This document shows positions 1 to 40,804 of a stretch of 40,804 bases of DNA, one piece after another (position 1 is the first letter of the stretch; the number at the start of each line of letters is the position of its first letter). The position numbers were made by a program, and so were the translations under genes. The notes beneath the pieces were generated by a model. That model was given only the letters and a program-made list of their open reading frames with translations, did no database searches and was not told the origin of the DNA. This DNA comes from Candidatus Hadarchaeales archaeon (GTDB lineage: Archaea > Hadarchaeota > Hadarchaeia > Hadarchaeales > JAWBSP01). The stretch covers positions 1 through 40,804 of the forward strand of contig JAWBSP010000011.1 in NCBI GenBank assembly GCA_038842485.1, given 5' to 3'.

Positions 1-1
1 T

Positions 2-1201
2 GAAGCTGTTGAGGCCGCCCTCCCCGCCGGTTACGTTTCCTTTTGTTTGAGGTATCCCACTTCCGATCCCAGGTACACCTCAGGGTTCTACTCTAGAGAG
101 GCCTATTATCGTCCCCGTCTCGAGGTCACCTACAACAGCCCGCCAGTGATCGAGAGTTATCAGGTTTCCCCCTCCCAGTCCGCTCCCTGGGGAACGCCTC
201 TCACCTTTACCCTCAGATGCTCGGATCCGGACGGGGACACCCTGAGCGTTACCCTGCTTATAAATGGGAACAGTTACGACATGAATCCCACGGCCCCCAA
301 CACCTTCCGTTACGTGTGGACGCCCGCCAAGGAGGAGGTGGGTGCCAAGAGCTTCCGTTTCAGGGTTACCGACGGAAGCAGGTCGGTTGAGAGCCCCTCC
401 TACAGCCTGTTGGTTGAGAAGAGGCCGAGTTCGCTGAGCCTCACATGTTCCCCCTCCACTAAAATCTCCTTCAACCAGAGGCTGACGCTGACCGGAACGC
501 TGAATCCCGCCCTCACTGGGGTGGCGGTTAACCTGACCCTGCTCGGGCCCGATAACGCCCTTACGAACAGGCTCGTCTACACTGAGGAGGGTTCCTTCAG
601 CCTAATCCTAGAGAACTGGACACCCTCCAACCTAGGGCGGTGGAGGGCGGTGGCGAGCTGGGCGGGAGATCGGTACTACGCGGGAGCGACCAGCCGCGAG
701 GTCAGCTTCGAGGTGACCAAGGCCAGCAGCTCGCTCTTCTGTACGGGTTTGGAAAACCTGACGAGGGCCGACCGGAAGATCATCGTCTCCGGCGGTCTCG
801 ATCCCCCCTTGCAGGGGCGGAAGGTTTCCCTTACCTTCAAGGTGGGGGGTGCAAGCTTCACGGAGGAGGTCACCACGGGCCCGGGGGGAGGCTTCTCTTT
901 CGAGTTCGAGCCCCGTGAGCTGGCCGAGAAGCATGGGGTCAAGGAGTGGACGGGTGAGTGGGAAATCAGGGTGGGTTGGGAAGGGAGTGAGGTGTACTTC
1001 GGGGCCGCGAGGCTCTATAGAATGCAGGTGCTCCCCCCTCTGTGGGTGGAGGAGTGGTTCCCTCTGGTGTCGGCCCTCAGCGTGGGAGCACTCGGTGGTC
1101 TGACGGTGGCGGTCGTGAGGATGAGGAGGACCTATCTTCCACAGAAGCCCAAATCGGGAGAGAAACTGGTTTTCGAACTGGTGAGGGCTGATGAAGCCTA
1201 G
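2..1201 (+). CDS. Membrane-anchored cell-surface protein with Ig-like beta-sandwich domains (5' truncated; N-terminal part resembles the end of a DNRLRE domain)
   Basis: Frame is open from the window edge. Contains FYSRE..RPRLEVTY, DPDGD and Ser/Thr-rich beta-strand repeats, and ends in a TM helix followed by basic residues. Confidence 0.7.
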   Translation, partial: EAVEAALPAGYVSFCLRYPTSDPRYTSGFYSREAYYRPRLEVTYNSPPVIESYQVSPSQSAPWGTPLTFTLRCSDPDGDTLSVTLLINGNSYDMNPTAPNTFRYVWTPAKEEVGAKSFRFRVTDGSRSVESPSYSLLVEKRPSSLSLTCSPSTKISFNQRLTLTGTLNPALTGVAVNLTLLGPDNALTNRLVYTEEGSFSLILENWTPSNLGRWRAVASWAGDRYYAGATSREVSFEVTKASSSLFCTGLENLTRADRKIIVSGGLDPPLQGRKVSLTFKVGGASFTEEVTTGPGGGFSFEFEPRELAEKHGVKEWTGEWEIRVGWEGSEVYFGAARLYRMQVLPPLWVEEWFPLVSALSVGALGGLTVAVVRMRRTYLPQKPKSGEKLVFELVRADEA

Positions 1202-1934
1202 GAGGAAGGTGGAGAGGACCGACTCAGCGATAACCCCCGTGAGCTGTCCCCACTGCAAGGCGCCCAACCCTCCCCTCACGCAGCTCTGTAGCCGGTGCGG
1301 CAGACCTCTGGCACCCGCACCCAAGCCAACCCCCGCATCGAGGAAGGGGGGATCTCTCATGGCATTCATCTCCTACCTACCGGCACTCTTCCTGTGCTGC
1401 CTGATTCTGGTTCACCTACTCACCTGGCCTCCCCAGCTCGAGAATTTGGGGCAGCTGGCGGTGCTGGGGTGGGTGGGGGTCGCCTGCCTGACCATCGCCT
1501 GCGCTAGGGTGCTGCGCCTGCTGGGTGCGCCGCCGGAGAGCATTCAGGGCTTGGGAGGGGTCTCGCTGGCGTGCTCCGTCAGCCTTCTCCCACTCTGGAT
1601 GGGCTTGGGCTATCTCATCCAAGTTCGGCTTTTCTACTTCCTCTCTTATGCGCTTCTCCTTTCGGCTGGCTGCGTGCTCCTTGCCCTCTGGCCCCACAAG
1701 CCCAAGAAGCCTGAGAAAGGGGTTGAGCTTCCCCTCCCCCCGGTTCCTGTGGGCCCCTCCGAACTGGAGAAGGTCCAAAAAAAGCTCCTCTCCTACATCA
1801 AAGAGCACGGGGGAGTCATAGAGAGGAAGAAGTGCTTGGTGGATTTGGGGCTCACGGACAATCTCTTCTTGGTCGCGGTCAGGGGCCTGGAGAAGAGCGG
1901 GAAGTTGAAGCTGAAGGAGGGGAATTTAATTTAG
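1191..1934 (+). CDS. Membrane protein with N-terminal zinc ribbon and a putative C-terminal winged-helix
   Basis: CPHC..CSRC motif, four hydrophobic segments and a charged C-terminal domain; overlaps the upstream stop. Confidence 0.65.
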   Translation: MKPRRKVERTDSAITPVSCPHCKAPNPPLTQLCSRCGRPLAPAPKPTPASRKGGSLMAFISYLPALFLCCLILVHLLTWPPQLENLGQLAVLGWVGVACLTIACARVLRLLGAPPESIQGLGGVSLACSVSLLPLWMGLGYLIQVRLFYFLSYALLLSAGCVLLALWPHKPKKPEKGVELPLPPVPVGPSELEKVQKKLLSYIKEHGGVIERKKCLVDLGLTDNLFLVAVRGLEKSGKLKLKEGNLI

Positions 1935-1950
1935 AGCCAGAGTAATCGTA

Positions 1951-3192
1951 ATGGACACCATAAAGGGTGTGAGAGCCCGTCAGATACTGGACAGCAGGGG
2001 CAACCCCACCATTGAGATCGAACTCGAGGTGGGTGCGGGAAGGGTGAGGGCGGCAGCCCCTAGCGGTGCGAGCAGGGGGAGGCACGAGGCGGTTGCCTTT
2101 CCCCAGGGCGGAGTAAGGGCCTCCATCGAGAGGCTGAGGCGGGAGGTGTTCCCCAAACTCATCGGGATGGAGCTCGATCAGGAGAAGGTTGACACCCTAC
2201 TCAGGGAGCTGGACGGGACTGGAAACTTTTCCAAACTGGGCGGCAACGCGGCCGTGGCCCTCTCGATGGCAGTGGCGAAGGCGGCAGCGCTCTCCTCCGG
2301 TGTTCCCCTCTACAAGCACCTGAATCCCGATGCCTCCGCTCTTCCTTTCCCCCTCGGGAACCTCATCGGGGGCGGGGCACACGCAGGGGAGTCCACCCCA
2401 GACATTCAGGAGTTCCACGTGCTTCCGGTGGGGGCTAGGAGCTTCTCGCAGGCGGTCTTCGCGAACGCCAAGGTCCACCAGAGGCTCAAGGGTCTGATTG
2501 GGAAGCGCGATCCGTCCTTTGCGGGCGGGAGAGGGGATGAGGGGGCGTGGGCGGCCAAGCTCAGGAGCGAGGAGGCGCTGGAACTCATGGCGGAGGCGGC
2601 CGAGGAGGTCGGGAGGGAGGAGGGGATAAGGATCGCCCTGGGGCTGGATCTGGCGGCGAGTGGACTTTGGGACGGTTCTGGGTACCGGTACAGAAGGGAA
2701 GGGAAGACCCTGAACGAGGAGGAGCAAATAGGGTTCCTCGAGGAGCTGGTTGGGACTTACGACCTCATCTTCCTAGAGGATCCCCTGCACGAGGAGGACT
2801 TTGAAGGATTTGCTAGGCTCACGGGGGAGGTGGGGAAAAAGTGCATCGTTTGCGGGGATGATCTCTACGTCACCAACCCCGAACGCATTGAGAGGGGCCT
2901 GAAGCTGCGCTCGACCAACGCCGTGTTGATAAAGCCCAATCAGGTGGGCACCCTCACCGAAACCCTCCAAGCCGTGAGGCTCACCCAGCAGGCCGGCTGT
3001 TTGCCCGTGATTTCCCACCGTTCCGGGGAGACCACGGATGAAACCATCTCGCACCTGGCTGTGGGATGGGGGTGTCCGATCATAAAGACGGGTGCGGTGG
3101 GGGGGGAGAGGGTGGCCAAGCTTAACGAGCTCATAAGGATTGAGGAGGAGCTGGGAGAGAGGGCTAGGATGGCGGACCTGAGATGGAGCTAG
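1951..3192 (+). CDS. eno: Enolase
   Basis: Motifs ILDSRGNPT, PSGAS, GDEG, EDP, GDDL, LIKPNQ, SHRSGET and IKTG. Confidence 0.98.
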   Translation: MDTIKGVRARQILDSRGNPTIEIELEVGAGRVRAAAPSGASRGRHEAVAFPQGGVRASIERLRREVFPKLIGMELDQEKVDTLLRELDGTGNFSKLGGNAAVALSMAVAKAAALSSGVPLYKHLNPDASALPFPLGNLIGGGAHAGESTPDIQEFHVLPVGARSFSQAVFANAKVHQRLKGLIGKRDPSFAGGRGDEGAWAAKLRSEEALELMAEAAEEVGREEGIRIALGLDLAASGLWDGSGYRYRREGKTLNEEEQIGFLEELVGTYDLIFLEDPLHEEDFEGFARLTGEVGKKCIVCGDDLYVTNPERIERGLKLRSTNAVLIKPNQVGTLTETLQAVRLTQQAGCLPVISHRSGETTDETISHLAVGWGCPIIKTGAVGGERVAKLNELIRIEEELGERARMADLRWS

Positions 3193-3791
3193 GGACGGTT
3201 GAACTTCTGGTTCCTCAGGACGTCTACCTCCAGAACGGCGTCCATGTGGGAACCAAGCAGCGCTCGGGGGACATGCGGCCCTACATCTTTAAGGTGAGGC
3301 AGGACGGGGTGGCCATCATAGATGTGAGGAAGACGGATGAGAAGCTGAGAGTGGCGAGCAAGTGGATAGCCAGGGAGGCGCCCGAGAGAACGCTCGTGGC
3401 TTCGGCCAGGCATCACGGTCAGCAACCGGTGGCGAAATTCGGGGAGATCACCGGCGTCAGGACCTCGCTAGGGAGGTTCATCCCGGGCACCCTTACCAAT
3501 CCACACCTTCCAACCTTCATGGAGCCCAGGCTTGTGATGGTCACGGATCCGGCCGCCGACGAGCAACTTCTGAACGAGGCCTCACAGGTGGGAATCCCCT
3601 GCATTGGAATCTGTGACACGGATAACTCCACCGCCAAGCTCGACCTGGTCATTCCCGCCAACAACCGGGGGAGGCGCTCGCTCGCCCTTCTGTACTGGAT
3701 TCTCGCCATGCAGGTTCTGAGGGAGCGCGGGACGCTGGCCTTGGATCAGCCCTTCCCTCACTCCATTGAAGATTTTGAAACCAAGACATGA
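3183..3791 (+). CDS. rps2: 30S ribosomal protein uS2
   Basis: GVHVGT, GRFIPGTLTNP, CDTDN and IPANNRG motifs; follows eno as in the conserved archaeal order. Confidence 0.97.
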   Translation: MELGTVELLVPQDVYLQNGVHVGTKQRSGDMRPYIFKVRQDGVAIIDVRKTDEKLRVASKWIAREAPERTLVASARHHGQQPVAKFGEITGVRTSLGRFIPGTLTNPHLPTFMEPRLVMVTDPAADEQLLNEASQVGIPCIGICDTDNSTAKLDLVIPANNRGRRSLALLYWILAMQVLRERGTLALDQPFPHSIEDFETKT

Positions 3792-4654
3792 GGCAACCGG
3801 CCGTCGCGGGGCAGTTCTACGAGGGAACGAAAGAGGGATTGCTCAAGCAGATTGAGTGGTGCTACAAGCATCAGATCGGGCCGCGGAAGCTTCCGGAGGT
3901 GAGGGAAGGCCCCCGTTCCCTTCTGGGCCTGGTTTCACCCCATGCGGGATACATGTACTCGGGCCCGGTTGCCGCCCACGGTTTTGTGGAGCTTGCCGCT
4001 GACGGAAGGCCGGATTCCTTCGTCATCCTCGGCCCCAACCATCACGGGCTTGGTTCGGGAGTCTCGCTCAGATCAGTCGGAAGGTGGAGGACCCCACTTG
4101 GCGAGGTTCTGATAGACACTTCTCTCGCAAAGGAGATCCTGAAGAACTCCGATCTCATCGACGACGAGGAGATGGCTCATCTATATGAGCACTCCATTGA
4201 GGTTCAACTCCCCTTCCTCCAGCACCTGTATGGGGAGATCAAGTTCGTCCCCATCTCGATGATGCTCCAGGACCTGAGGACAGACCTGGAAGTTGGCCGG
4301 GCTGTGGGGGAGGCCTGCCGCGGTAAGAACGTGGTGGTGATAGCCTCAACGGATTTCACCCATTACGAGCCCCACTCACAGGCCGTCAGAAGGGATCAAA
4401 TGGCGATCAAGCGAATCTTGGAGCTTGACGCTCGAGGGCTCGTTGAGACTGTTGAGAGGGAGGGACTGAGCATGTGCGGTTACGGACCCGTTGCTGCCAT
4501 GCTGGAGGCAACAAGCCTTATGGGGGCAAGAAAGGCAAAGCTCTTGAAGCATGCCACCTCTGGGGAGACCTCGGGCATGATGGGGGAAGTGGTGGGATAC
4601 GCCTCTATAGCGATTTACAAGCAAGCTTCCAGCGAGGAATTTTCTACTTTATAA
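3788..4654 (+). CDS. MEMO1 family / AmmeMemoRadiSam system protein B
   Basis: RQPAVAGQFY, PHAGYMYSG, GPNH, EHSIEVQLPFLQ, STDFTHY, MCGYG and VVGYAS motifs. Confidence 0.95.
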   Translation: MRQPAVAGQFYEGTKEGLLKQIEWCYKHQIGPRKLPEVREGPRSLLGLVSPHAGYMYSGPVAAHGFVELAADGRPDSFVILGPNHHGLGSGVSLRSVGRWRTPLGEVLIDTSLAKEILKNSDLIDDEEMAHLYEHSIEVQLPFLQHLYGEIKFVPISMMLQDLRTDLEVGRAVGEACRGKNVVVIASTDFTHYEPHSQAVRRDQMAIKRILELDARGLVETVEREGLSMCGYGPVAAMLEATSLMGARKAKLLKHATSGETSGMMGEVVGYASIAIYKQASSEEFSTL

Positions 4655-4655
4655 A
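4648..4655 (+). promoter_or_regulatory. Putative TATA box for the Cas2-like ORF / repeat array
   Basis: TTTATAAA about 25 nt upstream of the ATG at 4680, consistent with a leaderless archaeal transcript. Confidence 0.4.
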
Positions 4656-4679
4656 AGCAGCCATCCCAAATCCCTCGAA

Positions 4680-4888
4680 ATGAGAAACGTGCGAACGTTC
4701 GCAATTACGTGATTTATGACTTCAAAGGCAAGGCCCCGCGCAGCCTCTACTCCTTGCGTGAGAAGCTGGAATCGCTCGGGTTGGCGAGATGGATTCAGTA
4801 CAGTGTCGGGAGGTCGGGAAGTTGGAGGTGCCTTGGAAATAGCCAACTTCTGCGTCAGCGTGGGGCGAAAGCCTACCTCATGTGGTAA
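4680..4888 (+). pseudogene. Small Cas2/VapD-like (ferredoxin-fold) protein, apparently frameshifted
   Basis: Frame 4706-4888 reads YVIYDFKGKAPRSLYSLREKLESLGLARWIQYSV...LLRQRGAKAYLMW*, matching the Cas2-like pattern hhhYDh...G..xQxSV. The ATG at 4680 (MRNVRTFAI) is one frame off; GTG 4709 gives a 59-aa ORF. Confidence 0.45.
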
Positions 4889-5328
4889 AAGTTTGAGCTT
4901 GGGTAATTGCGAACGTTCGCATGTTCTGCCGGGTTTCACGATTTCCTCAGCTTGGAAGTGCGAACGTTCGCACCCTTTTGGCGACCCCGTTTTTGCCGAA
5001 AAATCTGGCTGGGGAGGGAGTAGGCATTTGCGAACGTTCGCACACTGTCTAGCTCAGCAGTTTGATTGAGGACTCGAGCTTTAAAAAGTGATCCATGTTG
5101 CGAACGTTCGCATCTTCCGACAGAACCCGAATGTTTTGGCTTGAGGAACTAGAGAGCCTCAGAGGTGGTTCCTATTGTGAACGTTCGCGTGTTTGTGAGT
5201 TCGAGAATCTCTCTGAAAGATTTCGGCCTCGAGTTGAGGTGTTGCGAACGTTCGCACCTCCAATGGGACCCACTGTTTTACAGGAAAAATCTAGGGTTGG
5301 TGAGGTAGGGGCATTGCGAACGTTCGCA
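4690..5328. repeat. Array of 14-bp palindromes TGCGAACGTTCGCA (8 copies)
   Basis: Perfect copies start at 4690, 4908, 4959, 5029, 5099, 5243 and 5315; a 2-mismatch copy (TGTGAACGTTCGCG) starts at 5176. Start-to-start spacings are 218, 51, 70, 70, 77, 67 and 72. Confidence 0.95.
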
Positions 5329-5591
5329 CTTTTCTTAAGTCCCGACCCTCCACCAAGGTTGTGTTAGAGTTTGGAGAGTGACCAAAAACTAGAGGTTGAT
5401 TGAGTCTTCTCGAGGGGAATTGCTCTCAAATCAAAATAGGAATGAGCAGACCAATTGTAGGAGCTTGGGAGCGTGATAACCAGTAAGTGCAGCCTTTCAG
5501 CTTGGGGAGAAAGGTTCCGCAAAGGCGTGAGTAAAGCCCATCGAAAATTGATGATACGGAGTTTTATTAGCAGTTGCGAAACCCCTAAAGA

Positions 5592-6662
5592 GTGGAGAGA
5601 AAAATTTCCAGAACTTTCGCCGGCTCTTGGCTTTTGGGAAGAATGCCCAAGGGCTGCAGTCTGTGCATTAGGGGCGCTAAACTCGTGCTCTTCGTAACCG
5701 GTCTCTGCAGGCGTGGGTGCTTTTACTGTCCGCTCTCCGACAAGCGGAGGGGGAAGGATGTGATTTATGCCAACGAGAGACCGGTGAGGCGGAAGGAGGA
5801 GATCTTGGAGGAGGCGAGATCCATGGGGGCCTTGGGAACTGGGATTACCGGTGGGGATCCGGCCCTCAGGTTTGAGCGAACCGAAGGCCTCATCCGCATG
5901 CTCAAGGCGAACTTCGGTTCCAAACACCACATCCACATGTATTGCATCTCTCTGACCCGCGGGCAGATCAGGAGGCTGAGGGAGGCGGGTGTTGATGAGC
6001 TGAGGTACCACACTTGGGACCCCTCGCAGGTGGAGCAGGCACTGGAGGAGAACGTGTTTGCGGGGGTGGAGCTGCCGAGTGTGCCTGGGAAGTTCAGGGA
6101 GCTCACCGATCTGCTTGCGGAACTGGATGAAATTGGATGCAGGTTCGTGAATCTGAACGAGTTGGAGTTTTCTGACACCAACCAGCGGGCACTCAGGGAA
6201 AGGGGTTTCGTGCTGAAGTCGGAGGAGTCCATGGCGGTGAGGGGAAGCCAGGAACTGGCCTTGAGGGTGCTGGGCTGGGCGAAGAGAAACACGAGGCTGA
6301 ACATCCACTACTGTCCGAGCTCCCTGAAGGACGGTGTGCAGCTTAGGAACAGGCTGCTCAGGAGGGCTAGAAGGACGGCCAAGCCCCACGAACTGATCAC
6401 CGAGGAGGGGACCCTCTGGCTTGGCATAGCCCACGGGATACCCAAGGAAAGGCTATGGGCGGAGAGGGATAGGCTGGTGAGGGAGGCTGGAATTCCCGCC
6501 CGCCTGGTTTATGTCAACGAGGAGAGGGGCAGGCTGGAGATGTCTCCCGAACTTGCGGAGAGGCTCTCCCGAAGGGTGAAGGGGATGAGGTTCGCCCTGG
6601 TGGAGGAGTATCCCACTTGGGATAGGCTCCAGACCCTTTTTCTCCCGCTGGAGGAGGGCTGA
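5592..6662 (+). CDS. Radical SAM protein (archaeal COG2108-like family)
   Basis: GCSLC, LFVTGLCRRGCFYCP (CxxxCxxC), GITGGDP, NLNELEFS and HYCPSSLKD motifs. Confidence 0.9.
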   Translation: MERKISRTFAGSWLLGRMPKGCSLCIRGAKLVLFVTGLCRRGCFYCPLSDKRRGKDVIYANERPVRRKEEILEEARSMGALGTGITGGDPALRFERTEGLIRMLKANFGSKHHIHMYCISLTRGQIRRLREAGVDELRYHTWDPSQVEQALEENVFAGVELPSVPGKFRELTDLLAELDEIGCRFVNLNELEFSDTNQRALRERGFVLKSEESMAVRGSQELALRVLGWAKRNTRLNIHYCPSSLKDGVQLRNRLLRRARRTAKPHELITEEGTLWLGIAHGIPKERLWAERDRLVREAGIPARLVYVNEERGRLEMSPELAERLSRRVKGMRFALVEEYPTWDRLQTLFLPLEEG

Positions 6663-7226
6663 ATGGTGCTGAGCGAGCTCAAGCCCCGCCTCGAAAACCT
6701 CATCCAGAGGCCCGCCCAGCTCCTTGTGGAAGCCGGGTTCACGCCCAACACCCTGACGGTCTGTGGCCTGCTTCTCTCCTTCGTCTGCTTTTTCGTTTTC
6801 GGGCGGGGGTGGGAACTGTTGGGCGGGCTGCTTCTGCTGGTGTGTGGATTCTTCGATGTTATGGATGGGGCGGTGGCGAGACTCACCGGGAGTGAGACGA
6901 CCTTCGGCGGTTTCTTAGATTCGGTGGTGGACAGGTATTCCGACTTCCTGGTTCTTGCCGGGATGATGGTGGGAAAACTGACCACCCTCTCTTGGGGACT
7001 TCTGGCTGTGCTGGGGAGCTTCATGGTAAGCTACACCAGGGCGAGGGCGGAGGCTGCCGGGTCGGGTAAGCTGGCGGTAGGGTTCGCCGAGAGGGGGGAG
7101 CGGTTGCTTATCCTCTCCTTCTTTTCCCTGGTGGGGCGTGCGAACTTTGGGGTCGCGCTCGTGGCAATCCTTGCGAACCTGACGGCCCTTCACAGGGTGC
7201 TTGTGGCTTGGGACAGGCTCACCTGA
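6663..7226 (+). CDS. CDP-alcohol phosphatidyltransferase, probable archaetidylinositol phosphate synthase
   Basis: TPNTLT, DVMDGAVAR..GGFLDSVVDRYSD, SYTRARAE and ERGERL motifs; adjacent to ino1. Confidence 0.9.
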   Translation: MVLSELKPRLENLIQRPAQLLVEAGFTPNTLTVCGLLLSFVCFFVFGRGWELLGGLLLLVCGFFDVMDGAVARLTGSETTFGGFLDSVVDRYSDFLVLAGMMVGKLTTLSWGLLAVLGSFMVSYTRARAEAAGSGKLAVGFAERGERLLILSFFSLVGRANFGVALVAILANLTALHRVLVAWDRLT

Positions 7227-7521
7227 ATTTTGCTTCCAGCTCCGCTAGGTATTTTCTGAAGCTTTCCAAGAGTTCCCTACCCTTTGGGGTGAGCCGGTAA
7301 TATTTTCTAGGTTTCCCTTCATTCTGCCACTGGGGGGTTACATGCCCGTCCTGCTCGAGCCTATGAAGGACGCGGTATGCGGCGGAGAGCTGGGGGGAAA
7401 AACCGAACCTCCTGGTGACCTCTTTTTTGAGTTGGTAGGCATACATTGGCTTTTCCGCCAGTATCCTCAGGAAGTAGGGCCACAGCATTTCCAAGGTGGT
7501 TTTTCGCTTGATCCGCCTCAT
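7219..7521 (-). CDS. PadR family transcriptional regulator
   Basis: PMYAYQL..Y.VLHRLE.DG.V..RKYYRLT.KG winged-helix signature. Confidence 0.9.
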   Translation of the reverse strand: MRRIKRKTTLEMLWPYFLRILAEKPMYAYQLKKEVTRRFGFSPQLSAAYRVLHRLEQDGHVTPQWQNEGKPRKYYRLTPKGRELLESFRKYLAELEAKFR

Positions 7522-7573
7522 CCGGAAATAAAAAATTTACTGAGGGTTTTTAAAATCGGTGGTGCCAAAGTGT

Positions 7574-8647
7574 ATGGGAAAAGTTAGAGTAGCAATTGCA
7601 GGGGTCGGGAACTGCGCCTCCTCTCTGGTTCAGGGAGTGGAGTATTACAAGAATGCCCGCGAAGACGAGAAGGTGCCGGGGCTAATGCATGTAAATTTTG
7701 GTGGCTATCACATCAGGGACATTGAGTTCGTGGCTGCCTTCGATGTCGATGCCAACAAAGTGGGGCGCGATTTGAGTGAGGCCATTTTCACGCCCCCCAA
7801 CTGCACGGTGAAGTTCTGCGAGGTTCCGAGACTGGGGGTAAAGGTCATGAAGGGACCGGTGCTGGACGGGCTAGGGAAGTACCTCAAATCCGTCATCCCG
7901 GTGGATCCAACTCAGAAGGAGGTGGATGTAGTAAGCGTGCTGAAGGAGACGGGAGCCGATGTTCTTATCAACTACATGCCAGTGGGGAGCTACGAGGCGA
8001 GCAGGTTCTACGCGAAGGCGGCATTGGAGGCGGGGGTCGGATTCGTGAACTGCATGCCCGAGTTCATCGTTTCCAGCCCTGAGTGGGGGAAGAAGTTCGA
8101 GGAGAGGGGAATCCCCTGTGCCGGTGACGACATAAAATCGCAAGTTGGGGCCACCATCCTGCACCGCACGCTGGTCAAGCTACTTGTCGACCGGGGGGTG
8201 AAGGTGGAGGAGAGCTACCAGCTGAACATCGGAGGCAACACGGACTTCCTAAACATGCTTGAGGAGGAGCGCCTCAGCTCGAAGCGCGTGAGCAAGACGG
8301 CCGCGGTGGCGAGTCAGATTCCCTATGAGGTCCCGCTCAGGATAGGGCCGAGCGACTACGTTCCCTTCCTCAAGGACAGGAAGATATGTTACATTTACAT
8401 AAAGGGGAGGAAGTTCGGTGACGTGCCGATCTGGATTGACGCAAAGCTGAACGTGGAGGACTCCCCCAACAGCGCAGGGGTGGTGATCGATGCGTTAAGG
8501 GCCGTGAAGCTTGCTAGGGATAGGGGGATAGGGGGGCCCCTTCTTTCAGTTTCGGCCTACTTCTTCAAACATCCACCCATTCAGATGTCGGACGAGGAGG
8601 CGAAGCAGGCGGTGGAGGAGTTCATACAGGGAAAGAGGGAGAGGTAA
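7574..8647 (+). CDS. ino1: myo-inositol-1-phosphate synthase
   Basis: [42 protein letters not shown] and DSPNSAG motifs; the ATG at 7574 is preferred as start. Confidence 0.97.
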
Positions 8648-9528
8648 TGGAGCTGGAGTTTTTGGTGGTGGGTCACGTCGCCATCGATGTGAATGTCTTT
8701 CCTTGGGGTGTGGTCGAGAATGTTTTGGGGGGAGCACCCACCTATAGCGGGTTCTTTCTGGCCGGTTTGGGGAAACGGGTAGGTATCCTGTCCAAGGTAG
8801 GAATAGATTTCACAGAGCTCTTCCCGCCTATTTTCGGAAAGTTCGGCCTGGACACGGAGGGGCTGATAGTGGCGGGGGAGAGGTCCACCACCTTCCAAAA
8901 CACCTACGACGAGCACGGCAACCGCGTGCAGGTCTGCAAGCACTTGGCTCCCCCTCTAACGGTGGGGGACATCCCCTCCTACTATACCGGGTTTGAGGGC
9001 GTGTACATCTCCCCGCTCGGTCAGGAGGTTTCACCCGAGCTGCTTGCCGAGCTCAGAAAGAGGGCCAGGGTCCTGATGATGGATCCTCAAGGACTTTTTA
9101 GGAGGATAGGCGCCGATGGCAGGGTCAGGCTAGAAAGTTTCGATCGGCTGGCAGATTATCTCAAGTATGTGGACATCGCGAAAGTGGGGAAGGATGAGTT
9201 GGCAGCCTTTCCCGGCAAATCGCCCGCACAGGTGGCAGAAGAACTCAGGGCGGCGGGGGCTTCCGTGGCCGTCGTCACTCAGGGTGAGGGGGGCTGCATC
9301 GTTTCGGACGGGAAGGAGATAAGGAAGTTTCCCGCTCTCCAGGTGGAGGTTAGGGACCACACTGGAGCGGGGGACGTTTTTGGGGCTGCCTTCCTCTGCA
9401 GGTATGTGGAGACCCATGACGTCGTCCAGTCCGCCAAATTCGCCAATGCCGCCGCAGGTCTCAAGATAAGGTATAGAGGCGCTGTTGGTTTCCCCTCACT
9501 TGAAGAGATTCTCCGAGCCATCCGCTGA
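8647..9528 (+). CDS. PfkB/ribokinase-family carbohydrate kinase (candidate myo-inositol kinase)
   Basis: GHVAID, LGG, DPQG and DHTGAGDVF motifs; translationally coupled to ino1. Confidence 0.85.
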   Translation: MELEFLVVGHVAIDVNVFPWGVVENVLGGAPTYSGFFLAGLGKRVGILSKVGIDFTELFPPIFGKFGLDTEGLIVAGERSTTFQNTYDEHGNRVQVCKHLAPPLTVGDIPSYYTGFEGVYISPLGQEVSPELLAELRKRARVLMMDPQGLFRRIGADGRVRLESFDRLADYLKYVDIAKVGKDELAAFPGKSPAQVAEELRAAGASVAVVTQGEGGCIVSDGKEIRKFPALQVEVRDHTGAGDVFGAAFLCRYVETHDVVQSAKFANAAAGLKIRYRGAVGFPSLEEILRAIR

Positions 9529-10678
9529 GGGATTGCGCCGGGAAAGGGCACTTAGGCTCATTCTTTTACTGGGCGTCGTGAGCCTGCTTGGGGATATAGT
9601 GTACGAGGGATGCAGGGGCGTGGTGGGGCCCTATCTTGCCTTCCTAGGCGCGGGGGCATCCGCAATCGGTCTGCTCTCAGGACTGGGCGAATTTTTAGGG
9701 TTTGCTCTCCGTTTGCCCTTTGGCTCCCTCTCCGACCGCACCCGGAGTTACTGGGGCATGACCATTCTCGGCTACGGACTCCTGCTCTCGGTGCCTTTGT
9801 TGGTCTTGGCCGGAAACTGGTGGCTCGCGGCGGTTCTCCTTCTGGTTGAGCGGACGGGCAAGGCTTTGAGGTCACCCGCCAGGGACACCATCCTCTCTCA
9901 CGCCACCCTGCAGGTGGGGGCCGGCAGGGGTTTTGCCATCCACGAGCTTTTGGATCAGGTTGGGGCGATTGCCGGTCCTCTCCTCTTCTCCCTTCTCCTC
10001 CTGCGGTTGAACTACCGTGGGGCCTTCTCGGTGATGTTTTTCCCCTTCCTCCTCCTGATGTTTTTCCTGATCCTTGCCAGAAGAACCTTGCCCCAGCTGC
10101 CCATCGAGAGCGAGACCAAACCGGAAGCGACCAAACTTGAGGAAGCGACGAGCCTGCGGTGGTACAACCTTTTCGTCTTCTTCTCGGTGGCCGGTCTCCT
10201 TCCCTTCCCCCTCTTGGCTTACCACCTGAAGGTTGGCGGACTGGTGGCCGAGTCCTCCATCCCCCTAGTCTACTCCTTGGCCATGGGGGCGGATGCTCTC
10301 ATGGCATACCCAATAGGGGTGGCTTTTGACAGATGGGGCATGGTTTCCCTCTCGCTTGCATCCCTCTTTTCAGCGATGGTTCCCCTCGCCATGCTGCCGG
10401 GTTTCCCCAGCTTGCTCTTAGGGGCAGTTGCTCTTGGTTTCGCTATCAGTGCGCATGAGACTGTAATGAGAGCGGCCGTTGCGAAACTTTCCGCTTCCGG
10501 AAGGCGCGGGAGAGCATACGGGAGCTTTCAGAGTGTTTATGGGATTTCCCACTTGCTGGGGAACTCGATTTGCGGATTGCTGTATGAAAGAGGGAGATTC
10601 CTCCTGTCTCTGTACGTTCTTGTTATGGAGGCGCTCTCCCTGCTGGTTCTTGGAAAACTCACGCGACGGGAGGTCTGA
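9485..10678 (+). CDS. MFS transporter
   Basis: About 12 hydrophobic segments; GSLSDRT, ERTGKALRSPARD and RGRAYG motifs. Exact start uncertain. Confidence 0.9.
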   Translation: MVSPHLKRFSEPSAEGLRRERALRLILLLGVVSLLGDIVYEGCRGVVGPYLAFLGAGASAIGLLSGLGEFLGFALRLPFGSLSDRTRSYWGMTILGYGLLLSVPLLVLAGNWWLAAVLLLVERTGKALRSPARDTILSHATLQVGAGRGFAIHELLDQVGAIAGPLLFSLLLLRLNYRGAFSVMFFPFLLLMFFLILARRTLPQLPIESETKPEATKLEEATSLRWYNLFVFFSVAGLLPFPLLAYHLKVGGLVAESSIPLVYSLAMGADALMAYPIGVAFDRWGMVSLSLASLFSAMVPLAMLPGFPSLLLGAVALGFAISAHETVMRAAVAKLSASGRRGRAYGSFQSVYGISHLLGNSICGLLYERGRFLLSLYVLVMEALSLLVLGKLTRREV

Positions 10679-12572
10679 GCAGATTTTTCCTCGCTTCCCT
10701 CGCCCTCTGGCAGCAGGACAGGGGGAGATCCTGTATCTGCTGGAGGACCTCGGCGGACTGGAGCACAAGCCTTTGGAGGTCTCCCTCGTCCGCCCCGGAG
10801 CGCCCTACCAAGGACCACCAGCTCATTCCTTTAGCCCAAGCCTCAACGGTGGAGGCCCTCAGCTCTGGAGGGGTCCACCTCCCGTTCCCCCAGAACTCGA
10901 AAAGAAGGGGGGAGTACTCAAGCCTCCATCGACGTTCTATCTTGGCTATACGCCTCGCCACGGTGAAGAGCTCCCCCAGCTCGACCCTCTCCACCATCCT
11001 TCTAGGAGGCTTTTCCCCGGAGAGTGCGGCGGCCCAGCCACAAAGCTCCTCCACCGAGAGGTCGTCGAGCAGTTCGCTCCGGATGCTCTCGGTGATGAAA
11101 AGGGAATTCACGTGTCTCACTTCTTTGGCCCAGCTCCCAGTCTCCGTGAGTTCCCAGTTCTCATCGAGGTACCCCAGCTCGGAAAGCACTTCGACCCTCC
11201 TCCTGAACTCGCTCTCCAGCTCCCTCCTCGCCTTCTTCTCACCCCGCTGGCCGGATTCGGCTCTCTGGTACACCAGGAGGGTTTTGCCGAGCAGTTCCAG
11301 CGCCCCCCAGTACCCGTACCTATTCAGGAGATTTAGTATCTGATAGTACTGGATTCTGAAGGCAGACCGCAGCCCCTCCGGCTCGCTTGCAGAAAGCCTG
11401 CGTGCCAGAGAGAGCCCTCTTCCACCCGAAAGCGAGAGAAGCGCGAAACCGATCCTGTCCTTCCCCCTCCTCCCCGCTCTTCCTATCATTTGGTGAAATT
11501 CAAGGGTTGTTAGGGGCTCAAGTTCGCCCATGAGGGTTCGCTCAGGAAGCACCACCGTTCTGGCAGGGACATCAAGGCCGGCGGCGAGGGTGGAGGTTGA
11601 AAAGACGGCTCTCAGCAGCCCTGAGGAGAGCATTCGTTCAACCGCTATTTTCCAAGCCGTGAGGTGGCCGGCATGGTGGGAGGCAACCCCAGCCGAAAGG
11701 AGAATTCCGGTGAGGGGATGCGAGCGCAGTGAGGGGTACTCCGAAGCAATTCTTGCGAAGAATTTCTCCCTCTCCTCCCTCCCCCCAGCCACGATTCCCC
11801 TGAACATCCAAGCACTCCTATCGCAGTCCCTTCTGCGGGAGAGGAAGAAGATTGCGGGAAGGAGGGAGCGCCTCTCGAGAAGTTGAACCATCCTCACCGG
11901 ATCAAACCTCCCGAAAATCGGGCCGTGGGAGAAGTGGAGCGGCAGTACGTAACCCTGGGGGGTGAGGATTCCAGTTCGTAGCGGAACGGGTCTCTCCTCG
12001 CACTTCACGAGCTGGGGGGCCTCTCCCCTCACCCTCGCCATCCAGCCGCGGATGTCCTCTGGGTTGGAGATGGTGGCTGAAAGGAGAAGGAACTGGACGG
12101 ACCTCGGCGCGAGGATGATCACCTCCTCCCAAGTCACCCCGCGCTCCGGATCCGAGATGTAGTGGGCCTCATCCAGAACCACGAGGGAGGGCTCTTCATG
12201 ACCCGAGTACAGGTGGTTCCTGAAAATCTCGGTGGTTGCCACGACTAGGGGTGCCGAAGGGTTCACCCTTCTCTCTCCGGTCAGCAGGCCAACTTTATCC
12301 TCGCCGAAGAGTTCCCGGAAAAAGTCAAACTTCTGGTTGGAGAGGGCCTTCAGGGGAGTGGTGTACCAGCATCTCCTCCCCTTTTCCAGATACTCCCTTA
12401 TTATCTCCTGCGCGATCCAGGTCTTCCCGCTCCCGGTTGGGGCTACCACCAGCACATCCCTGCCTTCCCTCAGGTGGCGCAGGGCTTCAAGCTGGAAGGG
12501 GGAGGGCCTGAATTCCTCCTCGACCTCGCCCATTCCCCTCAGGAAGGCCTGCGTGATTTCTTCTAGCTCCAT
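10659..12572 (-). CDS. Ski2/HelY-like SF2 DEAH-box RNA helicase with DSHCT-like C-terminus
   Basis: APTGSGKT, PLKALSNQK, TTEIFRN, DEAH, LSAT, HHAG and QMIGRAGRRG motifs; C-terminal EGDLQR. Confidence 0.92.
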   Translation of the reverse strand: MELEEITQAFLRGMGEVEEEFRPSPFQLEALRHLREGRDVLVVAPTGSGKTWIAQEIIREYLEKGRRCWYTTPLKALSNQKFDFFRELFGEDKVGLLTGERRVNPSAPLVVATTEIFRNHLYSGHEEPSLVVLDEAHYISDPERGVTWEEVIILAPRSVQFLLLSATISNPEDIRGWMARVRGEAPQLVKCEERPVPLRTGILTPQGYVLPLHFSHGPIFGRFDPVRMVQLLERRSLLPAIFFLSRRRDCDRSAWMFRGIVAGGREEREKFFARIASEYPSLRSHPLTGILLSAGVASHHAGHLTAWKIAVERMLSSGLLRAVFSTSTLAAGLDVPARTVVLPERTLMGELEPLTTLEFHQMIGRAGRRGKDRIGFALLSLSGGRGLSLARRLSASEPEGLRSAFRIQYYQILNLLNRYGYWGALELLGKTLLVYQRAESGQRGEKKARRELESEFRRRVEVLSELGYLDENWELTETGSWAKEVRHVNSLFITESIRSELLDDLSVEELCGWAAALSGEKPPRRMVERVELGELFTVARRIAKIERRWRLEYSPLLFEFWGNGRWTPPELRASTVEAWAKGMSWWSLVGRSGADEGDLQRLVLQSAEVLQQIQDLPLSCCQRAREARKNLLRPPVA

Positions 12573-12771
12573 CCTAACTGTTCACCTTTCTGCAAATCGG
12601 GCTCTAATTTGCTTCCAGATGCTCTCTTCAGAAATCCGTGAAGTTCCCGCATCAAGTGTCGCTCTGGGGGCTCCCGAATCGAACGTGAGTTTTCCTGACC
12701 ACCACACTCTATCGCCGCCCGGAGGGGATCATAGGGGAGGTGAAGAAATCCTAGAGAAACTAGTCTTGGGT

Positions 12772-13270
12772 TCAGAGGTAGCCCGTGTTCCCCTCCCAGA
12801 AGCGGTAGGAATTGTCGCTGAGCGTCAGGTGGACTTTCACGTAGTATTGCTGCCCCCTCTGCGGGTGGCTCCCGTTCGGAAGGGTCCACTTCGCCATGTC
12901 TTCCCTCAGCACGAGCTTGTGGTTCTCCGGAGGAGGGATAACCGCCAAAGTGGGTCTCGATGACGTTGTCCTGGAATCCTATACCATCTCCATAGTTTAT
13001 GCCTACTGACCAAGCCGTGACCCCGCGGCCGCCACTGGTGATCTCCACCACTACCGCGAAGTCGTTGGGTAAACGTTTCCCATGAAATCGACCCAGTCGT
13101 CGAAGTACACCCTGTCTATGGCGAAGTAATCGGAGGAGACCTGAAGGTGGTCCCTCTCCTCCCTGTTCTCCCTCCCTCTCCCGGTGGAAGACAAGGGCAA
13201 AGGAGGAGGTAGCTATCACCACCAGCAGAACCAAGATGCCCCCCAGTACTTCATCCTCAAATTTCCCCAT
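12772..13270 (-). pseudogene. Frameshifted secreted/membrane-anchored protein gene
   Basis: Starts with an N-terminal TM helix. Protein-like segments alternate between two frames (DHLQVSSDYFAIDRVYFDDWVDF; NDFAVVVEITS; GQQYYVKVHLTLSDNSYRFWEGNTGYL*). Confidence 0.5.
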
Positions 13271-13405
13271 TTCTTTAAGCTTGACGGAAGGGAAGAGATG
13301 ACCGGCAGAAGGTGAGGGGCTTGATGTCGGAGGATTTCCACCGGGGAGGAGCTCATGGCCTTCTGGAGGCTCCTCTCCTAGATACTCCTATCATCTCCCG
13401 CAATC

Positions 13406-13423
13406 GTGGCGAACGTTCGCCAC
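13406..13423. repeat. Dispersed copy of the array palindrome (GTGGCGAACGTTCGCCAC, 18-bp perfect palindrome)
   Basis: Shares the 12-bp core GCGAACGTTCGC with the 4690-5328 array. Confidence 0.8.
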
Positions 13424-13556
13424 CCCTCCCCTGGGTTTTGAGCGAGCCCTTGTAAGAAGGTGAGTTCGAGCAAGTACACATACATGCCAGCACCTAGCAG
13501 TCGGGTAAATCGTACCAGTGACTGTTTCTTAAACAGTCGGAAAGCTAAAAATGTGT

Positions 13557-13631
13557 GGGCCCGTAGCTTAGCCAGGTTAGAGCGCTCGGCTGATAACCGG
13601 GAGGTCGAGGGTTCAAATCCCTCCGGGCCCA
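13557..13631 (+). tRNA. tRNA-Ile (GAT)
   Basis: Acceptor stem GGGCCCG/CGGGCCC plus discriminator A; anticodon arm CTCGG-CTGATAA-CCGGG; T-loop GTTCAAATC; no intron; CCA not fully encoded. Confidence 0.97.
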
Positions 13632-13861
13632 CCCGTGTGATAACTAAAAGTAGAGGATTAGATGATTCAAGACCCGTGGCTTGATAACGTCAGAAACGCC
13701 AGAACTCGAGAGTGTTTTCAACGGTCAAACCTGCGTTGGGAGGGGGACCAAGCACGGTTTGGTTCTGAAGGTGGTTCATGTGCACACCATAGGTTAAAAG
13801 GTTAGGTAGGGCTTCTCTCAGGATTCCTGTACCATGGACATCATCAACTTGGTCTGAAATT

Positions 13862-14884
13862 CTAGTCCAAAACCGCCTTTTTCAGCACGGGATCGGGCAC
13901 AATGTATACGCGGCCCCTTTTTTCTATGAACATAGACGCTATCAAGACATCCAAGATATCGGAAACCCTCTTGTTGTTGAACTCTCCAAATTTTCTTTCC
14001 AGCGCTCTCTTGATTTCACCCCATCTCGCCCCCATTGCAGCGCTCCTCAAAACTGTCATGTAAGCCTCTTTGTTTCTGCCTTTCAAGAAATTCTTCAATT
14101 CTTCGTTCACAACTTTCTTCCCCTCCCTCACAACTTCCTCCAAAGCTGTTTCCCGGCTTATTTTCCTGATACACCTGAAATTTCCGTAGTACGTGAGCCA
14201 CCCAACGTAGCCATCGAGCATGCCAACGACTTCCTCTAATTCGTCTTCCTCGATGCGGGTTCCGAGTTCTTTAAATCCACTCCTCAAAAAATTCATCGAA
14301 ACTTCTTCTGGGAACGGGGCTAACTCTATTCTTGCGGGCTTTCGTCCATACATCGGTGAGGAGACCTTTGGCTGAAGCAGGGTGCGCATGAGGCCGAACA
14401 TAGAACCGGTGAAAATGAATCTTACCTTGGGGTAGGTGTCATGGATCATTTTCAGCATCTTGAGGAACTGTCCAGAAACTCGGTATAACTCTTGGACTTC
14501 GTCTAAGACTATTATCACATCTTTTTTCATGCTTTTGAGTTGGGAAAAAATTCCTTCCACAAGCCTCAAGGATTTGGTAACCTCCACAAAAGGAAGCTTT
14601 AACGAGATCTCTTGTGAAGTAACTTTATAACTTAGAGATTCGGAAAGTTTTGCCACGAAGTCTCGAATGCCTTTGGCACCCAGAAGGTTGACGTACAAAG
14701 CTATCACGTTACCTCGACGGGATTTCTCGGCCACAAAGGTTTTCACGAGACTGGTCTTACCTGTCATCCTGGCGCCGACTATTGCGACCCACTCGCTTGC
14801 AACCAATCTTTCCAGTTCTTGAAGTTCTTTCTCTCGGCCAAACAGGTCCTTTCGGTTTTCTTTGGGCCTTAGGTCGAAAAGCAT
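13862..14884 (-). CDS. Archaeal AAA+ ATPase (COG1672-like) with C-terminal winged-helix
   Basis: MLFDLRPK..DLFGRE, Walker A GARMTGKTS, Walker B VLDEVQ, FTGS, YGR and DGYVGWL motifs; visibly AT-richer than its neighbours. Confidence 0.9.
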   Translation of the reverse strand: MLFDLRPKENRKDLFGREKELQELERLVASEWVAIVGARMTGKTSLVKTFVAEKSRRGNVIALYVNLLGAKGIRDFVAKLSESLSYKVTSQEISLKLPFVEVTKSLRLVEGIFSQLKSMKKDVIIVLDEVQELYRVSGQFLKMLKMIHDTYPKVRFIFTGSMFGLMRTLLQPKVSSPMYGRKPARIELAPFPEEVSMNFLRSGFKELGTRIEEDELEEVVGMLDGYVGWLTYYGNFRCIRKISRETALEEVVREGKKVVNEELKNFLKGRNKEAYMTVLRSAAMGARWGEIKRALERKFGEFNNKRVSDILDVLIASMFIEKRGRVYIVPDPVLKKAVLD

Positions 14885-14885
14885 G

Positions 14886-14915
14886 GTTACACCTGTAACT
14901 AGTTACATATGTAAC
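14886..14915. promoter_or_regulatory. Tandem palindromic operator GTTACAnnTGTAAC x2 abutting the ATPase start codon
   Basis: GTTACACCTGTAAC-TA-GTTACATATGTAAC lies between a minus-strand TTTTTAAG box and the ATG. Confidence 0.6.
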
Positions 14916-15011
14916 TTAAAAATGTATGTCACCGTTCGCGAACTACCCTTTTCGAGATTGTGGTGTAAAACCTGACTTTTTACGCTCATAACGGGAACCC
15001 ACGAGAAATTG

Positions 15012-15926
15012 ATGTTCATCATCTTGGCCTCGACCTTAGACCCGGCGGCGGTAAACATCACAGAGCACCTGCGGGAATGCTTTGGTCTCTGCCCAAATCG
15101 GGAGGAGGTGCTGGGTGGCAAGAGGGTGCTTCTGTTGCCTCTGGAAACTGAGGTGGTATCTCTCTCCAAACTCCCTCAAGAGGCGGAGGAAATCCTTGTG
15201 GCCTCGAGACACGCGAGCGAAACGGGAAGACCTTCTCTAACCGTGCACGTCCCGGGTCAACTGGAGGAGGGAGCGCTTGCGATGGCATCCCCCTGTACCG
15301 TGAAGAAGGCTCTCCTTGCCCTGAACAGGTTGGCCGGGGAGGAAAAACTGAACTTTCAAGTCTCACTTGAGGCAACCCATCACGGCCCAACCCATCCGGA
15401 GGTACCCGTGACTTTTGTAGAGATAGGTGGATCCGAGGAGTATTGGAGGAATAAAAAAGCGGGAGAGGTTGTGGCCGCGGCAATGGTGGAAGCGGTTGGG
15501 GGGATGAGCGGAAGGCTGGCGGTGGGTGTTGGGGGCCCACACTATGCACCTAGGCACACGGAAGTCTCGCTGAAGACCGATGTTGCCATAGGCCATATCT
15601 TGCCACGGTATGCCCCCCTGAGTTCACAGTTGGTGGAGCTGGCGGTGAAAAGAACGAAGGGTAAAGTGGAGCTACTGGCTGCTGACTGGAAAGGCCTCAG
15701 CTCCTCCCAAAGGGAAGTGGTAAAGGAGGCCTCCCGACAGCTGGGGGTTGAGCTGGTGAAGGAAAGCGAGCTCTTGCGTGAATTTATAACGGGGGGCGAA
15801 ACGGGTGATGGCGCCAGAGGAAAGGAAGCCGGGGCTGATTCCAGAAGAGGTGGTTCCCACTCCTCCCGGGAAACTCACCTTTACCGAGGAGGAGCTGAGG
15901 GAGATTCTAGCCAAGGCCCAGGCTAG
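15012..15926 (+). CDS. dtdA: D-aminoacyl-tRNA deacylase (archaeal DTD2)
   Basis: SRHAS, LTVHVPG, EATHHGPT, FVEIG and GGPHYAP motifs; sits upstream of ftsZ; C-terminus overlaps ftsZ. Confidence 0.92.
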   Translation: MFIILASTLDPAAVNITEHLRECFGLCPNREEVLGGKRVLLLPLETEVVSLSKLPQEAEEILVASRHASETGRPSLTVHVPGQLEEGALAMASPCTVKKALLALNRLAGEEKLNFQVSLEATHHGPTHPEVPVTFVEIGGSEEYWRNKKAGEVVAAAMVEAVGGMSGRLAVGVGGPHYAPRHTEVSLKTDVAIGHILPRYAPLSSQLVELAVKRTKGKVELLAADWKGLSSSQREVVKEASRQLGVELVKESELLREFITGGETGDGARGKEAGADSRRGGSHSSRETHLYRGGAEGDSSQGPG

Positions 15927-16902
15927 AATAAAGATCATAGGGGTGGGCGGAGCTGGCTGCAACACCATAGCCAGAATGACGGAGGTGGGGATAACTGGGG
16001 CCGAAACCATTGCCGTCAACACCGATGCCCAGGATCTGCTCTACACCTCCGCGGATCGCAAGATTCTGATAGGGAAGACCGTTACCGGCGGTCTGGGGGC
16101 AGGGAACGATCCGGAGAAGGGCAGGAAGGCGGCGGAGGAGGATCAGGAGCTCCTCAAGAACGCCGTCTACGGTGCCCACATGGTTTTCATAACCTGTGGT
16201 TTGGGTGGCGGCACGGGGACGGGAGCGGCCCCCGTCATAGCCGAACTCAGCAGGAGGATGGGAATCCTGACCTCGGCGGTGGTTACCCTCCCCTTCACCG
16301 TGGAGGGAAAGCGCAGGAGGGAGAATGCTATGAGGGGCCTCGAGGAGCTGAAGCAGGGAGCGGACTCCATCGTGGTAATCCCGAACGACAGGCTTCTCCA
16401 GATCTCCCCGGATCTCTCCATAAGCGAGGCTTTTCAGAAATGTGACATCATCCTGACCAACGCCGTCAAGGGGATAACGGAGTCCATAACCAAGCCGGGT
16501 CTGATAAACATCGACTTCGCGGATGTCAAGGCGGTCCTCTCTAATGCGGGAATTTCGGCTATTTGCGTGGCCGAATCTGACGCGGAAAACAGGGACGAGG
16601 ATGTGGTAAACCAGGCCATCAACAACCCCCTTTTGGACGTGGACGTGAGCAACGCCAAGGGGGCATTGCTGAACCTGATAGCCTCCAACATCACCATCAA
16701 GGAGGCACAGAACATCGTTTCCAAGTTCCAGGAGCTTCTTAACCCCGAGGCCCAGCTCATTTGGGGGGCACAGCACTCAAGCGAGATGAAAAATGCCATT
16801 AGGCTGGTCGCTCTGCTCGCCGGTGTTTACTCTCCTCATGCGGTTCCCGAGAGGAAGAGGCCCAAGCCCGGCGAGATAGACCTGGGGATCAAGTACGTGT
16901 AA
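15808..16902 (+). CDS. ftsZ: Cell division protein FtsZ
   Basis: GVGGAGCN, NTDAQDL, GLGGGTGTG and INIDFADV motifs. Confidence 0.98.
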   Translation: MAPEERKPGLIPEEVVPTPPGKLTFTEEELREILAKAQARIKIIGVGGAGCNTIARMTEVGITGAETIAVNTDAQDLLYTSADRKILIGKTVTGGLGAGNDPEKGRKAAEEDQELLKNAVYGAHMVFITCGLGGGTGTGAAPVIAELSRRMGILTSAVVTLPFTVEGKRRRENAMRGLEELKQGADSIVVIPNDRLLQISPDLSISEAFQKCDIILTNAVKGITESITKPGLINIDFADVKAVLSNAGISAICVAESDAENRDEDVVNQAINNPLLDVDVSNAKGALLNLIASNITIKEAQNIVSKFQELLNPEAQLIWGAQHSSEMKNAIRLVALLAGVYSPHAVPERKRPKPGEIDLGIKYV

Positions 16903-16903
16903 A

Positions 16904-17071
16904 ATGGGAAGGGTAACCTCAAGCATCAAGAGGGTCCTGCTGGTGGCTAGGAGGCCAACCCCACAAGAGTTTAGGGAATCCGTCAAGATTTCTGGGCTTA
17001 TCATCCTCCTAGTCGGTGCAGTGGCCTTCCTCTTCAAGATTTTAGGATCCATACTGGCCGGAGTGGTGTAG
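16904..17071 (+). CDS. secE: Protein translocase Sec61 gamma / SecE subunit (55 aa, missing from the ORF track)
   Basis: Manual translation MGRVTSSIKRVLLVARRPTPQEFRESVKISGLIILLVGAVAFLFKILGSILAGVV*; lies between ftsZ and spt5. Confidence 0.93.
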   Translation: MGRVTSSIKRVLLVARRPTPQEFRESVKISGLIILLVGAVAFLFKILGSILAGVV

Positions 17072-17563
17072 ATGGAGGAGGGTACCGGAAAGAAGAGACC
17101 TTTCCTCTTCGTTCTCAAGACCACCATAGGGCAGGAAATCCCGACCGCTGGTCTCATCATGACTAGGGCCAGAAAGCTGGGGCTTCCCATCTCTGCTGTG
17201 CTCGTACCCCCGGGTCTCAGGGGGTATGTCTTCATAGAGGCGGTTGGCGAGACGCAGGCCGAAGGAAGGACGGTGGCGGAGAAGGTCAAGATGGGAATCA
17301 AGCACTCCAACGAAATCCTCAGAGAGCCACTCCCCTTCTCCGAGATTGAAACTTTCCTGACTCCCAAATCACCCGTGGCGGGCATGGAGGCCGGGGATGT
17401 GGTGGAGATCATAGCTGGACCTTTCAAGGGGGAGAGGGCGAGGATTTCAAAGGTTGATGTGGAGAGAGAGGAAGTGACCGTCGAGCTATTGGAGGCCACC
17501 GTACCCATCCCGTTGACCCTCTCGGCGGGTTGGGTTAAAATTGCCCAGAAGAAAGCGGAGTAA
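17072..17563 (+). CDS. spt5: Transcription elongation factor Spt5 (NusG)
   Basis: TTIGQE, LRGYVFIEA and KOW motif GDVVEIIAGPFKGE. Confidence 0.96.
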   Translation: MEEGTGKKRPFLFVLKTTIGQEIPTAGLIMTRARKLGLPISAVLVPPGLRGYVFIEAVGETQAEGRTVAEKVKMGIKHSNEILREPLPFSEIETFLTPKSPVAGMEAGDVVEIIAGPFKGERARISKVDVEREEVTVELLEATVPIPLTLSAGWVKIAQKKAE

Positions 17564-18036
17564 TGGCTAAGCAGTCGGTCAAGGTGCTGGTAGAGGGAGG
17601 AAAAGCCACTCCAGGTCCACCACTTGGTCCCGCGTTAGGTGTGCTGGGTGTGAATGTTGCCCAGGTGGTGGCGAAAATAAACGAGGAAACCTCCCATCTG
17701 GAGGGCCTGAAGGTCCCAGTCACGGTGACGGTGGATACCAAGACCAAGCAGTTTGAGGTGAAGGTCGGGCTCCCTCCTGTTTCGGTCCTCATCAAGAAGG
17801 AACTGGGGGTGGAGAAGGGGGCCAAGACTCCGGGGAAGGAGACGGTGGGTGACCTGCCCTTTCAGAAGGTGGTGGAGATAGCCAAGGCCAGACAGGCGGT
17901 CACGCTGGCGAAGGGGCTGAAGGAGGCGGTCAGCGAGGTTCTGGGAACCTGCGTGAGTATGGGGGTAACAGTGGACGGGCTAGATCCCAGAGAGGTGCAG
18001 AGAGAGGTGAGGGAGGGAAAGCGGCAGGTGAGTTGA
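17563..18036 (+). CDS. rpl11: 50S ribosomal protein uL11
   Basis: GGKATPGPPLGPALG and GTCVSMG motifs. Confidence 0.98.
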   Translation: MAKQSVKVLVEGGKATPGPPLGPALGVLGVNVAQVVAKINEETSHLEGLKVPVTVTVDTKTKQFEVKVGLPPVSVLIKKELGVEKGAKTPGKETVGDLPFQKVVEIAKARQAVTLAKGLKEAVSEVLGTCVSMGVTVDGLDPREVQREVREGKRQVS

Positions 18037-18037
18037 G

Positions 18038-18676
18038 TTGAGGGAGTCGATTCTGGAGGCCCTGCGGGCGGCCAAGGCTGGTAAGAGCAGGAACTTCAAA
18101 CAATCGGTGGAGCTGATAATCTCCTTCAAGGGGATAGACCCGAAGAAGCCCGGGCAGCGAATCTCGGGGGAGGTCCTGCTACCCCATGGATGCGGTGAGC
18201 CTAAGAAGGTATGTGTTTTTGCGGAGAAGGAGCTTGCGGTTAGGGCGAGGGAGGCGGGGGCGGATGCCGTTCTGGGGCTGGATGACCTCAACAGGGTGGC
18301 TTCCAACAAGCGGGAGGCAAAGAAGCTGGTGGAGGGGTACGATTTTTTCCTAGCACAGGCTGACATGATTACCACCGTGGCCAAGCTCTTGGGGAAGTTC
18401 TTGGGGCCTAGGGGAAAAACCCCGAAACCCCTTTCCATTTCGGGAGTGCGGGAGACCCTCGAAAAGCTTCGCAGAACTTCCTACTTCAGGATGAAGGATC
18501 AGCCCATGGTGGCCCTCAAGATAGGGACGGAGGAGATGACCGACGAGCAGCTCGCGGACAATGCCGAGGCCGTAATCAAGAGCGTGGAACCCAAACTCCC
18601 CAAGGGTCTTTCACAGATCAAGTCGATGTATGTTAAGCTGACCATGGGTAGGCCGGTCAAGGTGAGCCTCAAATGA
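18038..18676 (+). CDS. rpl1: 50S ribosomal protein uL1
   Basis: RNFKQSVEL, LPHG, LGPRGK and KLTMG motifs. Confidence 0.97.
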   Translation: MRESILEALRAAKAGKSRNFKQSVELIISFKGIDPKKPGQRISGEVLLPHGCGEPKKVCVFAEKELAVRAREAGADAVLGLDDLNRVASNKREAKKLVEGYDFFLAQADMITTVAKLLGKFLGPRGKTPKPLSISGVRETLEKLRRTSYFRMKDQPMVALKIGTEEMTDEQLADNAEAVIKSVEPKLPKGLSQIKSMYVKLTMGRPVKVSLK

Positions 18677-19554
18677 GGAGGGAGGAGAAGGTCCAAGAGG
18701 TCGAGTCGCTGAAGGCGAAGCTTCGGGAGTTCCCAGTGGTCGCCATCGCCGATTTCACGGGCGTGCCGGCCGATCTCCTGCAGAACCTCAGACGTGAGCT
18801 CGCGGGTCAGGCGGAGATTAGGGTTTCAAAGCGCACCCTCATCGAGAGGGCCCTGAAGGAGGCCGGTAGACCGGGGCTTGAGCAACTGGTGCCCTACCTG
18901 AGGGGGCAGCCCGCCCTGATTTTCTCTAGGTTGAACCCCTTCAAGCTCTACCGCTTTCTGGAGGCGAGGAAGAGGAGGGTTCCAGCCAAGCCTGGTTCGG
19001 TCAGCTCGTCCGATGTGGTGGTACCGGCGGGGGAGATAGATCTTCCCCCCGGGCCGGCAGTTTCGACACTGCAGAAGATGGGGGCCAAGGCCAGGATTCA
19101 GGCGGGGAGAGTGGTGCTACAGGAGGACTTCAAGCTGTTGGCGGCGGGGGAGGTGGTGAGCAGCGAGAAATCTGATCTGCTGGCAAAGCTGGGTATCCTA
19201 CCGGTGGAGCAGAGTCTGAAAATCACGGCGGCCACGGAAGGGGGTCTTGTGTATCTCCCAGAGGTTCTGCGGGTTGATGAGAAGGAGATTTCCCAGCGGT
19301 TCCAGCAAGCGCATCTCAGCGCCTTCAATCTTTCGCTGAGCATCTGTTTCCCCACCTCGCAGACGATTCCGGTAATGGTTCAGAAGGCCCACCTCTCCGC
19401 CGTTCAGCTGGTTCTCAACCTGAGCTTTCCCGTCAAAGACTTCATGCCTCTCCTGCTTTCCAAGGCTGCAACCCACATGCTTGCTTTGGCGGCGGCGGTG
19501 AGGGGCAGAAACGAGAGCGCGCTAGATGAAGAAATAAAAGCACTGCTGGGGTAA
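18673..19554 (+). CDS. rpl10: 50S ribosomal protein uL10 (P0), lacking the acidic C-terminal tail
   Basis: NPFKLY, AKPG, PGP, LGILP motifs and three spine-helix repeats; operon position. Confidence 0.95.
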
Positions 19555-19559
19555 GAAGG

Positions 19560-19865
19560 ATGGAGTACATCTACGCCGCTCTGCTGTTGCACTCCCTGGG
19601 CAAGAAGGTTGAGGAGGCAGCCCTCCTGAACGTGTTGAAGGCGGCAGGGGGGAATGTGGACGAGGCGAGGGTGAAAGCCCTAGTTTCCGCACTGGAGGGG
19701 GTAAACATAGACGAGGCCGTAAAGGCTGTTTCCATCCCCACGGTCGCGGCACCCGCACCCGCTCCCGCCCCAGCCACCCCGGCCCCGAAAGAGGAGAAGA
19801 AGGAGGAGAAAGAGGAGAAAAAGGAAGAGGAGGCGCTGGCTGGTCTGGGAGCTCTCTTCGGGTGA
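19560..19865 (+). CDS. rpl12: Stalk protein P1/aL12
   Basis: [12 protein letters not shown]-terminus, Ala/Pro hinge, acidic tail ending GLGALFG. Confidence 0.98.
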
Positions 19866-19938
19866 ATGAGATTTCCAGTACGTATTTGGCCGACCATTAC
19901 AGACGCGTAGAGTTTGACTGACTAAAAGCTTTGAACGA

Positions 19939-20267
19939 TGCACACGTGTGCAGTACCCAACCAAACCTTTGTCTTGGACTGGAACCGCTTCAGTCTGGCT
20001 TCAAAACAGATTTTTCCTCACGAGACGAACGAACCGTCAATCTTGGCAGCTTTCCGAACACGAGGCAGTGCACACGTGTGCAGTGACAGCACACGCGTCT
20101 CGGCAATCACCACGCACGCTAACTTGCAAGCCTCATGAGCTTCAAATGCTAGGTGTTTTTGGCAAGCAGGAAAGGACAGTAAACGTAAGATTTAAGATTT
20201 CTTCCATGTAACACGTGTTTCACCCACGACTTCCAATCTCTGTCTCCAGTGCAACACGTGTTTCACC
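19939..20267. repeat. Cluster of ACACGTGT-core palindromes
   Basis: TGCACACGTGTGCA at 19939 and 20069; AACACGTGTTTCACC at 20210 and 20253; degenerate GCACACGCGT near 20089. Confidence 0.85.
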
Positions 20268-20282
20268 TGCTCTTAGACATTT

Positions 20283-21254
20283 CTATGTGCTGGCTCGTTT
20301 CAGGTTTAGCTCGATTTTGAGATGCTTCAGGAATCTCCTCACCTTTTCCAGAGTTGGAAGGGCGGTGATCGCGCCAACCTCGGTCACACAAAGTGCGGCC
20401 ACCGCGCTGGCAAGGGTAGCGCACCCCTCCAGAGGGAGCCCTCTCAGCAGACCCACCTCGAACCCCGCGGCCCAAGCATCCCCTGCCCCCGTGGTGTCCC
20501 TGACCTTCACCCTGAAAGCTGGTATTCTTGCCCTTTCCCTCCCGGACACCACATAGCAGCCCTCTCCCCCCAGCTTGAGGCAGAGGTATTTGGGGCGGTA
20601 CTTCGAGGCGGCCTTCTCCACCTTCTCAGGCTCGCTGGTTCCGAACAGCCACTCGGCCTCCTCCCTTGCAAGCAGGAGGATGTCTGCCTTCTTCATGGCC
20701 TCATGGTAGACCCTTCTCAGCTCTTCGGGGTTCTCCCACAGATCCTCCCTTATGTTCGGGTCGAAGGCCACCATTGCCCCCGCCTGCCTAGCGAGCTCGA
20801 CCGCCTTCCCCATCGCCCCCCGGCATGGTTCGTGGGAGAGAGCCACCCCCGAATAGTGGAAAATCCTGACCCCAGAGAAGGTGGAGGGTCTCAAATCCGA
20901 GGGGGAGAGCATGGTATCGGCCGTTTCCGCCCAAGGCTTGCGGTAGAAGAAGAAATCCCTCTCCCCTCCCTCCCTCCGCAGGACGAAGGCTAGGGAGGTT
21001 CTTGCGTGCTTCACCACTACGCCCGAGATGTCGATCCCGTTCGCCTTCAGGGTGTCAAGTAGGAACTTTCCGAACTGGTCCTCCCCCACGGCGCAGAGGG
21101 CTCCCACCTTGGCCCCCAGTCTAGCCGCTCCGATGGCGGTGTTGAAGGGTGCTCCTCCAAAACACTTGCGGAAGGACAGAACCTTCGAGTATTCCCCCAC
21201 CTGCTCCGGGATCATGTCCACCAGGATTTCCCCCGCAGCCAGAAGTTCCACCAT
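20283..21254 (-). CDS. PfkB family sugar kinase (fructokinase/KDG kinase-like)
   Basis: GEILVDM, GGAPFN, FDPNIR and DTTGAGDAW motifs; likely start is the ATG at 21254. Confidence 0.93.
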   Translation of the reverse strand: MVELLAAGEILVDMIPEQVGEYSKVLSFRKCFGGAPFNTAIGAARLGAKVGALCAVGEDQFGKFLLDTLKANGIDISGVVVKHARTSLAFVLRREGGERDFFFYRKPWAETADTMLSPSDLRPSTFSGVRIFHYSGVALSHEPCRGAMGKAVELARQAGAMVAFDPNIREDLWENPEELRRVYHEAMKKADILLLAREEAEWLFGTSEPEKVEKAASKYRPKYLCLKLGGEGCYVVSGRERARIPAFRVKVRDTTGAGDAWAAGFEVGLLRGLPLEGCATLASAVAALCVTEVGAITALPTLEKVRRFLKHLKIELNLKRAST

Positions 21255-21327
21255 AGTTGTATAGCTCTGAGCAGTTAAGATTGGTAGGGTTTTCCCCTTT
21301 ATAGAGAGGGTCCACCAGAAACTCCCG

Positions 21328-21708
21328 ATGCGAACCGTCGCCAAGGTTGTGCTGGTGTTTCTCTTTATATCGGGAATTTTGGCGGTTCTGCTGAATCGCG
21401 GGGGGAGAACAAGGGCGGAAGTTTTGAAGGTGGTGGATGGCGACACCCTGCGGGTGCTCCTCAACGGGAAGAGGGAATATGTGAGGCTGGTCGGGATAGA
21501 TGCCCTCGAGCTGAAGCGTGGAGGGGAGAAGGCCAGGAACTTTCTCGCCCAGCTTTGTCCAGTCGGATCCACCATCTACCTCGAGATTTTCGGGAGGGAC
21601 AGGTACGGAAGGCTCTTGGCGGAGGTCTACACGGAGAACGGTTTGGATGTTAATCACGCTCTCTTGAAGGAGAACCTCGCCGTTCCCCTCGTTTCTCTCG
21701 ACCCCTAG
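21328..21708 (+). CDS. Thermonuclease (SNase) family protein with N-terminal membrane anchor
   Basis: VVDGDTL, VRLVGIDALE and DRYGRLLA motifs. Confidence 0.92.
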   Translation: MRTVAKVVLVFLFISGILAVLLNRGGRTRAEVLKVVDGDTLRVLLNGKREYVRLVGIDALELKRGGEKARNFLAQLCPVGSTIYLEIFGRDRYGRLLAEVYTENGLDVNHALLKENLAVPLVSLDP

Positions 21709-21911
21709 ACCCTCTTGGATGCCAGTCTTATGTCCTCCTCCCTAACGGTGCGCCGCTTGGCATGGGCTGCGAGCTTGACAGCCTCCGACGCTATCCGGAG
21801 GGCTTCCTCTTCCAAGGCTTCGACGAGGGCTTTGGCAGCCTCATCGCTAACCCTTTTGGCCCCCGCTTTCCTTATCAGCCGATCAGCCGTCGCCAAAGGG
21901 ATAATCGCCAA
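21705..21911 (-). CDS. Archaeal histone
   Basis: IPLA..RLIRKAGA.RVS..A..HAKR.TV..EDI histone fold; TTG start with GGAGGTGA RBS. Confidence 0.96.
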   Translation of the reverse strand: MAIIPLATADRLIRKAGAKRVSDEAAKALVEALEEEALRIASEAVKLAAHAKRRTVREEDIRLASKRV

Positions 21912-21985
21912 TTTTCACCTCCTTTTTTCAGATTACAACACAGAATATAAAGGTTTTTCGTCAGAACGCTCAAATTTGGCGGGAT

Positions 21986-22810
21986 TCAGGAAATAGCAAC
22001 GTCTAAGACGATGTGGTAGCACCTCGGGGCATAAGATCTCAGCTTTCGTGCTCCGAGTAACTCCACCCTCCTCCCACTCTTCTCCTTCAAAAAGTGCAGG
22101 GAGGGGGAGAAGGGATCGGGTTCCCTCCCGAAATCATAGAAGTGGACCACCCCGCCCTCAGGCTTAAGGGCGGTGAGGGCAGTGTCGAGGAACTCCCTGG
22201 CCTTTTCCGGCAGGGGCATGAGAACCCTGTCCGCCTTCTCTATTCCCTTCACGGCTTCCCTAGCATCCCCCAAGATGGGAATAACCTTATCCCCCACCCG
22301 GTTGAGCCGCACATTTTCGCACATGTAGCGGTAGGCCTCGGGGTTGAGATCTATCGAGTAGATTTTGGAGGCTGGGGAGTGGCGGGCGAGGATGATGGAG
22401 TAGCACCCCACCCCCGCGAAAAGATTGGTCACCACTTCCCCCTCCCTCACCAGTTTTGCGATCCGCAGGCGGTCGAAGGAGAGGCGGGGGGAGAAGTAGC
22501 TCTTGGCCAGATCCACCCTGAAAAGGCATCCGGATTCCCTGTGTATGGTTTCGGTTTTGGGCTCGCCCGCCACGAACTCGAGTCCCCTGGTTCGGTACAC
22601 CCCGCTCACGGGACTTGTCTGCAGGAGTACCGTTTTGACGTTCGAATGCACCTTGAGAACGGCCTCTCCTATCAGGGTTTTCTTCCCTAGCAGTTCCTCC
22701 GGCAGTCTCAGGATGGCGATGTCCCCCACTAGGTCGAAGGCCCTGATCTGCGCCAGCTCTTGCGGTCGGAGTACCCCCTCCAGTGCCTCACGAAGGCTTC
22801 TGGGCTTCAC
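21986..22810 (-). CDS. Trm5/Taw2 (Met-10+) family SAM-dependent tRNA modification enzyme
   Basis: FDLVGDIAI, HRESGC.F.VD, YFSPRL, FAGVG, DLNP and ADRVLMPLP motifs. Confidence 0.9.
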   Translation of the reverse strand: MKPRSLREALEGVLRPQELAQIRAFDLVGDIAILRLPEELLGKKTLIGEAVLKVHSNVKTVLLQTSPVSGVYRTRGLEFVAGEPKTETIHRESGCLFRVDLAKSYFSPRLSFDRLRIAKLVREGEVVTNLFAGVGCYSIILARHSPASKIYSIDLNPEAYRYMCENVRLNRVGDKVIPILGDAREAVKGIEKADRVLMPLPEKAREFLDTALTALKPEGGVVHFYDFGREPDPFSPSLHFLKEKSGRRVELLGARKLRSYAPRCYHIVLDVAIS

Positions 22811-23720
22811 GCTTCCAATAGGGTGATTTTAGATCCTCGAAGGCCGAGAGGGCTGCTACCGCTCCCTGTGAGCAGGCCACGACAATCTGCCTCGCCCCTC
22901 CCGTCACATCCCCTGCGGCGTAAACCCCAGGCACGCTGGTTCTCTGCGCAGCGTCCACGCTGATGTATCCATCCTCTCGGAGTCTCACCCCCAGTGGGAC
23001 CGCTAGGGAGGTGTTGGGGATTTCCCCCACCGCCACGAACACCCCCTCCACCGGAAGCTCCTCCCTCTCCCCAGATCGGGTGTTGAGCAACCTGAGGCCC
23101 TCCACCGAGTTCTTGCCCAGGATTCCCTCGACCACCCGGTTCAGCTTGAGGTTTACCCCCTCCAGCCTTCTCTGTAGGTGCTCTTCCGCCCTCAGTTCGC
23201 TCCTCCTGTGGATCAGGAAAACTTCGCAGCCGAGTTCCCGCAGATGGATGGCCTCCATGACGGCCGAGTTCCCTCCCCCCACCACCGCCACCCGCTTTCC
23301 CCTGAACAGCGGGCCGTCGCAGATGGCACAGTAGGAGAGCCCCCTACCCAGAAACTCCTCCTCCCGGGGCAGGCCCAGTTTTCTCCTAGAGGTGCCCGTG
23401 CAGAAGATTACAGCACTGGTTTGGTAGGAGTTCCGCCCAGTTCTTGCTTCGAAGCCTTGAGGGAGCCTCCTAACCTCGAGGACCTCTTCCCCCTCCCTTA
23501 CCGAGACATATTGCAGAGCGTGCTCCTTCAGCTTTTCGGCCAGCTCTTCGCCGGTTATCCTCTTCTCGCCAGGGAAGTTCTCAATTTGTGGGGCCTCCCG
23601 GAGCATGCCACCGGCCAGGCCCTTTTCCAGCACCAAGGCCCGTAGTCCCAGCCGCGATGCATAGATTCCTGCTGTGAGCCCAGCTGGTCCTCCCCCTATC
23701 ACGAGCAGTTCGAGGTCCAT
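22788..23720 (-). CDS. trxB: Thioredoxin reductase
   Basis: GGGPAGLTA, SYCAICDG, GGGNSA and AAGDV motifs. Confidence 0.95.
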   Translation of the reverse strand: MDLELLVIGGGPAGLTAGIYASRLGLRALVLEKGLAGGMLREAPQIENFPGEKRITGEELAEKLKEHALQYVSVREGEEVLEVRRLPQGFEARTGRNSYQTSAVIFCTGTSRRKLGLPREEEFLGRGLSYCAICDGPLFRGKRVAVVGGGNSAVMEAIHLRELGCEVFLIHRRSELRAEEHLQRRLEGVNLKLNRVVEGILGKNSVEGLRLLNTRSGEREELPVEGVFVAVGEIPNTSLAVPLGVRLREDGYISVDAAQRTSVPGVYAAGDVTGGARQIVVACSQGAVAALSAFEDLKSPYWKREAQKPS

Positions 23721-23763
23721 CCAAACATTGGGGGTCCCTGCTTTTTGCGAGCTTGCAGGTATG

Positions 23764-23889
23764 TGTTAGTGTAGTAACATAGGAGAGGGCAGGGGGTATC
23801 TGGTGATGTGTTACTATAGTAACATCAACATCAGCGGGGCATTCTGAATCGATTGATTTTGTTAGAAAAACAGTGTTACTATAGTAACA
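23764..23889. repeat. Three copies of the 16-bp palindrome TGTTACTATAGTAACA
   Basis: Perfect copies at 23809 and 23874, a 2-mismatch copy at 23764; located in the divergent trxB/pdxT gap. Confidence 0.88.
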
Positions 23890-23932
23890 TCGGAGGGGGC
23901 GTTGTTTAAGGGGATTTTTCCGTTCCATTTTG

Positions 23933-24550
23933 ATGGGGGGGTTAAGGATTGGGGTAGTGGGATTGCAGGGAGATGTTAGCGAGCACATTGAGGCCGTGAG
24001 AAGGGCAATGCAGAAGATGGACATCCAGGGAGAGGTGTTATGGGTAAGGGAACCAGGGCAGCTTGAGGGGCTGGATGGTCTTATCATCCCTGGTGGGGAG
24101 AGCACGACCATAGGCAGGCTGCTGGTGACGAGCGGAATGTTCGAGGAGATCAAGCGAAAGGCACAGGAGGGCATACCCATCATGGGTACCTGCGCAGGTC
24201 TGATTGTGCTTGCCAAGGAGGGTGACGAGCAGGTCAAGCGCAGCGGACAGCCACTGCTGGGTCTGATGGATATCAAGGTGATCAGGAACGCCTTCGGCAG
24301 GCAGCGTGAATCCTTCGAGGTGGATCTAGAGATTCCAGAGTTTGGGGGTACTCTCAGGTGCGTGTTCATCAGGGCACCGGTGATCGAGAAGGTGTGGGGT
24401 GAAACGAGAATTCTTGCCAAGTTCGGGGATAGGATAGTGGCGGCTAGGGAGGGGAATCTCTTGGCTCTATCTTTTCATCCCGAACTGACGGAGGACACGG
24501 CAGTCCACGAGTATTTCCTCAAGATGTGCTTGGAGCGGGTCAGATCCTGA
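23933..24550 (+). CDS. pdxT: PLP synthase glutaminase subunit
   Basis: LQGDV.EH, PGGESTT, GTCAG, RNAFGRQ, FIRAP and FHPE motifs. Confidence 0.97.
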
Positions 24551-25367
24551 CGGGTACCCCCTTTTTCAGCAGGAATTCCTTAACTTCGCGTACCCTGTAT
24601 TTCCGATAATGGAAGATGCTTGCCGCGAGCGCCGCATCAGCCCTCGTCTTCTTAAAGACCTCGCACATGTGATCCGGATTTCCGCACCCTCCCGAGGCTA
24701 TCACAGGTATGTTCACCCTCTCGCTCACGACCTTGGTTAGCGGTATATCATAGCCCTCCTTGGTTCCGTCCCTGTCCATACTGGTCAGAAGTATCTCCCC
24801 AGCTCCCCTCTCCTCGACTTCCTGTGCCCACTTTATGGCATCCACTCCGGTGAATTCCCTACCTCCGTAGATTGAACACTCGTACCAGCAAAGACCCTCT
24901 GGGGTCTCGACAAGCACCCTGTTTTCTGCTTCTTTGGGTGAACTCACATACCTTCTCTTGGCATCGATGGCAACCACGCAGGCTTGGCTCCCAAAATATT
25001 TCGCCAGCTCGTTGACGAGATTTGGATTTTTAATTGCCGCGGTGTTTATGGCCACCTTGTCAGCCCCCGCATTAAAAACTCTTCTAGCATCCTCCTTGGT
25101 TCGAATTCCACCTCCCACCGTCAGGGGGACAAAGACCCTCTCAGAGGTCCTCTCGATCACCTTGATCATCGTCTCCCGTCGCTCGTGACTTGCCGTTATA
25201 TCAAGGAAGACTATTTCGTCCGCTCCCTCCTCATAATATCTCTCGGCCAGCTCCCAAGGGGTTCCGGCGTATTTTATATGTTTGAACTCCACGCCCTTGA
25301 CCACCCTTCCCTCCGGAACGGCCAGGTCGCAATCTAGGCAGGGGATTATCCTGCGACAGAGCGTCAT
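24540..25367 (-). CDS. hisF: Imidazole glycerol phosphate synthase cyclase subunit
   Basis: [34 protein letters not shown] and ASGG motifs; the ATG at 25367 overlaps the hisH stop. Confidence 0.96.
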
Positions 25368-25957
25368 AGCTTCAAAAAGTTCTCGAGCATTTTCAGACCG
25401 ACCTTTCCGCTCTTCTCGGGATGGAACTGGGTTCCGTACATATTTCCCTTCCAAACTGCGGCGGTCACCCTGCACCCGTACTGGGTGGTGGCGGCAACAA
25501 CATCTTCTTCGGGCTCGGCGTGATAGGAGTGAACGAAATATACGTAGGCGTCGTTCAACCCTTCAAAAAGTGGGCACTCCTTCTCGATTTTCAGGGAATT
25601 CCAGCCCATGTGGGGGAGCTTTAGGCGGGTCGGCATCCTAACCACTCGACCTTTTATCAGACCCAGTCCTTTCACCCCAGGTGACTCCTCAGACCCCTCA
25701 AAGAGTATGTGCAGTCCCAGGCAGATCCCGAGGAAAGGGGTCCCAGACCTCAAGGCCTCAAGAATCTTCGGGACAAAAGGTCTCAGGTTTTTCATCCCGT
25801 TCCCGAAGCTCCCGACTCCCGGAAGCACTATCCTCTCAGCATTTAGCTTCGAGGGAGATCTGACGATGGTGGGTTCCACTCCCAGGTACTTGAAGGCATT
25901 CCAAACGCTTTTTATATTACCCATTCCGTAGTCTATCACCGCAAGTTTCATGACCAT
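25364..25957 (-). CDS. hisH: Imidazole glycerol phosphate synthase glutaminase subunit
   Basis: DYGMGN, LPGVG, GICLG, PHMGWN, YFVHSY and QFHPEKS motifs. Confidence 0.96.
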
Positions 25958-25978
25958 CAATTTGTACGTTTCTGAAGT

Positions 25979-26869
25979 TTAGTTCCCCCTCAGCTGAAGC
26001 TTTTGCGTCTCCTGCAGCGTGCGTATATCAATTCCCTTCATTGGCTGGGGGAGGTTTTTGCATGCCTCTAAAACCGCCTCGGGGTCGTCGTAATTTCTGG
26101 TTGCCTCCACGATGGCTCTCGCCATGCGTGCAGGATCGCTCGACTTGAAAATGCCCGAACCCACGAATATTCCATCGACGCCAAGCTGCATGACTAGGGA
26201 TGCATCAGCCGGTGTGGCAATCCCCCCCGCCGCGAACCAGACCACGGGCAGTCGTTGCAATTTTGCGGTTTCTTCAAGCAAGCGCACCGAAACTCTGTAC
26301 TCCTCCGCCTTTTTCTCTAGCTCGCTGCGGTCGAGTTTCGAGAGCTCGGCTATCTGTCTTTTGGTAAGCTTTATGTGCCTAACCGCCTCGACCACATTCC
26401 CGGTACCGGCCTCCCCCTTGGTTCTAATCATCGCTGCCCCCTCCTCTATCCTCCGAAGAGCTTGACCAAGGTCATAGGCCCCGCACACGAATGGAACCTT
26501 AAACTTATGCTTGTCTATATGGGCTTCCTCATCTGCGGGGGTGAGGACTTCACTCTCATCTATCATGTCCACGCCGAGTGCTTCCAGCACCTGGGCCTCG
26601 GCGAAGTGACCGATCCGGCACTTTGCCATGACGGGGATGGTTACGGCATCCATTATCGCCTTTATGATGGCAGGATCGGCCATTCTTGCCACCCCTCCAG
26701 CCGCCCGTATGTCCGCCGGAACAGCTTGGAGGGCCATCACCGCCACCGCCCCCGCCTCCTCGGCGATTCTGGCCTGCTCTGGGGTGGTGACATCCATGAT
26801 AACACCACCCTTCTGCATCTTGGCGAAGCCCCTCTTCAGCCTCTCGGATCCGACGATGATTTCTACCAT
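25979..26869 (-). CDS. pdxS: PLP synthase lyase subunit
   Basis: [31 protein letters not shown] and [11 protein letters not shown] motifs. Confidence 0.98.
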
Positions 26870-26988
26870 CTAATAACCTCCGTACCTCATTACCATTTAA
26901 AATTGCCTCGGGAAGACACTCCTTTCGAGCGGGGAGGGATCCTCGATACACTCCCACCCACCTCTCGGCTGGGGGGCGGGCGATTGGC

Positions 26989-27270
26989 TCACCCTTTCCA
27001 TATCCCGACAACGAGTCCCAAAGCGAAGGTTGCAACCGAATAGGGGAGGGTTCCGATCACACTTTGGGACCACGCGCTGAGGGTGGGCAGAAACTCCGAG
27101 GCCCGCTTCCACAGGTCGGGCAGGGTAAAGGTTGCGGCACCGGTCAGCGCAAGCAGGGCCACGATGGCAATAGCCAAGGTGACGAGTTTAATGGCCTGCT
27201 TCACGAAGAGCCCGATCAGGAGACCGAACACGAAGGGCAGAACCAGCGGAAAGAGCCACTCAAAGCTCAT
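26989..27270 (-). CDS. Small membrane protein, FUN14-like
   Basis: GLLIG..K.A.K pattern with three hydrophobic segments ending G..KG; coupled to ilvE. Confidence 0.65.
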   Translation of the reverse strand: MSFEWLFPLVLPFVFGLLIGLFVKQAIKLVTLAIAIVALLALTGAATFTLPDLWKRASEFLPTLSAWSQSVIGTLPYSVATFALGLVVGIWKG

Positions 27271-28196
27271 ACAAATTCAAGCCAGGAAAGATATTTCTCC
27301 ACCCTCCCCCTGACGGTGTCGAAGTAGATTTTCTGAATTCTGCGGGTGATTTTCCACTCACCCGTTCCAATCCTCCTTCCCTCGATTTCCCTGATGGGGG
27401 TAACCTCTGCAGCCGTTCCCGTGAAGAAGGCCTCATCGGCCTGCATAACCTCCTCCACGGTCAGGTTCCTCTCCTCGACCGGGATCCCTTCATCCGCCGC
27501 AATCCTCATGACGGAGTCCCTGGTGATTCCCGGAAGCACCCCTGCTGAGATCGGTGGAGTGAGGAGCCTGCCCCCCTTCACGATAAAGAGATTCTCCCCG
27601 GGTCCCTCTGCCACTTTTCCTTCCGTGTTCAGCAAGATGGCCTCTTGGAAGCCCTCCTTCAGCGCCTCAACCTTGGCTAGGATGGAATTGGCGTAGTTGG
27701 CCACCAACTTGGCTTGGGGTGGGAGGGTTCTGGGGTCTATTCTCCTCCACCCAGAGATCTTCACCCTTACCCCCTCCCTCAGCCCCTCCTCGCCGAGGTA
27801 GGTACCCCACGGCCAAACGGCGATGGCCACCTGCACTGGGGCTCCTTCGGGGTTCAGCCCCATCACCCCGTACCCATAGAAGGCGATGGGCCTGATGTAA
27901 CATTCGTTCAGTTCGTTGGCTCTTATAAGATCTTTGGTTGCCCTCACCAGCTCCTCGGGGGTGTAGGGGAGCTTCATGCCTACAAGCGAGGCCGAATTCT
28001 CCAGTCTCTTCATGTGATCCGTGAGCCTGAACACGGCCGCCCCCCTGCTGGTGTTGTAACACCTTATCCCCTCGAACACTCCAAAACCGTAGTGCAGGGT
28101 GTGGGTGAGAACGTGTATTTGGGCCTTCTCCCAGGCTACTAGCTGTCCATCCATCCAGATGAACCTGACTGGAGTGAGCGAAGGTGTCTTCTTCAT
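27267..28196 (-). CDS. ilvE: Branched-chain amino acid aminotransferase
   Basis: LHYG.GVFEG, YIRP, AK..ANY, EGPGEN, GITR and GTAAE motifs. Confidence 0.97.
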
Positions 28197-28753
28197 TCGA
28201 GTTTTTCCAGCGTGTTCTTTAACTCTTGAACGTGCTGGGGTAGGGCCTGAGGGTCCAACCCACGCTCTAGGTATTCGGAGAACCTCTCCCTCGCCTGGCT
28301 GGCGTACTCCGCCACGTGCTCTCCACTGATTCTTTCCGGGGGAGGCAGAACCTCAGGGTCGTGGGGGATGCTCAGTCCAGCGTCCAGAGCTCCCTTCAAA
28401 GCCGCGAAGATTCTCGAGCCCTTGGTGGGAGAATGCAGTCCGAGGTCTAGCACCGTTTCTTTTACCCCCGCTTTAAGCGCGCGCTTCCCGCAGAGGAGTC
28501 CCGTCAGGTAGGCGGCAGGGGTATTGGCCCCCCCTTTCCAGCCGAATTTTCTGAGCTCTTTGGAATCGGCGGAGGCCAGCACGATGTCTCCTTTCGGGTC
28601 GAATTTAATAATCTGGCAGATTATCCGCCTGTTGGTTAGCCTCACCACCAACCTGGGCTTTCCAGACAGGCACAGCCGGAGTCTTTTCCGGTAGTCGGTT
28701 TTCCCCTCCCTCCTGCGCCTGAAAGGAACTCTATACCTGGGTCCGAACTTCAC
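28193..28753 (-). CDS. rpl18: 50S ribosomal protein uL18
   Basis: [21 protein letters not shown] and GALDAGL motifs. Confidence 0.97.
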
Positions 28754-29163
28754 TTCAGCACCCCCTCCTTCTTGAGGTAGAGGGCAAGGTGTCCCCTGTC
28801 TCTGAAGTACCCTCCTTTGACCATCCTGTAGAGTCTTCTGTATTGGCGTGAGTCCAGTACCCTCTTCTCCCTCAGCTCCTTAAGCATTTTCCTCAGGGCT
28901 CTGACTTTCCTCATCCACTTCAGCTTCTCACGCTCGGCCGGCCCCTCCCTGCTACCAGGCCCTCTTCTCCTCTTTTGAAATCTTCCTCTCGAGGTTCCTC
29001 TTTCAGGCTTCGCCCGGATGAACCTCTTTTTTATCAACTTCCTTATGTCCTCCTTGGAAATGGCTAGAGAAATCTCCTCAGTTCTGGAGGGATCCATCCA
29101 AATCCGGTTCTCCCCAACCTTGAGGATCTCCGCGGCGAGTCTACGTTGGGTGCGTAGTTTCAT
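28750..29163 (-). CDS. rpl19e: 50S ribosomal protein eL19
   Basis: QRRLAA.IL.VG..RIW.DP, GPGSR.G and YR.LY..KGG.F motifs. Confidence 0.97.
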
Positions 29164-29504
29164 GGGTTGAGGACCTTTATTCCTCTCTCTTTCGCTAGGA
29201 GCAACAACCTTTCTCTTTTTCTCCTTCCCAGCTTAGAGGAGAGGCGGATCGCCTGTTTTGAGGGATTCAAGCCTTCTATCTCTCTGGGATCTCTGACCAG
29301 CACCTCTCTGAGACCAGAGGGGTGAAGCCCTCTGAGCACCTTGGGCTGGCGGTACCCGATCTTTACCCTCGCCGGTTTCCCCTTCTTGCCGAGTCTCATT
29401 TTGCTGTCGATTCCTCTAGGCTTTCTCCAGCCCTCCCTGAGCGCCCTGTGCCTCCACCACTCTTGCCTCCTGAATTTCGGGAGCTTTCTCTTGCTCGGCT
29501 TCAT
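29160..29504 (-). CDS. rpl32e: 50S ribosomal protein eL32
   Basis: P.F.RQ, WRKPRG.DSK.R, GLHPSG and VLNP motifs. Confidence 0.97.
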   Translation of the reverse strand: MKPSKRKLPKFRRQEWWRHRALREGWRKPRGIDSKMRLGKKGKPARVKIGYRQPKVLRGLHPSGLREVLVRDPREIEGLNPSKQAIRLSSKLGRRKRERLLLLAKERGIKVLNP

Positions 29505-30013
29505 GTTATCCGATAGATTCCGTCTTGGAACACCCTGGGATCCTTGCGTTTGATGCGCGTGGCTTTCTCCAAGTTCCAGGCGGTTTGCCCCACCTCATAC
29601 TTGTCCACTCCCTCCACTATCACTTCATCCCCTTCCACTCTCACTTGGGTATTCCCTAAAATTTTGGCAACTCTTGGAGATTTTTCTCCCAGAAAGTTTT
29701 TGATCAAGATGGTTCCATTCTCCACCTTAACCTCTATGGGAAAATGGGAGTAGACGATTTTCAGTCTCTGGGTCCAGCCCTGCGTCACCCCCTTGAAGGC
29801 GTTCCGAAGATGGGCGCGGATGGTTCCTATCATGGCTTTCTCCTTCCTTCTACTGGTGGCACTTCTGATGATGATACTTCTCCCTTCCACCCCCAAGCTC
29901 ACGCCGGGGAAATCGAAGGTTTTGACAAGGCTTCCCCTAGGCCCCTCTATTTTAACTACCTTCCCCTCTAGGGATAGCTTGACGGATTCTGGAATCTCGA
30001 TTCTCTCTTCCAT
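29501..30013 (-). CDS. rpl6: 50S ribosomal protein uL6
   Basis: YSHFP, NFLGE and DPRVFQDGIY motifs. Confidence 0.97.
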   Translation of the reverse strand: MEERIEIPESVKLSLEGKVVKIEGPRGSLVKTFDFPGVSLGVEGRSIIIRSATSRRKEKAMIGTIRAHLRNAFKGVTQGWTQRLKIVYSHFPIEVKVENGTILIKNFLGEKSPRVAKILGNTQVRVEGDEVIVEGVDKYEVGQTAWNLEKATRIKRKDPRVFQDGIYRIT

Positions 30014-30014
30014 T

Positions 30015-30404
30015 TCACCACACGTAGGCGATCAATTTCCCTCCGAGTCCTCTCTCCCTAGCCTGTGCGTTGTTCATGAGTCCCTGGGGGGTGGAAAGGA
30101 TAATCATTCCCACACCAGCGGCCGGCAGGTACCTCTTCTCCCACTTCTCGAGTTCCGTATGTTTCACGGAGAATCTTGGTTTTATGACCCCGCAGTCGTT
30201 TATTTTTCCAATCAGTTTTATCTTAAACTTTCCACCCCTTCCCTCCTCTATCCTCTCAAATCCCCCGATGTATCCCTTGTGGAGCATGAGTTCTAGGATG
30301 TTTTGTAGGAGCTTAGAGGCCGGTCCCACCTCCACCTCGGTCTTTCTCGCTCTTTCATAGTTCTTCACTTTGGAGAGGGCATCGGCTAGGGGATCGTGCT
30401 GCAT
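30015..30404 (-). CDS. rps8: 30S ribosomal protein uS8
   Basis: DPLADAL, GYIG, IKPRF and GGKLIAYV motifs. Confidence 0.97.
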   Translation of the reverse strand: MQHDPLADALSKVKNYERARKTEVEVGPASKLLQNILELMLHKGYIGGFERIEEGRGGKFKIKLIGKINDCGVIKPRFSVKHTELEKWEKRYLPAAGVGMIILSTPQGLMNNAQARERGLGGKLIAYVW

Positions 30405-30405
30405 A

Positions 30406-30549
30406 TCAGTACTTTCTGAACCCCATTTTGGGGGCCATCTCCCTGAAGCACCTCCTACACAGGTAGAGATCGAACTGAGTATAAACGGGCCCTACCCTGC
30501 CGCATCTCCTGCAGGGGTGCGCTCCCTTACCAAAGAGTCTCTTGCTCAT
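30406..30549 (-). CDS. rps14: 30S ribosomal protein uS14 (47 aa, missing from the ORF track)
   Basis: Manual translation [47 protein letters not shown]; lies between rpl5 and rps8. Confidence 0.96.
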
Positions 30550-31055
30550 TAGACAATTTCTACTCCAAAGTTATTCTTTACCCATTCCAGCGCGTCCTCA
30601 GCGGTGACCATGTGTCTTTTGGGAACTCTCCTCCTCGCTCTCCTCCTGCGCATAACCCTGTACCCCCTCCTCCGTAGCGAGACGCAGACATCCATGCCGA
30701 AAACTCCCAATTCTGGATCATATTTGACACCGGGGATGTCGATCTGCTCCCGGATACCAAACGAAAAATTGCCGTGTGAGTCGAAGGAGGATTTCTTCAG
30801 CTTGTTGTCCACGGCCTTGAGTAAGAGCCCTAGGAGTTTCATCCCCCTCTCGCCTCTAACGGTTACCATGCAACCTATGGGTTCTCCTTTGTGTATCCTC
30901 CACTCCCTGATGGTTTTTTTTGCCAGGGTACGTTTCGGCTTCATGCCTGAAATCTGGGTGAGAACCTTTTCAGCCTTCTCAAGCTTTTCACCGCTTTCCC
31001 CGACCCCAATGTTGATTACCACCTTATCCAGCAGTACTTGGCGCATCGGGTTCAT
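30549..31055 (-). CDS. rpl5: 50S ribosomal protein uL5
   Basis: [20 protein letters not shown] and YDP..G.FGMD motifs. Confidence 0.97.
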
Positions 31056-31768
31056 GGCAGGGAGATGAGGGGTTCCTTTTCTCCGATCAGAAAGAGGTAG
31101 GGTATTTGAGTTTCTATTTTCTCACCGTCCGTCTCCAGCACGGCCGTGTTGGGTTGAATGCTCTTCAGCTCCTTTATCTCCACGATTCTTCCCGTTTTTC
31201 CAACGTTCTTTCCACCGACGATGAGCGCAAGGCAGCCCACTCTGAAGGGTATCCTTTCGAGTACCTCTTGGCCGGGGAGAGAAATTTTAACCACCTCTCT
31301 GACGCGGAAATCGTTGGAGGCTAACAAGTTTCTGCCGTCGTGCAGGCCAAGCTGAACCCTGCCTCCTCGGATTACCTTTTTGGTTTCCACCCTGCAGAGC
31401 TTGAAGCCGGCTTCGTGGGCCCCGATGGGGTGGGGAAAGAGCCTTCCGAGGGTGTTGGGGAGGATCCTGAAGTGCTGTCCAGTAGCTGGGAGGGAGAGCA
31501 CATCCATGAGACCCACTGGGAACTTGGGCTCTCTGATAGGTCTGCCATCTACGAACACTTTCCCTTCCTTTATGATTTTCGAGACCTCTTTCAGCGAGCA
31601 ACCCACCTGCAAGTAGTCCCTCAGCAGGATCCCGAGCGGGATGCTTCGATCTAGTGGGTGGGGACCTGGCATCGCCTTCACGGTCCACACCTTCTCCTTT
31701 CTAGGTAGTTTGAGTACTCTCGGTGCGGCATGCCTTTTCAGATGCCTGCTTCCGCCCATCCGCGCCAT
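31052..31768 (-). CDS. rps4e: 30S ribosomal protein eS4
   Basis: HLKR.AAP, PGPH, PVGLMDV and LHDGRN motifs. Confidence 0.97.
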   Translation of the reverse strand: MARMGGSRHLKRHAAPRVLKLPRKEKVWTVKAMPGPHPLDRSIPLGILLRDYLQVGCSLKEVSKIIKEGKVFVDGRPIREPKFPVGLMDVLSLPATGQHFRILPNTLGRLFPHPIGAHEAGFKLCRVETKKVIRGGRVQLGLHDGRNLLASNDFRVREVVKISLPGQEVLERIPFRVGCLALIVGGKNVGKTGRIVEIKELKSIQPNTAVLETDGEKIETQIPYLFLIGEKEPLISLP

Positions 31769-31787
31769 CTGGGGATGGTCGCCTTTT

Positions 31788-32300
31788 CTAAAAACCTTTC
31801 CTGAGCGCTTCGATCTCCTTGTGCAGCGATTCTAGTCTCCTGATGGAAGCGTGGTTCTCTCCCAGCTCCGATTTGAAACTTTCTAAAACTCGCTCGAAGG
31901 GGACGACCTCTTTACCCATCACCAGCTTGTCTGCGTAGGTCACGATCTTCTCCTCTAGGGTGCGTGGGAGAAAGTTTCTCGGGGGTAGCCCTAGCTCCAC
32001 CGCTTCTTCCGCAGGTATCCCGGCACCCAGATGGTTCTCAGCAAAAGAGGAAAATCTTTCCGCCCCCATCTCCCTCAGAATTCTGCCCCCCTCCACTCCA
32101 TGGAGTATCCCGTGGGTTTTGGCCCTGCCCACATCGTGAAGGAGGCTACCGATACTTACGGTTTCCAAGTCAACCTTCCTGAAACGGGAGATCTCCTGGG
32201 CAAGTTTCATGGCTTCCCGTTCTACCGCCAAGCAGTGCTCAATTACTTCCTTTGGGCAGCCAGCTCTCCTCAGAATCTCTAGGGCTTCTTCACGACGCAA
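31788..32300 (-). CDS. HD/HDIG-domain metal-dependent hydrolase
   Basis: IEHC, LLHDVG, HG..G, HLGAG and EEKIV.YAD motifs. Confidence 0.92.
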   Translation of the reverse strand: MRREEALEILRRAGCPKEVIEHCLAVEREAMKLAQEISRFRKVDLETVSIGSLLHDVGRAKTHGILHGVEGGRILREMGAERFSSFAENHLGAGIPAEEAVELGLPPRNFLPRTLEEKIVTYADKLVMGKEVVPFERVLESFKSELGENHASIRRLESLHKEIEALRKGF

Positions 32301-32850
32301 GATTGGAACCAGATTTTGAAACTTGGCTTTCCAGCGATTTGATGGTCTCCTCTAGGCTCCGGACGAGGGGAGAGTTGTCGTAGTGTTCCAACCTCTCGCC
32401 ACAGGTTGGGCAGGTAAAATCTAGTTCCAAAGCTCTGTCCATGGGGATTTTTGGGCATTTGTTAGGGCACCTAAAGAAGATATTGTTCCTCTCGTACTCC
32501 AGTCTTTCCTTCAGCTTTTCCAGCATTTGCCTGTGGTGTGTTTCCAGATACTCCGCCGCTCTCTCTGGCTCCAGATACCAGTAGTAGACATACCATCCTG
32601 TCCCGTCGTCCCTAGTCCTCCTGTAGTTTACAAGCCTCCTCTCGTAGAGATCGTAGAGAATCCTTCTAACCACGTTCACCTTCAGCCCGGTGATCCTGGC
32701 CAGTCCCTCATCAGTGAGCTCTTTTCCGATGAGAGATGAGATAACCACGTGCCCATGGTCGCCTGAGACCATGTCTATCAGCTCCTTCATCCGCCCGTCA
32801 CCGGTGGAGGGAAGTTTTTGGGTTTTTCTCCCAGTTTCCCGTTTCTTCAA
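32290..32850 (-). CDS. tfe: Transcription factor E alpha
   Basis: TDE.LA..TG.KVN.VRRILY.L, GWYVYYW and zinc ribbon CPNKC..F.CPTCG. Start is either TTG 32850 (GGAGG RBS) or ATG 32790. Confidence 0.94.
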   Translation of the reverse strand: MKKRETGRKTQKLPSTGDGRMKELIDMVSGDHGHVVISSLIGKELTDEGLARITGLKVNVVRRILYDLYERRLVNYRRTRDDGTGWYVYYWYLEPERAAEYLETHHRQMLEKLKERLEYERNNIFFRCPNKCPKIPMDRALELDFTCPTCGERLEHYDNSPLVRSLEETIKSLESQVSKSGSNLAS

Positions 32851-32987
32851 GCAGGATACCTCCTGGAATACTCGAATAATATATGAAGATATTCCAATAA
32901 AAAGCTTTCTGAGAGGGAAACTAAAGCGAGAAAAACACCTTGAAAAGGCCCTTGTTCCCCGAACCGACAAAAATGGAGGAAGAAGTT

Positions 32988-33068
32988 CACGGACGTTCGA
33001 TCTTCGGAATCCCCCTGTTTTTGTTTGAAAATCTGGCTTGAAGGTAGAGGGCATTGCGAACGTTCGCA
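32988..33068. repeat. Dispersed unit of the TGCGAACGTTCGCA array (degenerate palindrome, spacer, perfect palindrome)
   Basis: Perfect copy at 33055-33068 and degenerate core CGGACGTTCG at 32990-32999. The spacer shares CCC..TGTTTT..GAAAATCTGG..GGTAG..GGCAT with spacers of the main array. Confidence 0.85.
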
Positions 33069-33145
33069 TGTTTGGTTAATCTGGGGTTCGAGAGTTTCAG
33101 TCCCCGAGCATGGTGCGGTAGTTGAAATAGGAAGAGGAAAGGTGA

Positions 33146-34120
33146 ATGGGGTTGGAGAACTACCTCTCCAGAACCAACCTTCTGCTGAGGAGGAGCATGG
33201 GGAAGTTCTTGTCTGGCATCAAACCCATGGAATTGAGGGAATCCATGGCTCACCTTCTCATGGCGGGGGGAAAGAGACTCAGGCCCTGTCTTCTCCTGCT
33301 CTCCTGCGAGGCCGTGGGAGGAAGGATGGAAGATGCTAGGGAGGCAGCGGTGGCTGTCGAGTTCCTGCACACCTTCACTCTGATACATGATGACATCATG
33401 GACGGTTCCGCTAGGCGAAGGGGGGTTCCAACCGTTCATACCATCTGGGGAAGGGATTTGGCGATAACAGCCGGGGACGCCCTCTGTGCCAAGGCTTTCG
33501 AGGCTCTTGATTGCAACGCTAGCAGAGTTGGTTTGAGTGATGAGAGATTTTCAAATCTGCTTCACACCTTTGCGCGGGCGACCTTCGATGTATGTATGGG
33601 CCAAGCACTGGATCTTGTGCTGGGGAAAAAACCCATGAGGAAGAAGGATTATTTCGAGCTGGTTAGGCTTAAAACCGGTTCCCTTTTTAGGGCCTCAGCC
33701 AAGGCTGGTGCCATACTAGGCGGGGGAAAGATGGAGGAGGTTGAGGCTTTGGGGGAGTATGCTCTGTGGCTTGGGGTGGCATTTCAGATTCGGGACGACG
33801 TTTTGGATCTCGTGGGAGGGAAGGAATTTGGGAAGGAGAAGTGGCGGGACCTCAAAGAGGGGAAGATGACCCTTCCCATTCTCTTGGCCATTGAGTTAGG
33901 AGCCCGCGAGCTGACCAGCATGCTTAGAGGGGGGATAAGGGGGAATCAGATAGAGGAGGCGGTTCGAATGGTTGAGAGTACCGGGGCTATTGAGGCCGCG
34001 AGGAGGATCGCCTTGCAATTTTCGAGGAGGGCCGTTTCTTACCTTGGTAGAATCCGAGACTCCGAGGCCAAGCAGGCCCTGAAGGAGATGGCAACTTTTG
34101 TGGTTGAGCGGAGGGAGTAA
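33146..34120 (+). CDS. idsA: Polyprenyl (geranylgeranyl) diphosphate synthase
   Basis: GGKRLRP, FTLIHDDIMD..RRG, GQALD, KTG, FQIRDD and DLKEGK motifs. Confidence 0.95.
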   Translation: MGLENYLSRTNLLLRRSMGKFLSGIKPMELRESMAHLLMAGGKRLRPCLLLLSCEAVGGRMEDAREAAVAVEFLHTFTLIHDDIMDGSARRRGVPTVHTIWGRDLAITAGDALCAKAFEALDCNASRVGLSDERFSNLLHTFARATFDVCMGQALDLVLGKKPMRKKDYFELVRLKTGSLFRASAKAGAILGGGKMEEVEALGEYALWLGVAFQIRDDVLDLVGGKEFGKEKWRDLKEGKMTLPILLAIELGARELTSMLRGGIRGNQIEEAVRMVESTGAIEAARRIALQFSRRAVSYLGRIRDSEAKQALKEMATFVVERRE

Positions 34121-34121
34121 G

Positions 34122-35174
34122 CTAGTGGAGAAGCTTCTGTCTGATGGTTTCCATTAGTGCCTCCAGGTTTTCCCCACGTGCTGCAGAGATGGGTACGAAG
34201 GTGTAGGGGGAGTGGTTGAGGAAATCAATCCTAGTCTTGAGCTCCTCGGGGGAGAGGAGGTCTATTTTATTCAGCGCTATAATGATTTTCACACCGTACC
34301 TAGAGAGGATTTCCAAGCAGCTCTTCGCCTTCCTGCAGAGTTCCGGGAGAGGGTCGGAACAGTCGAGAACCAGCACCACCAGATCCGAGAGGTAAATCTC
34401 CTCGAGGGTAGCCTTGAAGGCCTCCACCATCCAAGGTGGGAGGTCCTCAATGAATCCCACGGTATCGGTCAGGAGCAGGTTCGGTGCGGCTTTTATGGCT
34501 CTCGTTCTGGTGGTGAGGGTCGTGAACATCATGTTGTCCACCTCCGCCCTCGCATGGGTTAATGCGTTGAGAAGCGTCGACTTTCCGGCGTTGGTGTAAC
34601 CCGCGAGCGTGACGAGTCTGAAGCCCCTCCTTCTCCTCAGCTTTCTCTTCAGCTCCCTGCGCTTGGAGATGTCTGCCAGCTTCCTCTTCAGGTAGGTGAG
34701 CCTCCGCCTGATGGTGTCGTAGTATATGTTGACCTCGTACTCCCCCCTGCCCATCCTCCCAGGCTGCTCGGTGGAAAGGAGCTGCCTCACCCTCTCCCTC
34801 GCCCTCGGTAGCTCGTACCTCAGCCTTGCGTACTCCACCTGCAGTTTGGCCTCCGGAGTGCCGGCCCTCATGGCGAAGATGTCTAGGATAAGTTGCAGTC
34901 TGTCGATTACCTCTACCCCGAACATCTGGGAGAGTCTGAAGGCCTGTGCGGCCGTGAGGGGGTTGCCGAAGATGACTTTCTGAACTCCAAGTTTCCTGAC
35001 CATTTCGGATACCTCTCTGGCTTTTCCCTCTCCGATTTGGTAGGCGGGATCCGGCTCCCTTATTTGCTCCACTTTTCCCTTCACCTCGTATCCTAGCGTT
35101 CTGGCGAGAGAGCAGAGCTCCTCCATTCTTGAGGGCTGACCGGGAGAGCGCCTCTCTACTAACAGAACCTTCAC
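34122..35174 (-). CDS. hflX: GTPase HflX
   Basis: IG.GK, EAKLQVE.ARL.Y, GYTNAGKST, DTVGF and NKID motifs. Confidence 0.97.
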   Translation of the reverse strand: MKVLLVERRSPGQPSRMEELCSLARTLGYEVKGKVEQIREPDPAYQIGEGKAREVSEMVRKLGVQKVIFGNPLTAAQAFRLSQMFGVEVIDRLQLILDIFAMRAGTPEAKLQVEYARLRYELPRARERVRQLLSTEQPGRMGRGEYEVNIYYDTIRRRLTYLKRKLADISKRRELKRKLRRRRGFRLVTLAGYTNAGKSTLLNALTHARAEVDNMMFTTLTTRTRAIKAAPNLLLTDTVGFIEDLPPWMVEAFKATLEEIYLSDLVVLVLDCSDPLPELCRKAKSCLEILSRYGVKIIIALNKIDLLSPEELKTRIDFLNHSPYTFVPISAARGENLEALMETIRQKLLH

Positions 35175-35207
35175 AAAATAGGTAAATCTTCCGACGTTAA
35201 TCTTTCC

Positions 35208-36896
35208 ATGAGGTATGGGACGGTTGTGGTTTTTCTAATCCTCCTTCTCCCAACGGTGGAGGCGACGGGGTACTACTATAACTTTATCATTCAGGACTAC
35301 TGGATTCAGCCGGACAGGAGCGTGAGGCTCTCCCTTGATGTAAAGATCACCAATGAGGGTCCTCCCATCTCCGGGCTGATCTGGAAAATTCCGGGGAGGG
35401 TGGAAAGGATTCAGGCTTGGGACCGGGAGGGAGGGGAGCTGAGGGTCTCACCGGTACAGAGGGACAACTACACAGAGGTGGAGATTTCGTTCACCTCACC
35501 GATTCCCACACGTGGTCATGGTGGTTTTAGGCTCGACTGCACGGTAGAGGGGGCGGTGGAGGGTACGGGGCCAGAGTTCAGAGGAGGATTTGGGGGATTT
35601 GCCACGGAGAGGCGAGTGGAAAGTTACGTAGTGAGGGTCTGGGGCCCGCCCGGAACCAGACTTTTCCTCGCTTCCTCCCCTGCAAGGGCTTTTGAGAATT
35701 TTGCCGAGCTTGGAAGAACGCTCTCGGCGGGTGAGAGTTTTGAGGGAATCTATACAATTTTTTACCGCACTCCTCTTTCGTATGAGGTTTCTCTCTCGGA
35801 AACCCTGTCCAACCCGGGAGAAAGGGACAGCACCGTTCTGCTGGATGTTCTGCTGTTTCACCGTTCAGAATACCAGTTTGCCACACTTTGCACCTCCTCC
35901 CACCCCCTGAAGAGTTTGTACTTGGACGAGGAGAACAATTGGCACGCCAACATCGAGGTGAGGCTCAGACCGGGGGAAAGTGAGGAAATTCAATTGCAGC
36001 TTCTCTATATCACCGAAATGTACGTATGTCCAACTCCTCAAGCTGCAGGAAGGCTTGAGGAGATAGACGAATCGCTTGCCCGCTACCTCCAACCGGACAC
36101 TTGGTGGGAGGTGAACAATCCCTCCATCCAAGAGCTCGCCACTCAACTGGTTGGGAGGGAATCCGATGTGTATACCATAGCCTATCGGCTGCTTCAGGGA
36201 GTGGGCGGACTGATAACATACAGGGAGACGGAACTGAGGCAAGGGGCGCTAAAAACCCTCGCCCAGCGGACCGGGGACTGTGATGGGTACAGCGACTTGA
36301 CCATCGCACTGGCAAGGGCTAGCGGTCTCCCCGCCAGGCTCTGCACCGGCTGGGTTCCTAGGGAGAACGGCGGGTTCGGGGCACATGCTTGGGTGGAGAT
36401 CTACACGCCCGCTTTTGGCTGGCAGTCCGTCGATCCGACTTGGACAAAGGAAGGGAGGGAGTATATTTTCAAGTCTGAACCAACCAGATTGCAGAGGGCC
36501 GTTAGAGGCCTCTCCTCCTCTGATTCCTCCATTTCCATAGAGTATTTCGGTCCTTCCCCTACCATAAGCGAGGCTGTGGAAATTTCTGCGGTGGAAGATT
36601 CAGACATTCTGCCCATGCTGCTTCAGGCGTGTAGGCTCTCGCTCGAGATGGCGGGCAGGCTTGTGGGGCAGGAGAATCCGGTGCTCGCTGAGGCCAGGAA
36701 CCACTACAATCTCGCCGAGAACTTCAGTTCAGCCGAGCACGCCCGCCGGTCCCTTGAGTACTCCAGTCAGATTCTGGCGAATCTGGGGAGGAAGGCCCAG
36801 CTCGAGAGGGAGCTCCCCTTGCCCTCCTGGGTTATTATCCTAATTCTCGCGGTTGGCGGTGTCTTGACGGTCGGTACCCTCCTGCGAAGGAGATAA
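35208..36896 (+). CDS. Secreted, membrane-anchored transglutaminase-like protein
   Basis: Signal peptide; GDCDGYS, HAWVE and DPT catalytic-triad motifs; C-terminal TM helix followed by RRR. Confidence 0.9.
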   Translation: MRYGTVVVFLILLLPTVEATGYYYNFIIQDYWIQPDRSVRLSLDVKITNEGPPISGLIWKIPGRVERIQAWDREGGELRVSPVQRDNYTEVEISFTSPIPTRGHGGFRLDCTVEGAVEGTGPEFRGGFGGFATERRVESYVVRVWGPPGTRLFLASSPARAFENFAELGRTLSAGESFEGIYTIFYRTPLSYEVSLSETLSNPGERDSTVLLDVLLFHRSEYQFATLCTSSHPLKSLYLDEENNWHANIEVRLRPGESEEIQLQLLYITEMYVCPTPQAAGRLEEIDESLARYLQPDTWWEVNNPSIQELATQLVGRESDVYTIAYRLLQGVGGLITYRETELRQGALKTLAQRTGDCDGYSDLTIALARASGLPARLCTGWVPRENGGFGAHAWVEIYTPAFGWQSVDPTWTKEGREYIFKSEPTRLQRAVRGLSSSDSSISIEYFGPSPTISEAVEISAVEDSDILPMLLQACRLSLEMAGRLVGQENPVLAEARNHYNLAENFSSAEHARRSLEYSSQILANLGRKAQLERELPLPSWVIILILAVGGVLTVGTLLRRR

Positions 36897-36918
36897 ATTA
36901 AGTGTGTACAAAAAATTT

Positions 36919-36982
36919 TGGCACGGATGATGAACACCGACAATCGAAAGACATGAGAATTGATGGGCGATCTGACGTGCCA
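36919..36982 (+). ncRNA. Box C/D methylation guide sRNA
   Basis: 7-bp terminal stem TGGCACG/CGTGCCA enclosing box C ATGATGA (36927-36933) and box D CTGA (36972-36975); internal C'-like ATGAGA; 64 nt, intergenic. Confidence 0.75.
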
Positions 36983-37037
36983 TTCGATTCGAGTTTACGG
37001 TAACAAAAAAATCTTCACCCTGCTGGTTGAAAGAAAG

Positions 37038-37262
37038 ATGAGAAAACGGAGGGAACTGGCGTTTAGTCTAGCTTGCGCGGGCATGGTTTTTGGCATCTTG
37101 GGGTGTTTTGACTACTCGCCAGTCTTCGGGTCATTGGCATGTGTCCTCGGAGGTATCTCTCTCGCGTATGCACCCGCAACGGAGAGGGGTTTGGGAATAG
37201 CCTCCGTACTGCTTGGTGCAATGGCTTGGGCGATCTGGCTTGTTACACACTTTCTACCCTAA
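37038..37262 (+). CDS. Small hypothetical membrane protein
   Basis: MRKRR followed by hydrophobic helices; the ATG at 37038 is preferred over the track start, which overlaps the sRNA. Confidence 0.6.
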   Translation: MRKRRELAFSLACAGMVFGILGCFDYSPVFGSLACVLGGISLAYAPATERGLGIASVLLGAMAWAIWLVTHFLP

Positions 37263-37268
37263 TGTCCA

Positions 37269-37640
37269 CTAAAGGAGCATCCCCAATCCCACCCCCAACA
37301 TGAAATAGGAGGATGCATTGTATGCCTCAAGCAGAAAGATTTTTGCAACCGTTCCTCTCGCTTTCGCCCTGAAAAATGACCAAGGTCTTGTTCCCCGGCT
37401 CATGAGGTAAAACTCCAGCAAGCCAGCAGGCAAGAGAACAACAAGGTACATGAGCAAGGCTTTGAGGCCTAAAAAGTATCCCCCAACAAAACCGACAGGC
37501 AGGTACCCTATCCACCTCTCTAGGAGGCCGATTTTAGCATGTTTCAAAGGGATCTCCACACCCCACCGCTGGTAGAAGTTTAGGATCCTCTTAAGATAGA
37601 AAACATCGGCGACGGGTAAAAGCCAGAGAAGAATTCTCAC
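37269..37640 (-). CDS. Hypothetical membrane protein
   Basis: GTG start at 37640 overlaps the upstream TGA; several hydrophobic segments. Confidence 0.6.
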   Translation of the reverse strand: MRILLWLLPVADVFYLKRILNFYQRWGVEIPLKHAKIGLLERWIGYLPVGFVGGYFLGLKALLMYLVVLLPAGLLEFYLMSRGTRPWSFFRAKARGTVAKIFLLEAYNASSYFMLGVGLGMLL

Positions 37641-37921
37641 TCTAGGAGGGCGAGGATGAGGAGCCCGGTCGGGATGAGAAACCCAACGGCTGCGCCAATG
37701 ACGGTCTTGATATCCTCCACCACCGCACCAGTTCCCCATTGCTGCAGAACCCCTATGAATCCCCACGTCCCATCAAGGAACAGGAGGATTCCGATGAGGC
37801 CCAGGATGAGGGTGGCCACGCCAATTACCCTTGCCTTTCCCCTAGCCTGCCAGATCACGAACCCTCCATCGAATAGCCCCACCAGACCCAGCGCCAGCCA
37901 GAACAGGGGAAGGAACCCCAT
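37637..37921 (-). CDS. Small hypothetical membrane protein
   Basis: Three TM segments; AGGAGG RBS upstream. Confidence 0.65.
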   Translation of the reverse strand: MGFLPLFWLALGLVGLFDGGFVIWQARGKARVIGVATLILGLIGILLFLDGTWGFIGVLQQWGTGAVVEDIKTVIGAAVGFLIPTGLLILALLE

Positions 37922-37941
37922 CTTCTATGAAATCCTCCTTT

Positions 37942-39078
37942 TTAAATCCCCTTGGGCAACCAGCCGTTCTCTTGGTACCACTCCACCGTCTTTTTCAGCC
38001 CCTCCCTGAAGTCGGGCCATTTGAACTCGAAGCCAGTGGCCTTGAGTGCCTTGGTGTCGTAAACGTGATCTCCGGCAGGAATCCACTTCCACTTGGAGAG
38101 CTTGATGGCTCCGTAGGAGAAGAGCCAGTCCATGTCAATCCTTGGTCTGAGGATGTCCTTTATCCCATATTTTTTCACAACGTTCTCCCACTTCTCAGCC
38201 GCAATCTTGTTGATCACACCAAACATGGAGATGATGGTCTTCTCAAGGGTTGGGGCGAGGGGGGCGGTCATGGCCACCGCCATTTTGACGAAGGGTTTCA
38301 GGATGGGCAGGGGGAGACCCTTCTCTATTCCGAGGGAGTCCGCGATGGCATCAAACATCTCCGTCATGGTAACGGGTCTGTCATCCGCCACGTTGAAGGC
38401 CTTTCCCACAGTGTCGGGCTTCTTGGCGAGATGAATGGCGGCCCTCGCTACATCATCGGCATGTACGTGGTGGGTGAGCATGTCCCCCACTATCCTGACG
38501 GGGGCTTTTTTCGTTTCCCAGTAGGCTGCGACCACTGTCGAGAGAAAGAGGGCCACCCCATATTTGCTGCCGGGACCGTAAACGAGCGTGGGTCTGATGG
38601 CCCTAACCGGAAGTCCCCTCGCTACGTAGCTCATTGCCACCTGTTCCCCCATCCACTTGGTTTTCTCGTAGTTGTTGGTGGGATTCTTCGGGTGGTTCTC
38701 GTCGACGGGGATGTAGAAAATCCTCCCGTAAACCCCGACCGTGCTCCAGTGGACGAAAGAGCCCACCCCGGCCCGGAGAGCGGCCTCGCAGAGGTTCCGG
38801 GTGACGATCACGTTCGCATCATAGAGGACCGGGTAGGGAAGGCTGAAGTCGAAAAGGCCCGCGACATGGAATACCCAGTCCACTCCCTTCAAAAGAGGAT
38901 CCAGCTGCTTTCGGTCCAGCAGGTCGGCCTTCATCACCTCCGCACCCTCCTTCTCAGCCCACTCGAGATTGGCCCTAGGTAAATCCGTTGCCCTGACCTG
39001 GTAACCCTCTTTGAGGAGCCACCTCACCACGTAGGAACCTATGAAGCCACCCGCCCCGTCCACCAAACAAACGGTCAT
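37942..39078 (-). CDS. NAD-dependent epimerase/dehydratase (extended SDR)
   Basis: GAGGFIG, HVAG, STVGVYG, YEKTK and RPTLVYGP motifs; the ATG at 39078 overlaps the AOR stop. Confidence 0.92.
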   Translation of the reverse strand: MTVCLVDGAGGFIGSYVVRWLLKEGYQVRATDLPRANLEWAEKEGAEVMKADLLDRKQLDPLLKGVDWVFHVAGLFDFSLPYPVLYDANVIVTRNLCEAALRAGVGSFVHWSTVGVYGRIFYIPVDENHPKNPTNNYEKTKWMGEQVAMSYVARGLPVRAIRPTLVYGPGSKYGVALFLSTVVAAYWETKKAPVRIVGDMLTHHVHADDVARAAIHLAKKPDTVGKAFNVADDRPVTMTEMFDAIADSLGIEKGLPLPILKPFVKMAVAMTAPLAPTLEKTIISMFGVINKIAAEKWENVVKKYGIKDILRPRIDMDWLFSYGAIKLSKWKWIPAGDHVYDTKALKATGFEFKWPDFREGLKKTVEWYQENGWLPKGI

Positions 39079-40802
39079 GTGAGCTGCACCCACCCCAGCC
39101 CCAGTTCCTCCAGTTTTTCCCTGCTCGGGAGTCCCGTGACGGGATCCCAACCAAGCTCCTCGTAGAAGGCCCTCTGGGCGTCAATCAAGTTGCAGCGCTC
39201 GGCAGCCCGCTGAGAGAGGCGGAAGTCCTCCGGTCTGATCCCCTCCCGGTAATTGAACGCCTGCATGAGAGTGAGGATTCTCTCTCCAATCTTTCGGAGG
39301 TCCTCTCGGGTAAGGTTCCATCCACTGGCTGCGTTTAGATACTCTAGGAGCTTCCAGTTCTTGCCAGCGGTGAGGGGTCCAAAGAGGCAGGCCCCAGCGG
39401 CGGAGAGGGCGTGGAAGTAGGCGGAGGCACGGGCCGCCCTTCTCCCGTGGAACTCCCAGTTTTCAAACCTCCAAGTTTTGGGGTAGAGCGGGGGGGAGGG
39501 CTCGGTGCCTAGGATGCTCTCCAGTTGTTCTAGGTCAATGAAGGTTATGGCGTGCAGGTGCTTTCCCGGCACCGGCTCCGCTTGGTAAGCTATCCCGTAA
39601 CCCGGATCTTGGCGGGGGTCATGCATGGCCGGCTCTATCCCCCCGGCGTGAACAGCGAGCGGTTTGGAGTTGGGTATGCGTTCCGAGGCCCTCTTCACAC
39701 CATCGGCTAGCAGGTCCCCTATCCCTTCTCTTGAGATCATCCTCTCCAGTAGCATCACGTGGGAGGGTCCATCGCCCCACCTGAGGGGAAAGCCCAGCTC
39801 CTTCTCCGTCAGGATCCCCTTCTCGTAGCACTCGCAGGCGAAGGCCACCACCGACCCCGCAGAAATCCCGTCCATCCCCTCCCGATTACACAAATCGATT
39901 TCTTTCAGGATGCTGTTGAGATCCGAGTTCAGGCAGTTGGGCCCAAAGGAGGCTAGGCACTCGTACTCCACCTTGACCTCCTCCAGCTGGTACCTCCCTC
40001 CGCTTGCCACCAAGTTGGTGCAGCCCAACGGGCAAGCCTCACAGGAATGCTTGGCCTTCCTCAGCTTCAGAATGGACTCATCGGTGAGTTTCATGACCTG
40101 CCGCGTGGAAAAGTCCGCTTGGGTCCCAGCCCAGTTCTTTATGGGTGAATCCTGAGAGGTCATCGACCATCCCGCAAAACCGGGGGTCCCGTACCTGCCC
40201 ATGAGCAGCCTGAAGAAGATGGGCTGAATCCTTATCAGAATGGAGGACCATAAGGTGAGGCGACCGACGGCCGGGATGAGCCTGCCCCACTTCAGCTTCA
40301 GGGTATCCTCGTCCGTGAGCTTGGTGAGGGGGGTCTTGTACTTGTGCAGAAATTCCTTGTTGAGTTCGAGCAGCCTCTCCCTAGAATGAACCTCAACTTT
40401 CTTGGTTCCCACCACCGCCACGGCTTTGAGTCTCTTGCTCCCCATCACTGCCCCCATCCCTGTCCTTGCGGCAATCCGGTTTCGCTCGTTTACGATTCCT
40501 GCGATGTAGGAAAGCTTCTCACCGGCCCGACCTATACACGCCACCTTGCTTTTCGGGGATTCCTTCCTGATGAGGGCATCCGTTTCGTAAGCATCCTTCC
40601 CCCACAGGTGTGAGGCATCCCGGATTTCCTTCCTCTCTCCCTCTAGGTAGAAGTACACGGGTGAGTCAGCCTTTCCGGTGAAGAAAATTGCGTCGTACCC
40701 AGCCCGTCTGAGTTCGGGGCCGAAGGATCCGCCAGAATTTGCCATCCCGAAGCCACCGGTGGCGGGGGATTTGGCGGCCACCATGTACCTCCCGCAGAAC
40801 CA
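39075..40802 (-). CDS. Tungsten-containing aldehyde:ferredoxin oxidoreductase family protein (5' truncated)
   Basis: KSP.TG, AGYDA, IG.AGE, G.GAVMGSK.LKA, CxxCxxxC, EYE, G.D.IS and HDPR motifs; frame is open to the window edge. Confidence 0.93.
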   Translation of the reverse strand, partial: WFCGRYMVAAKSPATGGFGMANSGGSFGPELRRAGYDAIFFTGKADSPVYFYLEGERKEIRDASHLWGKDAYETDALIRKESPKSKVACIGRAGEKLSYIAGIVNERNRIAARTGMGAVMGSKRLKAVAVVGTKKVEVHSRERLLELNKEFLHKYKTPLTKLTDEDTLKLKWGRLIPAVGRLTLWSSILIRIQPIFFRLLMGRYGTPGFAGWSMTSQDSPIKNWAGTQADFSTRQVMKLTDESILKLRKAKHSCEACPLGCTNLVASGGRYQLEEVKVEYECLASFGPNCLNSDLNSILKEIDLCNREGMDGISAGSVVAFACECYEKGILTEKELGFPLRWGDGPSHVMLLERMISREGIGDLLADGVKRASERIPNSKPLAVHAGGIEPAMHDPRQDPGYGIAYQAEPVPGKHLHAITFIDLEQLESILGTEPSPPLYPKTWRFENWEFHGRRAARASAYFHALSAAGACLFGPLTAGKNWKLLEYLNAASGWNLTREDLRKIGERILTLMQAFNYREGIRPEDFRLSQRAAERCNLIDAQRAFYEELGWDPVTGLPSREKLEELGLGWVQLT

Positions 40803-40804
40803 GG

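Follow-up and report, generated by a model that had tools for sequence, protein, structure and literature searches.

A remote Cas2 homologue accompanied by short perfect palindromes in Hadarchaeales: a decaying cassette copy with candidate operator sites

A 40,804-nt stretch of a Hadarchaeales genome (hereafter the window) contains a decaying copy of a small Cas2-like gene, originally of roughly 70-80 aa, followed by a regular array of short palindromes (Table 1). We see an even chance that this locus is a decaying remainder of a mobile cassette and that the palindrome is the operator to which the Cas2-fold protein of the cassette binds. The small Cas2-like gene of Hadesarchaea is previously undescribed, and the cassette is specific to Hadarchaeales; a search of the accessible literature found no description of the family or of its palindromes.

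Table 1. Gene remnant, palindromes and related features in the window (positions in nucleotides)
Feature	Positions	Strand	Remarks
Strain-variable block with pseudogene and array	4621-5585		Contig comparison among runs
TATA-like box TTTATAAA	4648-4655	+	From the sequence; 24 nt 5' of ATG 4680
Pseudogene of an 80-aa Cas2-superfamily protein	4680-4888	+	Longest surviving ORF GTG 4709..4888 (59 aa)
Head palindrome TGCGAACGTTCGCA	4690-4703		Within the first codons of the gene
Tail palindrome (array unit 1)	4908-4921		19 nt past the stop
Array of 7 palindromes	4908-5328	+	Palindromes at 4908, 4959, 5029, 5099, 5176, 5243, 5315
Solo head: palindrome GGCGAACGTTCGCC and cassette leader/promoter without gene	13409-13490	-	148 nt upstream of tRNA-Ile
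Isolated unit made up of a degenerate palindrome, a type A stretch and an exact palindrome	32985-33073	+	79% identity to unit 4950-5050

The original prediction, made from the letters of the DNA, placed a TATA-like box, an ATG at 4680, a stop at 4888 and a palindrome in the 5' end of a mini-gene, and all of these were found in place. The box and the ATG have the layout of a putative leaderless archaeal promoter. One point needs correction: the ATG is out of frame with YVIYDF, and GTG 4709 has no in-frame start codon ahead of it; the ORF from this GTG to the stop at 4886-4888 reads (M)IYDFKGKAPRSLYSLREKLESLGLARWIQYSV.... The peptides EVGKLE and ALEIA are encoded in the two remaining frames, as had been noted, and the suspected decay by frameshifts was confirmed by comparison with an intact 80-aa paralogue (P0001) on another contig (C23) of the same genome. 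The window copy (locus L016) is 55% identical to P0001 across residues 7-71; relative to P0001, one base each is missing after ~4810, ~4826 and ~4852, and three are missing after 4887. A variant carries an extra C behind 4829 (depth 8.3/39.7 in run X1 and 2.3/8.99 in run X7). Loose contig ends at 4887 were considered as a better-preserved allele and rejected, because they match the paralogue on contig C9.

The genes neighbouring the window copy are housekeeping genes. One contig of run X1 fuses 4620 to 5586, omitting 965 bases, and contigs of runs X5, X6 and X7 continue into unrelated sequence beyond 4620 or 5586. A comparison within the genus gave no insertion borders: in one genome (G002) the assembly breaks at this spot, with the two flanking genes at a contig end and behind an N gap, and in another (G001) the gene order differs.

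Profile comparison and the predicted structure identify the product of the mini-gene as a remote homologue of Cas2. The AF2 model of P0001 (pLDDT 87.7) has a b-a-b-b-a-b topology (E9-17, H24-35, E39-43, E46-49, H52-64, E68-76). When this model was compared with the PDB by Foldseek, Cas2 or Cas1-Cas2 entries made up 9 of the 14 first hits; the top Cas2 chains had TM values of 0.41-0.57 and E values of 5e-3 to 5e-2, and no match was obtained at E<=0.001. An hhalign comparison with 12 Hadarchaeal Cas2 proteins gave a probability of 95.2% (E 2.5e-8) over 36 columns, in the first half only, and paired Y16-D17 with the invariant Y-D and Q43-x-S45 with the Q-x-S of Cas2; the wider profile reached 94.0%. 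D17 does not vary among 14 sequences, and the Asp and Ser are at least 90% conserved over 57 members. The sole recurrent Pfam hit of the family is PF09827 (9/14 and 25/57 members), with best E values in relatives that are weak (0.0017 and 1.1e-5). P0001 itself fails the Pfam Cas2 threshold, and searches of Pfam and NCBIfam returned no family for P0001 or for the window ORF (E<=10); Pfam gave no transposase or HUH family for P0001, and VapD and PaaX were absent from the Pfam/NCBIfam matches (E<=10) and from the PDB profile hits. Of the predicted Cas2/VapD likeness, the Cas2 part is upheld by hhalign, by the best Foldseek hits and by PF09827 in relatives, and the VapD part is not supported. In a PDB sequence search the hits of P0001 were limited to additive matches with designer repeat proteins and were judged spurious, the A1 profile gave a single, non-significant match to an enoyl-CoA hydratase in the PDB, and the ESM Atlas returned only unnamed clusters with scores <0.9. 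A two-copy complex prediction scored 0.21 (mark 0.42) and was counted neither for nor against a dimer.

The product resembles CRISPR Cas2 (PF09827) in size, in its b1-a1-b2-b3-a2-b4 topology, in the Y-D that ends b1 and in the Q-x-S in b2, and a sister subfamily carries an automatic Cas2 annotation in public records. It differs in that P0001 lies below the Pfam model, has neither cas1 nor CRISPR in its genome and comes with a short perfect palindrome, and in that the mini-gene is distributed independently of canonical Cas2. A Cas2 fold outside a CRISPR locus has a parallel in stand-alone Cas2/VapD-like nucleases such as VapD and BPSL1038 of Burkholderia, in which the Asp of the catalytic position is likewise kept (PMC10491678); the mini-gene product has no sequence match to VapD or other families, and cognate palindromes or arrays are not mentioned in the abstract on BPSL1038.

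The gene is tied to its palindrome across genomes. Among 61 Hadarchaeales genomes the mini-gene occurs in 12, all of which have the palindrome; the palindrome itself is present in 26 (1-18 copies each), and a reversed control pattern is missing from 60 of the 61. The original prediction stood or fell with whether intact homologues are associated with such repeats, and they are: outside this genome the same palindrome, as an exact 12-mer, adjoins the gene in 10 of 11 loci (E<=1e-9). In the eight loci with a whole reading frame the head and tail palindromes lie 218-224 bp apart, and at least one further site follows the tail in five of them. The orthologue palindrome begins at the ATG of the leaderless layout, and the tail site immediately 3' of the stop is kept; the order cTTATAAAg, ~26-34 nt, ATG is shared by the intact paralogue and by orthologues from other genera. 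Comparison of the eight intact orthologues shows a gene under purifying selection, with dN/dS of 0.08-0.35 in 27 of 28 pairs, the remaining pair being saturated; together with the intact 80-aa paralogue, this bears out the claim that the mini-gene is real. The head site is exact in all eight at pairwise synonymous differences of 0.20-0.74, and synonymous sites are near saturation while the flanking palindrome stays identical. Not all palindromes of relatives are at promoters, which counts against the operator reading: some are found within conserved coding genes, others between convergent 3' ends.

The regularly spaced palindromes predicted 19 nt after the stop of the window copy are indeed there, in seven copies 51-77 bp apart (51, 70, 70, 77, 67 and 72 bp), of which the one at 5176 is degenerate (2 changes in the 14-mer). 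With up to two mismatches the 12-mer core occurs 11 times in the window, and a chance origin of this excess is excluded because none of 100 shuffles reached 11 (mean 1.08, largest 5). The stretches between array palindromes, 37-63 nt long, belong to a few recurring types, among them type A with a run of T4-T6. Seven type A units resemble one another (mean column identity 72%), and type A recurs in the isolated unit of the window and, with three occurrences, in another array that lies on contig C9. A DNA search of the 61 genomes placed type A units in this genome only, apart from four short matches elsewhere (E ~0.006-0.009). Orientation relative to the gene remnant is uniform (7/7 type A and 3/3 type B units). 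The solo head aligns with the region 5' of the intact copy on C23, and the genome holds 18 palindrome sites altogether. Dead copies keep exact palindromes, two of two on contig C2 and seven of eight in the window, which suggests that they are retained for a trans-acting factor.

Paralogue subfamilies carry different palindromes. A second gene-palindrome pair in the same genome consists of a paralogue flanked by TTGCGCACGTGCGCAA. At 20 loci of other subfamilies, a perfect palindrome of at least 14 nt was located no more than 300 nt from the gene in 9 and was lacking in 11; palindromes near sister genes numbered 11, against a mean of 1.13 and a largest value of 5 in 200 shuffles, and their density was 0.67 per kb near genes and 0.12 per kb far from them. 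In the subfamily beside the deoxyhypusine synthase gene, all three loci have a full palindrome 7-8 nt upstream of TTTATAAAG and a half site 7-8 nt downstream of it, before the ATG. The matching palindromes that accompany relatives of the gene in other genomes, each with its own, suggest recognition of this sequence by the protein. The palindromy is unbroken through the centre in all seven types, and a symmetric duplex target fits this better than a hairpin loop.

In relatives, the repeats at the borders indicate that the cassette probably rides within IS66-type terminal inverted repeats. Convergent GTACGTATTTAGCT repeats (14-nt terminal inverted repeats) bound three cassettes (L005, L008 and L074), and the same repeats bound ~178-bp MITEs and an element (L116) with an IS66-family transposase (PF03050, E 4.6e-29). 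An 8-bp target duplication is a trait of the IS66 family; 8-bp direct repeats surround L005, L074 and L116, were not seen at two MITE copies (L117 and L118), and at L008 match in only 5 of 8 bases. Such a cargo is new, and the window copy differs from those of the relatives in having no clean terminal repeats, repeat-like remnants being confined to the vicinity of the copies on C23 and C9; a search of the genome (88.9% complete) found no IS66 transposase. The cassette of the relatives would be cargo of a non-autonomous element, which may be why its spread is patchy and multi-copy. Genomes G014 and G011 were considered as empty sites and discarded, since the alignment shows a degenerate palindrome remnant and no proof of clean insertion.

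A regulator travelling with its sites would join these features as follows. The cassette would consist of a promoter, an 80-aa Cas2-fold gene and a cognate perfect palindrome. One copy of the palindrome covers the transcription/translation start and a second follows the stop immediately, with tandem units of palindrome and T-run stretch after it. We infer that the target of the protein is the palindrome, with its two-fold symmetry, in double-stranded DNA rather than RNA, bound probably by a dimer, and that binding at the head site leads to autorepression; the tail, array and solo-head sites would be extra binding sites for the protein that the intact paralogue on C23 still provides in trans. 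In position, and in that respect only, the sites match those of an autoregulated archaeal repressor/operator pair, starting at the ATG in the orthologues and flanking the TATA box in all three sister loci. The candidate operator flanks the TATA box or covers the start of a leaderless gene in the manner of archaeal repressor sites. The papillomavirus E2 DNA-binding domain, a dimeric ferredoxin-like DNA binder, is a precedent for a b-a-b-b-a-b dimer that reads a palindrome. To our knowledge, Cas2 has not been described as a sequence-specific regulator, and we know of no archaeal regulator with a Cas2 fold. The conserved nuclease Asp and Ser are not obviously needed by a mere repressor. An array of five to eight sites at ~70 bp spacing downstream of the gene is unusual for an operator.

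The arrangement also recalls REP/BIME-RAYT systems, in which a small gene lies between palindromes, the same palindromes are dispersed as well as clustered at regular spacing in intergenic regions, and linker types alternate. RAYTs, however, belong to the HUH-Tyr enzymes, have roughly 150 aa or more and act on imperfect hairpins, whereas the mini-gene product is an 80-aa Cas2-fold protein without HUH match, its palindrome is perfect and loopless, and the 1-18 copies per genome are far below typical REP numbers.

Alternatively, though we hold this to be unlikely, the Cas2-like protein might be a palindrome-specific endonuclease or recombination factor, whose cutting and rejoining would invert, delete and stack palindrome-bounded segments, the arrays being such stacks. 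This possibility draws on a locus of genus g8, next to a tRNA gene, which is complete in two genomes (G051 and G054); in G057 the gene segment bounded by the two palindromes has been inverted while both flanks have not, in G060 the gene is precisely absent between head and tail sites, and in G058 everything between the first and the third site is gone. In the better-resolved variants the breakpoints are at palindrome copies, and a fully symmetric site, being directionless, fits inversion as well as deletion. However, head and tail form direct repeats of 21-25 nt, so that deletion is possible without a special enzyme, and a single inversion over evolutionary time is explicable by ordinary recombination. 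The uniform orientation of type A and B units fits tandem duplication better than free inversion. The Asp and Ser conserved at the Cas2 catalytic positions, and palindromes that stay exact while the gene decays, also agree with an enzyme, and stand-alone Cas2-like dsDNA endonucleases exist, such as BPSL1038 (PMC10491678). On the other hand, cutting at 18 genomic sites would be costly, a protecting methylase was not seen, and the promoter-flanking layout of the sister subfamily points to regulation. A more far-reaching form, which we rate as distinctly improbable, makes the protein a minimal, Cas1-independent site-specific cutter and joiner that inverts, excises and stacks palindrome-bounded segments; if true, it would build arrays in an integron-like or proto-CRISPR manner and would reveal what an ancestor of Cas2 was able to do with palindromic repeats prior to its recruitment to CRISPR adaptation.

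There is likewise only a small chance that the target is RNA. Gene and array would then be co-transcribed from the promoter of the cassette, and the palindromes would pair or form hairpins that a Cas2/VapD-like RNase binds or cuts, amounting to self-limiting mRNA control or to a toxin with a repeat-RNA antidote (type III-like). Some Cas2 and VapD proteins are RNases, which speaks for this reading, as does the array, which in both the window and C9 lies 3' of the gene and runs in its direction, with sites beyond the tail in the five orthologous loci mentioned above; identical palindromes could pair over their entire length, and arrays outlasting the gene could act as an antidote in trans. The units, however, have no conserved internal RNA fold: RNAalifold only pairs neighbouring palindromes, a trivial pairing, with 0/14 compensatory pairs, and an RNA gene within the "spacers" was rejected, as neither a conserved fold nor covariation was present. 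Rfam (gathering thresholds) and ARAGORN detected only tRNA-Ile over the window and nothing in the array. The T-runs of type A would terminate archaeal transcription early, and the sister-subfamily sites flank the TATA box and would lie mostly outside the transcript. In type III toxin-antitoxin systems (ToxIN), too, a small nuclease-like gene adjoins a tandem repeat array, but here the array is downstream, not upstream, and its units (51-77 nt) vary in both length and sequence, whereas repeats of the ToxI type are uniform, and show no conserved RNA fold.

The original prediction had spoken of a repeat-spacer array in a CRISPR-reminiscent but non-CRISPR module lacking cas1; the regular array stands, and so does the absence of cas1, as Cas1 (PF01867) was not found in the genome (88.9% complete), but "repeat-spacer" does not apply in the CRISPR sense. 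Neither CRISPR nor, in a six-frame family search at E<=1, canonical cas2 was found in this genome. That a CRISPR-like adaptive array is served by a Cas2-only adaptation module, as the ~70 bp regular spacing, the Cas2 relative heading the array and the upstream promoter might suggest, is extremely improbable: CRISPR arrays have repeats of ~23-50 nt and unique spacers, the common repeat here is merely a 14-16 nt core, the intervening stretches are interrelated and recur in other arrays, so that the "spacers" are a few repeated types and the array is not CRISPR, and canonical Cas2, present in 18 of the 61 relatives, has a different distribution from the mini-gene family.

The finding would account for a group of strain-variable repeats that lie unassembled between genes in the genomes of hot-spring Hadesarchaea. 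A clade of the Cas2 superfamily that lies outside CRISPR, is under selection and has subfamily-specific palindromes makes it a testable proposition that a Cas2 fold reads a specific sequence. If true, the protein would be an archaeal DNA-binding regulator (or site-specific nuclease) of a new kind, and the cassette an example of a transposon spreading a regulator together with its sites. Cas2 is universal in CRISPR adaptation, and the family would then also bear on how Cas2 and palindromic repeats came together.

The interval from the end of the MEMO-like gene (4654) to the start of the radical-SAM gene (~5592) holds the mini-gene and its palindromes, and the original prediction of a TATA-like box, a short open reading frame (ORF) and a palindrome series agrees with the coordinates and with a shuffle test: the 12-mer palindrome core occurs 11 times in the window at up to 2 mismatches vs 1.08 expected, and 0 of 100 shuffles got to 11. 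The ATG proposed as start proved to be out of frame with YVIYDF. The two remaining exact copies of the core in the window lie at 13409 and 33056, and the whole source genome (G000) has 18. The window genes are archaeal (enolase, ribosomal protein S2, MEMO-like, radical-SAM and others), and the record titles of related loci point to the lineage Hadarchaeota/Hadesarchaea.

Features of the mini-gene locus, its relatives and associated elements (C, contigs of G000; other G-numbers, related genomes; plain positions, window)
Feature	Location	Remarks
TATA-like box TTTATAAA	4648-4655	
ATG	4680	
Palindrome TGCGAACGTTCGCA	4690-4703	head site
Mini-gene ORF	GTG 4709 to stop 4886-4888	
Seven further palindromes	4908, 4959, 5029, 5099, 5176, 5243, 5315	5176 degenerate
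Second frameshifted copy of mini-gene	C2	
C-terminal fragment of mini-gene	C21	
5'-truncated copy of mini-gene	C9	heads second array of five palindromes
TTGCGCACGTGCGCAA family	C3 ~1640-2235; C1 79513	several degenerate copies on C3 besides the exact ones
475-bp cassette	G034	bounded by convergent GTACGTATTTAGCT
MITEs, ~178 bp	G034	bounded by convergent GTACGTATTTAGCT
~2.8-kb element, IS66-family DDE transposase (PF03050, E 4.6e-29) and IS110-family transposase	G034	bounded by convergent GTACGTATTTAGCT
Genus g8 locus, complete	G051, G054	
Genus g8 locus, gene segment inverted between its two palindromes	G057	
Genus g8 locus, gene absent between head and tail sites	G060	
Genus g8 locus, cut down to one degenerate site	G058	remnants in G014, G011
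Genus g8 locus, no cassette trace	G042, G043, G046, G056	

An intact 80-aa ORF, P0001, adjoins one copy of the core on contig C23 and shares the layout of the window copy: TATA-like box, 26 nt, ATG, palindrome in codons 8-11 and a near-exact palindrome directly after the stop. Compared with P0001, the window copy lacks one base after each of ~4810, 4826 and 4852 and three after 4887, and its GTG 4709 is preceded by no other start in frame; the single-base losses explain why protein pieces turn up in all three frames, and the frameshifted gene that had been predicted is thus borne out. The window was also compared with hot-spring metagenome contigs from four studies, in which a minority variant carries an extra C behind 4829, beside one of the three gaps (depth 8.3 of 39.7 in run X1, 2.3 of 8.99 in run X7), one contig joins 4620 straight to 5586, and others diverge from the window sequence at these two positions. 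The frameshifts are therefore population variants, not assembly errors, and the block 4621-5585 varies among strains. The final 11 codons of the MEMO-like gene (4621-4654) lie inside this block, and the orthologue in G002, a genome of the same genus, stops directly after ...AIYK; the inserted block seems, from this comparison, to have replaced the stop of the gene and lengthened the protein. The G002 assembly (L025, L023) ends 120 nt past the MEMO-like gene and has an N gap before the radical-SAM gene; an unassembled repeat array of similar kind at this place would account for such a break.

The predicted Cas2 likeness stood in fold ranking and profile comparison, but not in direct family assignment: at E<=10 neither P0001 nor the window ORF received a family from Pfam or NCBIfam, and Foldseek against the PDB with the AlphaFold model of P0001 (pLDDT 87.7, pTM 0.75, order b1-a1-b2-b3-a2-b4) gave nothing at E<=0.001. 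Cas2 or Cas1-Cas2 entry chains make up 9 of the first 14 Foldseek matches listed, interspersed with the ferredoxin-like folds of DUF77, UreE and PII-like proteins, and two more matches, 3exc and 2ivy, are presumably Sulfolobus Cas2 proteins. Only 9 relatives of P0001 (71-98% identity, all unnamed or 'hypothetical') were found by a word-indexed search of 5.8 billion proteins, and searching 1.84 billion representatives with a profile found 62 proteins at E<=1e-3, mostly of ~90-100 aa with an additional N-terminal helix. The sole recurring Pfam family in relatives is PF09827 (Cas2), matched by nine of 14 members (best E 0.0017) and by 25 of 57 (best 1.1e-5). Aligned by hhalign with 12 canonical Cas2 sequences of Hadarchaeales, the narrow family reached 95.2% probability (E 2.5e-8, 36 columns) and the wide family 94.0%, with Y16-D17 and Q43-x-S45 paired with the Y-D and Q-x-S that do not vary in Cas2; a sister subfamily carries automatic Cas2 annotation in public records. 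As predicted, there was no Cas1, nor was canonical Cas2 found, in the source genome (943,141 bases, 27 contigs, 56.6% G+C, completeness 88.9%), and canonical Cas2, present in 18 of 61 relatives, is distributed unlike the relatives of P0001. Our verdict is that P0001 represents a remote branch of the Cas2 superfamily, not associated with CRISPR and outside the curated Cas2 family. At three loci (L015, L068 and L069, in G024, G044 and G063) an 85-aa protein annotated publicly as CRISPR-associated Cas2 lies among conserved housekeeping genes, after the deoxyhypusine synthase gene and with no CRISPR nearby, and its TATA box is flanked by a palindrome; this annotation as Cas2 is probably misleading.

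Intact homologues in related genomes do carry the palindrome. Relatives of P0001 occur in 12 of 61 Hadarchaeales genomes (6 of 19 genera), and the exact core is present in 26 of the 61, namely in 12/12 with the gene and 14/49 without it (a reversed control pattern in 1/61), counts that are descriptive only, since the genomes are kin and many are incomplete. The exact 12-mer stands beside the gene in 10 of 11 loci outside the source genome (E<=1e-9), the exception being L014, with 51% identity and an in-frame stop. All eight loci with a whole reading frame have one site at the start and one directly after the stop, 218-224 bp apart, and five have another copy, exact or with 1-2 mismatches, 52-70 bp further on. 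The eight intact orthologues have dN/dS values of 0.08-0.35, with synonymous differences up to saturation, yet their palindromes are invariant and therefore under a constraint beyond coding.

Paralogous subfamilies have palindromes of their own; the wide family as a whole is found in 30 of 66 genomes from this phylum. In the source genome TTGCGCACGTGCGCAA has five exact copies within 470 bp on C3 and one on C1, and the last two on C3, 232 bp apart, enclose a small Cas2-like ORF, a paralogue, which a folD-like gene closely follows. Among 20 loci from other subfamilies, a perfect palindrome of 14 nt or longer lies no more than 300 nt from the gene in nine and is missing from the remaining 11; these near-gene palindromes number 11 vs a shuffle mean of 1.13 (largest 5; 200 shuffles), with 0.67 per kb near the gene vs 0.12 farther off, and form five further types, all perfect through the centre. 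In the subfamily following deoxyhypusine synthase, the TATA box stands between a 16-nt palindrome, 7-8 nt upstream, and a half site, 7-8 nt downstream and before the ATG (3/3 loci). This palindrome has 1-3 copies in 6 of 61 genomes; some further sites are intergenic, one of them conserved between two genomes, and others lie in coding regions, where the letters encode conserved peptide and the copies are taken as chance.

Between genera, DNA similarity is confined to the cassette (promoter, gene and its palindromes), starting ~60-130 nt before the head site and ending 10-80 nt beyond the tail, and the flanks differ. In G034 the 14-mer GTACGTATTTAGCT has nine exact copies, and convergent pairs bound three kinds of element. 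Direct repeats of 8 bases were found at cassettes L005 and L074 and around the transposase element and neighbouring MITE (L116); L117 and L118 had none, and L008 matched in only 5 of 8 bases. At L116 (G034:C53:1200-5300) the IS66-family element, with the IS110-family transposase gene inside, abuts a ~180-bp MITE of the same family, and one 8-base target repeat is present three times, on either side of the pair and between the two. We read the cassette as putative cargo that a non-autonomous IS66-type element carries; the source genome yielded no IS66 transposase, only repeat-like remnants near the C23 and C9 copies. One tRNA-adjoining locus in genus g8 exists in several states among genomes. 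On the minus strand at 13409-13490, a 'solo head' (palindrome and cassette leader/promoter, gene absent) faces a small membrane-protein ORF and has tRNA-Ile (13556-13634) behind it. Solo heads of this kind also precede host genes of G022 and of G031, where one of these genes resembles polB; one solo head in G031 (L050, on C37) adjoins an apparent 3' part of a tRNA gene and may be the attachment-site remnant of an integrated element.

The best-supported reading, drawn from sequence comparison, is that the palindrome would be the recognition site of the Cas2-like protein on double-stranded DNA, because all seven palindrome types are symmetrical through the centre, sites lie where the protein's own gene starts or at the TATA box, the palindrome changes along with the protein subfamily, and sites remain exact even where the gene copy is dead, as would make sense were the intact protein from C23 still using them. 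A P0001-type protein would bind the palindrome, presumably as a dimer, and the position of the head site suggests that binding there might autorepress its own gene; a role of the array is likewise presumed. Nuclease or recombination activity of the protein at the palindromes, which we consider unlikely, would fit two observations: Asp and Ser are conserved, and an inversion and deletions are seen at palindrome sites. Weaker still, and quite improbable, is action at the RNA level, against which speak the sister-subfamily sites flanking the TATA box and the lack of a conserved fold in the array units, RNAalifold giving only pairing from one palindrome to the next and no compensatory change.

The array we read as a tail unit, palindrome plus 3' stretch, repeated in tandem, not as acquired spacers. 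The stretches between palindromes recur: seven type A units (3+1 in the window, 3 on C9) have a T4-T6 run in common and agree at 72% mean column identity, type B units occur three times, and this conservation is within the source genome only, where each of the two arrays comes after a decayed gene copy, of one and the same subtype. Such recurrence contradicts a CRISPR-like adaptive array, whose stretches would be unique spacers.

The open literature searched holds no description of the P0001 family or its palindromes. Of the gene, the window itself holds only a dead copy with its site array; the finding is rated as a stand-alone clade of the Cas2 superfamily with cognate palindromes.

Follow-up and report, generated by a model that had tools for sequence, protein, structure and literature searches.

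The control region of an autoregulated archaeal transcription factor such as Ss-LrpB of Sulfolobus contains several palindromic boxes at regular intervals, and tandem short-palindrome centromeres with a small, dimeric and autoregulating binder are known from sopC/SopB of F, parC/ParR of R1 and omega of pSM19035, where a partition centromere is defined by an adjacent NTPase gene of the ParA, ParM or TubZ type. Archaeal replication origins are defined by repeats on both sides of an AT-rich unwinding region, with an orc1/cdc6 gene alongside, and archaeal TATA boxes lie at a characteristic distance from the transcription start. Cas2, which is related to small nuclease toxins, has so far been known for its structural role in the CRISPR integrase, where its homodimer works with Cas1 to integrate spacers. 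REPs occur in hundreds of copies per genome. REP/BIME elements are described as 20–40-bp imperfect palindromes of high copy number (PMC3733652), RAYT genes as bracketed by REPs (PMC3116915) and Cas2 and VapD relatives as nucleases (PMC10491678), and our comparisons with REPIN-RAYT systems draw on PMC3116915, PMC3733652 and 10.1101/2022.05.22.493013. Our literature search found no published description of the palindrome array or of the protein family presented here, in agreement with the earlier proposal, made from the sequence only, of an undescribed archaeal repeat system.

The window analysed is a stretch of 40,804 nucleotides from a Candidatus Hadarchaeales archaeon (contig C11 of its assembly). 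A pattern search located the 14-bp palindrome TGCGAACGTTCGCA without mismatches at 4690, 4908, 4959, 5029, 5099, 5243 and 5315, which together with one variant bears out the eight copies, seven of them perfect, that the sequence-only reading had counted. Start-to-start distances in the array were 218, 51, 70, 70, 77, 67 and 72 bp, and the spacers separating the seven downstream palindromes measured 37, 56, 56, 63, 53 and 58 bp, matching the 37–63 bp given previously. Beyond the array, a ninth perfect copy was found at 33055 and the variant GGCGAACGTTCGCC at 13408. Counting the 14-mer against a background had been proposed as a check, and the 10 matches in the window compare with a mean of 0.02 in dinucleotide shuffles, none of 100 shuffles reaching 10. 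An assembly artefact, the other concern raised, was ruled out by public hot-spring metagenomes of three studies, in which contigs cover the array: a 758-nt contig spanning 4858–5615 with 1 difference (X1), 602 nt spanning 4870–5471 with 2 differences (X5) and 494 nt spanning 5099–5592 with 0 differences (X6). An independent metagenome contig of the same locus (L130) also carries the variant palindrome at 5176 in identical letters. Tandem Repeats Finder did not report the array because good conservation between units is limited to the 14-mer.

The intergenic gap, previously put at ~940 bp, measures 937 bp between the flanking open reading frames (3788–4654 and 5592–6662; the neighbours of the array are Memo-like and radical SAM genes), but it is not bare, as the 218 bp separating palindromes 1 and 2 hold a frameshifted version of a gene for ~78 aa. 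This decayed gene, recognized by six-frame reading and tblastn, showed 54% identity in tblastn to an intact paralogue in the same genome, an 80-aa ORF on contig C23, and it matched the family profile at E 4e-20. An intact counterpart on metagenome contig L129 encodes 78 aa within a cassette of nine palindromes, where those after the first follow at +224, 71, 72, 70, 73, 70, 71 and 61 bp, and its alignment with the decayed gene revealed five deletions in the latter, of 4, 1, 1, 1 and 3 nt. The distance from palindrome 1 to palindrome 2 is exactly 224 bp in intact relatives in comparison to 218 bp in the window. The former start codon is now out of frame because of the 4-nt deletion before palindrome 1, and strains differ in whether they have one of the 1-nt gaps, that behind 4829. 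A TATA-like box overlapping the stop codon of the Memo-like gene may be the promoter of the cassette, judging from the usual archaeal TATA-to-start distance, and a similar box is present 30–38 nt 5' of the ATG in the intact copies (L129, contig C23, L064 and L065).

Overall, a cassette specific to Hadarchaeota occupies positions 4648–5328 as a single complete, though dead, copy (Table 1). Its order is TATA box, start, palindrome 1 in the first codons, a ~200-bp gene for a small basic Cas2-derived protein (here with several indels), palindrome 2 immediately after the stop and a 3' tail, and the tail, whose units of ~70 bp each have the palindrome at the end, is shown to have arisen by duplication of one unit. 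The earlier interpretation of a repeat system was correct in that the repeat system is real; the array is the 3' tail of a cassette with a decayed gene, which had not been noticed.

Table 1. Coordinates of cassette features and related palindromes in the window.
Feature	Position	Strand	Basis or remark
TATA-like box TTTATAAAA	4648..4656	+	~28 bp 5' of the cassette ATG
Former start codon of cassette gene	4680..4682	+	alignment with intact copy L129
Palindrome 1	4690..4703	.	perfect; within first codons of intact copies (read as ANVR)
Decayed gene of Cas2-like family	4691..4888	+	tblastn, profile match, alignment with L129
Palindrome 2	4908..4921	.	perfect; ~20 bp 3' of former stop
3' tail, six units	4922..5328	+	unit = 37–63-bp spacer + palindrome; palindromes at 4959, 5029, 5099, 5176 (variant), 5243, 5315
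Variant palindrome TGTGAACGTTCGCG	5176..5189	.	2 changes, sole variant in array; pattern search
GGCGAACGTTCGCC, 12-bp core shared	13408..13421	.	135 bp before tRNA gene 13557–13631
Two palindromes of another family, TGCACACGTGTGCA	19939..20082	-	3' of L12 ribosomal protein gene
Solo unit	32985..33068	+	degenerate palindrome, array-like spacer, then perfect palindrome 33055–33068

The tail spacers are diverged copies of each other and of the units on contig C9 and L129. Contig C9 holds a second array with the TGCGAACGTTCGCA palindrome, neighboured by formyltransferase and EF-1alpha genes, and between these paralogous arrays of C11 and C9 the palindromes were identical at 67 of 70 positions in comparison to 118 of 203 (58%) for the spacers, an excess with a binomial P of 1e-8 against the overall identity of 68%. 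By this comparison, the palindromes are shown to be conserved far more strongly than the spacers. Selection on the 14-mer and its spacing had been suggested previously; the constraint on the 14-mer was confirmed, but the spacing is only roughly kept, and in this lineage only, where 13 of 17 intervals are 70–73 bp in comparison to spacings of 27–112 bp in arrays of other subfamilies. An inversion of the spacer between T-type and G-type cassettes reached a best z of 3.2 in one of 11 comparisons and was not counted as support.

Clustered, regularly spaced short palindromic repeats with a ~70-bp period beside a cas2 homologue bring CRISPR units to mind, and repeated dyads in a long gap recall origins, yet both a CRISPR array in degenerate or miniature form and an origin with ORB-like boxes are extremely improbable. 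CRISPR arrays have near-identical direct repeats of roughly 23–50 bp and spacers that, as acquired sequences, are unrelated to one another. Here only the 14-bp repeat is conserved per unit, with copies 62–76% identical to the reference copy over 29 nt, and the supposed spacers are homologous to each other and common to several loci. No Cas1 and no canonical Cas2 were found in the genome (G000, 88.9% complete), as PF01867 gave 0 matches, the control having matched in 7 of 14 known genomes, and PF09827 gave 0 matches at E 0.01. An AT-rich stretch was likewise absent (lowest GC 0.44 in 100-bp bins), the two Orc1/Cdc6 genes (Cdc6_C matches) were located on contigs C6 and C13 only, and several such arrays occur per genome. 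The sequence-only reading, which had set aside both a canonical CRISPR and an ORB, was therefore right on both counts.

The profile of the protein family matched in 36 of 66 Hadarchaeota genomes. Among 5.8 billion proteins 46 were matched, all unnamed or 'hypothetical' and, where organisms were named, from Hadarchaeota or Hadesarchaea, and among 1.8 billion representative proteins there were only 6 matches, including the spurious repeat protein P0009. The family has no Pfam entry of its own, the Protein Atlas held unnamed clusters only (scores 0.83–0.87), and viral contigs contained no relative of the protein, no array and no copies. Profile-profile alignment with 14 true Cas2 proteins of the same order (hhalign) gave a probability of 96.1% and E 3.3e-9 over 52 columns, matching from beta1 to alpha2 and aligning the IQxSV/F motif and the Y-D with which strand 1 ends, whereas the C-terminal third of Cas2 was unmatched. 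The D and S residues occur in at least 90% of the family alignment and are invariant in true Cas2. At the level of sequence, the conserved strand-1 Asp, the QxS motif and the profile-profile match show that the family is a divergent homologue of Cas2.

Pfam CRISPR_Cas2 (PF09827) gave sub-threshold matches in 4 of 9 paralogues, the best at 23.7 bits versus a cut-off of 23.8, and a genome search found only 3 family members of the order that reached this cut-off; proteins of the window type and of the contig C3 type had 0 Pfam matches, and NCBIfam yielded nothing usable. PADLOC matched only Cas2 models (3 of 6 proteins), and Cas2 structures were the best natural matches in a PDB profile search (E 0.005–1.1). 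Foldseek against the PDB gave 0 matches at E 0.001 (best E 0.2), its sub-threshold matches being generic ferredoxin-like folds that included Cas2 and Lrp RAM domains, and a PHROGs scan of the family proteins gave nothing below E 0.06. At 65–80 aa the family is close in size to Cas2 and VapD (about 70–100 aa). It differs in being strongly basic (median pI 10.0, 18 of 19 members at least 9) where true Cas2 is acidic (median 5.4, 0 of 14 at least 9), in having no Cas1 or CRISPR array in this genome and in that its genes are bracketed by their own 14-bp dyad. A homodimer prediction for the protein scored 0.04, with a mark of 0.42. The near-invariant Asp occupies what we take to be the position of the Cas2 catalytic Asp, given the hhalign register, and hints at catalysis rather than mere binding, although we know of no nuclease activity for this cassette family.

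Analysis of the dyads around these genes revealed that for 26 of 27 members examined a 14-bp dyad of their own, with no more than one mismatched pair, lay within about 200 bp, mostly in several copies, against a background of 23 such clusters in 943 kb of this genome; the sole member lacking one, L028, is a broken copy. Similar proteins were accompanied by similar half-sites across genomes (TACG.., G[TA]CGT.., GTCTC.., TTCAC.. and TGCGC..), and, as judged from these flanking dyads, the protein subfamilies are shown to pair one-to-one with different dyads. In most families the dyad symmetry runs through the centre (ACGT, TATA, ATAT or AATT), which is more in keeping with a dimer bound to duplex DNA than with a hairpin loop, and the basic pI was counted toward nucleic-acid binding. 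The tiny Cas2-related protein thus most likely binds the TGCGAACGTTCGCA palindrome.

We interpret the array as putative binding sites of a dimeric protein, consisting of a 5' autorepression site and a tandemly duplicated 3' platform that are kept by protein made elsewhere, and consider this interpretation about equally likely to be right or wrong. A symmetric dimer would occupy the 5-4-5 dyad of double-stranded DNA. The 5' site, which runs from about +11 to +24 relative to the presumed start, would lie just downstream of a leaderless transcription start and could lead to autorepression, while the 3' sites would form a cooperative multi-site platform buffering or confining the protein. Sites in the window would persist despite the dead local gene because the protein is supplied in trans, presumably by the intact paralogue on contig C23 and possibly also by an L129-type copy outside the assembly. 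A binding platform for a dimeric protein had been among the earlier suggestions and is also preferred here; the position of the 5' site, the subfamily-dyad pairing and the basic proteins lend indirect support to an operator function. Like the Ss-LrpB-type autoregulated factors, the system has a ~15-bp dyad in several phased copies, one of which falls between the TATA box and the early transcribed part of its own gene; unlike them, the family has no helix-turn-helix domain, most sites are 3' of the gene, copies persist with a dead gene and sites occur within unrelated genes in relatives.

Several observations run against the binding-site interpretation. The gene-site pairing could partly reflect common descent of linked DNA, the in-gene sites of relatives are unexplained by autoregulation, the near-invariant Asp hints at catalysis as described above, and an element in a convergent 3'-3' gap (window 19939–20265) together with several dead copies looks more selfish than regulatory. 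Additionally, no cognate gene was found in this genome for the palindrome families GTTACTATAGTAAC (23 perfect copies) and TACGAATATTCGTA, and of the 30 genomes with the 12-bp palindrome core, 17 have no detectable gene of the subfamily, these genomes being 56–95% complete and repeats often staying unassembled.

If binding by this protein is nevertheless the true explanation, Cas2 would have a second life as a palindrome-specific DNA-binding protein with many paralogous specificities across Hadarchaeota. It would offer a compact protein-DNA recognition code of about 70 aa and a 5-4-5 dyad with natural subfamily swaps, and it would account for a large part of the repeat arrays and long intergenic gaps that occur in Hadarchaeota genomes of roughly 1 Mb.

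The wide distribution of the core could alternatively indicate that an unrelated host factor with a genome-wide role in chromosome organisation or segregation recognizes the palindromes as parS-like sites, the small gene merely lying among them or being regulated by that factor. The 12-bp core was present in 15 of 20 genera with 1–18 copies per genome (18 in this genome and 1–17 in each of the 29 others), versus one of 66 genomes for a control word. In relatives, many sites are located within the coding sequence of conserved genes (cofG, cofH and others), irrespective of reading frame, and are retained by species about 80% identical to each other, and the core-holding genomes without a gene are also in favour of a host factor. 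Against it, each protein subfamily has its own dyad, so that a second co-diversifying binder family would be needed per dyad type, and none is a conserved neighbour; in this genome, moreover, nearly all palindrome sites are within cassette copies. We therefore consider a host factor quite unlikely. Of the 18 core sites in this genome, 17 are outside long open frames, versus 9% of random places, and cofG and cofH genes, sought for palindrome sites, were not found in it.

A centromere-like role in particular, which had been entertained earlier, was not supported, as neighbour genes at 27 loci had no family in common and no partition gene was conserved among them, nor is there a partition ATPase beside the arrays. 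The sopC/SopB, parC/ParR and omega centromeres do resemble this locus in their tandem units of tens of bp with one dyad each, in a small basic protein encoded beside the array and in sites that overlap its own promoter region. They differ from it in that no partition NTPase is a neighbour here, many arrays and specificities occur per small chromosome, and the protein has a different fold.

A function at the RNA level was also considered, in which transcription from the cassette promoter would run across the array and yield hairpins with a 5-bp stem and a 4-nt loop, which the Cas2-like protein would bind or cut to give ~70-nt products. In the window, on contig C9 and on L129 the array follows the gene on its 3' side and shares its strand, the variant at 5176 keeps its pairing with two G-U pairs on the + strand, and some subfamilies have the non-symmetric centre AGGT. 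In other subfamilies, however, the arrays are upstream of the gene, the centre is self-complementary in most families, which is not required of a loop, and a mismatched pair is retained throughout entire arrays (GTAAC/GAAAC, T-T in GTCATACGTTTGAC). RNAalifold on 10 aligned units predicted 13 pairs, none of which covaries and all of which join neighbouring palindromes, and no Rfam family matched the array, the only match in the window at gathering scores being the tRNA at 13557. Processing of a transcript at hairpins, as suggested from the sequence, is consequently very improbable. A permissive Rfam scan of 4600–5650 also returned an S15-leader match of 21 bits, which was taken as chance given a gathering score of 49. 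No C/D-box motifs were seen in the spacers by reading, and a promoter/terminator pattern scan, whose consensus is of the bacterial type while the host is archaeal, gave no more than shuffles.

The main rival to the binding-site interpretation is a selfish one, in which a Cas2-derived site-specific nuclease or recombinase nicks or recombines at its palindrome and so copies, deletes and multiplies units and cassette, so that the array would be a product with no cellular role; we regard this as possible but doubtful. The gene is bracketed by its own repeats, one repeat per subfamily, as RAYT genes are by REPs. Cassette copies occur at unrelated loci of one genome (contigs C11, C9, C23, C2 and C21), most of them dead, and the window contains a solo unit in addition. 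The array is absent at the orthologous place in both same-genus genomes, a strain variant skips 4621–5585, and the syntenic L063 and L065 differ by the presence of the 224-bp cassette, the difference lying exactly between two palindromes. Some species have a palindrome in cofG in place of an equal-length 7-codon patch, and the near-invariant Asp would also suit an enzyme of this kind. On the other hand, no HUH or tyrosine transposase signature was present, scans of the family proteins against Pfam, NCBIfam and PHROGs matched no transposase family, the copy number is low in comparison to the hundreds of REPs, and deletion between 14–21-bp direct repeats is possible without a dedicated enzyme. 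The duplications are also old (spacers 58% identical), with no near-identical young copies in this genome and none on viral contigs.

The REP/BIME-like element of the sequence-only reading accordingly lives on in the main rival: the gene is flanked by its own dispersed repeats, but it encodes no HUH/Y1 (IS200-like) transposase, and the repeats are neither 20–40-bp imperfect palindromes nor of high copy number. As in REPIN-RAYT systems, the flanking repeats are also scattered and clustered in other intergenic DNA, there is one repeat type per gene type, and both persist vertically in the lineage. In contrast to them, the dyads here are perfect over 14–16 bp rather than 20–40-bp imperfect hairpins with GTAG or CGTC heads, the protein is Cas2-like and not an HUH tyrosine transposase, tens of repeats accompany several gene copies, many of them dead, where RAYT is single copy, and the host is archaeal rather than bacterial. 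It could be speculated that a Cas2-derived palindrome reader, perhaps a cutter, maintains or spreads clustered, regularly spaced palindromic repeats without Cas1 as an archaeal counterpart of REPIN-RAYT on the Cas2 fold, but we think this unlikely. Such a replicator, if real, would be a natural cas2 homologue tied to palindromic arrays outside CRISPR and would be relevant to how Cas2 became associated with repeats. The arrays themselves break assemblies and mark gene-order differences between close relatives, and they are a new example with which to ask if such repeat families serve as regulators, organise the chromosome or persist as selfish replicators.

The pair of 12-mers was also observed in Chloroflexus, Massilia/Pseudoduganella and a few other bacteria (20 of 26 records), with no evident archaeal link. 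At least five further palindrome families were identified in this genome, and the paralogue on contig C23 has both T- and G-flanked forms of the same 12-bp core. In the window, the solo unit is 78 bp 5' of a polyprenyl synthetase ORF (33146), and the TGCACACGTGTGCA pair brackets the remnant of a decayed small gene that, from reading of the translations, resembles those on contigs C6 and C12.

Motif search of the window bore out the count made in the sequence-only reading, eight copies of a 14-bp palindrome, seven of them perfect, in a gap of about 940 bp. Perfect copies of TGCGAACGTTCGCA were found at 4690, 4908, 4959, 5029, 5099, 5243 and 5315 and a copy with two mismatches at 5176, giving an array spacing of 218, 51, 70, 70, 77, 67 and 72 bp between flanking open reading frames that lie 937 bp apart (see table). 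A ninth copy, also perfect, lies at 33055, and with GGCGAACGTTCGCC (13408) the matches in the window number 10, compared to a shuffle expectation of 0.02. An assembly artefact was ruled out, as hot-spring metagenome contigs from three studies span the array with 0–2 differences, and the whole array locus was also found on a separate metagenome contig (L130). The GGCGAACGTTCGCC copy (13408–13421) is located 135 bp ahead of a tRNA gene (13557–13631), and a gene-less palindrome pair in the Hadesarchaea record L063 likewise adjoins a tRNA gene.

Features flanking or covering the array and six perfect 14-bp palindromes of the genome
Feature	Window position	Copies in genome	Remark
Memo-like gene	3788-4654		flanks array gap
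Radical SAM gene	5592-6662		flanks array gap
Contig X1	4858-5615		public hot-spring metagenome run
Contig X5	4870-5471		public hot-spring metagenome run
Contig X6	5099-5592		public hot-spring metagenome run
GTTACTATAGTAAC		23, perfect	genome-wide palindrome count
TGCGAACGTTCGCA		14, perfect	genome-wide palindrome count
TGCACACGTGTGCA		10, perfect	genome-wide palindrome count
TGCGCACGTGCGCA		5, perfect	genome-wide palindrome count
GTAACACGTGTTAC		5, perfect	genome-wide palindrome count
GGCGAACGTTCGCC		3, perfect	genome-wide palindrome count

When the gap was compared with the genome by BLAST, homologues of the stretch running from palindrome 1 to palindrome 2 turned up on contigs C9 and C23. 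Six-frame reading and tblastn identified an intact 80-aa open reading frame on contig C23, exactly between two such palindromes, of which the window stretch is a frameshifted paralogue, and more broken paralogues on contigs C9, C2 and C21. Scanning of metagenome contigs for three spaced palindrome copies recovered L129, where a 78-aa gene of the same type as the window copy is intact and precedes a 3' tail. The palindromes of L129 total nine, spaced by 224, 71, 72, 70, 73, 70, 71 and 61 bp, and the long 3' tail therefore belongs to the live cassette and is not only a relic. Alignment to L129 revealed deletions of 4, 1, 1, 1 and 3 nt in the window copy; strains differ at one of the 1-nt gaps, which fits the expectation for a pseudogene. 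A TATA-like box (4648–4656) lies about 28 bp ahead of the old ATG at 4680, and similar boxes precede the intact copies. Given the usual TATA-to-start distance of archaeal promoters, transcription would begin at about the cassette ATG and palindrome 1 would fall at about +11 to +24. A role of the palindromes at the RNA level is, in our estimate, very improbable.

A second array of five copies spaced by 70–72 bp is located on contig C9 (10314–10611) between a formyltransferase gene and an EF-1alpha gene. Alignment showed the window and C9 elements to be colinear over the pseudogene and five palindromes, with identity at 67 of 70 palindrome positions in comparison to 118 of 203 in the spacers and 124 of 153 in the pseudogene (binomial P 1e-8 for the palindromes against the overall 68%). 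Spacers of the 3' tail are divergent versions of a single unit, indicating that the tail grew by tandem duplication. Intervals of 70–73 bp account for 13 of 17 within the window lineage and arrays of other subfamilies are spaced by 27–112 bp, so the period is a lineage trait and not a rule. The earlier suggestion that selection appears to act on both the 14-mer and its spacing is supported for the 14-mer; for the spacing it weakens to a rough regularity confined to the window lineage.

The window-type protein had no Pfam or NCBIfam match. Exhaustive search of 1.8 billion representative proteins returned six matches, including a spurious repeat protein (P0009). Searching 5.8 billion proteins with a profile returned 46, all unnamed or 'hypothetical', whose named hosts were Hadarchaeota or Hadesarchaea. 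With a narrow profile, six-frame searches of 65 genomes of the order detected the family in 25; a broad profile detected it in 36 of 66 genomes of the phylum. No Foldseek match was significant, and those obtained were generic ferredoxin-like folds, including Cas2 and Lrp RAM domains. The Pfam CRISPR_Cas2 model matched four of nine paralogues from relatives just below threshold, and the Cas2 model weakly picked up some twenty family members in the genomes, three of which reached the cut-off. PADLOC matches were to Cas2 models only. In the PDB, the family profile found its best natural matches in Cas2 structures, and its alignment to a profile of 14 true Cas2 from the same order gave 96.1% probability (E 3.3e-9). 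By these sequence comparisons the family is a divergent Cas2 homologue with different properties, its median pI being 10.0 versus 5.4 in true Cas2.

Among 27 family members examined (24 loci of relatives and three intact genes of this genome), 26 had a 14-bp dyad, with no more than one mismatched pair and usually present several times, at a distance of up to about 200 bp; only L028, a broken copy, lacked one. The bracketing palindrome is GGCGAACGTTCGCC in orthologues of the contig C23 gene and TGCGAACGTTCGCA in window-type orthologues, and in both cases the two flanking copies are exactly 224 bp apart. Among the other subfamilies there are TACGTATATACGTA-like, G[TA]CGTATAT[AG]CG[AT]C, GTCTCATATGAGAC, TTCACAGGTGTGAA, TGCGC(A[CG]GT)GCGCA and GTAACACGTGTT[AT]C dyads, and the layout is 5-4-5 in every subfamily, with the centre also symmetric in most. 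No conserved neighbour besides the Cas2-like gene was found among the loci compared. We infer that the Cas2-like protein binds the palindromes. In the best-supported reading, to which we give about an even chance, they are predicted sites of this dimeric protein, where autorepression would act through the 5' site, the tandem 3' sites would make a multi-site platform and the window sites would be kept by protein produced elsewhere in the genome. The sequence-only reading had judged the repeat too short for a canonical CRISPR repeat and unlike an ORB, and the CRISPR and origin readings both failed the tests made here. Against CRISPR, spacers are homologous across elements and the genome has no Cas1, nor a canonical Cas2. 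The literature searched, in which subscription papers are only partly represented, contained no description of these palindrome elements.

Neither of the two same-genus genomes has the array at the orthologous locus, and their gene order there is different as well. A contig from one public run fuses 4620 to 5586, and other runs have unlike sequence beyond these positions, indicating that strains or close relatives differ in the entire gap and in the final 34 nt of the Memo-like gene. A solo unit is present at 32985–33068. In syntenic records from relatives, a 224-bp cassette of palindrome and gene is present in L065 and missing in L063, exactly between palindromes. The gene-less form, compared with L065 and L064, retains the promoter, one palindrome, the spacer and the second palindrome. 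These observations bear on the main rival, a REP/RAYT-like selfish system with the protein acting on the palindromes, which we consider possible but unlikely; the comparison with REPIN-RAYT draws partly on general background.

Of 66 genomes of the phylum, 30 contain the 12-bp core GCGAACGTTCGC, common to TGCGAACGTTCGCA and GGCGAACGTTCGCC, compared to one for a control word, and comparison of the two genome lists showed no subfamily gene in 17 of the 30, all incomplete. Many sites in relatives lie inside coding genes, in any reading frame (L088 at 627 and 1670, L093, L099, L107, L001, L123–L125, L128), and in some species the palindrome takes the place of an equally long patch of seven codons in cofG. 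Core holders without the subfamily gene, sites in coding genes and the cofG patch are not explained by simple autoregulation. An unrelated host factor as the binding protein is improbable in our view. In relatives the core occurs inside cofG, cofH and other conserved genes and persists across species that share about 80% identity, and the cofG patch reads differently in species without the palindrome. The same 12-mer forms pairs 54–67 bp apart in several Chloroflexus and Massilia/Pseudoduganella genomes (including L060, L066–L068, L072, L074, L078 and L081), probably an unrelated conserved operator pair.

Across the 943-kb genome, whose 27 contigs include the window as C11, the 14-mer was counted 14 times and its core 18 times, with 17 of the 18 core sites outside long open frames in comparison to 9% of random places. 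Perfect 14-bp palindromes numbered 108 against about 58 expected, and six words, with copies nearly all clustered, make up 60 of them. The commonest, GTTACTATAGTAAC, for which no cognate small gene was found, includes a seven-copy array on contig C18 (11710–12066) and is also present on contigs C13 and C4. On C13 one of the genome's two Orc1/Cdc6 genes (Cdc6_C match at 6166–6432) is flanked by arrays of this palindrome (3828–3993 and 8955–9181), at distances of about 2.2 kb and 1.5 kb. In the window (23765–23888) it is located between divergent genes, an open reading frame ending at 23720 and a pdxT-like gene at 23930. Six TACGAATATTCGTA-like dyads form an array at the start of contig C19 (235–809), in which no intact small gene could be read. 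In the convergent gap behind the L12 ribosomal protein gene (19939–20265), two TGCACACGTGTGCA copies bracket the remnant of a decayed small gene and are followed by two copies of G[TC]AACACGTGTTTC (20208, 20251), placing two other palindrome families side by side.
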